This document shows, in pieces, positions 1 to 59,414 of a stretch of 59,414 nucleotides of DNA. A program made the translations under genes and the position numbers. Positions within the stretch are counted from its first letter, which is position 1. Each line of letters begins with the position of its first letter. Under the pieces are notes generated by a model. It worked only from the letters and a program-made list of their open reading frames with translations, was not told where the DNA came from and made no database searches. Where the stretch lies: the IMG/VR virus record IMGVR_UViG_3300025009_000114, positions 1 to 59,414 of that record; one strand, 5' to 3'. This DNA is from a virus. Its lineage: Duplodnaviria; Caudoviricetes.

Positions 1-15
1 CTATCAGGCTTTCAG

Positions 16-141
16 GCTAATAGCCTGATAGCCTGATAGCCTGATAGCTACGGATAGGTACAGATAGCCTGATAGAATCCTGATAGCCTGATAGCTACAG
101 ATAGGTACGGATAGCCTGATAGGTACAGATAGGTACAGATA
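16..141 (+). repeat. Left copy of 126-bp direct terminal repeat, built from GATAG-containing 9-10-nt units
   Basis: 16-141 is identical to 59289-59414; either a true DTR or a circular assembly overlap. Confidence 0.9.
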
Positions 142-445
142 GACTGATAGCCTGTTAGTAGCTCTATTAGGTAAGGATATGATAGATACTATTAGTATAT
201 ACTATTAGTATATATTAGATACTAATAGGCTGATAGGCTATTACCTTGTAGCTGATCTGATAGACTTCCAGGCTAAAAGTAGATTAGTTAAAAATAAGTG
301 TTGCATATAGTCTCAGGGTAGGGTATACCTGTGTCTGATAGTTGAGTACATGTTTACCTTATGAGCTGCTTAGCTCACCTGATTGGTAAAGTTTAGCTGA
401 CGCTAGTTCTTTAGTTAGCTTTGATAACTCCGATCAGATCTAGCC

Positions 446-474
446 TTGACATTAGGTGTTTCAGTAGTTAAGGT
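446..474 (+). promoter_or_regulatory. Putative host sigma70-type early promoter
   Basis: TTGACA-N17-TAAGGT upstream of the first early ORFs. Confidence 0.5.
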
Positions 475-722
475 TCTTTTTATAGCTTCTAGTTAATAAC
501 TAGACTCCTAGCGGTTCAGGGTGACTATCTCTGATAGAATCCAGCTAGATAATAACTTTAGCAGAGCTGCTAGTTTGCTTTTGTGGCTTTGCTATTAGGA
601 GTCACGCTGACGCTTTGACTTGTTCTAACAGTACAAGTATCTCTGACGGGATACTCCTAACAGCAAGTCTACAAAGCATAGCGTGCAAGTTAATATTAAT
701 CATTCAGCTAACAGGTGCTAAA

Positions 723-926
723 ATGGCTAACATGACTCAAGTAATCAAAGTAAATGGATCTAACTGTACCCTTTCAAGGTTCAACAGTGCTAACAGATCA
801 TTAAGTATCGTTTCCCCTTCTTTCGGTCCTGGTATCATCTACCTGGACAAAGGAACAACTAAAAGAGGTATGTTGAATTATCGTGATTATGATGGAAAGT
901 ATAGAGCTGTTGAGGTGCAATTATAA
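723..926 (+). CDS. Hypothetical early protein
   Basis: ORF 615-926; ATG at 723 follows an AGGTG Shine-Dalgarno. Confidence 0.6.
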   Translation: MANMTQVIKVNGSNCTLSRFNSANRSLSIVSPSFGPGIIYLDKGTTKRGMLNYRDYDGKYRAVEVQL

Positions 927-1086
927 GTGCGCTAGCACTTTTGAGCGTAGCGACAGTGAGCGAATTGTTTATCTGCTAGAGTCTACTAGTCCGCCTAGTA
1001 GACTTTATGAAGCTAAACAAGTGAATAAGTTGTTTAACAATTAGATTCAATTGGCTTGTCCAATTGTTGAGGAGCGAAGCGACGAT

Positions 1087-1485
1087 ATGAAAGAGAATAA
1101 TACTCATTGTATAGATCCTAATAATAATAACAAATGGTCAAAAAGTATATATACAAAGGAACAAGCTAAAAAGCATTTCAAGAGTCTGATAGATTGCAGT
1201 GATTGCAGTGATTGCAGTAATTGCAGTAATTGCAAGTATTGTAGTAATTGCAGTGATTTTAATAGGAACCCTAACAGGTACACTGGTAATCCCATAGGAA
1301 GCCGTAATAATCAAACGACTACATATTGGTTACCTGACAATATCCAGGTAGTGTGCGGATATTTTAAAGGGAATCTCTCAGCCTTTAAAGAAGCTGTCGC
1401 TTCCAAACATAAAGGCAATCAGCACGAACAAGAGTACCTACAGTACATAAAGATTGTAGAAACCATTATATCTATGGAGGTATAA
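1087..1485 (+). CDS. Protein with (CxxC)n Cys repeat and a C-terminal domain like those following phage pentapeptide repeats (DUF5758-like)
   Basis: CSDCSDCSNCSNCKYCSNCSD from a 9-bp tandem repeat; GSRN..TT...VVCGYFKGNL..F..AV...H pattern. Confidence 0.65.
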   Translation: MKENNTHCIDPNNNNKWSKSIYTKEQAKKHFKSLIDCSDCSDCSNCSNCKYCSNCSDFNRNPNRYTGNPIGSRNNQTTTYWLPDNIQVVCGYFKGNLSAFKEAVASKHKGNQHEQEYLQYIKIVETIISMEV

Positions 1486-1488
1486 GTT

Positions 1489-1788
1489 ATGCGAAAGACA
1501 ATAACCCTATACGACTTCCGTAATGACTTTCAGGCAATTAGACCTGGACAGTTCAGCTATAAAGGTCTCGCAGCTCTCTTTGAATACTTCGAAGATCTTG
1601 AGTCGCAAACAGGCGAACAGATGGAGCTAGATGTTATAGCTATCTGTTGTGAGTATACAGAATATGAGGACCTTGAATCATTCTGGCAGGACTATGATAA
1701 AGATGAGTATGCCAGTATTGAAGATATCCAGGAAGCTACTACTGTAATTATGGTAGATGAGAAAAGGTTTATTATACAGCAATTCTAA
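1489..1788 (+). CDS. Acidic early protein (possible DNA mimic / antirestriction)
   Basis: GGAGG SD; strongly D/E-rich 99 aa. Confidence 0.6.
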   Translation: MRKTITLYDFRNDFQAIRPGQFSYKGLAALFEYFEDLESQTGEQMELDVIAICCEYTEYEDLESFWQDYDKDEYASIEDIQEATTVIMVDEKRFIIQQF

Positions 1789-1917
1789 TCGCCTAACGGC
1801 TCAACAATTGCACAGCAATTGAGTTAATAGCTTCTACAAGAGGTGTAAAGATCCTGTTTATACCTCTGATAGAATCCATTAGTTCAATTAACAACCAATC
1901 ACTCAAAGAGGTGCTAT

Positions 1918-2394
1918 ATGCCATATCTCGGCACAAGAGACTTAGAGAGGCGAAGAGAAGAGTTGCAAGACGAGTTAGATAGCTTAAAAGAATCTCTTGC
2001 AGAAGCTACAGAAGCATACGAAGAAGCTGCAAGTGAATACAGGGAAGCTAGTACAGATGAAGAAATAGAAGAAGCTCAAAACTTCATGGATCAAAAGGGA
2101 GATGACAGAGATGATGCTGCTACTGATCTTCACGAATGGCAAGAAGAGAATCAAGAAGAGTTAGACGAATTGACTTCTTTGTCAGAAGAAATTAGCGAAT
2201 GGCAAGACGGTGCAACTCTTATACCTGAAGATGAATTTACAGAATACTGTCAGGAGCTGTTAGAAGATACTGGAGACTTACCGAAAGATATACCTCATTA
2301 TATCGTGATCGATTGGGAAGCTACAGCCAATAACCTGAGGGTTGATTACACTGAAGTAGAGTACCAGGGGACAACTTACCTCGTAAAAGATTAG
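1918..2394 (+). CDS. Very acidic ArdA-like antirestriction candidate
   Basis: Extreme D/E content; C-terminus IPHYIVIDWEATANNLRVDY resembles the ArdA C-terminal Y(I)DWEA motif. Confidence 0.55.
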   Translation: MPYLGTRDLERRREELQDELDSLKESLAEATEAYEEAASEYREASTDEEIEEAQNFMDQKGDDRDDAATDLHEWQEENQEELDELTSLSEEISEWQDGATLIPEDEFTEYCQELLEDTGDLPKDIPHYIVIDWEATANNLRVDYTEVEYQGTTYLVKD

Positions 2395-2423
2395 CACCTA
2401 ACAGTCCAACCAGCACCTACCAG

Positions 2424-2460
2424 CCCCCGATAGTGTCTCTTGTATACTATTGGGGTTTTT
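2424..2460 (+). terminator. Putative intrinsic terminator
   Basis: CCCCGATAGTGT..ATACTATTGGGG stem followed by a T-run. Confidence 0.6.
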
Positions 2461-2502
2461 CTTTGTAAATTAGAGACTTAATATGATTCTACTAACTAAG
2501 AT

Positions 2503-2724
2503 ATGATAACAGCACTAGAAGTTTTAACAGAGCTGCACAAAACTTGTTGTTTTCAAACAAGAGAAGGAAAGAAAGTAGGCAAGGCATCTAACTCCGAATT
2601 AAGAAGATGGATAAAAAATGGTGCTGTTATTGTGAATGGGAAAAAAGCTATCTTTGGTGATCCAATACAGTACCCGATAACTTCTTTTTTATTGTTTCCG
2701 AATAAACCCATAACTCTTTTTTAA
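2503..2724 (+). CDS. Small S4-like RNA-binding domain protein
   Basis: SNSELRRWIKNGAVIVNGKK matches the S4 consensus S.SEARRLI..G.V.VNG. Confidence 0.6.
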   Translation: MITALEVLTELHKTCCFQTREGKKVGKASNSELRRWIKNGAVIVNGKKAIFGDPIQYPITSFLLFPNKPITLF

Positions 2725-2736
2725 AAAGGAAAGAAC

Positions 2737-2907
2737 ATGCAAGTAATCACCATTAAGAAATCTGACAGAGCTAAAAGAGCAAATGAGAGAAGACAAAAGG
2801 ATCTTTGCTTGTCGTTAGTAGAGTCTCGGATAGCTGAAAGGAATAAAAAAGCATCTTTCAGGAAAGAGTTTTACAGGGTAGGTTGTATCAACTACAGTCT
2901 TGCTTAA
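2737..2907 (+). CDS. Small basic hypothetical protein (56 aa, not in ORF track)
   Basis: AGGA SD, ATG 2737, MQVITIKKSDRAKR..., stop 2905-2907. Confidence 0.5.
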   Translation: MQVITIKKSDRAKRANERRQKDLCLSLVESRIAERNKKASFRKEFYRVGCINYSLA

Positions 2908-2988
2908 TCGGTTCAAAGAACAATTACAAATTGTAAAGTTGTTTTTCAACTTTTTGAGCATACAAAGTATGCGAATGGGGTTTTACAA

Positions 2989-3183
2989 ATGAGTGAAAGC
3001 AAAAGTAGTCCTTCCGGTGGTGCTAGTTTCTGTAGTCTTCTTACTGTCTTATTTATAGGATTAAAGCTAACAGGGTACATTACGTGGTCTTGGTGGTGGG
3101 TATTGTCTCCGTTGTGGATTTCTTTTATTATATTAATTTTAGTTATCATTGCGGTAGGTATTTTAACCAATTGGAGGTTTTAA
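2989..3183 (+). CDS. Small membrane protein
   Basis: LTVLFIGLKLTGYITWSWWWVLSPLW, two hydrophobic segments; a pattern common in phages. Confidence 0.75.
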   Translation: MSESKSSPSGGASFCSLLTVLFIGLKLTGYITWSWWWVLSPLWISFIILILVIIAVGILTNWRF

Positions 3184-3344
3184 CATGCAAAAAGCAATAG
3201 TAATAGGAACCCTGATAGCCGAAAAGAAAATCCCTTCCTACAAGATCCCCTGTAAGGTTCCTTTCGGATCTATCCTTCGAAAGGCTCTTAGCTCTAAACA
3301 GATTCCAGTTAATCGTGCTGGAAGGTCATAAGACCAGGAAGCCA

Positions 3345-3447
3345 CCTATTAGCCTCTGTAAGTAACAATCAGACTAAAAGGTTCTACCCTACGTGGTAGG
3401 TGCTGATCGTTGCTTACAGGTCAAATTAGACCCCTTCCTGGAGGTAT
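3345..3447. repeat. ~100-bp imperfect palindromic dispersed repeat, copy 1
   Basis: Shares CTGTAAG..CTACCCTAC..GATCGTT..AGACCCCTTC with 4655-4757. Confidence 0.55.
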
Positions 3448-3654
3448 TTTAATATGCCAATAAGTGAGCGAATAAACTTTGTAGTAATGTTGGTTGTATT
3501 TATAGGCATTCTTCTTTGTGCTACTTGCACTGAAGAGGGTGAAGAAAGTTAACTTCTATCGGAGCCTGTTAGATAACTAACAGGTTCTAATAGGTGTTAA
3601 GTTTCAAATGAAAGTGAAAAGGACTAAAAGCGAAACCTAATAGGAGGAAAAACA

Positions 3655-3858
3655 ATGAAATTGTTTTGTAAGTGCAATCAGACAGAAAGGTGGTTTGAAG
3701 AAGGGCATCCCCTCACAGGTGCTCAGATTTTACTCTGTGAGGTGCAAAAAGATCCTATCTTTCGAGGTGATGATTGTCCCAAGTGTAAGCTGTATTATTG
3801 GTATGATCCTTGGTATGAGAACATGATGTATGACCTGAAAGAAGCTAATAGGTGCTGA
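3655..3858 (+). CDS. Hypothetical Cys-containing protein
   Basis: AGGAGG SD; CxC and CxxC. Confidence 0.65.
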   Translation: MKLFCKCNQTERWFEEGHPLTGAQILLCEVQKDPIFRGDDCPKCKLYYWYDPWYENMMYDLKEANRC

Positions 3859-3896
3859 AGACTAGTAGAATAGTTAATTGAAAAAAGGGGGTGTAG

Positions 3897-4214
3897 ATGT
3901 ACATTCAATTAGTAGATAAAGATAATTTCCATTCACCTGTTCTCTACATTCACGATGATGTAGATGAGTTTAAGAAGTTTATAGATAAATATGTGGAAGA
4001 GTTAAAAGAATGGACTAAGACGACTGTTTATTCTGGTATGCCACTTAGTCGTTTTGAACCAGATTGTGTGATGGTAGATTTACTCCATAAACTAGCTATT
4101 TACTATGATGAATCGTCTATGTTCAGAGAAAAAGGAAGAATCCTTGGTACTCTGAGAATTATGAATGAATCAGATGTTAGTGGTGAGGATATTATAAGAA
4201 TTAGGCTGAATTAA
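3897..4214 (+). CDS. Hypothetical protein
   Basis: ORF with G-rich SD. Confidence 0.65.
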   Translation: MYIQLVDKDNFHSPVLYIHDDVDEFKKFIDKYVEELKEWTKTTVYSGMPLSRFEPDCVMVDLLHKLAIYYDESSMFREKGRILGTLRIMNESDVSGEDIIRIRLN

Positions 4215-4227
4215 AGGGGATGAGAAT

Positions 4228-4590
4228 ATGCGAATGTGGATGGTAGACCCTAAATTGCTTTGTAAGAAGCATCTTCAAGGGGAACACTTTGAGATTCACC
4301 TTCACCTTCACCTTCATAACTTTCAAAAGCACCATTCAGTCACTGGCAGAGTATCACCTGTAGTGCTAATAGAACCTGCCTCTATGAAGTCCAGGCATGA
4401 TCTATTAGCACAGGAGATGCTTGCCAGAGGTGGAAAGCATAATAGTCCTTACGAACAACCTGATATCAGCTATTTGCCTGATTGGCAACAAGAGGTGAAA
4501 GCTGATATTAGCTACAATTTAAAAGACCTAACAATGAGGTGTGAAGAGTGTGCAAAGAGAATAAATACGAGCGAAAGAAGCCAATCTTAA
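4228..4590 (+). CDS. Pyrimidine dimer DNA glycosylase / endonuclease V-like protein
   Basis: MRMWMVDP..LC..HL.GEH.E.H and RHD.LA.EM..RG..H.SP patterns. Confidence 0.7.
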   Translation: MRMWMVDPKLLCKKHLQGEHFEIHLHLHLHNFQKHHSVTGRVSPVVLIEPASMKSRHDLLAQEMLARGGKHNSPYEQPDISYLPDWQQEVKADISYNLKDLTMRCEECAKRINTSERSQS

Positions 4591-4654
4591 AGAAGATGAT
4601 AGGGCAACACAAGTAGAGTATCCAGAGAACTTTTACACCTATGAGGAGGAATAA

Positions 4655-4757
4655 CGCTTAGAATGACCTGTAAGCTCATTTCACAGTGCAACCATCCTAC
4701 CCTACCAGCCCCTACATGATCGTTTAATGTAGGGGCAAATAGACCCCTTCTAGGTCA
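4655..4757. repeat. ~100-bp imperfect palindromic dispersed repeat, copy 2
   Basis: Aligns by eye with the reverse complement of 34943-35045 (CCTGTA..ATTTC..ATCCTACCCTAC..TTCTAG). Confidence 0.6.
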
Positions 4758-4844
4758 TATTGCGTAGTAGGGTCTGGTAGGTGCTACCAGCCCCCCTAGA
4801 AAAACCCCGAGTTCGGGCATGTCTCTAAAACAAGTTACAAAAAC

Positions 4845-5330
4845 TCTCTATTAGATATACTATTAGTATATACTAATAGGTGCTAATAGCCTATCAGGTG
4901 TCTATCAGCCTGATAGGTTATCTAACGATAACTATATTTACCTTATACTATCAGGTGCTAATAGCCTGATAGACTTCTGCTAGGGCTAATAGCCTTCTCA
5001 TAGTCATATAGAATTTGTATTTAACTATATGTATTTATCTATGAGAGTCTATTAGCCCTTTTTGTTTTTCTATAAGTCTAATTGTCCCTGTAATAGCTTT
5101 TAGGCTAACTGAATCTAATCACTTCTGTTAGCTCCTTTTAGGTGATAATTGATTCATATAAGCAGTATAAGACCTTGGTGGGTCTTAACTGCTATATAAG
5201 GATATAGTTTGTTCTACTAGTTATTTTACACCTAACTGGTGCTGTTTGTATCCTATTAGTATATATAGTCCAATTAGCATCTGATAGGCTAATAGAATAC
5301 TCTATTATTCTATCAGATTCTACTTGCCCG
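4845..5330. other. AT-rich non-coding region dense in CTRATAG/CTATYAG motifs; candidate origin or control region
   Basis: No ORF in track; many CTAATAG/CTGATAG/CTATCAG/CTATTAG copies. Confidence 0.45.
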
Positions 5331-5424
5331 CACCTTTCCTTGAAAGGGGCAAGGCTCCCGCCGATTGAGGGGAATCAAATAAATGAAACAATATCCTTAT
5401 AGATCTTATAGGAGATAACATAAG

Positions 5425-5637
5425 ATGAGACATTTAGCAAGAGATGCTGGTAATCACCCTGATGAGGTTTACATGGCTAACTATGATCTATCTAGGGGTG
5501 AAGATCCTTGTGCTCTTTGTAATATTAGTCATAACTGTTTTGGTTATTCTGGATTCTATTGTGCTTTAAATGATCCCGATGAAATCACAGACGATCAGAC
5601 CAGAGTCTATAAGCTCCTCAAGAGGAAAGAATTATGA
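5425..5637 (+). CDS. Small Cys-rich protein, LKRKE-tail family
   Basis: Ends VYKLLKRKEL; AGGAG SD. Confidence 0.7.
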   Translation: MRHLARDAGNHPDEVYMANYDLSRGEDPCALCNISHNCFGYSGFYCALNDPDEITDDQTRVYKLLKRKEL

Positions 5638-5879
5638 TGCTAATAGAGTTCGAAGGGGATCTTTATATAAAGAAATATCAGACAGGTAGGAACTGTGATG
5701 GGTGTTGCTTTAGATCTACAAGATGTGCACATCATTCTTGTTGCCTTGAGTTCGAAGAAGGACAACCTATTAGTCTTATCTTCTTGAAGCTTAGGAGAGA
5801 TAATACAATTGTCAGGTATACAAAGATAATAATAAAACATATCCTTATAGGGTCTAACAACCAGTGGAGGAAATACTAA
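5634..5879 (+). CDS. Small Cys-rich protein, LKRKE-family variant
   Basis: ATGA-coupled; CDGCCF; IFLKLRRD. Confidence 0.65.
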   Translation: MMLIEFEGDLYIKKYQTGRNCDGCCFRSTRCAHHSCCLEFEEGQPISLIFLKLRRDNTIVRYTKIIIKHILIGSNNQWRKY

Positions 5880-6077
5880 TGAGACAACTAGAATACTGTA
5901 AGCCACTAAAGATTGTTCTGATCGGGGGTAGAACCAGAACAAAAGGGACTATGTTATGGTTGTGTTATCTATGAGAAACAAGTTGGTAATTTCTATCGTT
6001 GTTTCGAAGAAGACGGTTGTTCCGTAGAAGGTGGTCTGCAAGTTAATTTCAAACCATTAAAAAGAAAGGAGCTATAA
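5879..6077 (+). pseudogene. Frameshifted LKRKE-family gene
   Basis: Removing one G from G5 at 5924-5928 gives MRQLEYCKPLKIVLIGVEPEQKGLCYGC...NFKPLKRKEL*. Confidence 0.6.
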
Positions 6078-6223
6078 TAGTGCTAATAGACCTAATATTA
6101 TCTGTAGTGTTATTAACTTTCACTTTGTACTTGATTACTACTAGGTGCAAAGATGGTTCTAATGTTCCTGGTAGTTTCTGGATATAAATACTGTCGGAAC
6201 AAGTACTATAAGGGTGGTTCTAT

Positions 6224-6439
6224 ATGAAAGTTACATTGGAAAACAAAGAACATAATACGAAAGCTGAACTCCAACTAAGAGAAGATATTATCCAGCCAGG
6301 GGTCTATAAGGACTTAAAGAAGCACTTGTGTAAATGTGGTGGTAAGTGTGGCTGTCAGGAGCTAGGACATACACACTCCTCACATCATATTTGCACTTGT
6401 CGGGATACTCAAGGGGAAACATATGGACTTGTCAGGTAA
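6224..6439 (+). CDS. Small Cys/His-rich hypothetical protein
   Basis: LCKCGGKCGC motif. Confidence 0.6.
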   Translation: MKVTLENKEHNTKAELQLREDIIQPGVYKDLKKHLCKCGGKCGCQELGHTHSSHHICTCRDTQGETYGLVR

Positions 6440-6688
6440 GAAGATACTGATAAGGAATGAAAAAGAGGGTAAGAAAGTACAGTACCTCTTGTTTCTGTTT
6501 GGGTACTGTTGGTGGTCTATGAGATCTGATAGGAGGTGGCAGTACAATGATATTGAATATATACGAGCATATATTTATCTGGGACCAATGATGAAAAGCT
6601 GTTGAGGTACTGTAGATCTGATGACAGGATTGCAGACAGATTAGATGAAGTAACTATTGACCAACTAATAAAACACAAGGAGTTATAA
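6423..6688 (+). pseudogene. Frameshifted hypothetical gene
   Basis: Removing one TA unit near 6558-6563 joins the 60-aa ORF to ...TSIYLSGTNDEKLLRY...DQLIKHKEL*, which ends just before the next gene. Confidence 0.5.
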
Positions 6689-6691
6689 ATA

Positions 6692-6925
6692 ATGACTGAA
6701 TGGTTCGGGATCGATACTGCTTTGGTTTTGTTAAACAGAGCAGAGAAGACAGGAGAGGGTGTAACTACCTTTAAGGGGTATGGCAGAAACCCTAGAGTAT
6801 TTGCAGCTAAGGTTGTTAGAACACCAACAGAAATGAAAGTGTTCATAGATAATAAATTCAAGAAGAGTTGTACTATTGAGAGTCAGGTAATTGATTTGCT
6901 TGTCGAAGAGGCTGAGAAATTTTAA
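6692..6925 (+). CDS. Hypothetical protein
   Basis: AAGGAG SD. Confidence 0.65.
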   Translation: MTEWFGIDTALVLLNRAEKTGEGVTTFKGYGRNPRVFAAKVVRTPTEMKVFIDNKFKKSCTIESQVIDLLVEEAEKF

Positions 6926-6985
6926 CTATTAGTTTCAAATGAAACTAAAAGTATCTAAAAGTGAAAGTTTAAGCGGAGCGAAACG

Positions 6986-7780
6986 ATGAAAATAAGAATA
7001 CTCAGATATGGTGCAAGTGATTCTCTCAACAGGCTGGTAGATATCCTCAAAGAAGATGGTCATAATGTAAAGAAGCTCCTATTAGGTGAAGATAGCACCT
7101 ATCGTGGTCATAATTCACATCTTGTTATAAATTGGGGTAGTTCTGACAGGGCTAAAGTGATCAGGGGGGTTCCTATGCTCAATGATCCTGCCGCTGTTAA
7201 GATAGTATCAGATAAACTTAAGACCTTCCAGACCCTCACAGACTCTGGCTTTGCTGGTAGGATACCTGATTGGACTGTGAGCAAGGAAGAAGCTAAAAGA
7301 TGGATCACTCAGGAATATTGTAGCGTATATTGCCGCACTATTCTTAGAGGCTCACAGGGTCGTGGTATTGTGGTTGCTTCGACGATAGGAGACCTTGTAG
7401 ATGCTCCTCTGTATGTGAAAGGTGTCCCTGTAGATAGAGAGGTCAGAGTACATGTATTCAAAGAAGAGGTAATAGACTTCTCTCAGAAGAAAAAGATCAA
7501 TAAAGAGAGAAGAGAAACTGAAGGTATCGTTGTTAATGAGGATATTAGAAATCTCTCTGGTGGGTGGGTATTTGCCAGACAGGGGGTAACAGTTCCTGAC
7601 AGTGCCAAAGAGTTAGCTGTTAGTGCTGTCAGGGCTGTTGGTCTTGACTTTGGTGCTGTAGATATAGTTTTGCACAATAATGTACCTAAAGTGCTGGAGA
7701 TTAATTCAGCCCCTGGTATGGAGGGTACTACCCTGGAGAGTTACTTTAATGCCATCAGACGATACATTCAGAACCTTTAG
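6986..7780 (+). CDS. ATP-grasp ligase (RimK/glutathione synthetase-like, phiEco32-type)
   Basis: INWG, SDKLKTFQ, EVRVHV, GLDFGAVDI, VLEINSAPG. Confidence 0.9.
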   Translation: MKIRILRYGASDSLNRLVDILKEDGHNVKKLLLGEDSTYRGHNSHLVINWGSSDRAKVIRGVPMLNDPAAVKIVSDKLKTFQTLTDSGFAGRIPDWTVSKEEAKRWITQEYCSVYCRTILRGSQGRGIVVASTIGDLVDAPLYVKGVPVDREVRVHVFKEEVIDFSQKKKINKERRETEGIVVNEDIRNLSGGWVFARQGVTVPDSAKELAVSAVRAVGLDFGAVDIVLHNNVPKVLEINSAPGMEGTTLESYFNAIRRYIQNL

Positions 7781-9692
7781 TTTTGAAAGGTGGTCTGCTG
7801 AGTATGAGAGATACGTTGCAGAAGAGGTGAGGATAAGACAAAGAGATTTTGAAGATAGATGTAGAAGAGAATATCTAGAAGGAACTCGTGCCCTTCAAGA
7901 ACCAATTCCGCAATTCAATTCAATATTCCAACAGCACGATAGAAACCAATCAGCACCTCGTTACACCTACCAACCAAACCAACCACAGGAGAATAATATA
8001 TCCATGAGTCCTCGCACTACTACGTCCAGCCCCACTGTTCATTGCCTTATTTGTAGTTCTGTTATTACTGACGAATACCTGAAGTACCAATATTACCAAG
8101 AAGAATATCCCGATATTCTGATAGGACCGTATTGTCCTACTTGCTTTCAAAATATCAGGGTCTGTTCGGGCTGTCAGAAACCTTTCACTAAAGATCATGG
8201 AATCAAGTATTACAAAAAAGGATTGTGGTACTGTGACGACTGTGCTTCTGACCTTACTACTTGCACTGTTTGTAATTCTATAGTGCATACAGTGGTTGAT
8301 ATTGATGGGGAAAAAGTGTGCCCTAGTTGTGTATCAAGCAAGTACTTTCATTGCAACTATTGTAATAAGTATCACAAGGCTGATCAGAATGTGTACAGAG
8401 ACGATGGTCGCCCTACAAGGGTTGGTGAGTCTTCTGACTCCGAACTGAACAAAGCTAAGTGGCCAACAGTATACTCAAAGTACAATGGACAACTGTGTGC
8501 TGAAGGATTCCGATCAGTTACAGCTACTATCAAACCCAAAGAGATAGTCAGATGTAAGAACTGTCAGACCCTGAAAGCAACTGATGACATGCAGACAGAA
8601 GAGTATTGCAAAGAGTGCTATTCTACTTTTAAGAAGTGCTCTATTTGCAGCAAAAAGCACCCTACAGTGCGTACCACCAAGATAGATGGTAAGACTACCA
8701 GCCTCTGTAAGAACTGTTTGTCTAGAGTCTCTACGTGCGATTATTGCGGAAAGCACACTAATAAGGTGCATACTATTAAAGGTGGTGTTAGCACCTATAG
8801 GATCTGTTCTGTATGTCATGATTCCTATCCTAACATCAACGAGTGTCCTATTTGCCTGTCACTTCAAGCAGGTATGGTAGGTGAGAATTGCATAATGTGC
8901 AGTCAGACCTACATCAACAACAAGTGTCATTGTGGTTCTGTACAGGATTTCAATGGCGATTGTAGGGCTTGTGGGGGCAGACAGGATACTGTCTACAATT
9001 ACTCAACTAAACCTAGACTCTTCTTTAATTATCTGAAAGGGGAAAGAGGAGAGTTGTTCTTTGGTATTGAAAATGAAATGACCTTTTCAAATGAAGATAC
9101 GATGAGGAAATCTTTAAAATCATTGTACAAGATGTTTGATCCTACAGTACTTCTCGCCAAGGGTGATGGGTCTATTAGTGGTCCTGGATATGAAGTAGTT
9201 ACACAACCAATGACTCTTAGCTTCTTTAATAAACTTAATGTAGCTGGTTGGTTTGGGTCTGCTGTTAGATCCTCTTCTTGCGGCATGCATGTGCATATGC
9301 AGAGAAAGTCTTTTATCTCTGAGGTGCATCTGTATAAGTTTATTAACTTTATTCACGATAACGAGAAGTTCTGTGACAAGATCGCTGGTAGAAGCTACAC
9401 CAATTACAATACCAAACTGGAGAATAAGCCTAGTAGGGCTGTTAAAAAGGGGTCTTCTTCTAGATACTGTAGAGTCAACACCAGTGGTGAGCACACCATA
9501 GAGATTCGTATGTTTGCTGGTTGTATCTCAGAGTTTGAGTTGAGATATCGAGTAGAGTTTCTTCATGCTTTGTGGATGTTCTGCAAAAGTGTTTCGATTA
9601 GTCAGTCGGTTTCCTTGGAAACCTTTAAGAAGTACGCACAGAATAACGAGAAGGTATACTATAACCTCAGTAAGTTCCTGCTTGGTGTATGA
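7749..9692 (+). CDS. Amidoligase (COOH-NH2 ligase family) with long N-terminal CxxC array
   Basis: FFGIENE, KGDGSI, GYEVVTQP, SCGMHVH, TIEIRMF; ATG 7749 follows GGAGAG. Confidence 0.85.
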   Translation: MPSDDTFRTFSFERWSAEYERYVAEEVRIRQRDFEDRCRREYLEGTRALQEPIPQFNSIFQQHDRNQSAPRYTYQPNQPQENNISMSPRTTTSSPTVHCLICSSVITDEYLKYQYYQEEYPDILIGPYCPTCFQNIRVCSGCQKPFTKDHGIKYYKKGLWYCDDCASDLTTCTVCNSIVHTVVDIDGEKVCPSCVSSKYFHCNYCNKYHKADQNVYRDDGRPTRVGESSDSELNKAKWPTVYSKYNGQLCAEGFRSVTATIKPKEIVRCKNCQTLKATDDMQTEEYCKECYSTFKKCSICSKKHPTVRTTKIDGKTTSLCKNCLSRVSTCDYCGKHTNKVHTIKGGVSTYRICSVCHDSYPNINECPICLSLQAGMVGENCIMCSQTYINNKCHCGSVQDFNGDCRACGGRQDTVYNYSTKPRLFFNYLKGERGELFFGIENEMTFSNEDTMRKSLKSLYKMFDPTVLLAKGDGSISGPGYEVVTQPMTLSFFNKLNVAGWFGSAVRSSSCGMHVHMQRKSFISEVHLYKFINFIHDNEKFCDKIAGRSYTNYNTKLENKPSRAVKKGSSSRYCRVNTSGEHTIEIRMFAGCISEFELRYRVEFLHALWMFCKSVSISQSVSLETFKKYAQNNEKVYYNLSKFLLGV

Positions 9693-9904
9693 TTGTTAAA
9701 CTGGTTAGGCACGATGGGTTAAACACCTCTGAGAGAAATCTAAAAACATACTCCAGATCTCTGATTATGTTTGAAGAGATAGATGAGAATGGTAGTGGTC
9801 TTGTCTATATAGATCCTACAGAGGTGTGTGCCAATCGTGGAACTATGATTAACGGCACTTGGGTCAATAAGAAGATGATCCTTTTAAAACGTAAGGAGAT
9901 ATAA
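9689..9904 (+). CDS. Small protein, LKRKE-tail family
   Basis: Ends MILLKRKEI; ATGA-coupled. Confidence 0.7.
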   Translation: MIVKLVRHDGLNTSERNLKTYSRSLIMFEEIDENGSGLVYIDPTEVCANRGTMINGTWVNKKMILLKRKEI

Positions 9905-9909
9905 GCACT

Positions 9910-10707
9910 ATGTGTATTGCAATATATAGACCAGCAGGGAAGAATATCTCGGAAGAGGTGCTGAAAGAGTGCTTCGATAGTAATAAAGATGGTTGTGGGT
10001 TTGCTTACATAAACACAGACATTTTTGGAATTAGAAGACTGAAGATCTATAAGAGCATGAAGTTTGAACCTTTCTACCACCAGTACAGAAGGGCAGTTAG
10101 GTTTAATCCAGAATCCCCATTCATTATTCATTTCCGAATAGCCACTCATGGCACTGTGGATAAGTTCAACTGTCATCCTTTCTTCATTAATAAAGACACT
10201 GTGTTTATTCATAATGGTATCATCTCAGGTGTTACAAAAGACGATAAGAAGTCTGACACTCAGATGTTTAATGAGGAGTTCTTACAGCACATAGATACGG
10301 AACTATTAGTGCAAGAAGGACCAGTTAAGAAGCTGATAGAGAAGTTCGTAATAGGCTCTAAGTTGGTTGTTCTGAATGTGGAGGGCGATGTTCAGATTTA
10401 TAACGAATCTTCTGGTAATTGGAACGATGGTGTGTGGTACTCTAACCACTCTTGGGAACCAAGAACAAGTGCGGTAACCACCTACCATGGAAGTGCAAGG
10501 AGACAACTGACAGAACTCTCTTATCAGAAGTGTGATGATTGCGGAACCTACCATGCTATTAATACTATGAGGTGCTATAGGAAGGGAATTAGTATTGAAC
10601 TTTTTTGTAAAGATTGCTCTAAAAAGGTACTAGAGAAGTACAAGATGAACGAGGTGAGTATCTTACAGTTCATAGATTACAACAATGAATTGGTTATGTT
10701 TCAATGA
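9910..10707 (+). CDS. Class II (Ntn) glutamine amidotransferase
   Basis: N-terminal M-C; N.DG.G, HFRIATHG, NCHPF, HNG, SDT. Confidence 0.9.
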   Translation: MCIAIYRPAGKNISEEVLKECFDSNKDGCGFAYINTDIFGIRRLKIYKSMKFEPFYHQYRRAVRFNPESPFIIHFRIATHGTVDKFNCHPFFINKDTVFIHNGIISGVTKDDKKSDTQMFNEEFLQHIDTELLVQEGPVKKLIEKFVIGSKLVVLNVEGDVQIYNESSGNWNDGVWYSNHSWEPRTSAVTTYHGSARRQLTELSYQKCDDCGTYHAINTMRCYRKGISIELFCKDCSKKVLEKYKMNEVSILQFIDYNNELVMFQ

Positions 10708-10901
10708 TCAATATGGTTCTCGTAGAAAGCTCTAAAGATGATTATGACGATCCCCTGAGAACCTTAGCTCTTGTAGAGATGGAAGAAAGATTTATATCTG
10801 GTGATGCTTATTTTTACAACAAGATCTGTTGGTCAACAGAGGGCGGGCATTGGGGTACTGAGTGGAAGGAGAGAATGAAAGTACTGAAGAGGAAGGAATA
10901 A
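10704..10901 (+). CDS. Small protein, LKRKE-tail family
   Basis: Ends MKVLKRKE. Confidence 0.7.
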   Translation: MINMVLVESSKDDYDDPLRTLALVEMEERFISGDAYFYNKICWSTEGGHWGTEWKERMKVLKRKE

Positions 10902-10903
10902 CT

Positions 10904-11107
10904 ATGCGAATGATGTTACCAACAAAATATGATGAGCAGTACAATCGTATGCTCACCTTAGTGGAGGACTTTAAAGACCCTGACAGGGTAAATTCTTACA
11001 GGTTTACAATGCCTTTTTGTGGTCATTGGTCCGATTACTTTGTAGAGGAACAAAGTATAATTCTTCGGAGAAAAGAGAGAGGCAATGAAGAATCGTGCTT
11101 GTCCTGA
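10904..11107 (+). CDS. Small protein, LKRKE-tail family
   Basis: IILRRKER near C-terminus; ATG 10904 after a purine-rich SD. Confidence 0.65.
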   Translation: MRMMLPTKYDEQYNRMLTLVEDFKDPDRVNSYRFTMPFCGHWSDYFVEEQSIILRRKERGNEESCLS

Positions 11108-12707
11108 GTGCCGCAAGATCAATCATGACAAGACAGGAGATCATCTTTTCTTAATGTCTGATGGTCTCACATGGGCTTGCCTTAAACCATACCATAAGCC
11201 CTACTATGAGCGTGATGGTATGGAAGTAGAAAATAACGGAACTATTCACTTAACTGTTGCAGAAATTAAAAAACTCCCTATAGTAGCTAATAGGGACCGT
11301 TGTATCTCTGAGTTGGTTATGAAGAGATTCAGAGTGCGAACAGGGTTCTCAGAGGAGACAGGAGCAGCTAACAAACTCTATTACCCTGAGACTCACAATG
11401 GAGAGCTGATGGGCTACAAGGTGAGAAGACTACCGAAAGCATTCTCGGTAATGTCAGACCCTAACTTTGCTGGTAAGGTTCCTGACTTCTTTGGACAGCA
11501 TTGCTCTCCTAGGGCTGGCAAGACTATTGTCATCTGTGCAGGAGAAGAGGATACTCTTGCAGCCTATCAGATGCTTTACAACTACAAGCCTGATTGGGAT
11601 TGGGCTGTTGTTGGGTTACCAAGAGGTGAGGAGAGTTCTGTTAATGTTGTGGCTGAACATCTTGGTTTCCTGTCAGGGTTCAAGGAAGTTATTGTAGCCA
11701 CTGATATGGATGTGTCTGGCAGGAAAGCCCTAGCAAAGATAGTACCAGTGATAGGGGATACTGCCAGAACTATAGACATCTCCGAGAAAGATATCTCTGA
11801 TATGTTAGTCAAGGGAAAGCACAAAGAATTTATTAATGCTTTCTTTAGCTGCAAGGAGTACAGACCCTCTAGTATCGTTCAGGTTTCTGACGTACTAGAA
11901 GCTGCTATTAGCCCCGTAACGTGGGGATTAGACTATCCTTTCCCATCATTAACTAGACTCACATATGGGCTAAAGGAGAATGGCGAGATCATTGGTCTTG
12001 GTGCCTCTCCTGGTGCAGGAAAGACCCTGTTCCTTCAGCATATACAGAAGCACCTAATCTTTAATCACAAACAACAAGTGGCTATCTTCGATATAGAAGA
12101 GGGACCAGTAATAGGCTTAAAGAAGCTAATAGGCTCAGAGATGAGACTCCCTATCCACCTACCAGACTGCCAGTATGACGTAGAGAAAGCAAGGGAGATT
12201 GGTAAAGCATTTGAAGGGTTGGCTCATTTTTATGGTGGTGACTCTGAGAATTGGGCAGAAGTAGAAGACTCTATCAGATACTTTGCCAGTAAGGGCATAA
12301 GATTCTTCTTTATTGACCCACTATCAGCCCTAGTAGAACACTTAGATGCGTCTTCAGCCAACACAGAGCTTGGTAAGATTATGAGAGCTATGAGAAAATT
12401 TAGGAAGCATCAGGGGCTAACCTTTTTCCATGCTAATCACTTGAATAACCCCAATAGCGGAAAGGATCATGGAGAGGGAGGTGCTGTTAGGGGTGGTCAG
12501 TTCTCTGGTAGTAGAGCGCAATGGAAATACTCTACCCTTCTAATGGGGCTAGAAGGGAATCAATTAGCAGAGACAGAAGAGGAGAAACACAAGAGAAGAT
12601 TAGTGGTCTTGAAGGATAGACTTGGTGGTAATACAGGTTATGTTGACTTGAAGTATAATCCAAAGACAGGGGTACTAGAAGAGGATGTCTTCAGAGAAAT
12701 CTTATAG
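11085..12707 (+). CDS. T7 gp4-like DNA primase-helicase
   Basis: N-terminal CPEC zinc ribbon; TOPRIM (GEEDTLA, DMD); Walker A GASPGAGKT; FSGS; LKDR. Confidence 0.92.
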   Translation: MKNRACPECRKINHDKTGDHLFLMSDGLTWACLKPYHKPYYERDGMEVENNGTIHLTVAEIKKLPIVANRDRCISELVMKRFRVRTGFSEETGAANKLYYPETHNGELMGYKVRRLPKAFSVMSDPNFAGKVPDFFGQHCSPRAGKTIVICAGEEDTLAAYQMLYNYKPDWDWAVVGLPRGEESSVNVVAEHLGFLSGFKEVIVATDMDVSGRKALAKIVPVIGDTARTIDISEKDISDMLVKGKHKEFINAFFSCKEYRPSSIVQVSDVLEAAISPVTWGLDYPFPSLTRLTYGLKENGEIIGLGASPGAGKTLFLQHIQKHLIFNHKQQVAIFDIEEGPVIGLKKLIGSEMRLPIHLPDCQYDVEKAREIGKAFEGLAHFYGGDSENWAEVEDSIRYFASKGIRFFFIDPLSALVEHLDASSANTELGKIMRAMRKFRKHQGLTFFHANHLNNPNSGKDHGEGGAVRGGQFSGSRAQWKYSTLLMGLEGNQLAETEEEKHKRRLVVLKDRLGGNTGYVDLKYNPKTGVLEEDVFREIL

Positions 12708-12870
12708 AATACTTATAGATGGTTTGAAGAGAAGTGAGTGTGACTTCCCAGAGTTGAACAGATCACTAGTTGTTCTGTACGGAGGTGAGCAGCCAATAGA
12801 TAATGATATACTCCTTAAGAAGAAAACAAAAATAGCGGAGCCATTTTATGAGAATGTTCCTAAGGGGTGA
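12685..12870 (+). CDS. Small hypothetical protein (weak LKRKE variant ILLKKK)
   Basis: ORF with GAGG SD. Confidence 0.5.
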   Translation: MSSEKSYRILIDGLKRSECDFPELNRSLVVLYGGEQPIDNDILLKKKTKIAEPFYENVPKG

Positions 12871-13027
12871 TAGCTTCAAAGAATCTTCTTATCCCGATTG
12901 CTGTGGTTGTATTGTGATAACAACCGAGCAATTAAGGATTATTGTAGATTCTTATCCACAATACAGAGGAAGAGGGAGTATAAATATAGAGTATCCAGGC
13001 TTTAAAGAACTAAAAAGGAAAGAATGA
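12848..13027 (+). CDS. Small protein (59 aa, not in ORF track), LKRKE-tail family
   Basis: MRMFLRGD...PGFKELKRKE*; stop overlaps the polymerase ATG (ATGA). Confidence 0.7.
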   Translation: MRMFLRGDSFKESSYPDCCGCIVITTEQLRIIVDSYPQYRGRGSINIEYPGFKELKRKE

Positions 13028-13725
13028 AACTAGTCTTCGACACAGAGGCTAATGGTCTTCTCTTTGATGCTGATACTATTTGGTGTGTAGCGTGTAAAGA
13101 CAGGCTAACAGGTGCTGTCAGTCAGTTCACACCTGACAGTATCTCAGAGGCTATTGAGTTTCTTATGTCAGCTAAGATGCTGATAGGGCATAACATCTCT
13201 CAGTATGATATCCCCCTGATAGAAAAACTATCAGGGGTAAATCTCTTCGATCATTGCACTATTAGGGATACTTACTGTATGTCTAAGATGTTCTATCCTG
13301 AGAGGCTATCACACTCCTTAGAGTCTTATGGTGAGCAATTTCAAAGAGCAAAGCCAGTGCATGAAGATTGGTCTCGTTTCACTTCGGAAATGCTACACAG
13401 ATGTACAGAGGATGTTGAGATAAACGATCTGACATATGCTTGGTTAGTCCAGGAGAACTGTCAGGATTGGGATTGGATACTGTCATTAGAACTGGAGCAG
13501 GAGTTTGCATATAATCAGGGGCTACAAGAACTAGCGGGTGTGGATATAGATCTTGATGTCTGCTATAAGATCGTGAGAGATATAGACAAAGAGGTAGATG
13601 AGATAGATGCTACTATCAGACCCTTGTTGCCTAAAAGGGTAAAGAAGAAAGGAGAGACTGTGAAGAAACCTTTTAAGATAAACGGAGAGTACACTAAGGC
13701 TGTACTGGAATGGTTCTCTATTTAA
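13024..13725 (+). CDS. Family A DNA polymerase, N-terminal part (3'-5' exonuclease)
   Basis: ExoI FDTEANG, ExoII GHNISQYD, ExoIII RCTEDV. Confidence 0.9.
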   Translation: MKLVFDTEANGLLFDADTIWCVACKDRLTGAVSQFTPDSISEAIEFLMSAKMLIGHNISQYDIPLIEKLSGVNLFDHCTIRDTYCMSKMFYPERLSHSLESYGEQFQRAKPVHEDWSRFTSEMLHRCTEDVEINDLTYAWLVQENCQDWDWILSLELEQEFAYNQGLQELAGVDIDLDVCYKIVRDIDKEVDEIDATIRPLLPKRVKKKGETVKKPFKINGEYTKAVLEWFSI

Positions 13726-13913
13726 CTAATACTTATAGCTTTAGTGATGAGGATTGGGACGAAGATGAACAGGAGTACGATTACTTAAGATCTGTAATGA
13801 AAGAAGACGGTAATACGAGTTCTTTTATTCAGGTGCTTAAATTAGGAGGAGGAAGAAACTCTTTTCACTTTTACCCAAGAGAGTTGATAAAACTAGAGAG
13901 GAAAAAGTTGTGA
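13710..13913 (+). CDS. Small protein inside the split polymerase, LKRKE-tail family
   Basis: Ends LIKLERKKL. Confidence 0.65.
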   Translation: MVLYLTNTYSFSDEDWDEDEQEYDYLRSVMKEDGNTSSFIQVLKLGGGRNSFHFYPRELIKLERKKL

Positions 13914-14104
13914 AAGATTTAGTCATCTTAGGTAAGCTATACAATGGAAATACACTTAGTATACAGCAAGGAGATTTTAGAAGGATCTTTTACCAACACA
14001 ATCCTTCTGATAATTGGATAGAACCTGTTGGTGGTGGTATCTCTTGGTCGATACCACTAAGCATGGTCATTAGGCTAAAACGAAAGGAGACTATATGTGC
14101 ATGA
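13910..14104 (+). CDS. Small protein inside the split polymerase, LKRKE-tail family
   Basis: Ends VIRLKRKETICA; GTGA-coupled. Confidence 0.65.
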   Translation: MKDLVILGKLYNGNTLSIQQGDFRRIFYQHNPSDNWIEPVGGGISWSIPLSMVIRLKRKETICA

Positions 14105-15191
14105 TGTAACTACAGTAGCTGGCCCTTTTAGCCGAATAGAATACTTAGATATAGACCTGAACTCTACCACTCAGGTTAAGGACTATCTACTGTCTGTTGG
14201 GTGGCAACCCACAGAGTGGAATAAGAGTAAGACAGACGGCAGAATAACCTCTCCGAAACTAACAGAGGATTCTTTTGATTCTATTGAGGGTGACTTAGGG
14301 AAGCTGATAGCACGAAGAGGTATCTTACGGCACAGAAGGAACTCCGTACAGAATTATGAAGATCCTGATAACAAAGGGATCATAGCACAGGTAAGATCTG
14401 ATGGGAGAATGGAAGCTGGTGGTATAACCTGTGGGACACCAACTGGTAGAACAACTCACAGGGGTATTGTGAATATCCCTAAAGCTAAACCCAAGATAGT
14501 GTATGGTAAGGAGATGAGATCTATCTTCTGTGTGAGAGAACCTTACATCATGCTAGGTGCTGACTTAAAGCAGATAGAAACTGCTGTCTCTGCACACTAT
14601 GCATCTCTATTTGATGGTGGGAAGTTCATCAAGATCCTTGAGGAATATGGCAGCATACATGATTATAATGCTACTCTGATAGATCGAGATAGAGATATTG
14701 CTAAGTCTTTTCTTTACGCAATTATGTACGGAGCCAGAGCACCTAAGTTATCTAGTATTCTGAATTGTTCTATAAAGAAAGCTGAGAAATATATAGCTAC
14801 TTTTTGGAATGGTAATCCAGGTCTGAGAGATCTTGTTGACTACTTGGTAAAGTACTTCAAGAAGTATGGATTTATAAAGGGGCTAGATGGTAGGAAGATC
14901 TTTATCAGAGCTGAATACAAGTTACTCAATAGCCTTATTCAAACAGCAGCAGGTATTCTTTTTAAGAAGTGGGGATGTATATGCAACAAAGATCTTAGGA
15001 GAGAGAATATCCAATGTTATCAGATACTTGCTATGCATGATGAATATGACTACAGGTGTCACAAAGACCATGAGGAGGATGCTAAAATGACTATAACAGA
15101 TTCAGCTTTAAGAGCTGGAGAATACTTTAAACTAAATGTACCTATACTTGTAGATGTAAAATCCGGTGCTAATTGGTCCGAGGTGCATTGA
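14097..15191 (+). CDS. Family A DNA polymerase, C-terminal polymerase part
   Basis: TPTGR; motif A ADLKQIE; motif B RDIAKSFLYAIMYG; motif C MHDE; own AAGGAG SD. Confidence 0.92.
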   Translation: MHDVTTVAGPFSRIEYLDIDLNSTTQVKDYLLSVGWQPTEWNKSKTDGRITSPKLTEDSFDSIEGDLGKLIARRGILRHRRNSVQNYEDPDNKGIIAQVRSDGRMEAGGITCGTPTGRTTHRGIVNIPKAKPKIVYGKEMRSIFCVREPYIMLGADLKQIETAVSAHYASLFDGGKFIKILEEYGSIHDYNATLIDRDRDIAKSFLYAIMYGARAPKLSSILNCSIKKAEKYIATFWNGNPGLRDLVDYLVKYFKKYGFIKGLDGRKIFIRAEYKLLNSLIQTAAGILFKKWGCICNKDLRRENIQCYQILAMHDEYDYRCHKDHEEDAKMTITDSALRAGEYFKLNVPILVDVKSGANWSEVH

Positions 15192-15192
15192 A

Positions 15193-15426
15193 GTGGATCT
15201 ATACCTATTAGACAATAAGATACCTCTAGGAAGTGAGGGTTCTTTCGAAGAAGGTCATCACGAAAGTCCTGGGTGGTCTTCACAAATGTCCCTTCAGAAT
15301 AGGGGATTAAGTTTGATTCTCCCTTTCAATAGGGGGTATGGATATATACACCCTCGTAGTGGTTGTGGTGTGGGTTGGAACTACAGAGACACTTGGGTGA
15401 AGAAACTAAAGAGGTTAGAGAGATGA
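15193..15426 (+). CDS. Small protein, LKRKE-tail family
   Basis: GTG 15193 after GAGGTG; ends WVKKLKRLER. Confidence 0.6.
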   Translation: MDLYLLDNKIPLGSEGSFEEGHHESPGWSSQMSLQNRGLSLILPFNRGYGYIHPRSGCGVGWNYRDTWVKKLKRLER

Positions 15427-15644
15427 TAGATCTTTTCTTAGTGAAGGAGCTTAGCCAAGGCACACCAGACCCACGTGGTATTGGTGTAGATACTGCGATG
15501 GAAAGAGATAGTAGGTCTGTGATGATATTTAAGCATGATTATGGATATTATGTAAGGTTAAATTATACAGATCGTCATGACGATTGGTGTTATGATTATA
15601 ATTGGGTTATCAAATTGAAAAGGAAAGAATGCAGTCAGATCTGA
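15423..15644 (+). CDS. Small protein, LKRKE-tail family
   Basis: ATGA-coupled; ends WVIKLKRKECSQI. Confidence 0.65.
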   Translation: MIDLFLVKELSQGTPDPRGIGVDTAMERDSRSVMIFKHDYGYYVRLNYTDRHDDWCYDYNWVIKLKRKECSQI

Positions 15645-16195
15645 AAGACCTAGTAGAAAACCATTACCAAGTAGTTGAGATAATAACAGACAAACTTCTA
15701 AAGAATCCAGGATACAAAGAGTACAGAAGGTTCAGAGAGGATCTGATAGGTGTTGGTAGTATAGCTCTTGTAAGATGTGCTGAAAGGTTTGACCCTAATA
15801 GGGGTGTTAAGTTTGTAACCTATTGCTCTCGGATAATCAAAGGAGCTATCAGGAACTACATAGAAAACAAACTGTACAATCAGCGTCATATAGAGTGTGA
15901 TATAGACTCTATAGACCTTGATAGGTACACAACAGAAGAACAAGATGATCAGGATGAGGAGGAAGAATATGTTGAGGGTCTTGTAGATATGTTCGCACCA
16001 AAGACACAGATACAAAAAGAAGCATACTATAGATTGATACTTGGTTGCGAGTCTATTGGTGAGGTTGCAAAAGATCTAGGTGTATCTATTGGCACTATGA
16101 GGCAGATTAAAGGCAGGTTAGTTAAGAAATTACGTAGTTTGAAAGATACAGTTAAACGAGAAGATCTTATTATAAAGGAGAAACATAATGCCTAA
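15629..16195 (+). CDS. Phage sigma70-family RNA polymerase sigma factor
   Basis: Region 2 EDLIGVGSIALVRCAERFDPNRGVKFVTY; region 4 HTH SIGEVAKDLGVSIGTM. Confidence 0.85.
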   Translation: MQSDLKDLVENHYQVVEIITDKLLKNPGYKEYRRFREDLIGVGSIALVRCAERFDPNRGVKFVTYCSRIIKGAIRNYIENKLYNQRHIECDIDSIDLDRYTTEEQDDQDEEEEYVEGLVDMFAPKTQIQKEAYYRLILGCESIGEVAKDLGVSIGTMRQIKGRLVKKLRSLKDTVKREDLIIKEKHNA

Positions 16196-16679
16196 ATGTA
16201 AAGGCAAAGCAATGTGGGCATTTCTTACCAAGACTGATGATAAGTATCAGTCTTGCTGGAGAATCACTGTCTGTATGGATAGTACAGAGGCTGCAAAGCT
16301 GATTGAGTTGGGCTTGAAGAAACAAGTTAAACGAATTGACCCTCTTACTAATCCTGAGGAAGCAGAACTCGGAGAGTACAAGATGAAGTTTGTACGCTAT
16401 TTGGATAAGAGGGGAGCTGCTGTTGGTAAAAACCCTGCACCCGCTCTTATAGATGCTGATAATGAACCATTCACTGATATTGTTGGTAATGGTTCTGATG
16501 TGGTTGTTAAGTTCAGGCCTTACACTTGGGCGAATAAGAAGTTTGGTACTGGTGTTGGTGCCGATCTTGAAGGTGTAAAGGTTATTAACTTAAAACCCTA
16601 TGAGCCTAAAGTAGCAGATGATCAAGAAGAGGAAGAAGTAGCAACGGTAGGTGCTAATACTGACGACGATAAGTGGTAA
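16188..16679 (+). CDS. ssb: T7 gp2.5-like single-stranded DNA-binding protein
   Basis: GKAMWA, VGNGS, L.GV.VI.L; acidic tail ending in W. Confidence 0.8.
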   Translation: MPKCKGKAMWAFLTKTDDKYQSCWRITVCMDSTEAAKLIELGLKKQVKRIDPLTNPEEAELGEYKMKFVRYLDKRGAAVGKNPAPALIDADNEPFTDIVGNGSDVVVKFRPYTWANKKFGTGVGADLEGVKVINLKPYEPKVADDQEEEEVATVGANTDDDKW

Positions 16680-16694
16680 TCTAAAGGAGAGTAA

Positions 16695-16934
16695 ATGAGC
16701 GAAGAGAAATTTAAAGAAATGGCCACTGCTGCTAAAGTAGCGATTGAAGATTTCAACGATTTTTCCGATGACCGAGCTATCTCGTGGGCATACGACGAGA
16801 TATGTAGACTACAAGCAGTGATAAGAGAAATCGCTACCACAAAGATAGCGTATTGCGATGGCTATCTTGTCGCCTACCAATTCAAGAAAATGGCCCAAGA
16901 ACTACTAGAGGAGCATAAAAATGAAAACGAATGA
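16695..16934 (+). CDS. Hypothetical protein
   Basis: AAGGAG SD. Confidence 0.65.
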   Translation: MSEEKFKEMATAAKVAIEDFNDFSDDRAISWAYDEICRLQAVIREIATTKIAYCDGYLVAYQFKKMAQELLEEHKNENE

Positions 16935-17196
16935 GCAATTACAAGAAGAGTTTCAAAAACTAGCACAGTGGATGCTTAAAAACTACCACCCCCACACCCA
17001 CGTTTATGTTGACAATGGACACGCTGAAATTTCTGAGGGACTGTGTGTCATAAATTCAACCAGAACGAGGTGCAAGGAATGTGTTTCGTGGGGAAACACC
17101 TGCGGGCCAGATAACTACCCTGCGTACATCAACGAACCTGATCATTGTGAATATTTTGAATTACCTTTAACCCATCTGAAGGGTGAGAGAAGATAA
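16921..17196 (+). CDS. Hypothetical protein
   Basis: GAGGAG SD; C-terminal CxxC. Confidence 0.6.
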   Translation: MKTNEQLQEEFQKLAQWMLKNYHPHTHVYVDNGHAEISEGLCVINSTRTRCKECVSWGNTCGPDNYPAYINEPDHCEYFELPLTHLKGERR

Positions 17197-17269
17197 TAGT
17201 AGATTATAACAGACCCTGATAGAAACTATCAGGGTCAAAGTATCAACTCCTACAAAGAGGTATAATTAA

Positions 17270-17524
17270 TTGTCAAATCATGAAGGAAAATGGAGTGGTA
17301 CTTTTCAGTGGTGGGATGTTTATCCTCCTGGTGAAATTAAGGTACTAGATAAAGAGGATCTTGGTTATTATGAGTCAACATATACACATCAGTTCAACTA
17401 CCTGAGAGAGAAGGGGTGGACTAGAGAAGGTGGTAAGTGGGTTTCTCCTTGTAAAAGTAGAAGTTTCTCTAAGGTTGTAGATGCTTATAACTATCAAAGG
17501 TATTTCATAGAGGTGCTAAAATGA
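17270..17524 (+). CDS. Hypothetical protein
   Basis: ORF after GAGG; coupled to next gene. Confidence 0.55.
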   Translation: MSNHEGKWSGTFQWWDVYPPGEIKVLDKEDLGYYESTYTHQFNYLREKGWTREGGKWVSPCKSRSFSKVVDAYNYQRYFIEVLK

Positions 17525-17712
17525 AAATAGAATTTGAAATAAAACCATCACAGGATACTGATGCTGGTTTTCTGTTCCTTGGAGATACTATCACCCTATC
17601 AGTAGAGAGTGGGTTTCCTGGTGGTTCTCCTGGTGAGTTTGAGGACCACATGCTTGACTCGTTGAAAGAATGGTATGAACCTTATAAGGTGCGAATAGTT
17701 TCTATTAGATAA
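17521..17712 (+). CDS. Hypothetical protein
   Basis: GAGGTG SD. Confidence 0.6.
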   Translation: MKIEFEIKPSQDTDAGFLFLGDTITLSVESGFPGGSPGEFEDHMLDSLKEWYEPYKVRIVSIR

Positions 17713-17728
17713 CTAAAAAGGAGATATT

Positions 17729-18514
17729 ATGACGACCTTATCTAATATTGATTTGGACATAGCTGTCTACATGATAGGATCTGTGTGCGATAATAAACAC
17801 TGGGTCTATAAGGGTCAGAAGTACGATAGTAAAGTACAACTCAACAAAGAACTCAAGAGAGATGGTGTAGACGATAGTTGTATAGTGTGCAAGAAGGAGC
17901 CAGAAGAGTGGGATAAGGTCAGAGAGACTGCTATTACTTTCTATGAGAACCTTATAGCCTATCTTGATTGTGATGCACAAGGACACATATCTGGTAGGGG
18001 TAACTTCAGATATGAGATAGCAACCATTCAGCCCTATAAGGGGAATAGAGATGGTGTAGAGAAGCCTTTCCACTACGATGCACTTAGGCAATTCTATGTG
18101 GATGCTTATGGAGCTAAGTTTTCTGTAGGGATGGAAGCCGATGATGCTATAGGTCTTGCCCATGACCCTGAGAAAGATATTATTGCAACTACCGATAAGG
18201 ATCTTGATTGCATCCCTGGTATTCATTTCAATTGGGATAAGGCTAGTTGTTATTATATTTCTGAGGTAGATGCTAATAGACACTTCTTCAAACAGGTGCT
18301 GATAGGAGACACTACAGATAATATCTTGGGTCTGTTTGGTGTTGGGAAGGACTCACAGCTAGTAAAGAATATCTATAAGATGTCTGATGTGAATGACATG
18401 AGGGAGTTAGTAATAGGTGAGTATAGAAAGAGATTCGGATCTCATTGGGAATTGTTTTACAATGAGACTGCTGATTTGGTGTGGATCTTACAGAAGCGAG
18501 AGTGTCCAAAGTAA
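17729..18514 (+). CDS. 5'-3' exonuclease (T7 gp6 / FEN-like)
   Basis: NFR, YKGNR, MEADDAIG, DKDL, GDTTDNI.GL.GVG. Confidence 0.9.
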   Translation: MTTLSNIDLDIAVYMIGSVCDNKHWVYKGQKYDSKVQLNKELKRDGVDDSCIVCKKEPEEWDKVRETAITFYENLIAYLDCDAQGHISGRGNFRYEIATIQPYKGNRDGVEKPFHYDALRQFYVDAYGAKFSVGMEADDAIGLAHDPEKDIIATTDKDLDCIPGIHFNWDKASCYYISEVDANRHFFKQVLIGDTTDNILGLFGVGKDSQLVKNIYKMSDVNDMRELVIGEYRKRFGSHWELFYNETADLVWILQKRECPK

Positions 18515-18719
18515 TGAAGTGTAACAATTGTAGTGCATCTTTCGATGAAGAGAAACTATTAGGTATACTGATGTCTAAAACTGTAAGAGGCATATCAGCC
18601 AGAGATAGTAGTCCATTTTTACTATGTGTCCTTCATGTGATGCAGAAACTATCAGGGACTGCAAGGGTGCTTGTAGTCACTTATATAAAACCTATTTGTT
18701 TCTGGTGCAAAAGAAATGA
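18514..18719 (+). pseudogene. Frameshifted zinc-ribbon paralog of 18716-18904
   Basis: MKCNNCSASFDEEKLLGIL... then, after a shift near 18610, SIFTMCPSC...YLFLVQKK*, matching the neighbour's SIYTVCPNC...YLFLKQKKD and ending in an ATGA overlap. Confidence 0.7.
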
Positions 18720-18904
18720 TATGCTCTAACTGTAGAAGTAGGTTTCAAAAGGAAGGACTAAGAGGGCTGTTAGTCTTTAAGGGTGATGATAGATACGGTA
18801 GTATCTATACTGTCTGTCCTAATTGTAGTGAAAAAGAAGATAGTAGCTACAAGGAGGGGTGGTTTGCTTTGAACTATTTATTCTTAAAGCAGAAGAAAGA
18901 CTAA
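18716..18904 (+). CDS. Small zinc-ribbon protein
   Basis: CSNC...CPNC. Confidence 0.7.
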   Translation: MICSNCRSRFQKEGLRGLLVFKGDDRYGSIYTVCPNCSEKEDSSYKEGWFALNYLFLKQKKD

Positions 18905-18928
18905 TGGTATGTACTAACTTTACAAGGA

Positions 18929-19399
18929 GTGAGATACAAGTTGGGTTATAAGAAAACAAAGATTCATCCGTATAAAAGCACACTAGAATATAAATTAGCA
19001 AAGGAGCTATCAGGATATACATACGAACCACCAGAAATAAAAGTATCCTACTCTGTCCATCATCATTATGTCCCTGACTTTGTGCATCCTGATAGCACTG
19101 ATATCCTATTAGAAGCTAAAGGTTATTTTATCAAAGGACACAGTGACTGTCAGAAGTACCTCGCAGTAGTAAGAGATAATCCCGACAAGGAACTTATCTT
19201 TATCTTTTCAGATCCCAATAAGAAAGCATATCCACAGTGTAGAGTCAGAAAGGATGGTACTTTCCTGACACTAGGTGACTGGTGCAGACAGAATAACATA
19301 TTGTGCTTTAAGGTGGGAGAGATGCCAGAAGATCTTATTAAAGGCGCTTGGAGGGTTGAAGATGCTAGGAAATTCAAGGAGGGGCTGTATGGGTGCTAA
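18929..19399 (+). CDS. T7 endonuclease I-like Holliday junction resolvase
   Basis: YKSTLE, YE, YVPDF, LLEAKG (PD-(D/E)xK). Confidence 0.85.
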   Translation: MRYKLGYKKTKIHPYKSTLEYKLAKELSGYTYEPPEIKVSYSVHHHYVPDFVHPDSTDILLEAKGYFIKGHSDCQKYLAVVRDNPDKELIFIFSDPNKKAYPQCRVRKDGTFLTLGDWCRQNNILCFKVGEMPEDLIKGAWRVEDARKFKEGLYGC

Positions 19400-19417
19400 T
19401 AGGGGAGGTAATGTTAA

Positions 19418-21070
19418 TTGACAAAACGTTTTAACAACTGTCGGGTTTTAGTTCTTTCAGATACTCACGCTCCATATCATCACAAGGGTACTCTTGACTT
19501 TCTATCTGCTGTTAATGCAGAGTACAACCCTGATAGGGTTGTCCACGCGGGCGATTGCGGAGATATATACTCGATTTCCGAGTACCCTAAAGATTTGGAA
19601 CATAGAGATACATGGAGTGATGAGATAAAAGGTCTTAGGAAGTTTGTAAAAGAACTTGGATCTTTATTTCCAAGGGTAGATCTTCTTGAGAGTAATCATG
19701 ATTGCTTTGACAGAGAGACAGAAATATTAACAAGGTCGGGTTTTATTCCTTTTGAATCTCTAGAAGATGGTGTGGAGGTAGGTACACTTAATTTATCTAC
19801 TAATGAAATTGAGTATCAGTTTCCAACAAAAGTTACTAGAGACTTTTATAGTGGAGATATGGTTAGGATTAACGGAGCCACTTCTATTGATCTACTAGTA
19901 ACCCCAAACCACAGGTTGTATGCATCCAGGCAAACCAGAGGACACTTTAGGATGCAAACAGCAGAGGAGCTATTGAACAGCAAGTGCAATAAGCTTTTCA
20001 CAAAAGATGCAGGTGTAAATAACAAACCAGAGTACGATATAGATGACGAAACTCTAAAGTTAGTTGGTTGGTATTTAACAGATGCTTCTTTCAGAGGAAA
20101 TACTATTGTGTTCCTACAGAGGAAATCTAACTACAAAAAGATAACAGATCTTTTAGATTGTAAAGGGATTCCCTATAAGCTGTACGAAAAAGATTCCTCA
20201 AGGATTACACATATTTGTGGTAAGGAATTAAAGAAAGTCCCCGAAAACCAAATGGTAATTTCTATCAAGGCTAGTGAACTTAACCATCTAGTTCCTAACA
20301 GATACAAGTTACCAGATTGGTTGTACAATCTTTCTAAGAGACAAGTAGATATTCTACTTAGTGTTCTTATAGATGCTGATGGATCTACTTACACTCAAAA
20401 CAGGAAGGCTCTTGTATTGTACGGGACGTATGATTTTGTTGATCAGGTTCAAAGACTTCTTCTCCACTCTGGATATAGAGCAACTATAAGATGTTATAGA
20501 GGTAAGGATTGGAAGTTAAACATCACAGAAAGAGTAGAATCTTGCTCTTATAAGTTCAAGAATCATATCAATACTCAAGAGTATACAGGACCAATCTATT
20601 GTGCAACCGTACCAAATGACACTCTTATTGTAAGGAGAAATGGAAAAATATCTATCACTGGAAACTCAAGACCGTATAGAAAGTCTGTAGTGGCTGGCAT
20701 TCCAAGAGAGTTTCTAGTCAAGTACCTAGATGTGATAGGTGCTCCACCAGACTGGAAGATACACTCTTCTCTGAACATTACAGTAGATGCTGACAGATCT
20801 AATTGGACAATGGTCCATAGTTTTGGGGGGAGCAATGCTCTAAATGTAGCGAAGCACAAAGCCACTAACATAATTATGGGCCACCACCATAGTCGAAGTG
20901 GAATAGCATCCTTCAACAATGGAAAAAAAGTGGTGCACGGAATAGATACTGGTTGTCTTATCTCAGACTCTGGTTCTCCATATCGCTACAATCGTCTTGA
21001 TATTGGAAGACCTATTAGATCTGTTGTGATGATCATAGAGGGTGTACCACAGATTATACCTATGAGGTAA
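19418..21070 (+). CDS. Calcineurin-like metallophosphoesterase precursor containing an intein
   Basis: SDTH, GDCGD, SNHD, GHHH motifs flank an intein. Confidence 0.85.
   Translation: MTKRFNNCRVLVLSDTHAPYHHKGTLDFLSAVNAEYNPDRVVHAGDCGDIYSISEYPKDLEHRDTWSDEIKGLRKFVKELGSLFPRVDLLESNHDCFDRETEILTRSGFIPFESLEDGVEVGTLNLSTNEIEYQFPTKVTRDFYSGDMVRINGATSIDLLVTPNHRLYASRQTRGHFRMQTAEELLNSKCNKLFTKDAGVNNKPEYDIDDETLKLVGWYLTDASFRGNTIVFLQRKSNYKKITDLLDCKGIPYKLYEKDSSRITHICGKELKKVPENQMVISIKASELNHLVPNRYKLPDWLYNLSKRQVDILLSVLIDADGSTYTQNRKALVLYGTYDFVDQVQRLLLHSGYRATIRCYRGKDWKLNITERVESCSYKFKNHINTQEYTGPIYCATVPNDTLIVRRNGKISITGNSRPYRKSVVAGIPREFLVKYLDVIGAPPDWKIHSSLNITVDADRSNWTMVHSFGGSNALNVAKHKATNIIMGHHHSRSGIASFNNGKKVVHGIDTGCLISDSGSPYRYNRLDIGRPIRSVVMIIEGVPQIIPMR
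19703..20665 (+). mobile_element. Intein (321 aa) with LAGLIDADG endonuclease
   Basis: Block A CFDRETEILT; block B VTPNHRLY; blocks C/E LVGWYLTDAS and LLSVLIDADG; block F YCATVPN; ends ITGN followed by Ser+1. Confidence 0.92.
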
Positions 21071-21072
21071 CA

Positions 21073-21313
21073 ATGAAACCCTTTGAGAAGGCTATCATGG
21101 TTCTTATGGCAACTCTTATTATCTCTTATGTTCTGTTTTAAACTCTATTGCGTAGACGAGACAATAATAACTTCCCCTCCTATAGCTCCTAACAATCCTA
21201 ATCACTCTTATAATGATAGGAGTATATGGAAAGACATACACAGGTTTTGTACTGGTCTTGTAAAGAGAGATAAGAGTGTGTTGAGATATTCAATAATCAC
21301 TATCAGGGATTAA
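21073..21313 (+). pseudogene. Probably frameshifted membrane-anchored protein
   Basis: GAGGT SD then MKPFEKAIMVLMATLIISYVLF*; removing one T from T4 at 21136-21139 continues FKLYCVDET... to 21313. Confidence 0.45.
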
Positions 21314-21316
21314 CCA

Positions 21317-22567
21317 ATGGATAAATCAGTACGAATATATCTCATATGGTCAGAAGAGAGAGACCCTATAGGTACTAACAGAGTCCGCTCATTTCCCCAC
21401 ATAGGTGCTCTAGAAGACTTCCTATTAGCCCTAGACAGCACCAATGTGAAGTCTGTTAAGATACTAAGTGGTATTCTTCTAGAAGAGAGGGAATGAGCAA
21501 GGGAGGCTACTGTGGACGTATCCTTACAGTGATTAATAAGAATCATAAAGAATACGTCCTAGTCCAAGCAGGAAACTATTACACAACTATTTCTGAGTGT
21601 GACTTTGAGAAGTCATTAGATATGTGGATGGAAGATACAGAAGAGAATAACATTTATCAACTATGGTGGAACAATGATCTGGTATAAAAGATTCTGGATG
21701 TGGATTAAAGCACTGTTCGGTGTGATAGATAAGATAGAACCTGTTATTGATAAGGTGCAAGAGGTTTCTAAAAGGGTGAGTAAGAAATGAGCTACACTAG
21801 AACCGAGGAGATTGTGGTTTATGAAACACTTACTTGTATAAAATGTGGTAAAAGATTTAGATTTACTAATAACGAAAGTGAATATGCTAAAAGCAAAATG
21901 AAAGAGCACACCTTACAGTGTGATTGTCTGCATGATTGGTCAGATTGGAGTACATTTAATATAGGTACATGGCCAGATTATGAACCATACTCAGTAAGGT
22001 ATTGCTCGAAGTGTAATAAGAAAGAGGTAAGATAAAAGAAATGAAAGTAACTGTCGATATCTTTGGATGTGATTGGTGCCCATATAGAGAGTATATTCCA
22101 GAGTACCAAAGTGGACCTTGCTGTAACCACCCACAAGGAAGTCCAAAGATTATTGGATACGATTTAATACCAGACGATTGTCCAGAAAAGATCATGCAAG
22201 AGTTGGAAGGAGAGAAAATGATTGAGATCCTAGTGAAGGAGTACAAAAGTCTTTTAGAGTCTCAAAAGGCTCTTGATGCACTTGAAGCTGCTGGTGTAGA
22301 TAATTGGGAAGGTTATGAGGACGCTGTAGCTTGGCTAGAAGAGGATGAAGAATGATAAGAATAAATTGCAGTAAGTGCAGTAAGCCCATTGAAGTAACTA
22401 CTCTCTCCACAGAGGGACCATATGATCTTTACGATCAACCTAGTATTCCTTATTGGGTAAAGGTATCTCTTGATGGGACTATGATTATCTGTGGGTGCTG
22501 TAAGCACCAGAGTAGGTTTGAGTATGATCATGTGTATGATCAGCTGGAGGTTGTAAATGAAAGTTAA
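21317..22567 (+). other. Cluster of small coupled hypothetical ORFs (21317-21496, 21493-21687, 21787-22035, 22041-22355, 22352-22567), several with CxxC
   Basis: Several ATGA-coupled ORFs with SDs. Confidence 0.6.
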
Positions 22568-22970
22568 ACTTATCCATCCAGACGCTATAGTCCCTACCAG
22601 AGCCACACCTTGGAGTGCTGGTTGGGATCTGTATGCAGTGGAAGACACTCTTATTATTCCTGGTGCATCTGAAGTTATCCTCCTTGGTATAGCAGTAGAT
22701 GTTGGTAGAGATAACTTTGGGTTACTTACTCACAGATCTTCTTTTGGTTTTAAGTTGGACACCATTTCTTCCTTCGGGGTTATAGATGCTGATTATACCA
22801 ATGAAGTTAAAGTAAAATTATTTAACTTAGGGGTTGATGGGGTACATATCAAGAAGGGTGATAGGGTTGCTCAGTTGCTTGTAGTCCCTGTAGATATGAG
22901 AAGCGTAGAGGTGGTAGAAGAGTTAGAGGAAACCACTAGGAAGGGGGGTCTAGGCTGGTCTGGAAAATAA
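22557..22970 (+). CDS. dut: Trimeric dUTPase
   Basis: AGWDL, RSS, GVIDADY, GDRVAQL, RKGGLGWSG. Confidence 0.92.
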   Translation: MKVKLIHPDAIVPTRATPWSAGWDLYAVEDTLIIPGASEVILLGIAVDVGRDNFGLLTHRSSFGFKLDTISSFGVIDADYTNEVKVKLFNLGVDGVHIKKGDRVAQLLVVPVDMRSVEVVEELEETTRKGGLGWSGK

Positions 22971-22973
22971 CTA

Positions 22974-23810
22974 ATGGTTAATGGAAGAAAAGTAAGAACA
23001 TTTTGTGCTAATAGAACCTGTGTGGTCCGCACTTGCTCTCGTAACCTGTGCCACCACACAGGACGCTATTACCGCAACACTAATTGGATACGACTGGGCC
23101 CACTAGACTGTGAGCTATATAAAGGATTGGAAAGATATGCCTCCTTATTTGAAAAGGATATCCCTGATAGTCCTGATAGTGTGGATGAGCTTGATGAACT
23201 ATCAGGGCTATCAGATGCAGAAGCAGATTGACCAGCAAGGAGAAGCACTTCTACAAGTGTCTAGTGCTACAGTTAATAATATGTTTGATATTGCAAGACT
23301 GTCAGAGGAAAGGAGAAGGGGTCTATGAGCACTAAAGAACCTTGCGACCATATGATAGGGTATAAGATCATAGAAGATGAAGACTATGGGGAGGAGATCT
23401 ATATCCCTGTGTATACATCTGATGATGAATTTCCGGACGAAGAATTTACCTATTGTCCACACTGTTCGGAGAAACTGTGATACATTGGTTTACTTATAGT
23501 TGGTGGAAATATCTTCTTGCTGCTAAAGCTGATGAAGGGATTAGTTGGTTTACTACTATTCATTGTAGATCTACTGGTCATAGATGTGGTCCTGTGTATT
23601 ACAATCCAACAGGACTTGAGCCTGACATGACATGCAAAAAATGTGGGGATGACTTGGGGTGAGTGTAACATTATATCTTATATGCGTTTCTTGTGGCGCT
23701 GTATTTGACCTCTATCTTCCAATCGACATATGCAATCAATGTGGTGGGGAATTGTATACAGATACTTATCCACTGAAGAAAGAGAGAGTTGAGATTCAGG
23801 AGAAAGACTA
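22974..23810 (+). other. Cluster of small hypothetical ORFs (incl. 23110-23328 membrane/coiled-coil and 23453-23662)
   Basis: Short overlapping ORFs; starts uncertain. Confidence 0.45.
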
Positions 23811-24065
23811 ATGGCCATATACATGTACGTGTGTGAACACTGTTACCTAAAATGGGAAGACATTCAACCCATAACCCTACGAGATCTCCCCACCACACTA
23901 CCATGCCCTCGTTGCCAGGAGTATGAGGTGAAAAGAGTACCTGCTAGGGTGAGCTTTGTGGTGAAAGAAGGTGCTTGTGGAAATGCATCTACAGGATATA
24001 GCTCAACAGTGGGCGATGCTGAACGCTTCAAGGCTAAAAGTGAAGGGAGGAAATCAGAATACTAA
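23811..24065 (+). CDS. FmdB-like zinc-ribbon protein
   Basis: MAIYMYVCEHC...CPRC...VKRV. Confidence 0.75.
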   Translation: MAIYMYVCEHCYLKWEDIQPITLRDLPTTLPCPRCQEYEVKRVPARVSFVVKEGACGNASTGYSSTVGDAERFKAKSEGRKSEY

Positions 24066-24397
24066 TGGTGATAGAAGCTAAGTGTAGTGAGTGCGGAACT
24101 AGGTATGATTCTAACAGTATAGTGTGTTGCCCTTATTGTCATAGTGTTACTATTGTTAATGAGGATACCTATAAGGAAAAGGCTTTGAACCCATTAGATA
24201 TCCAAATCCAAGGAACTCATTATAAGAGTTACAAGATTCAACCTACAGAATACAATCAGCTTAATAAGATCCCTTGGTGTGAGGCTAATGTTATTAAGTA
24301 TGTAACTAGGCATAGAGATAAGAATGGTCTAGAAGACTTGAAGAAAGCTAAGCACTATATAGACATACTTATAGCCCTTGAGTATAGAGATAAATAA
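24065..24397 (+). CDS. DUF3310 / T7 gp1.7-like protein with N-terminal zinc ribbon
   Basis: GTHY, ANVIKYVTR, KNGLEDLKKAKHY. Confidence 0.8.
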   Translation: MVIEAKCSECGTRYDSNSIVCCPYCHSVTIVNEDTYKEKALNPLDIQIQGTHYKSYKIQPTEYNQLNKIPWCEANVIKYVTRHRDKNGLEDLKKAKHYIDILIALEYRDK

Positions 24398-24494
24398 TGT
24401 TCTTTACTGAATTGTATTTCTTCTTTAAGTGTGTTGGTATCTTTATTATGATGGGGCTAGTTGGTTTCCTTCTTTATCTGAATATTAAGAACAA

Positions 24495-24998
24495 TTGAGA
24501 CCCTATCAGAACCACTTAGGGCTATCAGCTATTAGATCTAAATGTATCCTAATAGCTGATGGTCCTTCCAAAGAGATTATCCTTTCAGATCCTACCATAG
24601 TTACAGAAGAATATTCAGTGGCTGTAGTTAATCAGGTAGGGCATCGGTGGCCTCACAGAAAAGACTATTGGTTCTCCTTGCACCCTGAGTTTCTACCAGA
24701 GTGGAAGAAGAATGCAGAGAACCTATTAGGGTGTGTCTTCGTAGGTTTCAAGAATCCACATTTAGACTTATCGCCTGATATCTACAGAAACACCAACTAT
24801 CGTATCTTCACTTGAGGTACATCTGCTTTATTCTCTGTAGAGAATCTAATAGCTATTGGGTACAAGGAGATCCATATGTATGGTGTGGACCTTAATGTAC
24901 ATCCTTACTTAAATCATAGGAAGATCTGGAAGGGGTTGTTTGAAGACTTGAAAGAACTAGATGTGAAGTTGATAAACAAAGGGGGTATATGGATATAA
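24495..24998 (+). pseudogene. Rossmann-like transferase-type gene interrupted by an in-frame TGA at 24813-24815
   Basis: Frame continues after TGA as GTSALFSVENLIAIGYKEIHMYGVDL to a stop at 24998; N-part has ILIADGPS and AVVN. Confidence 0.65.
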
Positions 24999-25523
24999 GT
25001 AAAGTAGAGAAAGATATAATTCAAATGGAAGATGGATACTATTATTTCTGTCCTGGGAATGGTGGTGGAATTTCTTCAAAAGAGTTGAGAGAAATAGCAG
25101 ACTACCTAGACAAGAAGAATTCTGATTGGGATGATAAGTTCAAAGAGTATTGGAAAACAATAAAGTTAAACTCAACAACGAGCTTATAGAAATGATAGAT
25201 CATATTAGCTACGATAAAATAAAAGAACTTCTTCCAGATGGTCAGATCTACGATTTAAGACTAGATCTTGCAGATGTTTTAAACTATCTGATAGATAAGA
25301 TAAACAAAGAACTAGAAGACAAGAAGAAATGATAGAAGAAACAATAGGCTATCTGGATCTGAATGGGAAGATGTTTAAGCACAAAGAGGTAGCTATAGAG
25401 TCTAGCCTACAGTCTTTAATTATGTCTGATATTGTACCTGAAGAGTCTTTCTTTTCTATTAGTCAGGTTAGAAAGAACAAGAAGAAGATTATAGAACTGT
25501 TGGAGATGTTAGATGAAAGTTAA
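24989..25523 (+). other. Three small hypothetical ORFs (24989-25189, 25150-25332, 25329-25523)
   Basis: Overlapping ORFs in operon orientation. Confidence 0.55.
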
Positions 25524-26034
25524 AGTTCTAAAAGAAGCAGGGTTCGATGAGGCTTTGTTTGGTATCTCTCTGAGTTATAAGTCAACACCAGACAAGAAGG
25601 TTGCTGACAGGCTTGCTTGGAAACAAGGTGGACACAATAAGTTCTTAGAGAGCATAATCGTATGGTTAGACGTAACAGCACCTAGATATTGGTGGCAAGA
25701 AGCAGACACTTACAGATTAACCAGCAAGCAATCAGAAGCTACTATCCATACAATACAAAGAAGAACCCTAACAGCAGATGACTTTGTAGATGGAGATATA
25801 GACTCTGTTATTCTCTCTAGGTTGAATGATATTATCTTAGAAGGTAACTTACTTAAAATCAAGAGGAATTTACCTGAAGGGTTCTTACAAAGGAGAGAGT
25901 GGAGATTAGACTACAAGACCTTACAGAATATGTGTATGCAAAGGAAGTCTCATAGGTTGCCAGAGTGGCAATTGTTTATTAGTTCCTTACAGGAACAGTT
26001 GGCACATCCTTACTATGTGGTGAGGCCAGAATGA
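25513..26034 (+). CDS. ThyX-like (flavin-dependent thymidylate synthase family) protein
   Basis: GHNKFLE, APRYWWQEADTYR, LPEGFLQ, YKTLQN...RKSHRLPEW; divergent from the canonical RHRx7S. Confidence 0.65.
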   Translation: MKVKVLKEAGFDEALFGISLSYKSTPDKKVADRLAWKQGGHNKFLESIIVWLDVTAPRYWWQEADTYRLTSKQSEATIHTIQRRTLTADDFVDGDIDSVILSRLNDIILEGNLLKIKRNLPEGFLQRREWRLDYKTLQNMCMQRKSHRLPEWQLFISSLQEQLAHPYYVVRPE

Positions 26035-26345
26035 TAGGTGCTATCAGAGAGCTATGTAAGAGAATAGATCCTAATAGATCCCCTCTCTGGCCTACAGTGC
26101 GTAAGGAAGTGATAGCCCGTGATAGGTTCTGTAAGGCTTGTGGAAAGAAACATAACCTTCAAGTACACCACATAGTTCCTTTCAGGGTACTGCCAGAAAG
26201 AGAGTTAGATAAAACAAACCTAATAACCCTATGTGGAAGATGTCACCTGATGATAGGGCATCTAGATTATTGGAAAGCATACAATCTCAGTGTGGTTGAG
26301 GATGCTAATAGGGTACTGATGAGGATAAGGAGGAGAGCTGTTTGA
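26031..26345 (+). CDS. HNH endonuclease
   Basis: CKAC...VHHI...NLITLCGRCH. Confidence 0.85.
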   Translation: MIGAIRELCKRIDPNRSPLWPTVRKEVIARDRFCKACGKKHNLQVHHIVPFRVLPERELDKTNLITLCGRCHLMIGHLDYWKAYNLSVVEDANRVLMRIRRRAV

Positions 26346-29180
26346 GCGTAGAGGAACAATTATCGAACTATATTTATCTCAGCAAGTATAGCCGTTGGAG
26401 AGAGACACTAAAAAGAAGAGAGTGTTGGGAAGAAACTGTAGATAGATATATTACGTTCTTCCAGGGACATTTAGGACTCGCAGAAGTTGATGAAATCTTA
26501 GAGGAACTGCGAGGAGCTATCCTGAACAAAGAGGTAGCACCCTCAATGCGGTCTTTGATGGTAGCTGGTAAGGCTCTTGAAAGGGACCACGCAGCTTCTT
26601 ACAATTGTGCAGCTATTGCTATCACACACCCACGATGCTTCGATGAGATTTTCTATTTACTTATGTGTGGTTAGTACAACAGCCTCACAATAAAAACCAT
26701 GTTAATTGCTGGAAACTCCTAACGTAGAGTCGAGGACAATCAGCAGCCAAGACGGATGAAGCCGTAAGGTTCAACGACTAGATATACACAATAAAATTAT
26801 AGGGGTACATTATGCACCGGCCTAGTTATAGTAGAACACCAAAAGAAATAAGGGGAGCTTTGGTTGGAACATTGCTTGGAGATTCTTTTATCTCCAAGGG
26901 GAGAACCTTCTGTTGCGAACAGAAGTCTCTCAATCTTGTTAAGCTAAAAGCTGAGTTGATATCTCATTACACTAGAAATTACCCGAAGATAACTTACAGA
27001 GAACCTAGAGATTCTTTTATAGGGGGTAAGGTTATAAGAGGAAGTGGGACATTCACTGTTCAGGGAGATCACGATACTTTTAAAAAGTGGTCGAAGATTT
27101 TTTACATGTTCGGTGAAAGGCAAATAAGAATGTCTTTGCTTCGGCAACTTTCAGATGAGGGTCTTGCCTTGTGGATCATGGATGATGGTTTTATGTATTA
27201 CACAAAATCAAACTCCACCAGAAGACTAATACTCTGTACAGATGCTTATAGTGAACTTTCCCATAAACTCATGGTAAATTATTTTCAAGAGTATTATAGT
27301 GTTTCTCCAAAAATAATAAAGCATAAATCGAGAAAAGATGCTAAAGAGAAGTTGAGATTAGCTTTCAATGCAACAGACACTCAAAAAATAATAAGCATTG
27401 TGTACCCTTATGTGCTTGATGAGTATTTGTACAAAATCGATATGCATTATTCAGACAAAAGTCTTAATTCTCAAAGGTGTTCAGATGCTTATAAAGAAGC
27501 ATATGAGTGTATATCACAACGCATGGCAGCTAGTACTAACTAGTTGAAGATATAGTCTAGTCCTTATAGAAATATAAGGTATCCACGTGTGGAGTAGGAT
27601 TCTCAGTAGAAAGACAGTACATCGCAAAACTCCCTGTAGTTGCTGAGAATTTTTATGAAACTGATACAACTCTCAAAGTGCAAGATTCAAAGATTGGTTG
27701 GGCCAAAGCCCTTAAGGAACTTATTGCACTCCTGTATAATGGCGATATTCCTAAGTGGGATCTTTCATCTGTTAGACCTGCTGGTGCTCGACTTAAAACT
27801 TTCTCAGGCAGAGCCTCTGGGCCTCAGCCCCTCGACTCTCTTCTTGATTATGTGGTTCGCCTTTTTCGTCGCGCTGCGGGTAGAAGACTCACTTCAATAG
27901 AAGTCCATGATACACTTTGCAAGATAGCTGATACCGTCATAGTAGGTTCTGTCAGAAGAAGTGCGATGATCTCCTTGTCGAACCTTACTGACTTGCGTAT
28001 GGCATCTGCTAAATCAGGTTCCTGGTGGGATAAGAACCCTGAGAGGTCTTTAGCTAACAACTCAGTTGCCTATACCGAGAAGCCTGACCTTGATAGTTTC
28101 CTCAGAGAGTTTAATAGTCTCTATCAAAGTAAGGCAGGAGAGAGGGGCATATGTAATAAAGTAGCTCTTAGAAAGAAAGCTGAGAGTTGTGGAAGAGAGT
28201 ATGATGGGGATTACCTACCCAACCCCTGTTTCGAGGCTTTGCTCAGAGACTCTGGTGGTTTCTGCAACTTAAGTGAAGTTATAATAAGACCAACAGACAC
28301 CCTAGAAGATCTCAAGAAGAAGGTAGAGTATGCAACTATCATAGGTACTCTACAATCCACCCTGACAGATTTTAGATATCTAAGAAAGATCTGGAAGGAC
28401 AATGCAGAAGAGGAGAGACTATTGGGGGTGTCACTCACAGGGATTATGGATCATCCTGTAATGAGTGGTAAAACTGTTTGGAAGAACCTAGCAAACAAGA
28501 ATACGCACTCTTATTATAATCTTTCTGAGATCCTAACAGAACTCAAGCAAGTAGCCGCAGAGACGAACAAAAAGTGGGCTGAGATCCTTGACATTCCAGT
28601 ATCAAAGCAAACAACATTAATAAAACCATCAGGAACAGTAAGCCAACTCTGCAACACGTCTAGTGGTATTCATCCAAGGTTCTTCCCGTTCTATCTTCGT
28701 AGGGTAACTCAAGATCGTAAAGACCCCCTGACAGATCTCTTGATATCACAAGGAGTTCCTTATGTTCTGAGAGGAGAGAAAGCAGTGTTCTCCTTCCCAA
28801 TCAAGAGCCCAGAGGGTGCTATCTGCGCTAGAGATATAGGTTCTATTAGCCAACTAGAACTCTGGAAGACATATCGCGATTATTGGTGTGATGGCAATCC
28901 AAGTCAAACCATTTACTACACTGACGATTCTTTCTTAGATGTACAATCTTGGGTCTGGAAGAATTGGGATTCTATCGGGGGTTTGTCTTTCTTCCCGCTT
29001 GATGATACAATCTATGATAAAGAAGCCCAACCTTACTTGGAGATAACTAAAGAGGAATATGAGAAGTATCTATCTGAATTTCCTGAGATTAATTGGAGTA
29101 TACTTTCAGACTTCGAGAAAGAGGACACCACACAGATGCAAACAGAGTATGCCTGCTCTGGGGGGAAGTGTGAACTTTAG
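26342..29180 (+). CDS. nrdJ: Class II (B12-dependent) ribonucleotide reductase; exons 26342-26671 and 27588-29180, 640 aa spliced
   Basis: Splice restores LLMCG|CGVGFSVE; NPCFE, FCNLSE, KPSGT, C-terminal CSGGKC; no nrdB seen in the genome. Confidence 0.9.
26672..27587 (+). ncRNA. Group I intron (IA-like, with P7.1) in nrdJ, 916 nt
   Basis: Exon ends in U with P1 to GCCTCACA; P AATTGCTGGAAA, Q AATCAGCAG, R TTCAACGACTA, S AAGATATAGTCT; P9 CCTTATA-GAAA-TATAAGG; terminal G. Confidence 0.92.
26812..27543 (+). CDS. Intron-encoded LAGLIDADG homing endonuclease
   Basis: LVGTLLGDS and LALWIMDDG motifs. Confidence 0.9.
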   Translation: MHRPSYSRTPKEIRGALVGTLLGDSFISKGRTFCCEQKSLNLVKLKAELISHYTRNYPKITYREPRDSFIGGKVIRGSGTFTVQGDHDTFKKWSKIFYMFGERQIRMSLLRQLSDEGLALWIMDDGFMYYTKSNSTRRLILCTDAYSELSHKLMVNYFQEYYSVSPKIIKHKSRKDAKEKLRLAFNATDTQKIISIVYPYVLDEYLYKIDMHYSDKSLNSQRCSDAYKEAYECISQRMAASTN

Positions 29181-29202
29181 CTACTAGATTATAATTTTCT
29201 TC

Positions 29203-29231
29203 TTTACATCTCCTCGTATAAGGGTTATTCT
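29203..29231 (+). promoter_or_regulatory. Putative sigma70-type promoter
   Basis: TTTACA-N17-TATTCT upstream of 29268. Confidence 0.35.
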
Positions 29232-29267
29232 TTAATCGTAACCTAACAGCCAACTAGAAACAATTAT

Positions 29268-29552
29268 ATGATAGGAGGTTTAAAGATGGCAGCTAGAAAA
29301 CAAACAGCACAGGGAAGTGTAAGTGGTACAGTTTACAACAGAAGGAAAGTAGATCAGGAGCCTAAGAGCACCTTTGAGGTCAAGAAGAAAGTAGTTGAGA
29401 TAGAAGTAGACATCAAAGGGTACTCTTTTGTGCTGACAGACGTAGAGGTCAGGCAGCTTCTGAAGATGCTGGTAGATGCTATTCACAAAGAGGGTACACC
29501 TAAGCTCGATAGGTTGCCTATGAAAAGAATCAAACGAGAGTTAGCTACGTAA
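29268..29552 (+). CDS. Basic hypothetical protein
   Basis: AGGAGG SD (start probably at MAARK). Confidence 0.65.
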   Translation: MIGGLKMAARKQTAQGSVSGTVYNRRKVDQEPKSTFEVKKKVVEIEVDIKGYSFVLTDVEVRQLLKMLVDAIHKEGTPKLDRLPMKRIKRELAT

Positions 29553-29562
29553 ACCTTAAAAC

Positions 29563-29613
29563 AAAAATAGCCCTGAGAGAATCTAACTGGTTCTGTCAGG
29601 GCTATTAGTTTTT
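29563..29613. terminator. Probable bidirectional terminator between the two convergent genome arms
   Basis: AAAATAGCCCTGA...TCAGGGCTATT stem flanked by A and T runs. Confidence 0.65.
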
Positions 29614-30320
29614 TACTGAGGACAGTTGGCTATATCTTCACTAGAATATCCATAGTCCTTTGTAAGACAAGCATTGTATTCATCAGGAGTTGCACTCCCT
29701 TCTTTGGTTGTTCTACAATCAACTAAATGAATCTGCTCAATCTCACAGGCTGAAGTCTTCCCTTTGCTTTCTGTTCTTCCAGCATCTGCTTTGCTCTTAT
29801 CATTAGCAACTGCTACTGTGTCATTATCTTCTTTATGCACAGACACTTGGGCATTATCAGATGCAGAAATCTTATCTCCTACCCTCCCCATAACAGAATC
29901 TGCAAATCTGACAGCACCAGTGGTTACAATACCGAAGGTGGCTACACTCTTGAGATCCGAAGAGTATTGTCTTTTTGTTATCTCTTCTTCCTTCTTAGCC
30001 ACTATGTAAGCGTCCCACCCATTAGTCCCTGGTCTACAAACCTCAGACTCCTTCCCCCACACACTCTTAATCATTGACATTGTATCTCTGTGCATAAGAG
30101 CGTATGCTTTGTCTTCTTTAGATAAAGACTCGTATTGCTGTCTTTCGGCAGCTTCCTTTTCTTTCATCCACTCGTAGCACTTATTGATTTCTTCTTGATT
30201 TGGATTCATAGAGACACCAGCAGCAGATGAGAACTCTTGTGGTGTTCCAACAGAAACACACCCACCAGTTCCGAAAAGGAGGAGCAGTGAGAGTGCTATC
30301 AGGGGTATTAGTTTTTTCAT
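29613..30320 (-). CDS. Putative lipoprotein
   Basis: MKK plus hydrophobic signal peptide ending GTGG-C. Confidence 0.7.
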   Translation of the reverse strand: MKKLIPLIALSLLLLFGTGGCVSVGTPQEFSSAAGVSMNPNQEEINKCYEWMKEKEAAERQQYESLSKEDKAYALMHRDTMSMIKSVWGKESEVCRPGTNGWDAYIVAKKEEEITKRQYSSDLKSVATFGIVTTGAVRFADSVMGRVGDKISASDNAQVSVHKEDNDTVAVANDKSKADAGRTESKGKTSACEIEQIHLVDCRTTKEGSATPDEYNACLTKDYGYSSEDIANCPQ

Positions 30321-30435
30321 AGTTTTCTATTTGGTTGATATTAGTTTCAAAATCAGTCAGCCGCGTTTCAAAAGTTTTCGCCAGATCCTAACATCGCACA
30401 GGGCAACTGCGACCATAAAATAATTATCGATATTC

Positions 30436-32316
30436 TCATGGCTTCAACACCCTGTCGGCTCTGATAATTCCAGTCGCGTCAAGGCCAGGATTCCATATTG
30501 CAATCCCCCTATCTCCGAGCCTGGTGTTTGCCGTTGCGGTCAGGGTGGACAGATCGACGGCGGCGTTATTCGTCCACTCAGTAATTCCCTGGAAACTCGG
30601 CCCCAGCGGAGCGGTCACGGTCAGCGCTGGGTATTCGGTGCCTGCGGTTACTATGAGGTCACGGCGGAGTGGGCCAGGATACATGAGCGGTTGCCAGAAT
30701 ACATCCCCGACCATATCTGACCAAATTGTTGCGATTGCATCGGCCACCAGTCTGGCAGCAAATGCGTAGCCAGCATCACTATAATGTAGCCCGTCTACGC
30801 TCGCATATGCGGTAGCCAAGTTATCTGTGCCAGTTGCCACCATTTCCGGGTAAACATCCAGAACGGTTATTCCATTCTCTGACCCATAGGATAATAGCCA
30901 GCTATTATAGGATTCCGTTGCAGATTGCCCAGCCTCAGACCACCATTCTGACGAGCCGAATGGGGAAATCGTGACCAGAACCATATCAATATTTGCCGCT
31001 GTAGCCAGAGCAACAATGGCCTCGATATTTTCGGCCATTGTGCTAACCGGGACACCGGTCAAAATATCATTTATGCCAATTGGCATAAAACAGACATCGG
31101 GATCAATGGCAACCACATCTGCATTAAACCTAGCCAATACCTGAGCGGTAGTGTTGCCGTTTATACCAGCGCCGATACAATACGTATCTGGAAAATATTG
31201 TCTTAAATATGGTATTTGCGCGTTAGTCAAACTGTGCCCAATACCGCAAATCACACCTCCCTGAGCATTAATATTTGATGTGCGAGCAGGCACCCTAGCA
31301 GCAGGCGTTTTGGGTGGTGCGTAGCCATGGCCGGAAGATGTGCCGCTACACAGATGGATGTTTTTAATCAGGCACCCACTCCCGATGCCAGACAGATACG
31401 CAGATCCAGGCCAAATAAAAAATCTAACGGTGGATGTCCCGATAATGAAATCAGTTCGGGTGATCTCGACAACGGTGTCCACTGTTTCAGATAATCCTGT
31501 TATTTCTGGAGCACCCGTGCCATTATGTTTTTCTGCCGTGCCTGGCCCAGAAACAATAGTGATGTCCTGATTTTCATATGATTCTGTCCAGCCGATATTG
31601 ACAGGATTTTCCTGTCCAGGCAGCGCGCGCAATGTGGCTCTGACGGTATAATCTGTGCGCGTGGCGAGATCATCAGGGATTAGTACGAGAGATGATATTC
31701 CGATGGCCCAATGAGCACTGACTAGATGGGTTAATGTCCAAAATCCATCAACCGTTTCAGCCACCCCCACCTCATCTGTAGCTACGGGGCCAGCATCGCA
31801 CAGGTTTTCCCGCATAGAGTAACCTGTATCATTTATGTAGTCGGTCCCGGTGCCGTCCAATCGCTCAGTGATCGTCGTAGTCGTTAGCGCAGTGAGGTGA
31901 TGCTCGTTCCCAGATGCGTCATACTCGATGGTTTTTCCAACGTTGATCCCCGGCCAGTAGGCCCACAGAACCCCGGCGCGATGCACGTAAATGTCCCATC
32001 CGTCAAAATCAGCGCCAAATGTCAGTGTGCCATCAACGGCGCAGGTCGGCACATCCCCTGTCGAGGTGATGGTATCGGTGGTGAGTAGGCCGGTGACGGT
32101 CGCAGATCCAGCCCCGACAAATCCGGAGCCTTTGACCTGCTGCATTGTTGCGTGGGCGTTTGCCGGGATTGATGATCGCAGTACGGTTAATTCGCCGATA
32201 GTGCCAGTCAAATCTGGTATCATATCCTTAAATACTAACCCACCTGACGGCAGTCTCAGCCCCCCACCTGTCAGCACCCTTCGAAATAAATTCCTATAAG
32301 TTTTTCTATTGCTCAT
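30436..32316 (-). CDS. Tail-associated protein with SGNH/GDSL hydrolase domain
   Basis: GIGHSLT, AGINGNTT, IGINDI, DGLHYS. Confidence 0.8.
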   Translation of the reverse strand: MSNRKTYRNLFRRVLTGGGLRLPSGGLVFKDMIPDLTGTIGELTVLRSSIPANAHATMQQVKGSGFVGAGSATVTGLLTTDTITSTGDVPTCAVDGTLTFGADFDGWDIYVHRAGVLWAYWPGINVGKTIEYDASGNEHHLTALTTTTITERLDGTGTDYINDTGYSMRENLCDAGPVATDEVGVAETVDGFWTLTHLVSAHWAIGISSLVLIPDDLATRTDYTVRATLRALPGQENPVNIGWTESYENQDITIVSGPGTAEKHNGTGAPEITGLSETVDTVVEITRTDFIIGTSTVRFFIWPGSAYLSGIGSGCLIKNIHLCSGTSSGHGYAPPKTPAARVPARTSNINAQGGVICGIGHSLTNAQIPYLRQYFPDTYCIGAGINGNTTAQVLARFNADVVAIDPDVCFMPIGINDILTGVPVSTMAENIEAIVALATAANIDMVLVTISPFGSSEWWSEAGQSATESYNSWLLSYGSENGITVLDVYPEMVATGTDNLATAYASVDGLHYSDAGYAFAARLVADAIATIWSDMVGDVFWQPLMYPGPLRRDLIVTAGTEYPALTVTAPLGPSFQGITEWTNNAAVDLSTLTATANTRLGDRGIAIWNPGLDATGIIRADRVLKP

Positions 32317-32318
32317 AG

Positions 32319-32696
32319 TTAATCAATAAGGTAAAGAATTACTTTTACCTTTGCAGAGTTAGTTGTGTTTCCAGTTACAGTAATAGAACCTCCACCAACT
32401 ACAGCCACATTAGCATCTAACAGTCCCCTGCCAGTACTTGCAGTGATAGGACCAACAGTATGTATAGTTAATCCATACCCATCTTTAGTTAAACATGTAA
32501 GACTATTAGGTGGTGTGGTTCCATCGAACACAACACTAATATCAGATATCATTCCTGCAAAATCAGATGGTAAGCTATACACAGGGAAGAGTGCATCGGA
32601 TGCATCAGCAGTTAGAGATACTTCCCAAGCTTTTGTATAGCTAAGTGTCCTATCTACAGTTCCTGTAATTAGTTTTCCTACAGCAGTTCCTGCCAT
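32319..32696 (-). CDS. Putative virion structural protein
   Basis: Beta-rich; AGGAG SD; in late cluster. Confidence 0.6.
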   Translation of the reverse strand: MAGTAVGKLITGTVDRTLSYTKAWEVSLTADASDALFPVYSLPSDFAGMISDISVVFDGTTPPNSLTCLTKDGYGLTIHTVGPITASTGRGLLDANVAVVGGGSITVTGNTTNSAKVKVILYLID

Positions 32697-32755
32697 TTAT
32701 TATCTCTCCTTATAAGAAGCACCCTAATAAATTCTACTAGGGTGCTATCATATTT

Positions 32756-32947
32756 TTACAGTTCTTTAGGTTCTTCTATACTAACAGCACCTGTCATCTC
32801 TCTTAACTCTTCAAGCGTAATACCTTTCTCTTCTTGCTCTGCAATCAGCAAGTCTAATAGGGCTATAGCCCCTATAGTTTGATGGTACACAGAGAAAGCA
32901 TTATCTCTTTGAGCTATAAGGTTCTGACGTTCTTTCTTAAGATCCAT
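32756..32947 (-). CDS. Small coiled-coil protein (possible fibre chaperone)
   Basis: Follows a fibre-like gene. Confidence 0.55.
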   Translation of the reverse strand: MDLKKERQNLIAQRDNAFSVYHQTIGAIALLDLLIAEQEEKGITLEELREMTGAVSIEEPKEL

Positions 32948-33795
32948 TAACTTTCAGTCCTATTAGTAGAGGCATTTGTAACCATAAGATAATAAGGAGT
33001 CCCACCCTCAGTAACTATCTTAATAGAGTGAGTCATAGACTCGGTAGTATGAGCGCAGAACAACCCACCAGCCTCAGCGGCTACATTAGGCACACGCATA
33101 AGGTTATTAGACTTCTTAGTATTCGTGTTAGTGAAACGTAAGAATGCGAAGTTAGTTGGTACAGTTACTGCCGTGTCAAAATCAGTATCAACTTGGATAA
33201 CAGCACAAGTACCCCCAATATTAGTAGATGCAGCAGCTATACCGAAAGTAGCTCGAAGTGCATTAGCGGCACCACTGACAGCAGCGCTAGCACCAGCAGT
33301 GCCGAAAGAAATATGAGCACCATTTACAGTACCACCAGTAGCTACGGATACGTTATTAACAGTAGCCATAGTTCTAAATGCTTCACCAGAACCACCAGCA
33401 CCTGAGAAGTACAATCTCAAGTACTCCCCTCTCATATCTCCGGTAGTGTGGGTAGAGTCTAGGTAATATTCTTTTGCATTATCAGCAGTAGCCCCAAGAG
33501 CATATGCAGATCCAGAAGCACCACAACCAATCAGAAGACCGGAGTGTGCATCTTTAATTGTAATAGCACCTTCCGTAGTTATATTTCTAAGACCTGTGAT
33601 ATCTTTATTAGCATCTACAACAACACCCTTAGACGCTGCTACAGTTCCCGCCGTAACATTATCAAGTACATTCAACTCAGCAGCACTGGCGGTTGTAGTA
33701 GTACCAGCAGTGGCATAAAGCTCAGTGAAGTTATCATTGATCTTCTTACGGTCGCTAGAGTTGATGCTTACAGATTTCAATACTTGTTTCGCCAT
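32947..33795 (-). CDS. Fibre-like virion protein
   Basis: N-terminal DRKKINDNFTELY; ASAAELNVLD repeat; G/A/T-rich. Confidence 0.65.
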   Translation of the reverse strand: MAKQVLKSVSINSSDRKKINDNFTELYATAGTTTTASAAELNVLDNVTAGTVAASKGVVVDANKDITGLRNITTEGAITIKDAHSGLLIGCGASGSAYALGATADNAKEYYLDSTHTTGDMRGEYLRLYFSGAGGSGEAFRTMATVNNVSVATGGTVNGAHISFGTAGASAAVSGAANALRATFGIAAASTNIGGTCAVIQVDTDFDTAVTVPTNFAFLRFTNTNTKKSNNLMRVPNVAAEAGGLFCAHTTESMTHSIKIVTEGGTPYYLMVTNASTNRTES

Positions 33796-33891
33796 TTTAA
33801 AATTCCCCTTCAATAAGATTTATTCTACTGCTTTTTCATTCGGCTATCAGTCTAATAGCCCCCACCTAATAGAGACAGCCCCTATTAGATA

Positions 33892-34602
33892 TTATTTGAC
33901 TCCTGCCTGTCTGGAGCCTATCGTGTCTATTTGGTAGTGTATGTCAAACTCCTTAACTAATACATCCCCTATCAGCACATTATCTTCCCTGTATAACTGC
34001 ACATCCATTAGCCAAGATAACCCGGTTATACTTGTTCCACTTATACTTGGAAATAATAACTTATTCTGAATAGTTCCTGAAGTATATGTAAATACCGTGT
34101 CTGTTGACGTTATAGTTGTGAAAGAAGGTACAGCACTTCCTAGTGTATACATTCGGTACTTCACCTTGAACACTGGGAGTGTAGATGAGGTCTGAATGAA
34201 ATGTAAGTGAGGGTGCAGATCAGTACCTAGCTTGTAACAGTGTGGTAGTTGAATAATAAAATACACTATCTCTGTTGGATCATTCTGCGGAAACAGAAGA
34301 CCATTATCCGTATAGTCATAATCTGGCTTACCTAGAGCACCAACCCTAGTTCTTTCTACAGGAACTCTGAGATCATCCCAAACAGGTTCTTGTAGAACAG
34401 CAGTCTTATTAGTTCCACAATCTATAGTTAGATCACCTACTGATTCTACTTCCTCAGTAATTATCTTTTGACTTCCAAGGTTTACAGCACTAGTAGCTCC
34501 AGTATAAGGAACTTTATCGGAATACAGATCCTTAAAGTTCTCGTTGATTACTTTACGATCTAAGATATTGATACCAGTGGATTTTAAGAATCTTTGTGTC
34601 AT
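33892..34602 (-). CDS. Virion protein with N-terminus paralogous to 32947-33795
   Basis: DRKVINENFKDLY; VPYTGATSAVNLG. Confidence 0.65.
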   Translation of the reverse strand: MTQRFLKSTGINILDRKVINENFKDLYSDKVPYTGATSAVNLGSQKIITEEVESVGDLTIDCGTNKTAVLQEPVWDDLRVPVERTRVGALGKPDYDYTDNGLLFPQNDPTEIVYFIIQLPHCYKLGTDLHPHLHFIQTSSTLPVFKVKYRMYTLGSAVPSFTTITSTDTVFTYTSGTIQNKLLFPSISGTSITGLSWLMDVQLYREDNVLIGDVLVKEFDIHYQIDTIGSRQAGVK

Positions 34603-34934
34603 GCAAACTTACCGAATAGCCACATAACTATTGGAGATATAAACACTAAGAACCCACATATAGTTGTGGCTTTAATTACGAACTTAGAGTTCTCATTTGT
34701 TACCTTATCTTGTGTTGAGTTATAGTCCTTTAGCTCCTTTAGCATCTTAGCTACGTTCTCATTGAACCTTTGAAGTTCTAAGATATTCTCAGAGAGTCTT
34801 GCTAACATCTCTCTTTGATCTTGTTGATGGTCTGTTAGTTTACTTGTAGTATCTCTCAGTTCTTTTATCATTTCTATTGAGTACTCATGTGCTTCACATT
34901 TAGACACCATTGTTATCCCCTTAGAGCTAGGCAT
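34599..34934 (-). CDS. Coiled-coil protein with C-terminal TM helix (holin/XhlA-like candidate)
   Basis: Heptads followed by a hydrophobic C-terminus. Confidence 0.55.
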   Translation of the reverse strand: MPSSKGITMVSKCEAHEYSIEMIKELRDTTSKLTDHQQDQREMLARLSENILELQRFNENVAKMLKELKDYNSTQDKVTNENSKFVIKATTICGFLVFISPIVMWLFGKFA

Positions 34935-34942
34935 CTCTATAT

Positions 34943-35045
34943 GCCTCTAGAAAGCTCACAATTGACCTGTATTGAAAATCTACTAGTACCCTAGTAGGGT
35001 AGGATAGGTTGTACTAGAAATTCAAATACAGGCCATCCTAGACAC
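34943..35045. repeat. ~100-bp imperfect palindromic dispersed repeat, copy 3 (inverted)
   Basis: CCTGTATTGAA...GTAGGGTAGGAT...TTCAAATACAGG. Confidence 0.6.
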
Positions 35046-35049
35046 TTTT

Positions 35050-35325
35050 CTATGTGTCTGCCATTTCCCTCGCTCGTTTGTATTTCAGATAGGGCTTCCA
35101 GCCCCCGACAGTAACTCCTAGCCAATACACCAGACCAACTAGTGGGTGTCCTTTCTTCGAGATGCACCAAGCAAGTCTAGCATCTGCTGTCCACTTACCT
35201 TCACCCTCTACGTAGTCGTAGTCATGACGTACACAACAGTCATGCCAGTTACCTTCTGGAGATGAAGAACACTCCCAATCTGTTAACTTCTTGAGTTGAC
35301 TAATTATTTCCTCTTTTGTAGCCAT
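35050..35325 (-). CDS. Phospholipase A2-like / DUF1353-like small protein
   Basis: CCVRHDYDY...ADARLAWCI...YWLGV..GG. Confidence 0.65.
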   Translation of the reverse strand: MATKEEIISQLKKLTDWECSSSPEGNWHDCCVRHDYDYVEGEGKWTADARLAWCISKKGHPLVGLVYWLGVTVGGWKPYLKYKRAREMADT

Positions 35326-35329
35326 ACAG

Positions 35330-35511
35330 TATCCTTATAGTATATACTAATAGTATATCTAATAGGCTATTAGATGTCTAATAGCCTATCAGCCTATTAG
35401 GATAAGTTAAATAATTAATATACTATATACTAATAGTATACCTAATAGGCTATCAGCCTAATAGAATATTAATAAATTAATATTTATATTTATCTATTAG
35501 GCTATTAGATC
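35330..35511. repeat. CTRATAG-motif-rich AT-rich intergenic block
   Basis: 35341-35365 is the exact reverse complement of 4848-4872. Confidence 0.65.
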
Positions 35512-38500
35512 CTATTTGTTCTCTCTCCTCTTAGCCTGTAAGAGACTCTTTGTTGTTATAGGTTCCTTCTTGTTTCTCCTAGCCCACTGATTGTATTCTC
35601 TTATCTCTTTAGAGTACTTAGAGATACTATCACCACTCTTAAAGCCATCTACTATTCTTTTCTTTAACTTCCTATTATCACTCTCTTCAGGTTTATCAGC
35701 GAACCAATTGTATGGTAACTTACCCCAAGGAAGATTCTGGACTGTCTTCCAATCAGGATCTCCTTTGAAGGTATTGTAGATATCTGACAGTGGATCATCT
35801 ACCAGTCCTGTAGGTGGTATTAAGATATCCTTAATCATAGTCTCAAAGAAACCTTTTTGAAATCCTTGATCTAAGGTGTACCTACTCATGAAAGCTATCT
35901 TAAGGAGGTTGTTATGTACATTATCAGAGAAGCTATTAGCACTCTTACCAAGCAAGAAGTCTTTTAACTCATCAGCACTAGCACCTGCTATTACCATCAT
36001 AGTTATTAACTTACCTGTTTGAATAGCTGCTGTTCTTCTTTCACCATTATCCTTAGCTGACTTCCACTTATAGACAGATTCTCTGTAGATATTATTAAGA
36101 GCTTTGATATTGTAACTCTTAAGTGCATACCATATCCTACCATTACCACCAGTAAGATACTTAGTTGGCATCTCCATTAGGCTAATAGGCTGCCAGTCTG
36201 ATAGTTCATTAAAGACAAAGAATCTAGATAACTCAGAGTTCTTACCTTCCTGAATATCCTTATAGGTTCTTTCAGTATCCTCTCCAAGTATGTACTCATA
36301 TTCCTTCTTGAAGTCTTTCAGCTTAAGTTCTTTAGCCCTCATAAGAGAAGCATTGATAGAGATGTTCTTAGCAAAAAGATCCATGTACTTTAAGCCTGAT
36401 AGGGTGAGAATATTATCTAACCACTTAGCTGTACCCTCTGTTTGAAACTCCTTCATAGAGTGCTCTAAGTCTAGATCTTCTGCTCTTATAATCCTATCAC
36501 CAAACATAGCCCTAATAGTGTTCTTAGGGCCACTTCTAAATACTGTGAATGCAAAGTCACCTATTTGCGTAATAGCACTAGTAGGACTACCAAGAGATGA
36601 CATAAGAGATATATTTCTAAGTGTAGCCCAAGCACCGTTCATTCCTTTCTGAGTTAGTCTGGCTCTAATTACATTCAAAGCTAGACGAGCATCTTTAGGA
36701 TTCATATTGGGTGCTTCTTTAACTAAGATAGCATCTAGTTTATCGAATGATTTCTCTTTATCTTTCAAGAAGGATTCGATAGATTCTATCTCAGATATTG
36801 CTAACTTCTTTGCATCATCTTTCAACTCTTTATTCTCTAACTTCTTGTACAAAGAATCTCTTTTCTTAACTAACTTATTCCTATTGGGGTTATCGGAGAA
36901 CATCCTATGAGCAGCTATAAGTTCATTGTTCTCATAGATATGATTCAATAGGGCTTCTGGTGTATCTTCATAGAAGTTCTTCCACTCTGAGGATACTACA
37001 AGGATCTTTCTCTTCTTACCTGAAGTCTCCTTAAGAAATGCAATAGCAGGAAACCTACCAGTATTGATAAGAGATTTTACTAAGTGTTCTTTATCTTCCT
37101 GAGATGCTTTATCTTCAAGCTCATCTAACTCTGCTTGGATCATATTGTACTCAGGATCTTCTTTCATCTTCTTAATAAGACCATCTAGATCCTTTACCCT
37201 ACGAGGGAAATAACCTTCTATTGCACCGTAGTCATTCAGACCTAATTGCTCTTTAGCCTGGAAGATATCTTTCAATAAAGACTCTACTTGGCTGTAAGAT
37301 CCTTCCATCTTGTACTTCTTTAAGATCTCATTTCTCTTAGTGATATACTCTGGTTCTGTGTTACTCAGAGTGAGCCACAAGAGGTTTCTGTCATCTAAGG
37401 ATAGCTTCTTATACTTATCCATGAAGTCTTGTATCTTAGCTCTAGCAGCTACGTTAGACTCTGCTATCTGCATCTCAAAGGTTCTCATGGGCTTGAGCAG
37501 TTTAGGGTCTATTCTCCTAAGAACTTCAGATGCAGACTTGACAGTGTCTCTAACTACATCCTTAACCATAGACATGACCTTACCACTAGTAGTCTCTGTC
37601 TTTCTCATCTCTTTGGCTCTGTCTTCCCAAGATTTAGTTGACTTTCTTTGCTGCTTTAGTTTAGTAGAGGTTGTAAGGGATGGGCTAACAGTACTATCAG
37701 TACTTACAGCACCTTCTTGCATCATAAGCTCTGTACTTAACCTAAGAGACTCATCAAGAGCAGTGTAAGAATCATTAGATAAACCAAGCACTTCTCGCAC
37801 TAAGTTAACAAACTTATCCCATACAGTTCTGATAGAACCTTTAGGCTTCTCTAGTCTCACACCAGTCAGTGCTTTCTGAAACTCATAGCTGCTGAAAGTC
37901 TGTGCTAAGAACTCCTTTTCATTCAGTAAGCCATAGTAAACTTCTGTTGAAAACCTAGTGAACTCCTTATCGAATTGCTCTCTACTCTGATTGATCCTAA
38001 TGGGGTCAAACTTGTACTTACTTTCAAGCAAAGAGAGTTCTTCAAGGGTTAGTACATCTTTTCTAACAGTATCTAATAGGTCTGTTACCTGCTTCTTGAT
38101 TGCAGGATTAGCTTCCATCTCTTCTACTGTCAGACCATGGGCTACTTCATGGATGATAGTTTCTTCTAGGCCCTTTGAGTCTTTTCGTGTAGAAAAGTAT
38201 TCTTTATCTAAGTATATCTTACCCTTAGAGTAATATGCCTTTAAGGATCCAGTAGGTGATGTCTTAATATTCCCTTTACTTTCAGATACATCCACTGCCT
38301 TTATATTAGGAAGTTTCTTCTTAGCAACTGAAAGGATATGGTCTATTAAGTTCTTAATATTACTATGAGCTTTAGCACCACCGAGATGCTTATCAGCAAA
38401 CTCAGATACTCGGAGGAGCTTATCTGCACTGTCAGCTCTCTTAAGGAACTCACGCTTATAGGCTACTGTTTGCTCTGGTGATACGGTGCTGTCAGGGTTG

Positions 38501-40620
38501 AGAGATGGAGAGGATTCTTTCTTACTCTTAAAGTCACTCATCTTCACTACAACACCAGGGCTACTGATGACCTTATTAGAGTTCACTAAGATGGTATCTC
38601 TACTGTCCTTACCGTCCTCTACAACTCTGTAGATAGTTTCTTTAACAGTGTCGTTCTTTCTAGCAATCCCCAATCTTGTTTCATTCTTCTTTAGCAACTC
38701 ATCGTATCTAGTTGAGTACCAATCTAGACTCTTATTTCCATCTATCTGCTCTTTAGAGGCTTGCTTAGATAGCTCTGATCTTATATCCTTCCAAGTAGAG
38801 AATGTAGGAGTATCGACTACACGGACCTTCTTTATAATACCAGTCCTAAGAGTTCCCTTATCATCTCTCCAACTTACCTTCTCACCTTCTACTTTACTGT
38901 TATCTCCAAGAGCAGGACTAATAGCTTCTGATTTCTTTATCTTCAAGATGTCTTGCTTTCCAGTCTGCTGAACTTTACTGAGTGTAGGACTAGCAGGTGT
39001 GCTTTGTACAACACTCAACTGCTGCTTCATATTTTGCAGTACGCTCTTAGCACCATTCAGCTTCTGAGTTGCTACATTTCTTTCCTTCAGGTTGGTAGTT
39101 TGTTTAACTACTTGCTGCAACTCATTGACTTCTTTCTGCTTCTGCATGATCTGAGTAGAGATCTTAGACACTTCTGACTCTTTACTATCAGGTGGAAAGT
39201 TCTTATCGATTTCTTTCTGAGCTTCTATCTTTCTCTTAACTTCCCTATCAGTGTTATACTGTGCATCAATTACAGGTTCAGCTACTGGTATGTCTCTTTG
39301 AAGAGTGGTTCCTTCTTGATTAGTTGTGAAAGATACATCCCTAAAGTCTTCTTCAGCACTAGGAGGAAAGGCTTCATCTATGGTCTTCTGTGCTTCTATC
39401 TTCCTTCTCACTTCAGTATCTGCAAGATACTGAGGGTCACCTTCTACAACACTCGTAGGAATATCTCTAGGAAGTGCTGTAATAGGTTCTTCTGGAGCTA
39501 CACTAGTTGTATCTACTTCTGGCACTTGAAGATTAATATCAGGTGCTTTAGCATCTTGAGAAGTATCAATACCAACACTCTGAAGAATCTCCTCTGGTCT
39601 TTCTGTCAGAACTTTCTTCTGTTCTTCCCTGACAGCCTGAAGAGTGTCTTGCCAATTAGTACTTGGGGTGTCTTCTTTTACTGCTTGTTCTTTCTGCCCA
39701 TAGATCTTCTCATAGGCTCTAGAAGAACCACCAAATATACCACCTAACAGAGCACCAGCAGCACCAGACTCTAAGAGCCTATTAGCACCTTCTTCCGTAG
39801 AGAGAAGATCACCTATAGTAATCTCAGGATCTATACCAGCTTCATGTGCAATGGTAGTTAACTCCTGTCCTACTTCCTGACTAGCCTCTTTAAAAGAAGT
39901 AGCAAAGATACTCTTACCTGTTGGTAGCTTACCAGCAAGCATTCTATCTACAGGAGACAGCAATGTGAGTGCAGCACCTACAGCACCAGTAGCGAAAGCA
40001 GCAGCAGGGTTAGCCTCATCACCACCTCTCTTCTCGTAGTCGTAGAGGTAAGACTGACCGGCCATTTGACCACCCTCAAAGCCAGCTACACCAAGCATAG
40101 CTCCGGTGTCACCAGCAGTCTTCTTGATGGCTGCTTTGTATAACTGATCTTTAGTGAAACCTTCTCCAGCTTCCTGGGTGAGTTCTTTCAGGTTCTTGGT
40201 GAATGCTTTATGGGCAAAGTGCTCTACAGTCTTAGAGACTACTGGACTTCCCGATAGGGCTTTAAGTCCAAACCTAGTTGCAATGCCAGAACCTCCACCA
40301 CCTATCATTGATGGGAGGAAGTCTACAGCAGTCTGTGCTACCCACTGACCAGCCTCTATTGGGTCTGATATCTCAGTGAACTTTACGTTTACTAACTCTT
40401 TGTCTGCTGCTTCCTGAAAGAGCTCTTTAGCCCTATTAGCTGTCCAATCCCTAGCCTTCTCTAATCCTACAGTATCTGCTGCTGCACTAGCAAGTCCCCA
40501 AAGAGAACCAAATGTTTCTTGGAGTCCAGCTTCAAATCTATCGGCTGGTCTAAATTCCCATTCAGACTCTTCTGATTGCACTTGAGGTGCGTTATCTAAG
40601 AAACCCCAATCGAATGCCAT
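35512..40620 (-). CDS. Large internal virion (DNA ejection) protein with HExxH metallopeptidase-like domain
   Basis: 1702 aa; G/A-rich hydrophobic N-region; IIHEVAHGL...EFLAQ. Confidence 0.7.
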   Translation of the reverse strand: MAFDWGFLDNAPQVQSEESEWEFRPADRFEAGLQETFGSLWGLASAAADTVGLEKARDWTANRAKELFQEAADKELVNVKFTEISDPIEAGQWVAQTAVDFLPSMIGGGGSGIATRFGLKALSGSPVVSKTVEHFAHKAFTKNLKELTQEAGEGFTKDQLYKAAIKKTAGDTGAMLGVAGFEGGQMAGQSYLYDYEKRGGDEANPAAAFATGAVGAALTLLSPVDRMLAGKLPTGKSIFATSFKEASQEVGQELTTIAHEAGIDPEITIGDLLSTEEGANRLLESGAAGALLGGIFGGSSRAYEKIYGQKEQAVKEDTPSTNWQDTLQAVREEQKKVLTERPEEILQSVGIDTSQDAKAPDINLQVPEVDTTSVAPEEPITALPRDIPTSVVEGDPQYLADTEVRRKIEAQKTIDEAFPPSAEEDFRDVSFTTNQEGTTLQRDIPVAEPVIDAQYNTDREVKRKIEAQKEIDKNFPPDSKESEVSKISTQIMQKQKEVNELQQVVKQTTNLKERNVATQKLNGAKSVLQNMKQQLSVVQSTPASPTLSKVQQTGKQDILKIKKSEAISPALGDNSKVEGEKVSWRDDKGTLRTGIIKKVRVVDTPTFSTWKDIRSELSKQASKEQIDGNKSLDWYSTRYDELLKKNETRLGIARKNDTVKETIYRVVEDGKDSRDTILVNSNKVISSPGVVVKMSDFKSKKESSPSLNPDSTVSPEQTVAYKREFLKRADSADKLLRVSEFADKHLGGAKAHSNIKNLIDHILSVAKKKLPNIKAVDVSESKGNIKTSPTGSLKAYYSKGKIYLDKEYFSTRKDSKGLEETIIHEVAHGLTVEEMEANPAIKKQVTDLLDTVRKDVLTLEELSLLESKYKFDPIRINQSREQFDKEFTRFSTEVYYGLLNEKEFLAQTFSSYEFQKALTGVRLEKPKGSIRTVWDKFVNLVREVLGLSNDSYTALDESLRLSTELMMQEGAVSTDSTVSPSLTTSTKLKQQRKSTKSWEDRAKEMRKTETTSGKVMSMVKDVVRDTVKSASEVLRRIDPKLLKPMRTFEMQIAESNVAARAKIQDFMDKYKKLSLDDRNLLWLTLSNTEPEYITKRNEILKKYKMEGSYSQVESLLKDIFQAKEQLGLNDYGAIEGYFPRRVKDLDGLIKKMKEDPEYNMIQAELDELEDKASQEDKEHLVKSLINTGRFPAIAFLKETSGKKRKILVVSSEWKNFYEDTPEALLNHIYENNELIAAHRMFSDNPNRNKLVKKRDSLYKKLENKELKDDAKKLAISEIESIESFLKDKEKSFDKLDAILVKEAPNMNPKDARLALNVIRARLTQKGMNGAWATLRNISLMSSLGSPTSAITQIGDFAFTVFRSGPKNTIRAMFGDRIIRAEDLDLEHSMKEFQTEGTAKWLDNILTLSGLKYMDLFAKNISINASLMRAKELKLKDFKKEYEYILGEDTERTYKDIQEGKNSELSRFFVFNELSDWQPISLMEMPTKYLTGGNGRIWYALKSYNIKALNNIYRESVYKWKSAKDNGERRTAAIQTGKLITMMVIAGASADELKDFLLGKSANSFSDNVHNNLLKIAFMSRYTLDQGFQKGFFETMIKDILIPPTGLVDDPLSDIYNTFKGDPDWKTVQNLPWGKLPYNWFADKPEESDNRKLKKRIVDGFKSGDSISKYSKEIREYNQWARRNKKEPITTKSLLQAKRRENK

Positions 40621-40626
40621 TTATTA

Positions 40627-41730
40627 TCACCTACTTTTAATTAGTTCTGCCAGTTTATCATTATAAAATCTATTTGTCATTCCTGGGTATTTCTGACGAA
40701 GTTTAGACAATTCAGATTGTTCATCTATAGTATCTCTCTGAGAAAAACTTACAGCCTTTTGTAACATACCAGGTTCGTTTTTTGCTTTCGGTGATTTCAG
40801 TAGATCATTATAGACAGACTCGTAAGGAGTACCTTTAGTTTTCTCTCTTATCTCACCTAAAGATAGCTCACCAGACTTGTAGGCATTTTGGATATTGATA
40901 GACTGTTGTGGATCAAATACAATCTGCTTTCCCTCTTGCTTCGGTTGTTGTTGTTGACCCTTGCCAGTTGATTGCATGATCTTCTCTAAGTTCATCCTTC
41001 CCATTACACCAGCAGCCTCAACATCTGTAAAAGACTGTCCAAACTCTTTCTTAAGTGTCTTCTTGAAGTCTGTTTGCTGATCTTCACTTAGATTCTCATA
41101 GTATTGCTTTTGTCCACTTTCAATAGCTAGTCTGGCTTGCTCGACTGGAAACTCTCTTTGATTTGCCTTAACAGATTCTATATAGATCTTTGCCATTTCA
41201 GGCTGCACAATGCTCATCTCTATCAGCTTCTTCTCTTCTGGAGACGCACCATTAAACATTTCAGTTGATCTTATTTCTTCTAACTTCTCTGCTCTCTTCT
41301 TCTTATCTAAATCAAAAGTTGCATTAGCAATAGCCACTGCTTGGTTCACAGCAGCTCCTTGCTTTATACCAGCTTCTGCTTGCCACATTTTAGTCTTACC
41401 AGCAATTGCTTCATCAGAATACTCATCTCTGGCTCTTTGTCTGGCAAGATCATCAGCATATTTAATATCAGCATTACGGTCTTCTTTCTCTATACCGTAT
41501 CTTTCAATCTGAAACTCATTCTGCTGTCCTTGCCTCTTAGTTGCTAGATCATCAGCATACTGAGTGTTTGCTCTTTGATTCTGCATTCGAAGAGACTCAA
41601 GAGACTTTTCTCTTTCATATCTGATAGACGCTTGTTTCTCCTGCCAGTCCATCTTAGATTTTTCATTCAGTAGTTGGCTGTAATCTTGAAGACCACTGCC
41701 AAGTCCTGCCATAGCCCCTAGCATACCCAT
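40627..41730 (-). CDS. Putative internal virion / ejection protein
   Basis: MGMLGAMAGLGSGL, Q/K-rich helices; synteny. Confidence 0.6.
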   Translation of the reverse strand: MGMLGAMAGLGSGLQDYSQLLNEKSKMDWQEKQASIRYEREKSLESLRMQNQRANTQYADDLATKRQGQQNEFQIERYGIEKEDRNADIKYADDLARQRARDEYSDEAIAGKTKMWQAEAGIKQGAAVNQAVAIANATFDLDKKKRAEKLEEIRSTEMFNGASPEEKKLIEMSIVQPEMAKIYIESVKANQREFPVEQARLAIESGQKQYYENLSEDQQTDFKKTLKKEFGQSFTDVEAAGVMGRMNLEKIMQSTGKGQQQQPKQEGKQIVFDPQQSINIQNAYKSGELSLGEIREKTKGTPYESVYNDLLKSPKAKNEPGMLQKAVSFSQRDTIDEQSELSKLRQKYPGMTNRFYNDKLAELIKSR

Positions 41731-41733
41731 AAT

Positions 41734-42336
41734 TTAGCGCCCTCCTCTTGGCATCCCCTGCTGTTGTTTCTGCATTCGCTGCCTAGCATAGGCTTCCATT
41801 GCTGTTAGTTGTCCAGGAGCTTCTGGTAGTCCAGAACGTTTAGTTGCCTCTATCCCTAATGACTTATGTTCCTCTGTCATTAGGGGCTCTACTTTCTTCT
41901 GAAGTTCAATAGGATCTAATGACCCATCTTTCAAACCCTTCTCAATGTACATCTGCATGGTGTTCTTCAGAATAGGAGCTACTTGTTCTTCAGACTCTAT
42001 TTGGAAAGTACCTACAGCATTCCCCATCTCAATTAGATCACCTACAAGAAATTGACTAGCAGCTACAAGAACCTCAAGGGATGGTTTCTTTCCCTTTCCT
42101 TTCACTGCTTGTTCCATCTGATCGTTAATCATAAGAGCTACTTGTGGGATTAGCTTCTCAGGATCTCCTCCAGACTTAAGCATAGAGATAACTTGGGGTT
42201 GTGTCTTCTGCCCATGAAGAATCTTACTAAGACCCATGACATATGATTGAACTTCTTGTTCAGTTTGAGGGTCTACGGTAGATTCTTGTCCTGTTTGTTG
42301 TTCTTCCATTGTACTATTAGGATTGACTGTCTTCAT
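41734..42336 (-). CDS. Hypothetical virion-associated protein
   Basis: Synteny in ejection module. Confidence 0.6.
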   Translation of the reverse strand: MKTVNPNSTMEEQQTGQESTVDPQTEQEVQSYVMGLSKILHGQKTQPQVISMLKSGGDPEKLIPQVALMINDQMEQAVKGKGKKPSLEVLVAASQFLVGDLIEMGNAVGTFQIESEEQVAPILKNTMQMYIEKGLKDGSLDPIELQKKVEPLMTEEHKSLGIEATKRSGLPEAPGQLTAMEAYARQRMQKQQQGMPRGGR

Positions 42337-43165
42337 ACTTTCCTTTACCTACCATCAAAGAGTTAAGAATATCTTGCATCTTCGCAGATCTTTCATTATA
42401 CTTGCTGTGTATATCATCCCACTTCTCCTTATGCTGCTGCTTCAACCCTGCAAGAGCACCCTCAGCCTGAGAGATCTGTGCATCATAACCTGCAAGCTCC
42501 CCTTTAACTGCACCTAATTGGTTAGCAGCAGAACTAAGTTGACCACTAGCTATTCCTAGCTCTGCTGCTATTTGCGTTTGTGCCTTGTTTCTATATTCAG
42601 ATTCGAGAGTAGCAGACGAAGACCTAAGGGGTTCATGAACTTCAGCGTTCCTGTAGTTCTTTGCCATTACGTTTAGAACTGTATTATCGTTCTCCCAAGA
42701 AGCAAAAAGACCTCTTTGACCTACTAACGTATTAGCAGCGTCTTTCGGGAGATAGTAGGTAGCCTCAATAGTGTCATTCGGTCCTATAACTCTAATAGGT
42801 GTTAAAGTGCTTTTGAAACTTCCCCATGCCTTATCAACAGCAGTGTTAAGTTGTGGAAGTTTAGTACCTGCAAGTTGTGACTCCCTAGACCCTAACTCCC
42901 CATAAGCTGAGTTTAACTTACCCCTAGCATCAGCAACTCTAGATTCTTGTTCTGCTACTTTAGATCTCCAATCAGCCTCTTCTTTTCTAATCTGATCTGC
43001 TGCTGGTCTTGTAGTTGAAATACCAAGATCTTCGTAGTAGTTAATAAAAGATCCTCTACCTATGTGTTGCTCTCTTTGAGGATTATTAGCCGTACGAAGA
43101 GCACCTTGTCCGGTATCTACAGTTTCTCTTTGCGATCTTAAACCTGAGTTTCTAATATCCACCAT
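42317..43165 (-). CDS. Coiled-coil virion protein
   Basis: Long heptad segments. Confidence 0.6.
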   Translation of the reverse strand: MVDIRNSGLRSQRETVDTGQGALRTANNPQREQHIGRGSFINYYEDLGISTTRPAADQIRKEEADWRSKVAEQESRVADARGKLNSAYGELGSRESQLAGTKLPQLNTAVDKAWGSFKSTLTPIRVIGPNDTIEATYYLPKDAANTLVGQRGLFASWENDNTVLNVMAKNYRNAEVHEPLRSSSATLESEYRNKAQTQIAAELGIASGQLSSAANQLGAVKGELAGYDAQISQAEGALAGLKQQHKEKWDDIHSKYNERSAKMQDILNSLMVGKGKYEDSQS

Positions 43166-44025
43166 TAGACTACCGCCTGCTGTTGAAGCTGCTGGTCTAT
43201 AGTCGGATAGAGTGCTTTCTCCTGTTGAGTAACTTGTTGGTCAATACTAGGAGGAGCACCCTTAAGAGTTCCTTTTCTAGCAGCTACAGCATTCTCAATA
43301 GCAGATGCTTGTCTTTGTCTCATCTGCTCTGTAAGCTGGTTGTTCACATTATACTGTCTGGTCTGCTCGTCTAGTTGCTCTCTCCCAAGTTTGTATTGGA
43401 GTGCTGAATTAGACTTAGAAGTTTCTGATTGCAATGCAGCAATAGACATCTGAGTTCCATTGTTCATGGAGTTTAATCTTTCTTGAAGTTCCCTATTAGC
43501 TTGCTGCTGTCTCTCAGCAGCTTCTAGCTCTTTGTTCTTCATATCTTCTAAGGCTGATCCTTCCATTCCCTTACCAGCCATATTAACAAGTGCTGGACCC
43601 ATACCTGAGAGAAGGCCAGAAGTAGAATCTTTAAGAACACCACCAATAGACGATAATGCACCTCCACCGCCACTAGCACCTGCCCCTCCAGTTACACCAG
43701 CAGATCCACCGGCACCTGCTTGAATAGTTCCTTGAGCCGCATTCTCAGAAGCTGATACGGAAGTGGCGAGACCAGAACTAGCACCTGCACCACTAATCCA
43801 ACCCCCAATACCACCCATTACAGCTCCGCCAACAGCACCAAATAGTATTCCTTTACCTATCGAACCACCAGTAATAGCTGCTGTGAGACCACCAATAGCT
43901 GCACCTACAATAGCACCACCAACCATCCCAGCAGCTATTGCACCTAATGTAGTTGCCGTAACTGCGGCTGCTGTAGTTCCACCAATAGCAGCTATAACAG
44001 CAGCCCCTATACCTACTACCGCCAT
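43165..44025 (-). CDS. Gly/Ala-rich membrane-inserting ejection (pilot) protein
   Basis: Glycine-zipper N-terminus, Q-rich C-terminus. Confidence 0.65.
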   Translation of the reverse strand: MAVVGIGAAVIAAIGGTTAAAVTATTLGAIAAGMVGGAIVGAAIGGLTAAITGGSIGKGILFGAVGGAVMGGIGGWISGAGASSGLATSVSASENAAQGTIQAGAGGSAGVTGGAGASGGGGALSSIGGVLKDSTSGLLSGMGPALVNMAGKGMEGSALEDMKNKELEAAERQQQANRELQERLNSMNNGTQMSIAALQSETSKSNSALQYKLGREQLDEQTRQYNVNNQLTEQMRQRQASAIENAVAARKGTLKGAPPSIDQQVTQQEKALYPTIDQQLQQQAVV

Positions 44026-44438
44026 ATAACATCCTCCTCAGTTACCGCATAAAGAAGTTCTCTTGTAGCTGGCAACTCACATAGTTTTTTAGCACCTATA
44101 GACTTCAGAAAGAATCTTAGATCTAATCTCTTCTTATCTATAAAAGCCAAGAAGACTACCATAGGTGTGTTCTCTTTCATCCAGAACCCCGAACTAATAA
44201 AGAAATCTTTCATATCTGTATCCCTAGTAGTCCCGAATGTATGTATCTGACACCTGTCAGCACCTATAGGTTCGAATAGGATAGCATGATTATTGTACAA
44301 AAACCATTTATGACCTAGCGGGTTTCTATCTACAAGATCATTACGTATCTTCATATACAATGAGTCGCTTTCGCCATACATTGTAGTGGCTAGTTCATAT
44401 AGCTTTGAAAGATCTAATATAGTGCAAGGCTTATTCAT
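44016..44438 (-). CDS. GNAT-like virion assembly protein (tentative)
   Basis: Size and position typical of podovirus acetyltransferase-like genes; FLKSIGAK. Confidence 0.45.
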   Translation of the reverse strand: MNKPCTILDLSKLYELATTMYGESDSLYMKIRNDLVDRNPLGHKWFLYNNHAILFEPIGADRCQIHTFGTTRDTDMKDFFISSGFWMKENTPMVVFLAFIDKKRLDLRFFLKSIGAKKLCELPATRELLYAVTEEDVIWR

Positions 44439-45370
44439 TATTTAGTAATCGTTATAGGCTCTAAGTAAGTGTCTACAAAGTCAGAAAGATCTACACCAGA
44501 AGATGCACCAATAAAGTTAATACTATTGGATGCAAGTGTTTGTAATTGAGAGATCGTATTCTGCAATGCAGTTTCACCTAAGTTAAGAAAATCAGGGTCA
44601 GTCATAAGATTCTCTACAGAGATCTGATAGTTCTGCATAATACTAGATGCTTGTGTTCTTATACTCGCAGCCTTTTCAGCACTGATACTTTGATTCTGTA
44701 GGATGGCTTGATGCTGCCTATCTAAGTCCGATTCAAATGTAGTGTGCTGCTGCTGAAGATCTTGTAGCCACGTCTTAGACTGGTCAGAAGCTCCTTGCAT
44801 TTTAGAAGTAAATGCATTCTGAATATCCTGTTGTTTCTGCTTGATAGCAGCGTTCTGTTCTGCTAATCCTCCAGATACAATTGCCTCCACTTGTACATTC
44901 TGTGCATTATATTCTGCATCTTGCTTTGACTTAGCAAACTGATTGTACATCTGAGCATCCTGTTGGGCTATTGGTAATGCACCTTCTATAGCTGCTCTTC
45001 TTCCAAACTCAACTGCTAGCCCACTATTGATCAAACCCCTAGATCCTGCTTTCTCTACAGCCTTTTGTTCTTGCTGTTTTAAGTATGGGCTGTCAGACGC
45101 TAGCAGACTCTGTAATTGTCCTGCTACCGTCTGCTTTGCTGTGTCTATGTACGATCCAGAATCCTTGAAGGATATATTATTACTAAGAGCACTACCGACC
45201 TTATTAGCATCATAATCTTGGAAATCAGTAGCCCCTCTCTCAGCTTCAGTCTTAGAGATGTCACTATATGCAACTCCTTGAGCTTTAGCTACATCTTGAG
45301 CAGACTGAGATATTGTGTTTGGAGTTGTAGTAGTAACAGCCCCTATATTGTCTAAAGCTCCGTTTGCCAT
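44438..45370 (-). CDS. Putative ejection protein
   Basis: SPYLKQ...RGLINSGLA...ALPIAQQDA. Confidence 0.6.
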   Translation of the reverse strand: MANGALDNIGAVTTTTPNTISQSAQDVAKAQGVAYSDISKTEAERGATDFQDYDANKVGSALSNNISFKDSGSYIDTAKQTVAGQLQSLLASDSPYLKQQEQKAVEKAGSRGLINSGLAVEFGRRAAIEGALPIAQQDAQMYNQFAKSKQDAEYNAQNVQVEAIVSGGLAEQNAAIKQKQQDIQNAFTSKMQGASDQSKTWLQDLQQQHTTFESDLDRQHQAILQNQSISAEKAASIRTQASSIMQNYQISVENLMTDPDFLNLGETALQNTISQLQTLASNSINFIGASSGVDLSDFVDTYLEPITITK

Positions 45371-45894
45371 TATTCCCCCGCTAAGAATGCTTCTTTAAGA
45401 GCTTCTTTCTTTAACTCTCCAGCCTTCCAGTTGTCTTTCTTGAATTGTAAGTATGCTAATGCCAACCCTTGGATACCTGTTTTATTAAGGGTGACTTTCT
45501 TATTCTTAACACCATCAGTATCCTTCTCCGCTGTCTTCCACTCCTCTGTAAAGTTTGATGGAAGTAAAGGAAGTACAGAGAAGATACCCTGAATAAACTC
45601 AGTGTCTGGATAGTATAGGTTTCCATTAAAGCTAAATGGTTGTTTATCAGCCTCTTCAACCTCACTATCGATTGCTTTTAGATTTTCTTCGAGATTTACT
45701 ACGTTACTAGTATCCCCTGTTAAAACTAAAGATGGGGTTTGATTGTTCCAACTGATAGAGTAAGTAAAAGACTCATTGAAGCTATTTAGATTACTTTCAA
45801 AAAAAACTTCATCCGGTCTTTGTAGCCACCTTCTACTTGAGATAAAAGACGGTACAGTGTCTCCTATGTTTTTATACCAAACTTTTATTATCAT
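45370..45894 (-). CDS. Tail fibre assembly-like protein
   Basis: Follows tail fibre; WKTA..N.KV.L pattern. Confidence 0.5.
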   Translation of the reverse strand: MIIKVWYKNIGDTVPSFISSRRWLQRPDEVFFESNLNSFNESFTYSISWNNQTPSLVLTGDTSNVVNLEENLKAIDSEVEEADKQPFSFNGNLYYPDTEFIQGIFSVLPLLPSNFTEEWKTAEKDTDGVKNKKVTLNKTGIQGLALAYLQFKKDNWKAGELKKEALKEAFLAGE

Positions 45895-47031
45895 TTACGG
45901 TAAGCTCCACACTTTAAGATCAGCATACACCTCAGTTCCTTGTGAAATAGCTGTTCCGAAACCATTAGTAACAGCACTTACTGTATAGTGCCTTAATTCT
46001 AATTCTGTTTGTACTAATAGGGTTATTTTTCCTGATATTACAGACGGAACATAGGCCAGATTATCAACAGTTCCTTCTAGGATATAAGAACTACCTGTTA
46101 CATCATATAACCTAAGTTTACTGCCTTGCACGTTAGCACCTAAAGTACCAATACCTTCTATATAGTAAGTACCAGCAGGTAGTGTAACTTTATTGCTTGC
46201 AAGAGATGCACCTGATATTTCATTTGTTAATACAGTATTAAGAACCCTAGTGTTTATACCAGCAGAGCTATTAGCCCCATTGGTTCCTTGAGTTCTTTGA
46301 TCTTGTACGTGGAGCAACTTAATTGACACTTGAACAGGAGCATTAGCTATGACAAACGCAGTAGTTGCTATTTGAGTTGTATTAGTCCCAGGAGAGGCTG
46401 TTGGTGCTGCTGGTGTACCTGTAAGTGTTGGAGATGCTAGAGGTGCCTTAAGATCCAGGGCAGATTGTGTAGCAGTACTAACAGGTTTATTAGCATCGCT
46501 GGTATCATCTACATTACCAAGACTAACAGTGCTTTTAGTTATAGATATTACAGGATTATGAGGATCTGTATTATCGACACCAGTACCTGTGAGTGTCTGA
46601 AGTCCAGCAGATGCTTGAGCCTTTGCAGCCCAATGTTTAGCCGAATACTTGCCAGTGGTTACAGGAACATCTTCTGACTCTTCAGCCCACTGCTCTGCAA
46701 GAGCAGCTTTTGTAGTTGCTGTGCTTGCTGCTGTGCTTGCAGTAGAAGCACTACTAGTTGCGCTACTTGCGCTTGCAGTAGCTGAAGCCCTATCAGAACC
46801 TGTTTGTACTCTATCAGCAGCGGTTTGGGTTGCATCAGCTTCAGCAGAATCTGCATGACCCTCAGCAATACCAGCCCAATAAGTAGCATCACCGCCTGCT
46901 GCAACTATGTCTGCTTCTGCTAATTGGAATGCAGCATCTACTGCACTGTTAATTGAATTAAGGTCATCTGCGTAGGCAATATCACCATCGGAAACTTCCT
47001 TTCCACTAGAATTATAATATGTAGAAGCCAT
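45895..47031 (-). CDS. Tail fibre protein
   Basis: A/S/T repeats, LGNVDDTSDANKPVSTA, APLASPTLTGTPAAPT...TQIATTAFV. Confidence 0.8.
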   Translation of the reverse strand: MASTYYNSSGKEVSDGDIAYADDLNSINSAVDAAFQLAEADIVAAGGDATYWAGIAEGHADSAEADATQTAADRVQTGSDRASATASASSATSSASTASTAASTATTKAALAEQWAEESEDVPVTTGKYSAKHWAAKAQASAGLQTLTGTGVDNTDPHNPVISITKSTVSLGNVDDTSDANKPVSTATQSALDLKAPLASPTLTGTPAAPTASPGTNTTQIATTAFVIANAPVQVSIKLLHVQDQRTQGTNGANSSAGINTRVLNTVLTNEISGASLASNKVTLPAGTYYIEGIGTLGANVQGSKLRLYDVTGSSYILEGTVDNLAYVPSVISGKITLLVQTELELRHYTVSAVTNGFGTAISQGTEVYADLKVWSLP

Positions 47032-47037
47032 AGTTAT

Positions 47038-48639
47038 TTATAGTTGCCTGCCACAAAGTTGAAAATCTGTTATGAGGTTTTGGACTGTATGTTGTCTTTT
47101 GTAAGCCTCACTAGTTCTTATAGTTACACTCATATTTGCAGCTAATCCGTTTATAGGATACTTGATCATATTAGTATTCTCAGATCCACTATATCTCATA
47201 GTTCCCCACACGCCCTCTCCGTATCTTGCACCAGCACCTGTGAGGTCTATTTGCATAATACCAGATCTCGGTATGTACCCTGATACGTAATCAAAAGAGA
47301 ATCTAATGTTCACCGTAAGATCACTAATAGATGCTATCTCAAATGTAACTTCTTTAAATCTCTTCCAGTTTCTAGGAGACTTGTAGTGATAGAAAGCTGT
47401 ACTCATAAGGGTATCAATAGCAACTCCATCAAAAGATGTCCCTATATCCATCTGATATACATAACCATCTGTAGATGTAAAGAAGATAACTATATCTCCA
47501 TTAGCATCTTCACCTTCTGTAACTGTTAGGACTGGCTTAATGAAATCTATTACTGTTACTCCTCGTAGTTTCTTATTGAGAAATGAGAAGTAAAGAGCAC
47601 CACCATTAGAGAAGTAAAGTCTATATTGGTTTAAACTACGAGACACAACAGAACAAGCGATAGATTGCTTGTTGTTCTGTAAGGTCTTCTGGACTCTCTG
47701 TGAGAGACTATTAGACTTGAAGTCACCAAATTCTTGTGCAGCTTCTAGACTAGTTACGCCCCTATCATCCATAAAAATAACAGTACCGAAGACCCTCTGA
47801 GCGGTGTTACTGTATGCGCCTGAAAAGTTTGAGTAAGACTCTACAACGAAATCTTCTGCTGAATATCCGTTTACAATTTTGATAGCTTCGTCGCAGAAGA
47901 CTATCAGAGTATTCCCAACACTAGCGATAAGATTAGTTATCTCTCTACCCATACCAAACTCACCGGCAGATGTAGTCCAATCTGCAGGATCACCAGCAGT
48001 AGAGTACTGTAAAGAACCTCCTACGTACGCCAACCAGAGTCTATCATTATGTGCTATCAGGTTAATTGGTTTGTCATCAGCACCCATACCTGCATTAGAA
48101 ATAACAGTAACTGTAGTCCCATCAAAAGCCCTGGTAGCGTTCTCTCCGTCTACCCAATACATAGAGAAATCATTAGGATCTCCAGTAAAGTTGTAATTAA
48201 AGAACTTATAGTTACCATCAGGTTCTAAAGGATCACCACTAGTGTCTATCTCATCCCAACCAGTTGCAGTGGCTACAAACATTGCTGCTGTAGCTCCTCC
48301 CTCTGCATTTCTAAATGCGTATACCTTACCTTCAAATATATGAACACCAAGCACATTACCAGAACCTGGAACTTCAGTAATTAGTTCTCTAGCTGCATCT
48401 TGATCTACATGATCGTCATCAGTAGCTCCGATAGAAGATGGTTTCTCTGTACCATCAAATCTCTCATATCCGGCTACTGAGATGTAACCACCCTGAGATC
48501 CCTCGACTAACTGATAGTTATAGCCAGCTATTAACTCTCCACCTTTCAATTCAATGGAACTTACGTTCTCATTGAGACCTCCGTCCATAATAACTGGCTC
48601 TGATCGGACAGAGGAGAACCTTAGTCTTCTATTCTTCAT
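47038..48639 (-). CDS. Tail nozzle / packaged-DNA stabilisation protein (beta-propeller)
   Basis: GGLN N-terminus, HNDRLW, YS..GDP..W; synteny. Confidence 0.7.
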   Translation of the reverse strand: MKNRRLRFSSVRSEPVIMDGGLNENVSSIELKGGELIAGYNYQLVEGSQGGYISVAGYERFDGTEKPSSIGATDDDHVDQDAARELITEVPGSGNVLGVHIFEGKVYAFRNAEGGATAAMFVATATGWDEIDTSGDPLEPDGNYKFFNYNFTGDPNDFSMYWVDGENATRAFDGTTVTVISNAGMGADDKPINLIAHNDRLWLAYVGGSLQYSTAGDPADWTTSAGEFGMGREITNLIASVGNTLIVFCDEAIKIVNGYSAEDFVVESYSNFSGAYSNTAQRVFGTVIFMDDRGVTSLEAAQEFGDFKSNSLSQRVQKTLQNNKQSIACSVVSRSLNQYRLYFSNGGALYFSFLNKKLRGVTVIDFIKPVLTVTEGEDANGDIVIFFTSTDGYVYQMDIGTSFDGVAIDTLMSTAFYHYKSPRNWKRFKEVTFEIASISDLTVNIRFSFDYVSGYIPRSGIMQIDLTGAGARYGEGVWGTMRYSGSENTNMIKYPINGLAANMSVTIRTSEAYKRQHTVQNLITDFQLCGRQL

Positions 48640-49310
48640 TAAGCTATACCAGTTATGATAATATCTTTCTTAGGTAAGTACCTACGCAACAAGGAACCAT
48701 ACAACTTAGCGTGGTCGTAGGAATACTTATCGTACAATTCAGGAGAGCTAATAGCAGCACAATACTTCGCTATAGCCTCATAGACTATCAGGAGATGAAA
48801 ATGTGATGGCATCTCAGGTACAGAACTGTCAGTAGTTAACGTCTGTGGTTTTTTCTGATAATCTAACGTGATAGTATAGATGCTATCAGGTCTATTAATA
48901 CAGATAGCATCGTCTTGTGGCCTGATAGTAAACTCACTTATTTTTTGATTAACCGAATCGTTTATGTGACGATAAGTGAAAGTATCATAGTCAACATAGT
49001 TATCTAAATACTTACTAGATGTGCCATCTGAGAAGTAGAAAGAACCTTTCTTCCACCTACCAAGCCTATGTGAAGATGTACCAAATATTGTAGAAGGCAG
49101 ATACGTAGTAGTTCCTACAACGGTATTGAATGAAACTCTATCTCTCAACCATACCCAATCTTCTCTAGCATTCTGAATGTCTGTATAAGCATCAGATACC
49201 ACATTAACTAGATCAACTTCAGCCCCCATAGCACCTGAAATAGAGGCTGGACCTGTACCTGACATTCCTACTCGGCTTCTAACAGCCCTTACAAGTTCTA
49301 TGAAGGTCAT
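48639..49310 (-). CDS. Head-tail adaptor (tail tubular protein A-like)
   Basis: MTFIELV, W.WL, P.MP..FH.LIVY; synteny. Confidence 0.7.
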   Translation of the reverse strand: MTFIELVRAVRSRVGMSGTGPASISGAMGAEVDLVNVVSDAYTDIQNAREDWVWLRDRVSFNTVVGTTTYLPSTIFGTSSHRLGRWKKGSFYFSDGTSSKYLDNYVDYDTFTYRHINDSVNQKISEFTIRPQDDAICINRPDSIYTITLDYQKKPQTLTTDSSVPEMPSHFHLLIVYEAIAKYCAAISSPELYDKYSYDHAKLYGSLLRRYLPKKDIIITGIA

Positions 49311-49315
49311 CTATA

Positions 49316-49534
49316 TTACTCTTTCTTTGCTGATTTGGGTGCGTATTTAACTACAGGTCTTGAAGTATGAACCTCTGGTTTCTCTTCGTTCAGGTTGAGT
49401 TCTTCGAGCACTGATGGTTTCTCAGGTACAACTGTCTCCCATTCACCTGGCTCTTTACGCAACTTGATCTCTCCGATTACGTAGATACCACCATTCTTAA
49501 TGTTTCTTACAGTGAACATCTTTTCATTTCGCAT
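49316..49534 (-). CDS. Small hypothetical protein
   Basis: AAGGA SD. Confidence 0.55.
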   Translation of the reverse strand: MRNEKMFTVRNIKNGGIYVIGEIKLRKEPGEWETVVPEKPSVLEELNLNEEKPEVHTSRPVVKYAPKSAKKE

Positions 49535-49561
49535 ACTTGTTTATTTCCTTTAGATATAAGA

Positions 49562-49601
49562 AAGGGTCTATCAGTTTCTGATAGAACCTAATAGACCCTT
49601 T
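49562..49601 (-). terminator. Hairpin after the capsid gene (putative terminator built from CTRATAG motifs)
   Basis: AAGGGTCTAT...ATAGACCCTT. Confidence 0.5.
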
Positions 49602-49650
49602 AGTTTAAGTTAAAGTGCAAAGCACTGTTGAGCGAACGTTAGTGAGCGAA

Positions 49651-51712
49651 TTAGCCAGCAATGATAACACTCTCTACAAGTGCTACTGGCTGAATTACTT
49701 CACGACCGTAGACCGAAAGTCCTCGCATATACTGACCGAAACTATCAGGAATCATTAAAGATTCGGTCTTGGTTAATTGCAGTGCGAAGGTAATAGCCTC
49801 TTTAGTTCCTGCAAGCGCATAAAACAACTCAGCAGTACCCTCAGTTGCATGATAGAGGTTATTAGTTTGAATGACCTTCATCCTGTCAATCATACCTACC
49901 ACTCCTGTTCGAAGAACACCAGTAGAATCCCCGGTAATATCAGCAGACTTAAGGTCACCTTTCTTCAGTCGAGCCACAGCCCAAGCTGGCAAAAGAACCC
50001 AACGATTCTCACTTGGGATATTTTGCTCATCAAGTACAACGTTCATATCAACAATAAGATCCGTTGCATTGTCAGAGGTAAGAGACACTGCATTAGATCC
50101 ATTAGAACCACCAGCAGCACCGAGTGCAATGTTAGACAGAACACCAGCGGTATTACCACGGTTGTTACTGTCAGCTTTGCCAACTACATAAGACAGTACA
50201 TCAGCATCAATAGCAATCTTCAGACGCTCACCAGCATCGGCAGCAAACTTATTCATCAGATCGAGATCAGTTTGAACTGCGTCAATGTCGTCGATTTTAA
50301 AAGACCAGCTCTTAGCTTCAGTGATGTTAAGGGTCTTGTTTGCTTTCTCAGGAACTTCGTAAGAAAGCGTACCACCGACAGTGTAATCGCTGATGGTGAT
50401 AGCAGGGATAGTACGGATAAGTACCTGATCTCCCTGACCTTTGCATAAATCTTAAAGATTTCGGACTATTACTTATCCTTTCGGATACTCTCTGTTTAGT
50501 CTCTGCTGCTTGCGTATATTATGTAATTCAAGTATATCTTGTATTAGTGAGTATTTCTTTTCGTGCATTATATAGGATCTTATTTTCTCCAGAAATGGCA
50601 CAGCAAATGAAGCGTCCCCATATCCAAGATTTCTTTCCCAATCGCACCAAGATCTTATAGAATAAATATTCCCCTTGAAGTCTCTTTTAAATAACTCTAA
50701 TAAATGCTTATCATCAGCACTCTGAGTAATTTTTAACCTCATTTCGTAGAAATCTTTATTCTCTCTTTTACTCAACTTTATACATCCATTTCCAGCTATA
50801 ACACCTGCAACATAAGACCAAGATAAGTGCTTTGGCATTTTTAACCATCTACTGTTTTTTCTTGAACACTGACAATAAGCCTTTAGTTCTTCGATAATAT
50901 TTTGTGAAATATCTTCAACATCTTTATGTTGATCTGATATCCATATCATATTATCAAGATGTGTAGCTTTTAATCTCATATGCTTTCCAATCCTGTTGAA
51001 AAGTATACGAGTTTCTTTGTCCCTCATAGTCCAAGTACAGGTAGAAGAGGTATTCTCACCGTCTTCTATTTTGTAGTACAAAGATCCAATATTATAAAAA
51101 TCTCTTAAGGATCTTATTACTTCAAAATCTTGATCGTTAGTTGCAGATTGTGTTAAACTTAATGTTACACTTACTCGTTGTTTTTCTGAAGTTCTAGTCT
51201 TGTAGAAGAATAGAGAAACACAACCATCAGTATCTACAAGACCTGCTAGATATTTGTTTAGTTGTTCTGAATGCACTCTGTTCTTTTTCAATTGACCGCT
51301 CAGAAGTTTATAAGCAAGTGTTGATGTGTTATACTTTGAAAAATACATAAGTAACTCCTGTGTTAATTTGGAGTCACACATTGCATCGAGTTTTACCTCG
51401 TTATTTAAGAGAGTTACGAGACCAAATTAGTTAATCTCGCCTTGATCAATGTGGACTATCATTTTATCTTTCGACTTTAGACCGTTTAGTCTCTGCGGGT
51501 GCTAAAAGCTTCCCTCGGATTTTACTCCGTTATTTAGGTCTAATTAAACTGATCATCAAGGTATTTTAATCAGTATTAGCGATCTCTCCAAATACAGTAG
51601 ACAGATAGAAGTTTTTTAACATCTTCGAGGACCATACAATAGGAGTAAATTTGCTAGTCCCATCAGATGCATAGTCTTTATATCCAGAGGTACGAGTTAC
51701 GCCATTAGCCAT
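49651..51712 (-). CDS. Major capsid protein; exons 51712-51568, 51446-51434, 50443-49651 (951 nt, 316 aa)
   Basis: GGAG SD; splice gives ...FTPIVWSSKMLKNFY...IANTD-YQGEI-KGQGDQVLIRTIP..., a P22/HK97-type coat N-terminal pattern; lies after the scaffold gene. Confidence 0.9.
50444..51433 (-). ncRNA. Reduced-core group I-like intron B (990 nt) with LAGLIDADG ORF in L6a
   Basis: P1 CGAGAU/GUCUCG with U.G; P3 ACUCUCU/AGAGAGU; P4 CGAG-GUAAAA-CUCG; GCAGAGACUA...AUAGUCC; P8 UAUCC-GAAA-GGAUA; terminal G. Confidence 0.88.
50473..51348 (-). CDS. Intron-encoded double-motif LAGLIDADG endonuclease / possible maturase
   Basis: YLAGLVDTDG and YVAGVIAGNG; ATG 51348 after AGGAG. Confidence 0.88.
   Translation of the reverse strand: MYFSKYNTSTLAYKLLSGQLKKNRVHSEQLNKYLAGLVDTDGCVSLFFYKTRTSEKQRVSVTLSLTQSATNDQDFEVIRSLRDFYNIGSLYYKIEDGENTSSTCTWTMRDKETRILFNRIGKHMRLKATHLDNMIWISDQHKDVEDISQNIIEELKAYCQCSRKNSRWLKMPKHLSWSYVAGVIAGNGCIKLSKRENKDFYEMRLKITQSADDKHLLELFKRDFKGNIYSIRSWCDWERNLGYGDASFAVPFLEKIRSYIMHEKKYSLIQDILELHNIRKQQRLNREYPKG
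51447..51567 (-). ncRNA. 121-nt minimal ORF-less group I-like intron A
   Basis: P1 ACUGAUU/GAUCAGU; P10 CCUUGAU/AUCAAGG; P3 UUAGACC/GGUCUAA; P4 CGGA-GUAAAA-UCCG; P6; GCAGAGACUA...AUAGUCC; P8 GUC-GAAA-GAU; terminal G. Confidence 0.85.
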
Positions 51713-51733
51713 TTTTACTTCTCCTTATAATTT

Positions 51734-52699
51734 TTATCCGACTATCCTTCCTTCCTGGAAGGCTTTATCGAATTTAGCTTCAATTAGGTTTGCTTCTTTT
51801 TCTTTTCCTCTATATTTACCCCTAGTAAGGTCGTTCATAAACTTATTGTACTCTTCGATAGTATAGGTTCTTTTAGTGTCCTTATCCATATCTACAGCAG
51901 TGCCTTTAGTCCCGACAGGAGTGACCTTCTTACTAAGGATGTCGTCCTTCTTAGGAGATCTCTGAGCCTTATAGTCCAAATAGAATCCAGCCAGTGCCTT
52001 TGCAGATCGTGATTGCACAGCAGACGAAAAGAGTTGCTTACGTGGTACTGAATCTACTTCATCTATTTCTTCAAGATAGTTGATAAACCCCGGATCTACA
52101 TCTATCTCTTGCCAATCATCCACCAGAGTGCTAAGTTTTACTTTAAGGTGGTTGAAAGATTCCTCTTCAACAGTCTCTTGTTCTTTCTTAAGCTGCTTAA
52201 TCTTCTCTTGCTTAAGTTGTCGAATCTCTTCTTTCAGTCCTTTCAGATCCTCAGATTCTTCTGATTGGGGTGCAACTTTCTTTACAGCTTTCTTGAAGAT
52301 ATTAATAGCGTCAGATCCAAGAAGATCTTCGTCTTCCTGGGTGAAGATATTATTAAAAGAATCTTCTTTCTTTTGTTTCGAGATCTGCTTCTTGATATCT
52401 ACCAGTTCAGAAAGAATTACTTCGTTCTTCTCTGTAAGAGACGCTAGATCTGATTTCAAAGCTGCATTGTCTTTACGAAGTTGAAAGATAGTGTTATCAG
52501 CAGTAGCCTTAAAGTTAGTGAACCTTTTCTTCCAGTCCTCCTGCGGAGGTTGTTCCTCTTGCTGCTTTACTTCTACAGCAATAGGCTCTGGAATTACTTC
52601 TTGTTCAACTACTTCATCCACTACTTGCTCTTCTTCAGCAGATCCAAAGAGTAATTTCTCAGCTTCTTGTTCTTCTTTTGCTAATTTCTCAAAGATCAT
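51734..52699 (-). CDS. Capsid scaffolding protein
   Basis: Acidic coiled coil between portal and capsid; ATG 52699 after GGAGG. Confidence 0.75.
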   Translation of the reverse strand: MIFEKLAKEEQEAEKLLFGSAEEEQVVDEVVEQEVIPEPIAVEVKQQEEQPPQEDWKKRFTNFKATADNTIFQLRKDNAALKSDLASLTEKNEVILSELVDIKKQISKQKKEDSFNNIFTQEDEDLLGSDAINIFKKAVKKVAPQSEESEDLKGLKEEIRQLKQEKIKQLKKEQETVEEESFNHLKVKLSTLVDDWQEIDVDPGFINYLEEIDEVDSVPRKQLFSSAVQSRSAKALAGFYLDYKAQRSPKKDDILSKKVTPVGTKGTAVDMDKDTKRTYTIEEYNKFMNDLTRGKYRGKEKEANLIEAKFDKAFQEGRIVG

Positions 52700-52814
52700 T
52701 AATGTCCTCCAGTGCAATAAGATATATGGTCCCTATTAGTTTCTCTTGGCCTTGAGGAACTAATAGGGGATATTCTATTACAGGTTGTTGGGGTTTTGCT
52801 ATCTAAGGAATCTC

Positions 52815-53006
52815 TTAGGCTAGCAGGGTTAAAAGAGTGGAAAGCACTTTAGCTCTCCCTCTAAGTTCTTGAACTTTATCCATCGGAAAGGTGATCAGAC
52901 TATCTTTAGTAGTCTCCAGATCTTTCCTGATAAGTTCTTTTATAAAAGCCAGATCACCAGACTTTATTCGCTCTTTGTCTGGTGCTTTTAAGTTATCTAA
53001 AATCAT
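52815..53006 (-). CDS. Small protein after portal
   Basis: ATGA-coupled; LRGRAK.L..L pattern. Confidence 0.65.
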   Translation of the reverse strand: MILDNLKAPDKERIKSGDLAFIKELIRKDLETTKDSLITFPMDKVQELRGRAKVLSTLLTLLA

Positions 53007-55309
53007 TGTAAGTTGTTCTCATCCTGTCCATTAGTTTGAACAGACAGAGCAATGTTTTTATTAGTATCTCTATCCTTCTGCGCTGCATCTATTTGAGCCT
53101 TAGAAAGTGTAGTAGTACTCTTAGACACTACCTCCTGTAGCTTCTGTTCTAACTCTTTCAGCTTCAGTTGCATCTTACCGAACTCTATCTCAGCTTTCTG
53201 TTGCAACTCTTTCTCTTTCAGAAGTGCATTGCGTTGTGAAGCCATCTCAGCTTGTTCTACTTGCATCTGTACTTGCTGTACACCAGCAGAAGTTTGAGCT
53301 TGTTTGTTCTGCTGCTCTGCTTGTACTTGCTGCTGCTGTTGGGCTTCTTGCTGTTTTAACTTACGCTTCAATTCAATACGAGAAGGTACGATATTAGTAC
53401 CTAGTCCAAGAGATGCTGCCATCTCTCTAAGTATCTCAGCAAGCCCCTCTACACCAACTATCTGGAGATAAGTCTGATTACCAAGGATCTGTAAGAACTC
53501 ATTACGCCTCATCTCCTGAGCACCTTTCATTGTAAGTGCCTGGGAGCCTTTAGCTATAACTTGAATATCACCAGAGAACTGAAGATCCTGATTGGTGATC
53601 ATATTCCAGTAGAATTGATATTCTACACGTGGCTTAATCAGACCATCGTCTATGTGCCTAATAGCGTCTTTAATACCCTTAGAGGCTGACTCAAGCAACA
53701 TAGACAAACCACTAGCAGTTGTAGCTGCACCACCACTTCTTTCATTTCCATAGGCATATCTCGGAATACTAGTCGCATCATCTGCTCTTAGTTCAAACTC
53801 TTTGTATACTGCCAGCAACTCCGAAGCATTGCTCGATGGTTGCCAGAATTGAACAGCCCTTCCACCAGCACCTGTAGGGTCTGTAGTTACCTGCCACATC
53901 TTGAAGGGGTAGATACTCTCAAGTTCTTCATCTGCTGCTAGACGATCTATATAGACCTCTATTTGAGGGCCAGCAGCAATACCCATGTTATTACTAAGTG
54001 CTCTGGCAGTTGCATTACATATACGCTGAATGTCTCTCATCAACTCTGGTAAGGAACGACCCCACCAGGAACCTGGGATATTCTGGAAGCAAGCCTTGTA
54101 GTATGGCCTGCGAAGAAGAGGGTCATCGTTGATCATGCACTTAATTACACGATCACCCACAAGGATAGCCTCTACTTCAAACTCTTTATTTGTATCTTCA
54201 CCGATCTCTGAATTAGGTACTCCCCAATCAGATAACAGACTATGTGGAGCTGAACCAAAGAAATGAATACCATGATAGACATCCCTATTAGCTGCATAGG
54301 TATCCCCTCTGTATTCCTCTATTGCTTTCTCTTCTTCGATCTCAGAGTCTAATAGGTCAGGTGAGTTACCTAATGGTGTATTATCAAGAAGCTCTCTGAT
54401 GTATTCTTCTGAGTATCCTTCTACACCTATTAGCCCATACAAGTCCTTACGAGATAATCTTATGTGCTCACAGAGATCACCCTCATCTATCTTGGTTGCT
54501 GATGGGGATGGGTAGATATCCAGTGGGGCTACTCGTCTGTTTAAGTAGCAGTACTCTTCAGACACTAAAGGTTTCCCCTTGTCCCAAGTCATTTTCTTCT
54601 TCTTGGTGATAATTGGACCCTTCATAATAGCTGCCTGGAAGACACAGAAGTCTTCTATAAACTCTGATAGGGCTTCTTCCCAATCACCTTCATCTAATTG
54701 GTCAGCTACGATATCTTCAAACTTCTTTACTTCAGTTTCTGCTAGCTTATAGATCTCATCGGCTATAGCTTCTTCTATATCTATCCTAAGTTGATTGAGT
54801 TCTTGTACACCAGCAGCAGCACCCTCTAAGGAGCCATCACCACTCTCTTTTAACTCAGAGGCCATCTGCTCTATTCGTTGTCTAATAGTGCTAGATACTT
54901 CTTCTGGAAGGTCAGGAACTGTAGTTGGCGAAAAGGACCAAGCCTTTTCTTTAGCTGACATAAGAATATCTCTTATCCAAGACATTGCAGCCCTACATTT
55001 CGTAGGTGTCAGGTTCATATAGATCTGAGAGCCACCAGTTGCCTTGATCTTACTAAGATCTTCAGGGTCATATCGACCATTGTAGGCTCTTAGTGATTGA
55101 AGTAGCTTCTCTTCTATACCTGATGTCTGTCTAGCGTCTTTGTTTCTCTGAAACACGCTCATAATATGAGAAGTTAAAGAAGATTGGAGCCTTTCATGGT
55201 CTATTTCTTTCTCTAATTCCTCTCGTTCTTTGAGGAATGCATCTTCCATTGCCATAACTTCACTGGCAGATGCTATTAGCACTCCTGGTTTGTCATTAAC
55301 TGTATCCAC
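53003..55309 (-). CDS. Portal protein
   Basis: 768 aa after terminase; PGSWWGRSLPE, Q-rich C-terminal barrel. Confidence 0.85.
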   Translation of the reverse strand: MDTVNDKPGVLIASASEVMAMEDAFLKEREELEKEIDHERLQSSLTSHIMSVFQRNKDARQTSGIEEKLLQSLRAYNGRYDPEDLSKIKATGGSQIYMNLTPTKCRAAMSWIRDILMSAKEKAWSFSPTTVPDLPEEVSSTIRQRIEQMASELKESGDGSLEGAAAGVQELNQLRIDIEEAIADEIYKLAETEVKKFEDIVADQLDEGDWEEALSEFIEDFCVFQAAIMKGPIITKKKKMTWDKGKPLVSEEYCYLNRRVAPLDIYPSPSATKIDEGDLCEHIRLSRKDLYGLIGVEGYSEEYIRELLDNTPLGNSPDLLDSEIEEEKAIEEYRGDTYAANRDVYHGIHFFGSAPHSLLSDWGVPNSEIGEDTNKEFEVEAILVGDRVIKCMINDDPLLRRPYYKACFQNIPGSWWGRSLPELMRDIQRICNATARALSNNMGIAAGPQIEVYIDRLAADEELESIYPFKMWQVTTDPTGAGGRAVQFWQPSSNASELLAVYKEFELRADDATSIPRYAYGNERSGGAATTASGLSMLLESASKGIKDAIRHIDDGLIKPRVEYQFYWNMITNQDLQFSGDIQVIAKGSQALTMKGAQEMRRNEFLQILGNQTYLQIVGVEGLAEILREMAASLGLGTNIVPSRIELKRKLKQQEAQQQQQVQAEQQNKQAQTSAGVQQVQMQVEQAEMASQRNALLKEKELQQKAEIEFGKMQLKLKELEQKLQEVVSKSTTTLSKAQIDAAQKDRDTNKNIALSVQTNGQDENNLQ

Positions 55310-55346
55310 CTCGATTCACTCCTTCGGAGTTCAAAAGCCTATCGGC

Positions 55347-55829
55347 TTATACGTTATAGTTTAGTAACTTCCTCTCTAACCTTCGGCTTCTTAAGTGTGG
55401 TTCATCTCTATTAGAGTTCCAAAGAACAAAATCTCTATGCCACTTAGAGTCGATTAGTTCCCTAGCAGCTTCTTTTATCCTGCCTTTTGACATATATAAG
55501 ATAAACTTCTTGAACTTCTGTAGCCTAGTTAGTCCTAAGTTGAATACTAATTCTATTAGCACCTCTTTCTCTGTGTCTGTAGGCTTATAAGGCCACTCAA
55601 AAATTAACCAATCAGTATCTTGAGTTGCAATAGAGAGGTCATTAGCTAGTTGCTTAGTCCAGTACTCTCTCTTTTCCTTCTTAGACCACTTAGGGTTGAA
55701 GAAAGACCAGTCTTTAGGCAGCATCATGTGACCATAACCACCTGTCCAGATACCTTTAGTATCCTTATAGGGGTCTGATCGGTATCCTTCAGAAGCTATT
55801 ATGTCGTCTATTAGACTCATCTTTAGCAC
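55347..55829 (-). CDS. Lysozyme (GH24 / T4-like endolysin)
   Basis: SEGYRSDPYKDTKGIWTGGYGH; FNLG; DSKW. Confidence 0.88.
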   Translation of the reverse strand: MLKMSLIDDIIASEGYRSDPYKDTKGIWTGGYGHMMLPKDWSFFNPKWSKKEKREYWTKQLANDLSIATQDTDWLIFEWPYKPTDTEKEVLIELVFNLGLTRLQKFKKFILYMSKGRIKEAARELIDSKWHRDFVLWNSNRDEPHLRSRRLERKLLNYNV

Positions 55830-55879
55830 CTATATCGGTATAATCACGCAAGTGATTTTGAGCGAACGTTAGTGAGCGA

Positions 55880-57295
55880 TTAGACCCACATGAACCTTGC
55901 AGTTTTAATAGGACGCTTAGTGAAATGTCTGGATTTCCCTTCGTAGACAGCATCTGCAAATGTCAACGAGAGTGAATCAGCGATATCAGGTGACTCGTAG
56001 CCTAGTTTTTTTAGATCCTTTTTGGCTAGGAGCTGGATCTGCATTTTGTTCGTATAGAAGAACTCCATGCTGGTCAACTGAGCTGATAAATTAGACTCTC
56101 TGTCTCTACTATAAGTGGGTAAACTTGCACCATTCCCTAACCAATCTCTCATTTTACCCCATAATTGGGAGCGTAAATTAGCGTATACATTAGGCTCTGT
56201 GCTTTTATTAGATACAATAACCTCTGCAACTGGTAGCTTTAAGTCTTTGCACCTGTCATATGTACCGGCACCTATACCAATAGAGTCAATAAAGATCTTA
56301 TTGAACTTGTAGATACCATTAAATTCAGCCACCTTAGAGGCCACTTCCATAGTATCTAGACCCTTAAAGCACCTATATTCCAGTACTTTTGGTCCCTGCC
56401 TGGCTAAGAGAATAGAAGAGTCGTTTCCGAACCTGGCCACATCTACGCCTCCGAGGACAGGAAAGTTACTATAAGCACTGGGGTGTAGTGGATTATTAAT
56501 AGCCGCTGTAACAACATCACCTGAAATAAACTGAGCGATACCTACTCGGGGAAAAAGACCCTGTACCCTCATTCGGTACAAGTCGTTATCCTCACCATAA
56601 GTTTCTTTCATCTCAGCTATCCACTGCGGATTAACATTCGGTGAATCAAACGCACTAAAGAACAACTTAGTCCAACCCGGAAGATCTCTAGAAAACACTT
56701 CAAAGAAGCGTCCCGAGCTACGCACTGGATTACTTACTAATATAAATCTACCACCAACACCAGTACTTAGTGTACCAAGCAAGATATCAAAAACTTCCTC
56801 TCCGATACCAGAGGCCTCGTCGCCAATCACACAATACGAGTAACTGTGGCCTCCTTGCAATGATTCTTTGTTCTCTACGCTTGCTGTTACTAGGTTTGCT
56901 ACGTGCAGGTATTTGCTCGTTCCTTTGTATTCTATCTTCTCTCTAGTTAAAACAAACAGATCTTGAAGTTGTTCTGGCATTCTTCTGTACATCTTAGTTA
57001 TCTCAGCGTACATAACACGCTGTAACTGAGAGAATGAAGGAGATGTCAGTAAAATCCTACAATCTGGAAGGATCATAAGATACAATAAAGTCATCATAGC
57101 TAGACAGCAAGTCTTCCCCGTTCCGGTTGCGGAACTAACAGCAACGCGAGCTGTAGGGTTATCTGCTGCTCTTACCAGTGACTTCTGTTGCTCTGTTAGA
57201 GATATATCAAAGATACTCTCTAAAGCCTCTACGTGATCTGCACTCCATACTTCAACTAGGTTGGAGAACTCTTCTTGAGTTAACTTCCTACTCAT
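55880..57295 (-). CDS. terL: Terminase large subunit
   Basis: Walker A SATGTGKT, Walker B VIGDEA, SNP, nuclease GVDVARFGND, SPDIAD. Confidence 0.93.
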   Translation of the reverse strand: MSRKLTQEEFSNLVEVWSADHVEALESIFDISLTEQQKSLVRAADNPTARVAVSSATGTGKTCCLAMMTLLYLMILPDCRILLTSPSFSQLQRVMYAEITKMYRRMPEQLQDLFVLTREKIEYKGTSKYLHVANLVTASVENKESLQGGHSYSYCVIGDEASGIGEEVFDILLGTLSTGVGGRFILVSNPVRSSGRFFEVFSRDLPGWTKLFFSAFDSPNVNPQWIAEMKETYGEDNDLYRMRVQGLFPRVGIAQFISGDVVTAAINNPLHPSAYSNFPVLGGVDVARFGNDSSILLARQGPKVLEYRCFKGLDTMEVASKVAEFNGIYKFNKIFIDSIGIGAGTYDRCKDLKLPVAEVIVSNKSTEPNVYANLRSQLWGKMRDWLGNGASLPTYSRDRESNLSAQLTSMEFFYTNKMQIQLLAKKDLKKLGYESPDIADSLSLTFADAVYEGKSRHFTKRPIKTARFMWV

Positions 57296-57938
57296 TGTAT
57301 TTCTCCAAGTAAGCTATTGCCTTTAAAAGGGTGTCTTTATCTTCCTTAACATAACCAAGAACTAAGTTACACTCATTACAGAGTAACCCCCTAATAGCAC
57401 ATGTCGTATGATTATGGTCAACAGCGTAGAATCGTTTACTATCTGGTTTCACTAAAGAGTCTCCACAAACCTCACAACATCCTTTTTGATTGTTCATCAT
57501 TTGCACCAACTCATCTTCTGTTAGTTGGTAATTGTGAAGTACATGATTCAATCTAGTCTTTGCCTTAGCACTTGGTGTTGCTTTATATTCTCTACTAACC
57601 TTCCGAACCTTCTCTCTGTTTCTATGTGTCCACTCTCTTTTTGCTTGTTGTCTTTTGTAGGAGTTGTCATACTCTCTAGTACACTCTTTGCATTGGGATG
57701 CAAATCTAGTTTTCTTTTTATTATTAAAGTAGAAAAACTCATTTGTAATTGGAAGCTCTTTATTACACTTAGTGCAAAACTTATGTCCTTCCTTTGGTAT
57801 CTTCACATCTGTTTTTATTGGGCATCTACAATTTCTACAAACCGAATCAACACCAAACTTACCTCTGCTTTTTCTATAAAAGTATTCAGTAGTTGCTGGA
57901 AACTCTTCTTTACATTTAGTACAAATCTTCGTATCCAT
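57288..57938 (-). CDS. Free-standing endonuclease VII-type HNH homing endonuclease with two zinc-ribbon repeats
   Basis: CTKC twice; CEVC...VDHNH...RGLLCNECNLVLG. Confidence 0.88.
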   Translation of the reverse strand: MDTKICTKCKEEFPATTEYFYRKSRGKFGVDSVCRNCRCPIKTDVKIPKEGHKFCTKCNKELPITNEFFYFNNKKKTRFASQCKECTREYDNSYKRQQAKREWTHRNREKVRKVSREYKATPSAKAKTRLNHVLHNYQLTEDELVQMMNNQKGCCEVCGDSLVKPDSKRFYAVDHNHTTCAIRGLLCNECNLVLGYVKEDKDTLLKAIAYLEKYNE

Positions 57939-57973
57939 TTAGTTCTCCCTTTAAACTCTCCCTTAAAAAGATA

Positions 57974-58035
57974 AGCTAAAGGAAAAGGATAAGGGAGTTC
58001 TCCTCTTGTCGAGTTGCAATCTCTATCCTTTAGCT
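57974..58035 (-). promoter_or_regulatory. Three-way-junction RNA structure upstream of the endonuclease
   Basis: 10-bp outer stem AGCUAAAGGA/UCCUUUAGCU enclosing two hairpins. Confidence 0.5.
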
Positions 58036-58041
58036 AACAAT

Positions 58042-58803
58042 CTAATTCAATTCCACAATCTCAGCTTTAGAGGCTCGTTTAAGGATGCGGTCCAAAGCGT
58101 CATCCGAGGAAATGTTATCAACAGTTATCTTCTCCTCGAATGCTCCGATAGACTTCCCAAGTAATTCGATACTCTTGAGAAGAGAAGCAGTGCTTCGAGA
58201 ATCTGAACTATTCCTTAGCTTCTCGACGAGGGCGAGGAGTTCGGCCTGAAGATGTGTCTTACCGTTCTCCATAGTTACAACTAATTTCTTTCTTATCTCA
58301 TTAAGATAAGCTGCCACATTGGGCTTACGTCTCAAATAAAAAGCCCTTAGCCTGACAGCTTCTTTATAAGTAACAGGGTCTCTTTTATTCAGACCCACAT
58401 GCAGTCCGGCTTCTTCCACTGCTTGTAACTCATCTCCGTTGTTCACAAATAGTTCACAGAAGATCATCTCTGCATCGGTTAGCACATAGCTATCAGGTTC
58501 TGATAGCGCATCAAGAAATGCTTGATTAATTCTAGAAGAGTCGATATGATCAGACTTTAGCTGAAGAAAGACATCAGGTCTTTTCTGAGTGGCTAATAGG
58601 GTCTTAGTCTCTCTGACATTCTGAAACTTCTTATAGGTCTCTTGCACAGTAGTCTCGACAGTCTTAACTGAAACCTGATACTTCTCAGCTATGTCATTGT
58701 TAGATAACTTACACTGCAAGTAGTCTTCGATTATCTTCCATCGCTTAGCTATATCTAGGCTCTGAGTTGTCTGACGGACTATTGGTTTTAAAGATGTAGT
58801 CAT
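58042..58803 (-). CDS. Probable terminase small subunit
   Basis: HTH-like N-terminus; LTDAEMIFCELFV...AVEEAG; LKSIELLGK.IGAF; position upstream of TerL. Confidence 0.7.
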   Translation of the reverse strand: MTTSLKPIVRQTTQSLDIAKRWKIIEDYLQCKLSNNDIAEKYQVSVKTVETTVQETYKKFQNVRETKTLLATQKRPDVFLQLKSDHIDSSRINQAFLDALSEPDSYVLTDAEMIFCELFVNNGDELQAVEEAGLHVGLNKRDPVTYKEAVRLRAFYLRRKPNVAAYLNEIRKKLVVTMENGKTHLQAELLALVEKLRNSSDSRSTASLLKSIELLGKSIGAFEEKITVDNISSDDALDRILKRASKAEIVELN

Positions 58804-59288
58804 GTAAGCTATTGGTATTATTATTTATCTTAATATTAGTAGAAAGAATGATTTTCTTTGGGTGGCTTCTGTGTATCTATATCCATCTATATATGACAAA
58901 TATGTGATTCTATTAGATATTCTAGGCTATTAGCCTGATAGTCTAATAGACTGGTAGTATACTAGTAGTATACTGATAGTATATCTATTAGTATATAAAA
59001 GATACTATTAGGTGCTATCAAGCAACTTACTGTGTTTACTAGGATTTTTAAGATACGATGGGACTCCTGATAGGGGGACTATTAGGTTCTGTAAGTATAT
59101 GATATGTGGCTGAAAGGGTACACCCCCGCCAGAACCTACCAGGGTGCTAGCAGCACCTGACAGGGGGTACGGGCAGGTGCTAAAAGGCATACCCCCGACA
59201 GGCTGAGAGGTGCTGAAAGGCTGTGAGGTGCTAAGAGACAGGCCATTTAGATAGCTGAAAGAAAAATCATTTAGCTGCTGATCCCCAA

Positions 59289-59414
59289 GCTAATAGCCTG
59301 ATAGCCTGATAGCCTGATAGCTACGGATAGGTACAGATAGCCTGATAGAATCCTGATAGCCTGATAGCTACAGATAGGTACGGATAGCCTGATAGGTACA
59401 GATAGGTACAGATA
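59289..59414 (+). repeat. Right copy of 126-bp direct terminal repeat
   Basis: Identical to 16-141. Confidence 0.9.

Follow-up and report, generated by a model that had tools for sequence, protein, structure and literature searches.

We have revealed a P22-coat-like major capsid gene, on the minus strand of a phage genome, that is interrupted by two group I introns (A and B) lying 13 nt apart, the second of which encodes a LAGLIDADG protein with an asparagine at one of its two metal-binding positions. The window, meaning the whole stretch of DNA that was analyzed, is a 59,414-base virus record (Caudoviricetes) rated 97% complete. We give a probability of about 0.5 to the following reading: the open reading frame (ORF) encodes a homing endonuclease of a mobile family, impaired in this copy, while A hitch-hikes on B and both RNAs self-splice. 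Single-chain LAGLIDADG proteins of this family are encoded within the P6 extension of highly compact group I introns, which have probably colonized many capsid-gene sites in one group of uncultured phages. The common endonucleases of phage introns are of the GIY-YIG, HNH, PD-(D/E)xK, and EDxHD types (PMC3984707). LAGLIDADG is an unusual type for them, and the locus reveals a whole LAGLIDADG family associated with a pared-down group I ribozyme, one that goes undetected by standard models.

The split capsid gene and its compact introns

The capsid gene is divided as follows.

51568..51712, minus strand: exon 1 of the gene (major capsid protein), start codon ATG at 51712
51447..51567, minus strand: intron A, 121 nt, ORF-less
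51434..51446, minus strand: exon 2, 13 nt, ATCAAGGCGAGAT
50444..51433, minus strand: intron B, 990 nt, ORF-bearing
49651..50443, minus strand: exon 3 of the capsid gene

Exon 3 matches annotated major capsid and P22 coat proteins (tblastn), and the three exons joined give a 951-nt frame whose sole stop is the terminal one. The joined exons align without gaps over both junctions to two intron-less relatives, L006 (65.8% identity) and L007 (62.5%), and the likeness of relatives' contigs to the window ends precisely at 50443/50442, where exon-like sequence follows. The first-pass annotation had given the 13-nt spacing and the sequence of the intron-less site, and both are correct. We infer the splicing of A and B from sequence because no RNA run contains the locus: none was found among public RNA runs, and the matching contigs of relatives are all DNA. 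When the locus was compared with the phage collection by megablast, it had zero matches.

Introns A and B belong to one compact group I family. The final base of exon 1 (T 51568) supplies the U for the U.G pair that marks the 5' splice site of A, whose elements are listed here.

51561-51555, minus strand: P10 guide CCTTGAT
51554-51549, minus strand: internal guide sequence GATCAG
51543-51537 with 51483-51477, minus strand: P3
51536-51530, minus strand: J3/4 TAAATAA
51529-51516, minus strand: P4 hairpin CGGA-GTAAAA-TCCG
51514-51512 (GGG) with 51499-51497 (CCC), minus strand: P6
51493 (G), 51492 (bulged A), 51491-51487 (GACTA) with 51458-51454 (TAGTC) and 51453 (C), minus strand: P7
51475-51466, minus strand: P8, GAAA loop
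51447, minus strand: terminal G

Intron B has the same plan, with an ORF inserted.

51426-51423, minus strand: P10 guide TTTG
51422-51417, minus strand: internal guide sequence GTCTCG
51413-51408 (CTCTCT) with 50493-50488 (AGAGAG), minus strand: P3
51407-51401, minus strand: J3/4
51400-51387, minus strand: P4 hairpin CGAG-GTAAAA-CTCG
51385-51383 (TGC) with 50509-50507 (GCA), minus strand: P6
51380-51377 (TGTG) with 50514-50511 (CGCA), minus strand: P6a
51351..51377, minus strand: hairpin GTGACTCC / GGAGTTAC, read from the sequence, enclosing the Shine-Dalgarno AGGAG (51359-51355) of the ORF
50473..51348, minus strand: LAGLIDADG ORF, 291 codons and stop, single-chain two-domain type
50473..50514, minus strand: 42-nt overlap of the final 13 codons and stop of the ORF with the intron core
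50503-50497 with 50468-50463, minus strand: P7
50487-50474, minus strand: P8
about 50461-50447, minus strand: P9 hairpin
50444, minus strand: terminal G

In all 27 family introns P4 is a 4-bp helix closed by a 6-nt loop (GTAAAA in 25), so P5 is absent and the canonical P4-P5-P6 stack is incomplete, with P6 present; P2 is absent too. The reduced state first noticed in both introns thus stands, in the lack of P2 and P5 and in the 4-bp P4 hairpin. P3 has 6-7 bp in 27/27 introns (among 698 pairings of mismatched partners, 3.9% attain 6 bp), and the family shows six P4 pair types and compensatory changes in P7. When seven ORF-less introns are aligned, 95.9% of cells pair, 12 pairs vary on both sides, none of 500 shuffles matches, and the 5' splice site has U.G in all six cells with letters. 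The P3-P8 core with its P3/P7 pseudoknot is backed by covariation, and the P1 U.G pair, internal guide sequence, and terminal G are found for A and B in five lineages. The window contains two copies of the 21-nt P4 block, where 0.03 would be expected, which is not a chance result. The introns also have blocks that appear to resemble the classical group I P, Q, R, and S elements.

Canonical group I introns (RF00028) share with A and B the P1 U.G, the guide with P10, the P3/P7 pseudoknot, the bulged A and G-C of P7, and the terminal G, but A and B lack P2, carry the GTAAAA loop on P4 in place of P5, and escape Rfam: no group I match was found in the whole window at the gathering score, and positions 50300-51750, searched at E <= 10, gave chance matches only (E 2.1-8.6). 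Small self-splicing group I introns are usually cited at ~200 nt, and the ORF-less members of this family have 116-121 nt. Phrase searching for the smallest or P5-less group I introns yielded no useful literature, and we make no claim of their absence from print. Capsid-gene self-splicing introns are described for mycobacteriophage LittleE and lactococcal phage Tuc2009, that of LittleE with a 177-aa, I-CreI-like LAGLIDADG-like ORF on the opposite strand (PMC3706429); those are single introns, whereas A and B belong to a P5-less mini-intron family with several members per gene, and their ORF is on the same strand. Further ORF-less candidates were discarded: a short-gap pattern gave five loci, all chance and none with the P4 complement, and a generic P7 pattern gave >118 loci among the matches listed, with no new one carrying the family P4 hairpin under a strict test. 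No ORF-less intron of the family turned up in a scan of bacterial and archaeal genomes.

The placement of the ORF in the P6 extension with its 3' end inside the core, already proposed from the letters alone, is confirmed codon by codon. The overlap (50514-50473) reads CGC AAG CAG CAG AGA CTA AAC AGA GAG TAT CCG AAA GGA TAA and runs through P6a' (CGCA), P6' (GCA), J6/7 (GCA), P7 (G, bulged A, GACTA), J7/3 (AAC), P3' (AGAGAG), and P8 (TATCC-GAAA-GGATA), with the stop codon within the 3' strand of P8. At the other end of the ORF, CTCC...GGAG precedes the start codon in all four intron B orthologues as well. The ORF may be silenced on the precursor in two ways, by the hairpin over its ribosome-binding site and by the position of its 3' end within the catalytic core.

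The LAGLIDADG protein and its second motif

The longest reading of the ORF covers 50473..51381 on the minus strand (302 aa from the first ATG). The ATG at 51348 lies 6 nt past the AGGAG and gives 291 aa, the length of database entry P0002. Two stretches match Pfam LAGLIDADG_1 (PF00961; E 7.2e-13; score 49.7 bits, cut-off 23.1), both above the cut-off in a genome-wide profile search, which makes this the sole LAGLIDADG gene in the record. The two motifs are these.

51223..51252, minus strand: motif 1, YLAGLVDTDG, residues 33-42, metal-binding Asp41 intact
50785..50814, minus strand: motif 2, YVAGVIAGNG, residues 179-188, Asn187 (AAT 50790-50788) at the metal-binding position

The AlphaFold model (pLDDT 94.4) predicts a pseudo-symmetric two-domain alpha/beta fold. 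Its best Foldseek matches, among 167 at E <= 0.001, are I-OnuI-type single-chain meganucleases (I-OnuI, I-SmaMI, I-LtrI; E 2e-13, TM 0.67), and a sequence search finds I-PanMI (E 1.1e-5). The I-OnuI, I-LtrI, and I-PanMI types share with the window protein the two-domain fold, a length of ~290 residues, and a group I intron as host, but they are mostly of fungal mitochondrial introns and only 13-20% identical, whereas the window protein is encoded in a phage capsid-gene intron, has ~27 additional conserved N-terminal residues, and carries Asn rather than Asp/Glu at the second metal site.

A single-chain LAGLIDADG homing endonuclease is expected to have an acidic metal-binding residue at the end of each motif; here the first (Asp41) is present and the second is replaced by Asn187. 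In an alignment of 45 relatives, all have D at the motif-1 position, whereas at the motif-2 position 43 have D and 2 have N, the window protein (P0002) and P0010, which agrees with the initial observation of an intact first motif and an Asn at the second metal-binding position. In a wider set of 151 representatives, motif 2 has D in 129, E in 13, N in 3, R in 2, G in 1, and a gap in 3, so that 142 of the 148 with a letter are D or E. This dominance in close and wider relatives argues that the family is selected as a nuclease, and the scarcity of N that Asn is a rare, recurrent, one-base change. With Asn at the metal position of the C-terminal active site, a normal double-strand break is probably impossible; the protein could be either dead or a single-strand cutter, and we consider it probably cleavage-impaired or a nickase.

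The ORF nevertheless retains all 26 family-invariant columns. Its pN against four orthologues is 0.22-0.27, with pS 0.77-0.86 (saturated), and deeper Asp-Asp pairs have a pN of 0.21-0.23; dN/dS was not computable, since synonymous sites are saturated in 9/10 pairs. Judged by these comparisons, the ORF is under purifying selection in the Asn187 lineage and is not decaying. Being intact and constrained, it would still have some selected protein function, or the Asn change would be recent.

The second Asn protein, P0010, is 59% identical to the window protein, and the AU test does not reject a tree in which they are joined (p 0.45), so the Asn state could be old and maintained. We discarded an argument for their sisterhood from three common states: Trp168 is the family majority (32/45) and Glu112 occurs in 7/45, which leaves Asn187 as the only state uniquely common to both. 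Their departing columns overlap (p 0.036), their end branches are long (0.32 and 0.37, against 0.07-0.19 for 9/10 others), and they depart at 14/139 clade-conserved columns (others 1-7; P0013, 25). Longer branches and more departures make relaxed selection look likelier than new selection. A related-locus search with the single protein found only L024, and a second protein search with P0010 as the query gave no additional B-clade members.

The intron pair as an inherited unit

The A+B pair with its 13-nt exon is present in five lineages: the window and L019, L144, L145, and L146. In all five, both introns show the splice-site U.G and the terminal G, their P1 and P10 covary, and the exon shows compensatory changes in the four other lineages. 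Exon 2 gives its first 7 nt to pairing with the A guide in P10 and its last 6 nt to P1 of B. Since the exon is split exactly between the two, both ribozymes could fold simultaneously, and A and B form a single inherited unit. The B protein keeps Asp in each of the four other lineages; therefore, the pair is independent of the Asn state.

Intron A seems to have no means of moving of its own. It could travel with B because break repair at the B site would copy DNA 13 bp away. There is good support for the suggestion in the first-pass annotation that A co-homes with B: 5/5 B-clade introns with DNA context are preceded by A, 13 nt upstream, and all nine ORF-less family introns seen share a gene with an ORF-bearing family intron. 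An ORF-less intron is thus found beside an endonuclease gene and co-inherited with it, as in trans or collaborative homing. T4 MobE mobilizes the adjacent defunct I-TevIII intron of nrdB in trans (PMC2790892), a likeness in that an immobile intron is carried by a neighboring endonuclease gene via co-conversion; here, in contrast, an intron encodes the helper, 13 bp separate the two introns, and the pair is conserved in five lineages. The 27 distinct family introns tabulated have 25 different P3 strands and occupy many capsid-gene sites, a pattern expected from active homing. In public runs there are relatives whose A/B site is empty and others that have an intron at an upstream site, and one such run also includes the window's own DNA. 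Homing as the main function is suggested by the retention of both Asp residues family-wide and by the many sites of insertion.

The pair offers a compact natural test bed for the minimum size of a splicing group I intron, for the persistence of ORF-less introns by hitch-hiking or by a borrowed protein, and for the effect of a natural Asp-to-Asn change on a meganuclease.

Possible roles of the protein in splicing and cleavage

Could the protein serve splicing instead? As a maturase it would bind the conserved, reduced core of B, as well as that of A in trans, and the capsid message would not be spliced efficiently without it, its nuclease activity kept or lost, with the Asn lineage a step toward a dedicated splicing factor. 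The cores leave room for such a helper, since they lack P2 and P5, are AT-rich (GC 0.33-0.37), and A, which also lacks P9, has a predicted fold (-20.4 kcal/mol, z -1.1) no better than that of shuffles. The purifying selection on the ORF despite Asn187 is compatible with this role, as is the strong conservation of the first ~27 residues among proteins with differing DNA targets, residues that weaker relatives lack. The I-AniI, yeast bI3/bI4, and (from a bacterium) Thermotoga neapolitana 23S-intron proteins, all LAGLIDADG proteins inside group I introns, illustrate a known route from nuclease to splicing helper (PMC3984707; for I-AniI and Thermotoga also PMC2647301). The window ORF differs from these in being free-standing with its own hairpin-masked ribosome-binding site, its splicing role being putative, and in that nearly all its relatives (including the four other A+B lineages) keep both catalytic acids. 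The co-occurrence of A and B, including the nine ORF-less introns with an ORF-bearing neighbor, fits co-conversion and a trans-acting maturase equally. Moreover, translation of the ORF on the precursor would unfold the very ribozyme to be helped, because the ribosome-binding site sits in a hairpin and the ORF ends inside P7-P3'-P8. The comparative evidence leans against a maturase, which we consider unlikely; splicing may be performed by the RNAs themselves, perhaps aided by general host chaperones.

A selected nicking enzyme, about as improbable as the maturase, would cut one strand at the intron-less site and still drive homing of A+B, while harming the replication of the phage itself less. 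Nick-initiated homing is reportedly found in phages SPO1/SP82. An intact, constrained ORF and the recurrence of Asn in P0010 and in 3/148 wider relatives would suit such an enzyme, and MobE is a phage case of nick-initiated homing (PMC2790892). Single-chain LAGLIDADG enzymes have a separate active site per strand, and engineered I-AniI and I-SceI nickases exist, that of I-AniI still stimulating recombination roughly one-quarter as well as the wild type (PMC3017599). The nickases described there, however, alter a peripheral Lys or Gln and not a metal-binding acid, and a central metal is often common to both active sites (PMC3017599), so that the loss of one acid may abolish both strand cuts. 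The long end branches and the 14/139 departures also look more like relaxed than new selection.

A bolder version of the splicing role is less probable still: introns of 116-121 nt without P2 and P5 would be unable to fold alone, the N-terminal stretch would clamp their core, and the Asn187 lineage (the window phage, perhaps P0010) would be turning into the first dedicated phage group I maturase, one that acts on two introns in the late gene with the highest expression. That Asn187 binds metal well enough to leave a fully active endonuclease is very improbable: although every other family-invariant residue is present, the two metal-binding positions of natural enzymes are described as D or E (PMC6294521) and N is as rare at motif 2 as given above (2/45 close and 3/148 wider relatives).

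For annotation there is one practical consequence: unless the introns are recognized, capsid genes in such phages will be called as fragments.

Two reduced group I introns in one capsid gene

The virus record (59,414 bases, rated 97% complete) carries a major capsid gene with two introns, here called A and B.

49651-51712, minus strand: major capsid gene; exon 3 translation matches annotated major capsid and P22-coat proteins
51712-51568, minus strand: exon 1 of the capsid gene
51567-51447, minus strand: intron A, 121 nt
51446-51434, minus strand: exon 2, 13 nt
51433-50444, minus strand: intron B, 990 nt
51377-51351, minus strand: hairpin in intron B containing the ribosome-binding site of its ORF; CTCC/GGAG core retained in four orthologues
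50443-49651, minus strand: exon 3 of the capsid gene

The exon 3 translation has matches in 381 phage records (top identity 36%). Joined by script, the three exons give a 951-nt frame with a single terminal stop. Two relatives whose gene has no interruption, L006 (65.8% identity) and L007 (62.5%), align to it with no gap at either junction, and so does a capsid protein from a Rhizobium phage (40.2%). In relatives' DNA contigs from public runs, the likeness to the window ends precisely at 50443/50442 and exon-like sequence continues beyond, so an allele that lacks B, and also A, exists. In contigs of a relative from two of these runs, X1 and X5, the 5' part of an upstream-site intron like that of locus L002 replaces the window sequence 51536-51620. 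Since X1 also contains the window's own DNA, phages with differing intron sets co-occur. Stop codons lie in the exon frame just past the 5' splice sites of A (GAT TAA, 51567-51565) and of B (ATT AAC TAA, 51433-51425), and ribosomes would thus halt at the intron edge.

The Rfam group I intron model gave no match at the locus, even at E <= 10. Introns A and B have in common a 21-nt block (2 matches in the window versus 0.03 expected) and a 12-nt block, both of which recur in the capsid genes of relatives. We tabulated 27 distinct introns of this family from viral and metagenome contigs. P3 is formed by 6-7 bp at fixed places in each of them, with 25 different strand sequences, whereas swapped partners reach 6 bp in merely 3.9% of 698 pairings. 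P4 is a 4-bp stem that occurs in six pair types and is capped by a 6-nt loop (GTAAAA in 25/27), and P7 consists of G, a bulged A and GACTA paired with TAGTC and C, with the compensatory variants GACTG/CAGTC and AAGACTA/TAGTCT occurring twice each. P6 and P8 also covary. When seven ORF-less introns were aligned, 95.9% of the cells paired and 12 of 29 pairs were altered on both sides; none of 500 shuffles reached the observed pairing, and slid partners paired at 26-41%. The minimum-energy fold of intron A contains the nested helices, but its energy of -20.4 kcal/mol does not improve on that of shuffled sequences (z -1.1). AT content is high in the introns (GC 0.33-0.37 versus 0.43 in exons).

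The arrangement of A and B recurs in L019 (and the near-identical L014, L020 and L022), L144, L145 and L146, all contigs of relatives. In each lineage a 13-nt exon separates an upstream ORF-less intron (116-121 nt) from the ORF-bearing one (978-990 nt). In all five lineages, both introns follow an exon that ends in U, which faces a G of the guide sequence; the guide extends into a P10 formed with the downstream exon, and G is the last intron base. The 13-nt exon is split between P10 of A (5-7 bp) and P1 of B (6 bp), and its variants are matched by guide changes (in L144, TTCGT/ACGAA for A and GTCTCT/AGAGAT for B). By these mechanism-defining features and the covarying core, A and B are group I introns, but reduced ones: P2 and P5 are absent, the P4 strands being joined directly, and A also lacks P9.

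Group I introns in capsid genes, one with a LAGLIDADG-like ORF, are among those already published (PMC3706429). In the literature searched, with searches that were partly uninformative, we found no description of a P5-less mini-intron family, of several such introns occupying one capsid gene, or of a conserved pair of introns around a 13-nt exon.

A LAGLIDADG protein with one altered metal site

The first-pass annotation placed the ORF of intron B correctly, from an ATG at 51348, 6 nt downstream of AGGAG, to 50473. Its last 13 codons and stop (50514-50473) do run through the core, as had been noticed, covering P6a', P6', J6/7, P7, J7/3, P3' and P8, with the stop codon within the 3' strand of P8. 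Pfam LAGLIDADG_1 matches the ORF twice (E 7.2e-13), and no second LAGLIDADG gene was found elsewhere in the 59,414 bases. The AlphaFold model, built on 45 relatives (pLDDT 94.4, pTM 0.91), has its best fold matches among single-chain meganucleases (I-OnuI, I-SmaMI, I-LtrI and I-PanMI; E down to 2e-13, TM 0.67), and I-PanMI is the sole solved sequence relative below E 0.001 (1.1e-5). All 26 family-invariant columns are present. The stretch ahead of the first LAGLIDADG helix (residues 1-27, 51267-51348) is highly conserved, with T8, L11, H26, S27, E28, Q29, L30 and K32 invariant in and around it. It is confined to about 22 best representative clusters; weaker relatives begin at profile position 24-29.

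The first motif, YLAGLVDTDG, retains its Asp, and the Asn reported in the second, YVAGVIAGNG, was confirmed as residue 187 (AAT, 50790-50788). Among 45 aligned relatives the metal position is Asp in all at motif 1 and in 43 at motif 2, with Asn only in the window protein and P0010. Among 151 more distant representatives, motif 2 has D 129, E 13, N 3, R 2, G 1 and gap 3, and motif 1 has D 124, E 15, N 2, C 1 and gap 9. Hence, Asn at the metal site is a rare but recurrent state, of the kind that a single G-to-A change yields. A tree that groups the two Asn proteins is compatible with the data for the 12-protein B clade (not rejected, AU p 0.45); of the states that they share, however, Asn alone is unique to the pair.

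In comparisons among the five B-type ORFs for which DNA is available, synonymous sites are saturated (pS 0.74-0.86) while pN is 0.12-0.27, so the ORF has been under purifying selection through most of its history. The window pairs (pN 0.22-0.27) lie just above the deeper Asp-Asp pairs (0.21-0.23). End branches in the B clade are 0.32 and 0.37 for the Asn proteins, 0.07-0.19 for nine others and 0.39 for P0013, also a protein of this clade. At 139 clade-conserved columns, each Asn protein departs 14 times, the others 1-7 times and P0013 25 times. One of the four near-identical contigs, L022, has an extra base in its B-type ORF giving a 204-aa product (P0014); this could reflect a genuine frameshift or a mistake in assembly.

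Homing, impairment and other possible roles

The LAGLIDADG family is a homing family: both acids are present nearly everywhere, insertion sites are many, and empty and filled alleles are found among co-occurring relatives. On the simplest reading, the window copy would be a nuclease in which one active site is disabled; impairment alone, with no new role gained, is the leading interpretation. In single-chain LAGLIDADG enzymes each domain cuts one strand and the active sites often share a metal (PMC3017599), so this copy may nick or not cut at all. Nicks can drive homing in phages, as described for MobE (PMC2790892), and a protein cutting one strand could have been kept by selection, which we consider unlikely.

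The first-pass annotation proposed that the protein may act as a maturase for both introns. LAGLIDADG maturases, including a bacterial case, are already published (PMC3984707), and the unusually bare RNAs, the constraint on the protein and the N-terminal stretch, conserved among proteins that must recognise different DNA sites and absent from more distant relatives, could fit such a role. However, all three are also compatible with roles other than RNA binding, and the same intron pair occurs in lineages with Asp at the second motif (4/4 other B proteins of this arrangement). Help with splicing seems unlikely, and impairment remains the preferred reading.

Homing in trans has also been published (PMC2790892), together with a defunct I-TevIII intron adjoining mobE that is copied along by the repair tract. 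By analogy, the best reading of intron A is that of a passenger, since a repair tract beginning 13 bp away would copy it.

ORF-less introns and further interruptions

Three pattern scans without a neighbour requirement, together with inspection of contig L162, gave nine distinct ORF-less introns in seven lineages. All nine share their capsid gene with an ORF-bearing family intron (the contigs being mostly short), and no A without B was seen among the loci examined. L162 has an ORF-less family intron at the upstream site (2722-2875, loop GTAATA) and, with the A site empty, a B-site ORF-bearing intron of another protein clade (2925-3800). The upstream-site intron of L019 looks like an ORF deletion; the start codon of an L002-like intron is still present in it, together with the hairpin for ribosome binding. 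For the upstream-site ORF-less introns of L019 (6707-6879) and L146 (reversed, ~960-1100), no boundaries satisfied the 5' splice-site U, the terminal G and the reading frame together, leaving their splice sites, or their activity, uncertain. L144 (reversed, ~230-1100) has an extra, different-looking insertion directly after capsid codon 2. It contains a separate LAGLIDADG-like ORF (motif LALGDGYI) and may be an intron from a different family. A further downstream insertion in L019 (~8596-9300) has a 208-aa Cys-rich ORF (8659..9285), which brings that capsid gene to at least four interruptions.

Follow-up and report, generated by a model that had tools for sequence, protein, structure and literature searches.

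The window, i.e., the whole 59.4-kb stretch of viral DNA that was analysed, carries on its minus strand a major capsid gene in five parts: exon 1, intron A, a 13-nt micro-exon, intron B, and exon 3. The gene is placed in the usual order of portal, scaffold, and capsid. Exon 1 (51568..51712; all features described below are on the minus strand) starts with the ATG at 51712-51710, is preceded by AAGGAG 8 nt upstream (51726-51721), and comprises 48 codons plus one base. Its N-terminus aligns with the full-length homologues P0001-P0040. The micro-exon (51434..51446) contributes the last two bases of Tyr49, the residues Gln-Gly-Glu, and the first two bases of Ile53, and it ends in U. Exon 3 (49651..50443) begins with the third base of Ile53, ends with the stop codon, and corresponds to PF25209 and to phrog_267, major head protein.

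Joining the three exons by script gave 145 + 13 + 793 = 951 nt and a product of 316 aa. When the micro-exon was omitted from the join, a frameshift resulted and the new frame was full of stops. Both outcomes had been put forward in an initial annotation of this DNA, whose coordinates and sequence statements all agree with the window on direct check. That annotation had also proposed examining homologous capsid genes for occupancy of the two sites. Intron-less homologues were found, and they are continuous across the junction (...NTDYQGEIKGQGD...), with the same reading as the spliced product. The product is identical to P0002 over ...EIANTDYQGEIKGQGD..., which spans both junctions. The invariant capsid columns N46, D48, G51, and I53 fall within the interrupted stretch, and the joined frame matches the capsid homologues from its conserved first 53 residues to its end. 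We infer that both introns are spliced out and that the micro-exon is retained in the mRNA; none of the sequencing runs listed as holding the window sequence is an RNA run. An intein, a group II intron, and a programmed frameshift were rejected because the inserts contain in-frame stops, show the splice-site features of group I, and have no features of these alternatives.

Intron A (51447..51567) is 121 nt long, has no ORF, and shows a group I-type core without P2, P5, and P9. It is preceded by U and ends in G at 51447. Its internal guide sequence (51548..51561) consists of a P10 strand and a P1 strand. P10 (51561-51555) is a perfect complement of the micro-exon positions 51446-51440 (7 pairs), and P1 (51554-51548) forms 7 pairs with exon 1 (51574-51568), with U.G at the splice site. 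The core (51453..51543) is made up of P3 (51543-51537 with 51483-51477), J3/4 (51536-51530), P4-L4-P4' (51529-51516), P6 (51514-51512 with 51499-51497), the R element with the 5' strand of P7 (51496-51484), P8 (51475-51466), and the 3' strand of P7 (51458-51453). Among the 121 nt, no stretch outside these elements could fold into a P5. Single-sequence folding of intron A with its flanks gave an unremarkable stability (z -1.51; 13/200 shuffles fold as well).

Intron B (50444..51433; 990 nt) has a P5-less core as in A, a LAGLIDADG ORF in the P6 loop, and a short P9. The 5' half (51383..51422) holds the P1 guide strand (51422-51417, paired with micro-exon 51439-51434, U.G at the splice site), the 5' strand of P3 (51414-51408), J3/4 (51407-51401), P4-L4-P4' (51400-51387), and the 5' strand of P6 (51385-51383). 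The 3' half (50444..50509) continues with the 3' strand of P6 (50509-50507), the R element (50506-50494), the 3' strand of P3 (50493-50487), P8 (50486-50475), the 3' strand of P7 (50468-50463), and P9 (50462-50445), a short hairpin before the terminal G at 50444. A U.G at the 5' splice site was also read in the B-site introns of relatives, and the terminal G in 5/5 B-site relatives parsed. The P10 of intron B is weak: the window has 4 pairs, and the relatives L204 and L056 have fewer.

The ORF of intron B (50473..51348) encodes a double-motif LAGLIDADG homing endonuclease of 291 aa, counted from ATG 51348, which is preceded by AGGAG; translation could also begin at the ATG at 51381. The last 12 codons and the stop overlap P6', R, P3', and P8 of the intron. 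The protein matches Pfam PF00961 in two stretches (E 2.1e-12, 48.3 bits, cut-off 23.1) and, distantly, I-PanMI. The search for homologues covered 16 loci and gave a match in all, including all 15 distinct ORF-bearing members of the intron family outside the window (32-66% identity). Both LAGLIDADG motifs align in 16/16 family proteins, and the second catalytic Asp is present in 15/16. In the window endonuclease, motif 1 keeps its Asp, and motif 2 has Asn at the catalytic Asp position. As Asn replaces the second catalytic Asp, homing by the window's own copy is doubtful.

All 13 bases of the micro-exon can be assigned to a helix because P10 of intron A takes up its 5' 7 nt and P1 of intron B its 3' 6 nt. 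Direct reading of the partners at 51561-51555 and 51422-51417 bears out the earlier statement that every base is paired. The layout of intron A, 13-nt exon, and intron B recurs in four other distinct sequences, namely L093 (counted once, as it is identical to L120, L135, and L162 in the twin-intron region), L204, L205, and L206. The micro-exon has a length of 13 nt in 5/5 twin loci, and the four other loci show compensatory changes in P1, P10, and P3 while the capsid frame is kept.

Introns A and B have in common the U.G 5' splice site, the terminal G, the P1/P10 guide, a P3/P7/P8 pseudoknot core, P4, and P6. Both are without P2 and P5, and a 6-nt A-rich loop closes P4 directly. The initial annotation had described shared linkers between differing stems. 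Exact matches to these linkers are confined to the two introns within the 59.4-kb window: with 0 mismatches, the 11-nt core of the R element occurs only at 51484-51494 and 50494-50504, and J3/4-P4-L4 only at 51520-51536 and 51391-51407. The strands of P3, P4, and P6 indeed differ between A and B, and each is internally complementary.

Family members were collected with the linker motifs, without any helix requirement, and these motifs alone recovered 23 distinct introns, 7 of them ORF-less. A first pattern, which required the two linkers without mismatch together with 8 bases of R, was discarded, as its 4 loci were all judged to be chance matches inside ordinary coding sequence. All family members reside in capsid genes of this one family, where about ten insertion sites are used. 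One capsid gene of this phage group can hold up to four introns. P3 is paired at at least 6/7 positions in 23/23 introns, with 19 different P3 strands among the 21 cores counted. P4 is paired at 4/4 positions and closed by a 6-nt loop in 23/23, and P6 is paired at 3/3 positions in 22/23, with seven pair types on the same count of 21 cores. The strands of P7 are complementary throughout and fall into three pair types, and a P8 hairpin is predicted for 21/21 cores. The P7 strands of the R and S elements equal those of the conventional group I intron in the homologous capsid gene of L020. As regards group I membership, a full P4-P5-P6 domain is lacking, since P4 (23/23) and P6 (22/23) are present but P5 is not. 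With this core present in 23 distinct introns, the P5-less fold marks an intron family, i.e., a real structural class as the annotation had it, and is not a product of decay. The ORF-less intron pattern gave 0 matches in genome contigs and thus no host or prophage lead.

A-site introns share the P6 pairing GGG/CCC and the 3' end ACAUUG, and the B-site introns of the twin loci have P6 UGC/GCA. A and B are each nearer to their positional counterparts in other phages than to each other. By these comparisons, A and B are two lineages of one family side by side and not a recent duplicate pair. All 7 ORF-less members share a gene with a LAGLIDADG-bearing member: five are A-site introns located 13 nt from B, and the site-32 introns of L093 and L206 lie in a gene with B.

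For the covariation analysis, the five distinct A-site introns were aligned (40 pairs, 190 cells). They are 116-121 nt long and have the terminal G in 5/5 and the U.G (columns 13-27) in 5/5 sequences. Standard pairs fill 97.9% of the 190 cells, and both sides change in 10/40 pairs. These compensatory pairs include 1/7 in P1 and 3/7 in P10, helices that are both 100% paired, and here the exon sequence itself varies. In the shuffle control, 0/500 alignments reached the observed pairing and compensatory values. When the partners were displaced by 1-3 columns, 26-42% remained paired. The pairing pattern at the A site is more than chance. RNAalifold found P1, P3, P4, and P6 unaided. It also drew an extra 3' helix (columns 118-126 with 135-142), which we rejected because it is broken in 2/5 sequences and competes with P7 and P10.

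The layout might also reflect a dead or decaying gene, with A as a remnant and with capsid protein that either starts within exon 3 or comes from another gene. A 201-aa ATG-initiated ORF does lie within exon 3 (49651-50256), and the introns are unrecognised by Rfam. However, the joined exons form an uninterrupted frame that matches the homologues from end to end, the genes around it keep their usual order, and the twin layout persists in the four other sequences with compensatory helix changes and a preserved frame. In addition, A-site introns are 80-91% identical, versus 54-74% for the flanking exons. We therefore regard a dead gene as very unlikely. An assembly chimera, with a tandem created artificially when reads from strains carrying an intron at only one of the two sites were combined, is conceivable because several related phages with family introns at different capsid sites occur together in the samples, and because the shared linkers give cross-matches between contigs, with joints at 51536 and 50412. 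Contigs of four runs, all DNA, were compared with the window. Those of relatives diverge from it exactly at 50443 and at most 4 nt from the 5' splice site of A, and past these points they continue as intron-less coding sequence. Against a chimera, contigs of two runs, possibly the source of the window, cross both introns with 0 differences. Elsewhere, 4 viral contigs, which come from different data sets, have the tandem with its 13-nt exon, as do 3 more contigs from metagenomes, and each carries sequence differences of its own. P10 of A and the micro-exon covary, a signal that a chimera would not produce. Such an artefact is thus extremely improbable.

Searches against RNA families gave no group I match (RF00028), neither for the whole window at the gathering score nor for 50300-51750 at E up to 10, where only chance-level matches to unrelated small RNAs appeared. 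Rfam returned nothing on L093, L020, L019, and L006 either. Since L020, L019, and L093 have conventional ORF-bearing introns that RF00028 thus fails to detect, the blank for intron B says little. For the ORF-less 121-nt intron A, an ORF insertion cannot be blamed. A blastn search of 49600-51800 against 50,697 phage records gave no match.

We consider it very probable that the capsid gene of this uncultured phage is split by two spliced group I-type introns of one reduced-core family, with the endonuclease of B spreading B. In group I introns, the P1 wobble pair normally docks at a site framed by P5, which speaks against this model. In the reduced core (P1/P10, P3, P4, P6, P7, and P8, without P2 and P5), the conserved 6-nt A-rich P4 loop would stand where J4/5 and J5/4 normally flank P5. 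In the first step, guanosine would attack after the U of the P1 U.G pair; in the second, the freed exon, aligned by P10, would attack after the terminal G. The micro-exon would be read by both ribozymes, as P10 of A and then as P1 of B, and its inclusion should be favoured because the guide sequences of A and B differ. The LAGLIDADG homing endonuclease would account for the spread of B. As A has no ORF and lies 13 nt from B, it was most likely carried by co-conversion during the homing of B, and it may use the protein of B as a splicing helper.

A possible, though less probable, reading is that the introns are of group I descent but no longer autocatalytic, and that splicing needs a protein, either the LAGLIDADG maturase of B or a host factor, with A the most dependent. 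The stripped P4-P6 domain alone would then be unable to fold or dock P1. This reading differs from the preferred one only in the protein requirement. It is in line with the absence of P2, P5, and (in A) P9 and with the identical J3/4, L4, R, and S linkers of A and B, which a common protein could read. Against it, group I introns can self-splice despite a small size, e.g., the one in Azoarcus tRNA-Ile (about 205 nt). Intron A resembles the latter in being compact and ORF-less with a P3-P8 core and a guide sequence, but the Azoarcus intron has P2, P5, and P9 with tetraloop-receptor contacts, all three of which are missing in A. LAGLIDADG proteins can serve as maturases (PMC3984707), which would suit a role of the B protein in splicing. 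The company of 7/7 ORF-less members with a LAGLIDADG-bearing member in the same gene agrees with such a role, but co-conversion during homing explains it equally well. The window ORF is intact despite the Asp-to-Asn change, as expected if another role is selected, but 15/16 family proteins keep both catalytic Asp, as in working endonucleases.

Two altered ribozymes bear on the preferred two-intron model. A T4 td ribozyme of P3-P7, without P4-P6, is active but about 1000-fold slower (PMC2879505, citing Ikawa, Shiraishi and Inoue 2000). Its activity makes a reduced P4-P6 domain plausible, and its cost in rate speaks for a protein requirement in the window introns. The likeness lies in a catalytic site within the P3-P7 part and a reducible P4-P6 domain. 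Unlike this td ribozyme, which is a laboratory deletion, the window family is natural, resides in an essential gene, keeps P4, P6, and the A-rich J4/5-J5/4 equivalent, and drops only P5. A Tetrahymena intron variant named deltaP5 by its authors did not splice in E. coli (PMC10136302), which speaks against the preferred model.

Tandem group I introns around a very short internal exon are already known from Staphylococcus phage Twort orf142 (I2/I3; 23 nt between two IA2 introns) and from the two 23S rRNA introns of Coxiella burnetii (IB2 and IA3; 34 nt) (PMC10136302). The comparison with Twort in the initial annotation was hence right in kind. In these systems, too, the short exon is read by the upstream intron for its 3' site and by the downstream intron for its 5' site, and exon skipping is a possible side reaction (PMC10136302). 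The micro-exon of the window, with 13 nt, is shorter than both of these reported exons, and each of its bases can be assigned to P10 or P1. The Twort and Coxiella cores are described as conventional (PMC10136302), whereas the window introns are without P2 and P5; splicing there was seen by RT-PCR and is predicted here. Cluster J mycobacteriophages also have group I introns in capsid genes, i.e., phage structural genes split by spliced introns, and the abstract of that report gives no sign of a P5-less core or a micro-exon (PMC3706429). In the largely open-access literature searched, no relevant paper on a P5-less or smallest group I intron was found. A figure legend in a lichen paper refers to a nuclear rDNA intron drawn without P5, and the passages searched of a database paper (PMC11835236) and of a Bastillevirinae paper hold no size or P5 information.

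The sole homologue of the window's LAGLIDADG protein among the 50,697 phage records is in the cultured Pseudomonas phage HHBS10_2 (PQ287653.1; L207), with 31% identity. Read by eye, its intron (L207 about 2390-3290) is laid out as in the window: it is without P2, shares the J3/4 linker, has a 4-bp P4, and places the ORF in P6; P3, P8, and P7 are compact, and a short P9 precedes the terminal G. Unlike the window introns, it retains a minute P5 of 2 bp with a GAAA loop, flanked by the joiners GAA and UAA, and for this reason looks like an intermediate. The host gene, in the capsid region, belongs to a different capsid family, the ORF is labelled as an HNH endonuclease, and the intron is unannotated.

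Group I introns are a textbook ribozyme, and their minimal natural form is informative about the amount of RNA scaffold that catalysis requires. Here, a conserved, covarying family in an essential phage gene lacks P5 altogether; its ORF-less members are without P2 and P9 as well. The A-site intron (116-121 nt) represents a natural minimal design that is open to bench testing. As a tentative and rather unlikely extension, it could be a working natural group I ribozyme without P2, P5, and P9; it would then be the smallest on record, since even the shortest established self-splicers are about twice its length. A and B would then form a mobile cassette that is co-converted across the 13-nt exon by the endonuclease of B, and the protein of B would act as a shared maturase replacing the P5 scaffold. 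Standard covariance-model annotation misses this family and gave no match at E values as high as 10. Two self-splicing elements that share a 13-nt exon base for base would mark an extreme of tight packing with the recognition helices intact. An ORF-less intron beside an endonuclease-bearing one offers a testable model for persistence without a mobility gene, and for the study of how introns and homing endonucleases diversify, the capsid gene of this phage group offers rich natural material.

The major capsid gene of the window lies on the minus strand of a 59.4-kb viral metagenome sequence with a completeness of about 97%. The upstream part of the head-gene order comprises a portal-size ORF (55309-53003) and a scaffold-like ORF of 327 aa (52717-51734), both on the minus strand. 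The capsid gene starts on the same strand with an ATG at 51712, preceded by AAGGAG, and its 5' piece runs for 48 codons up to an in-frame stop at 51566. The 3' piece, a 263-aa frame from 50442 to a stop codon ending at 49651, was assigned to Pfam PF25209 and to phrog_267 (major head protein); with an E-value limit of 0.001, 732 relatives were found. Full-length relatives have 315-332 aa, and the closest cultured capsid is 36% identical. The gap of 1124 bases between the two pieces holds a double-motif LAGLIDADG ORF of 291-302 aa (PF00961).

The initial annotation had placed two introns in this gap, A (51567-51447, 121 nt) and B (51433-50444, 990 nt), separated by a 13-nt micro-exon, with a 951-nt open frame after splicing. 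Joining 51712-51568, 51446-51434, and 50443-49651 by script gave these 951 nt, and the encoded protein of 316 aa can be aligned over its whole length, Met1 included, with intron-less homologues, which confirms the junctions, the micro-exon, and the frame. With the homologue P0002, identity extends across both junctions (...EIANTDYQGEIKGQGD...). Fusing exon 1 straight to exon 3 yields a frame with many stops, so the predicted frameshift upon micro-exon skipping also holds. Taken by itself, the mRNA sequence leaves each junction ambiguous by one base. Group I introns follow a U and end in G, and this rule selects the coordinates of the initial annotation. DNA contigs of relatives from another data set diverge from the window exactly at 50443 and at 51572, and beyond these points they run on as uninterrupted ...TDYEGEI... 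coding sequence, which delimits the insert by independent means. None of the listed sequencing runs that contain the window's sequence is an RNA run. Within the N-terminal region of the capsid protein, conservation is highest where the introns interrupt it, and N46, D48, G51, and I53 do not vary across 34 sequences.

Intron A was read element by element on the minus strand. It begins with the P10 strand (51561-51555) and the P1 strand (51554-51548), followed by P3 and a J3/4 of 7 nt. P4 has 4 bp, is capped by a 6-nt A-rich loop, and is followed by a single A; P6 has 3 bp plus a small extension. Next, the R element, which includes the 5' strand of P7, leads to the 3' strand of P3 and to a small P8 capped by GAAA; J8/7 and the 3' strand of P7 follow, and the intron ends with six bases, the last of which is G. 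Its 121 nt include no P2, P5, or P9. Intron B has the same element order and linkers; it carries the endonuclease ORF inside its P6 loop, and its P9 is a short hairpin ahead of the terminal G. The minimum-energy fold of intron A with its flanks recovers P1, P3, P4, P6, and P8, at an unexceptional energy (z -1.51). Both introns have the splice-site features, the guide sequence, and the P3/P7/P8 of group I introns, but they lack P5 and stay below the Rfam threshold. Thus, we class them as a novel structural variant within the group I introns. The related locus L020 has a conventional group I intron at the same site of the capsid gene; there, GAA, a P5 of 3 bp, and AAU come after P4. In the reduced-core introns, which share the linkers of A and B, joiners of this GAA/AAU type appear merged into the loop capping P4. 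This suggests that the family lost P5 and retained the A-rich P1-docking surface.

At 50473-50509, the endonuclease ORF crosses P6', the R element, P3', and P8, with its stop codon in J8/7; hence, protein and ribozyme use common sequence. At 51354-51374, the AGGAG of the endonuclease is able to pair with an ACUCC 11 nt upstream, as is also possible in the four other B-site twin loci, and this pairing may serve translational control.

The twin layout, in which 13 nt of exon separate an A-type intron (116-121 nt) from a B-type intron, recurs in four other distinct sequences: L093, L204, L205, and L206 (L120, L135, and L162 are identical to L093 in the twin region and were counted once with it). 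The micro-exon varies at up to four positions among these loci, and the guide sequences change to match. For example, the B-site P1 tracks the micro-exon from C-G in the window to A-U in L204. When the five A-site introns were aligned, 97.9% of the 190 cells proved to be paired, with compensatory pairs in P1 (1), P10 (3), P3 (4), the P6 extension (1), and P8 (1). None of 500 shuffles reached the observed values, slid controls were 26-42% paired, and RNAalifold found P1, P3, P4, and P6 unaided. The A-site introns are 80-91% identical to each other, whereas the flanking exons, compared over 120-150 nt, reach 54-74% identity, the exon 1 figure of L093 being contaminated by an upstream intron. Each of A and B resembles its own positional counterpart in other loci, and by this sequence comparison, they are not mutual nearest relatives.

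The capsid gene at L093:4600-7620 (minus strand; same in L120, L135, and L162) has four introns: an ORF-less reduced-core intron after residue 32, an A-type intron, a B-type intron with LAGLIDADG ORF, and, around residue 240, an intron of conventional group I type that has P4/P5-like strands and contains a further ORF. About 49 nt of exon separate the first two. The site-32 intron (minus-strand 1009-1180 of the extracted stretch) agrees in P3, P4, and P6 with the ORF-bearing intron L006:767-1763, and in its P6 loop of 71 nt a resemblance to the leader ahead of the L006 endonuclease gene persists; the ORF appears to have been cleanly deleted. At L019:2224-4000, the A site is occupied by a conventional, ORF-containing group I intron, and 29 nt of exon lie between it and a LAGLIDADG intron with reduced core, inserted after residue 58. 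As L020 is also conventional there, the A site is occupied by two unrelated intron types. L056:3102-4000 (also L052 and L063) has a reduced-core intron exactly at the B site with no A-type neighbour. Its LAGLIDADG protein is 32% identical to that of the window, and P3, P4, and P6 differ; hence, the B site is held by divergent lineages.

Three lines, namely capsid relatives, gene-blind scans, and helix counts, indicate from sequence that the P5-less fold is real. Among 597 candidate capsid relatives in the viral collection, 548 were confirmed and the best 80 loci were inspected; ten were split, and nine of these ten contain an intron with the same linkers and without P5. The P5-less introns of these nine lie after residues 32, about 44, 53, 58, 62, 97, and 193; the L020 intron and the first L019 intron are of the conventional type. 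A gene-blind pattern scan on the 5' linkers gave at least 119 stretches. Among the matches listed, 16 stretches (12 distinct cores) passed a structural filter and L116, L147, L187, and L192 were new members, all four in capsid genes. L116, L187, and L205 each have a second LAGLIDADG-protein match, which points to more introns in these genes; directly upstream of the L116 intron analysed here is the 3' end of a further reduced-core intron. Scanning for ORF-less forms gave three matches in metagenome contigs, all true members, and only the L093 group in viral contigs; the pattern scan of prokaryote genomes found none. With the linkers as sole requirement and no helix filter, all collected loci gave 23 distinct introns. 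P3 is paired at six or more of seven positions and P4 at four of four in all 23, and P6 at three of three in 22. Across 21 cores, P3 has 19 different strands, and when its two strands are taken from different introns, a mean of 3.2 of 7 positions pair. P4, P6, and P7 show 6, 7, and 3 pair combinations, all complementary, and P8 is predicted to fold into a hairpin in all 21 with a sequence that differs in nearly every member. The earlier observation of twin introns is confirmed and strengthened by the four independent recurrences. Together with these, the 23-member covarying family supports its interpretation of the P5-less fold as a real structural class.

Introns in phage structural genes are already known (PMC3706429). 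Tandem group I introns with a short internal exon occur in Twort orf142 (23 nt), a precedent that the initial annotation had rightly cited, and in Coxiella 23S rRNA (34 nt) (PMC10136302). According to a 2014 review, LAGLIDADG genes are not usual cargo of phage introns (PMC3984707). A homologue of the window's LAGLIDADG protein was found in one of 50,697 phage records, Pseudomonas phage HHBS10_2, the only cultured-phage relative found. Its core resembles the family; unlike A and B, it retains, as read by eye, a 2-bp P5 with a GAAA loop between the joiners. This group I-type intron (L207:2355-3330, PQ287653.1) is unannotated and splits a head-region gene; its record names the LAGLIDADG ORF an HNH endonuclease and places a 'hypothetical protein' on the minus strand across the apparent downstream exon. 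In the incompletely covered literature, neither a natural group I core without P5 nor one of close to 120 nt was found to be described. The smallest established self-splicing group I intron known to us has about 205 nt.

Splicing, autocatalysis, homing, and any maturase role are inferred. Most likely, both introns are excised via the group I pathway. The micro-exon would never be free, as it would stay bound to intron A until the second step of A and be gripped by the P1 of B. The guide sequences of A and B differ; in a study of engineered tandem Tetrahymena introns, inclusion of the exon was found to be promoted by distinct guide sequences (PMC10136302). The LAGLIDADG protein of intron B would be expected to cleave capsid alleles that lack the intron, at their conserved site, and so to drive homing. 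Intron A, 13 nt away, would be co-converted, which would explain why the ORF-less A-type intron lies next to a B-type intron in all five twin loci. In the window ORF (51348-50473), the second motif (50790-50820) ends in Asn-Gly, whereas 15 of 16 family members have Asp-Gly with the catalytic Asp. This copy may be a nickase, inactive, or retained for another role. Deleting P4-P6 slows the td ribozyme about 1000-fold (PMC2879505), and LAGLIDADG maturases are established (PMC3984707). As all seven ORF-less members share their gene with a LAGLIDADG-bearing member, the LAGLIDADG protein could possibly act in trans as a maturase for this family.
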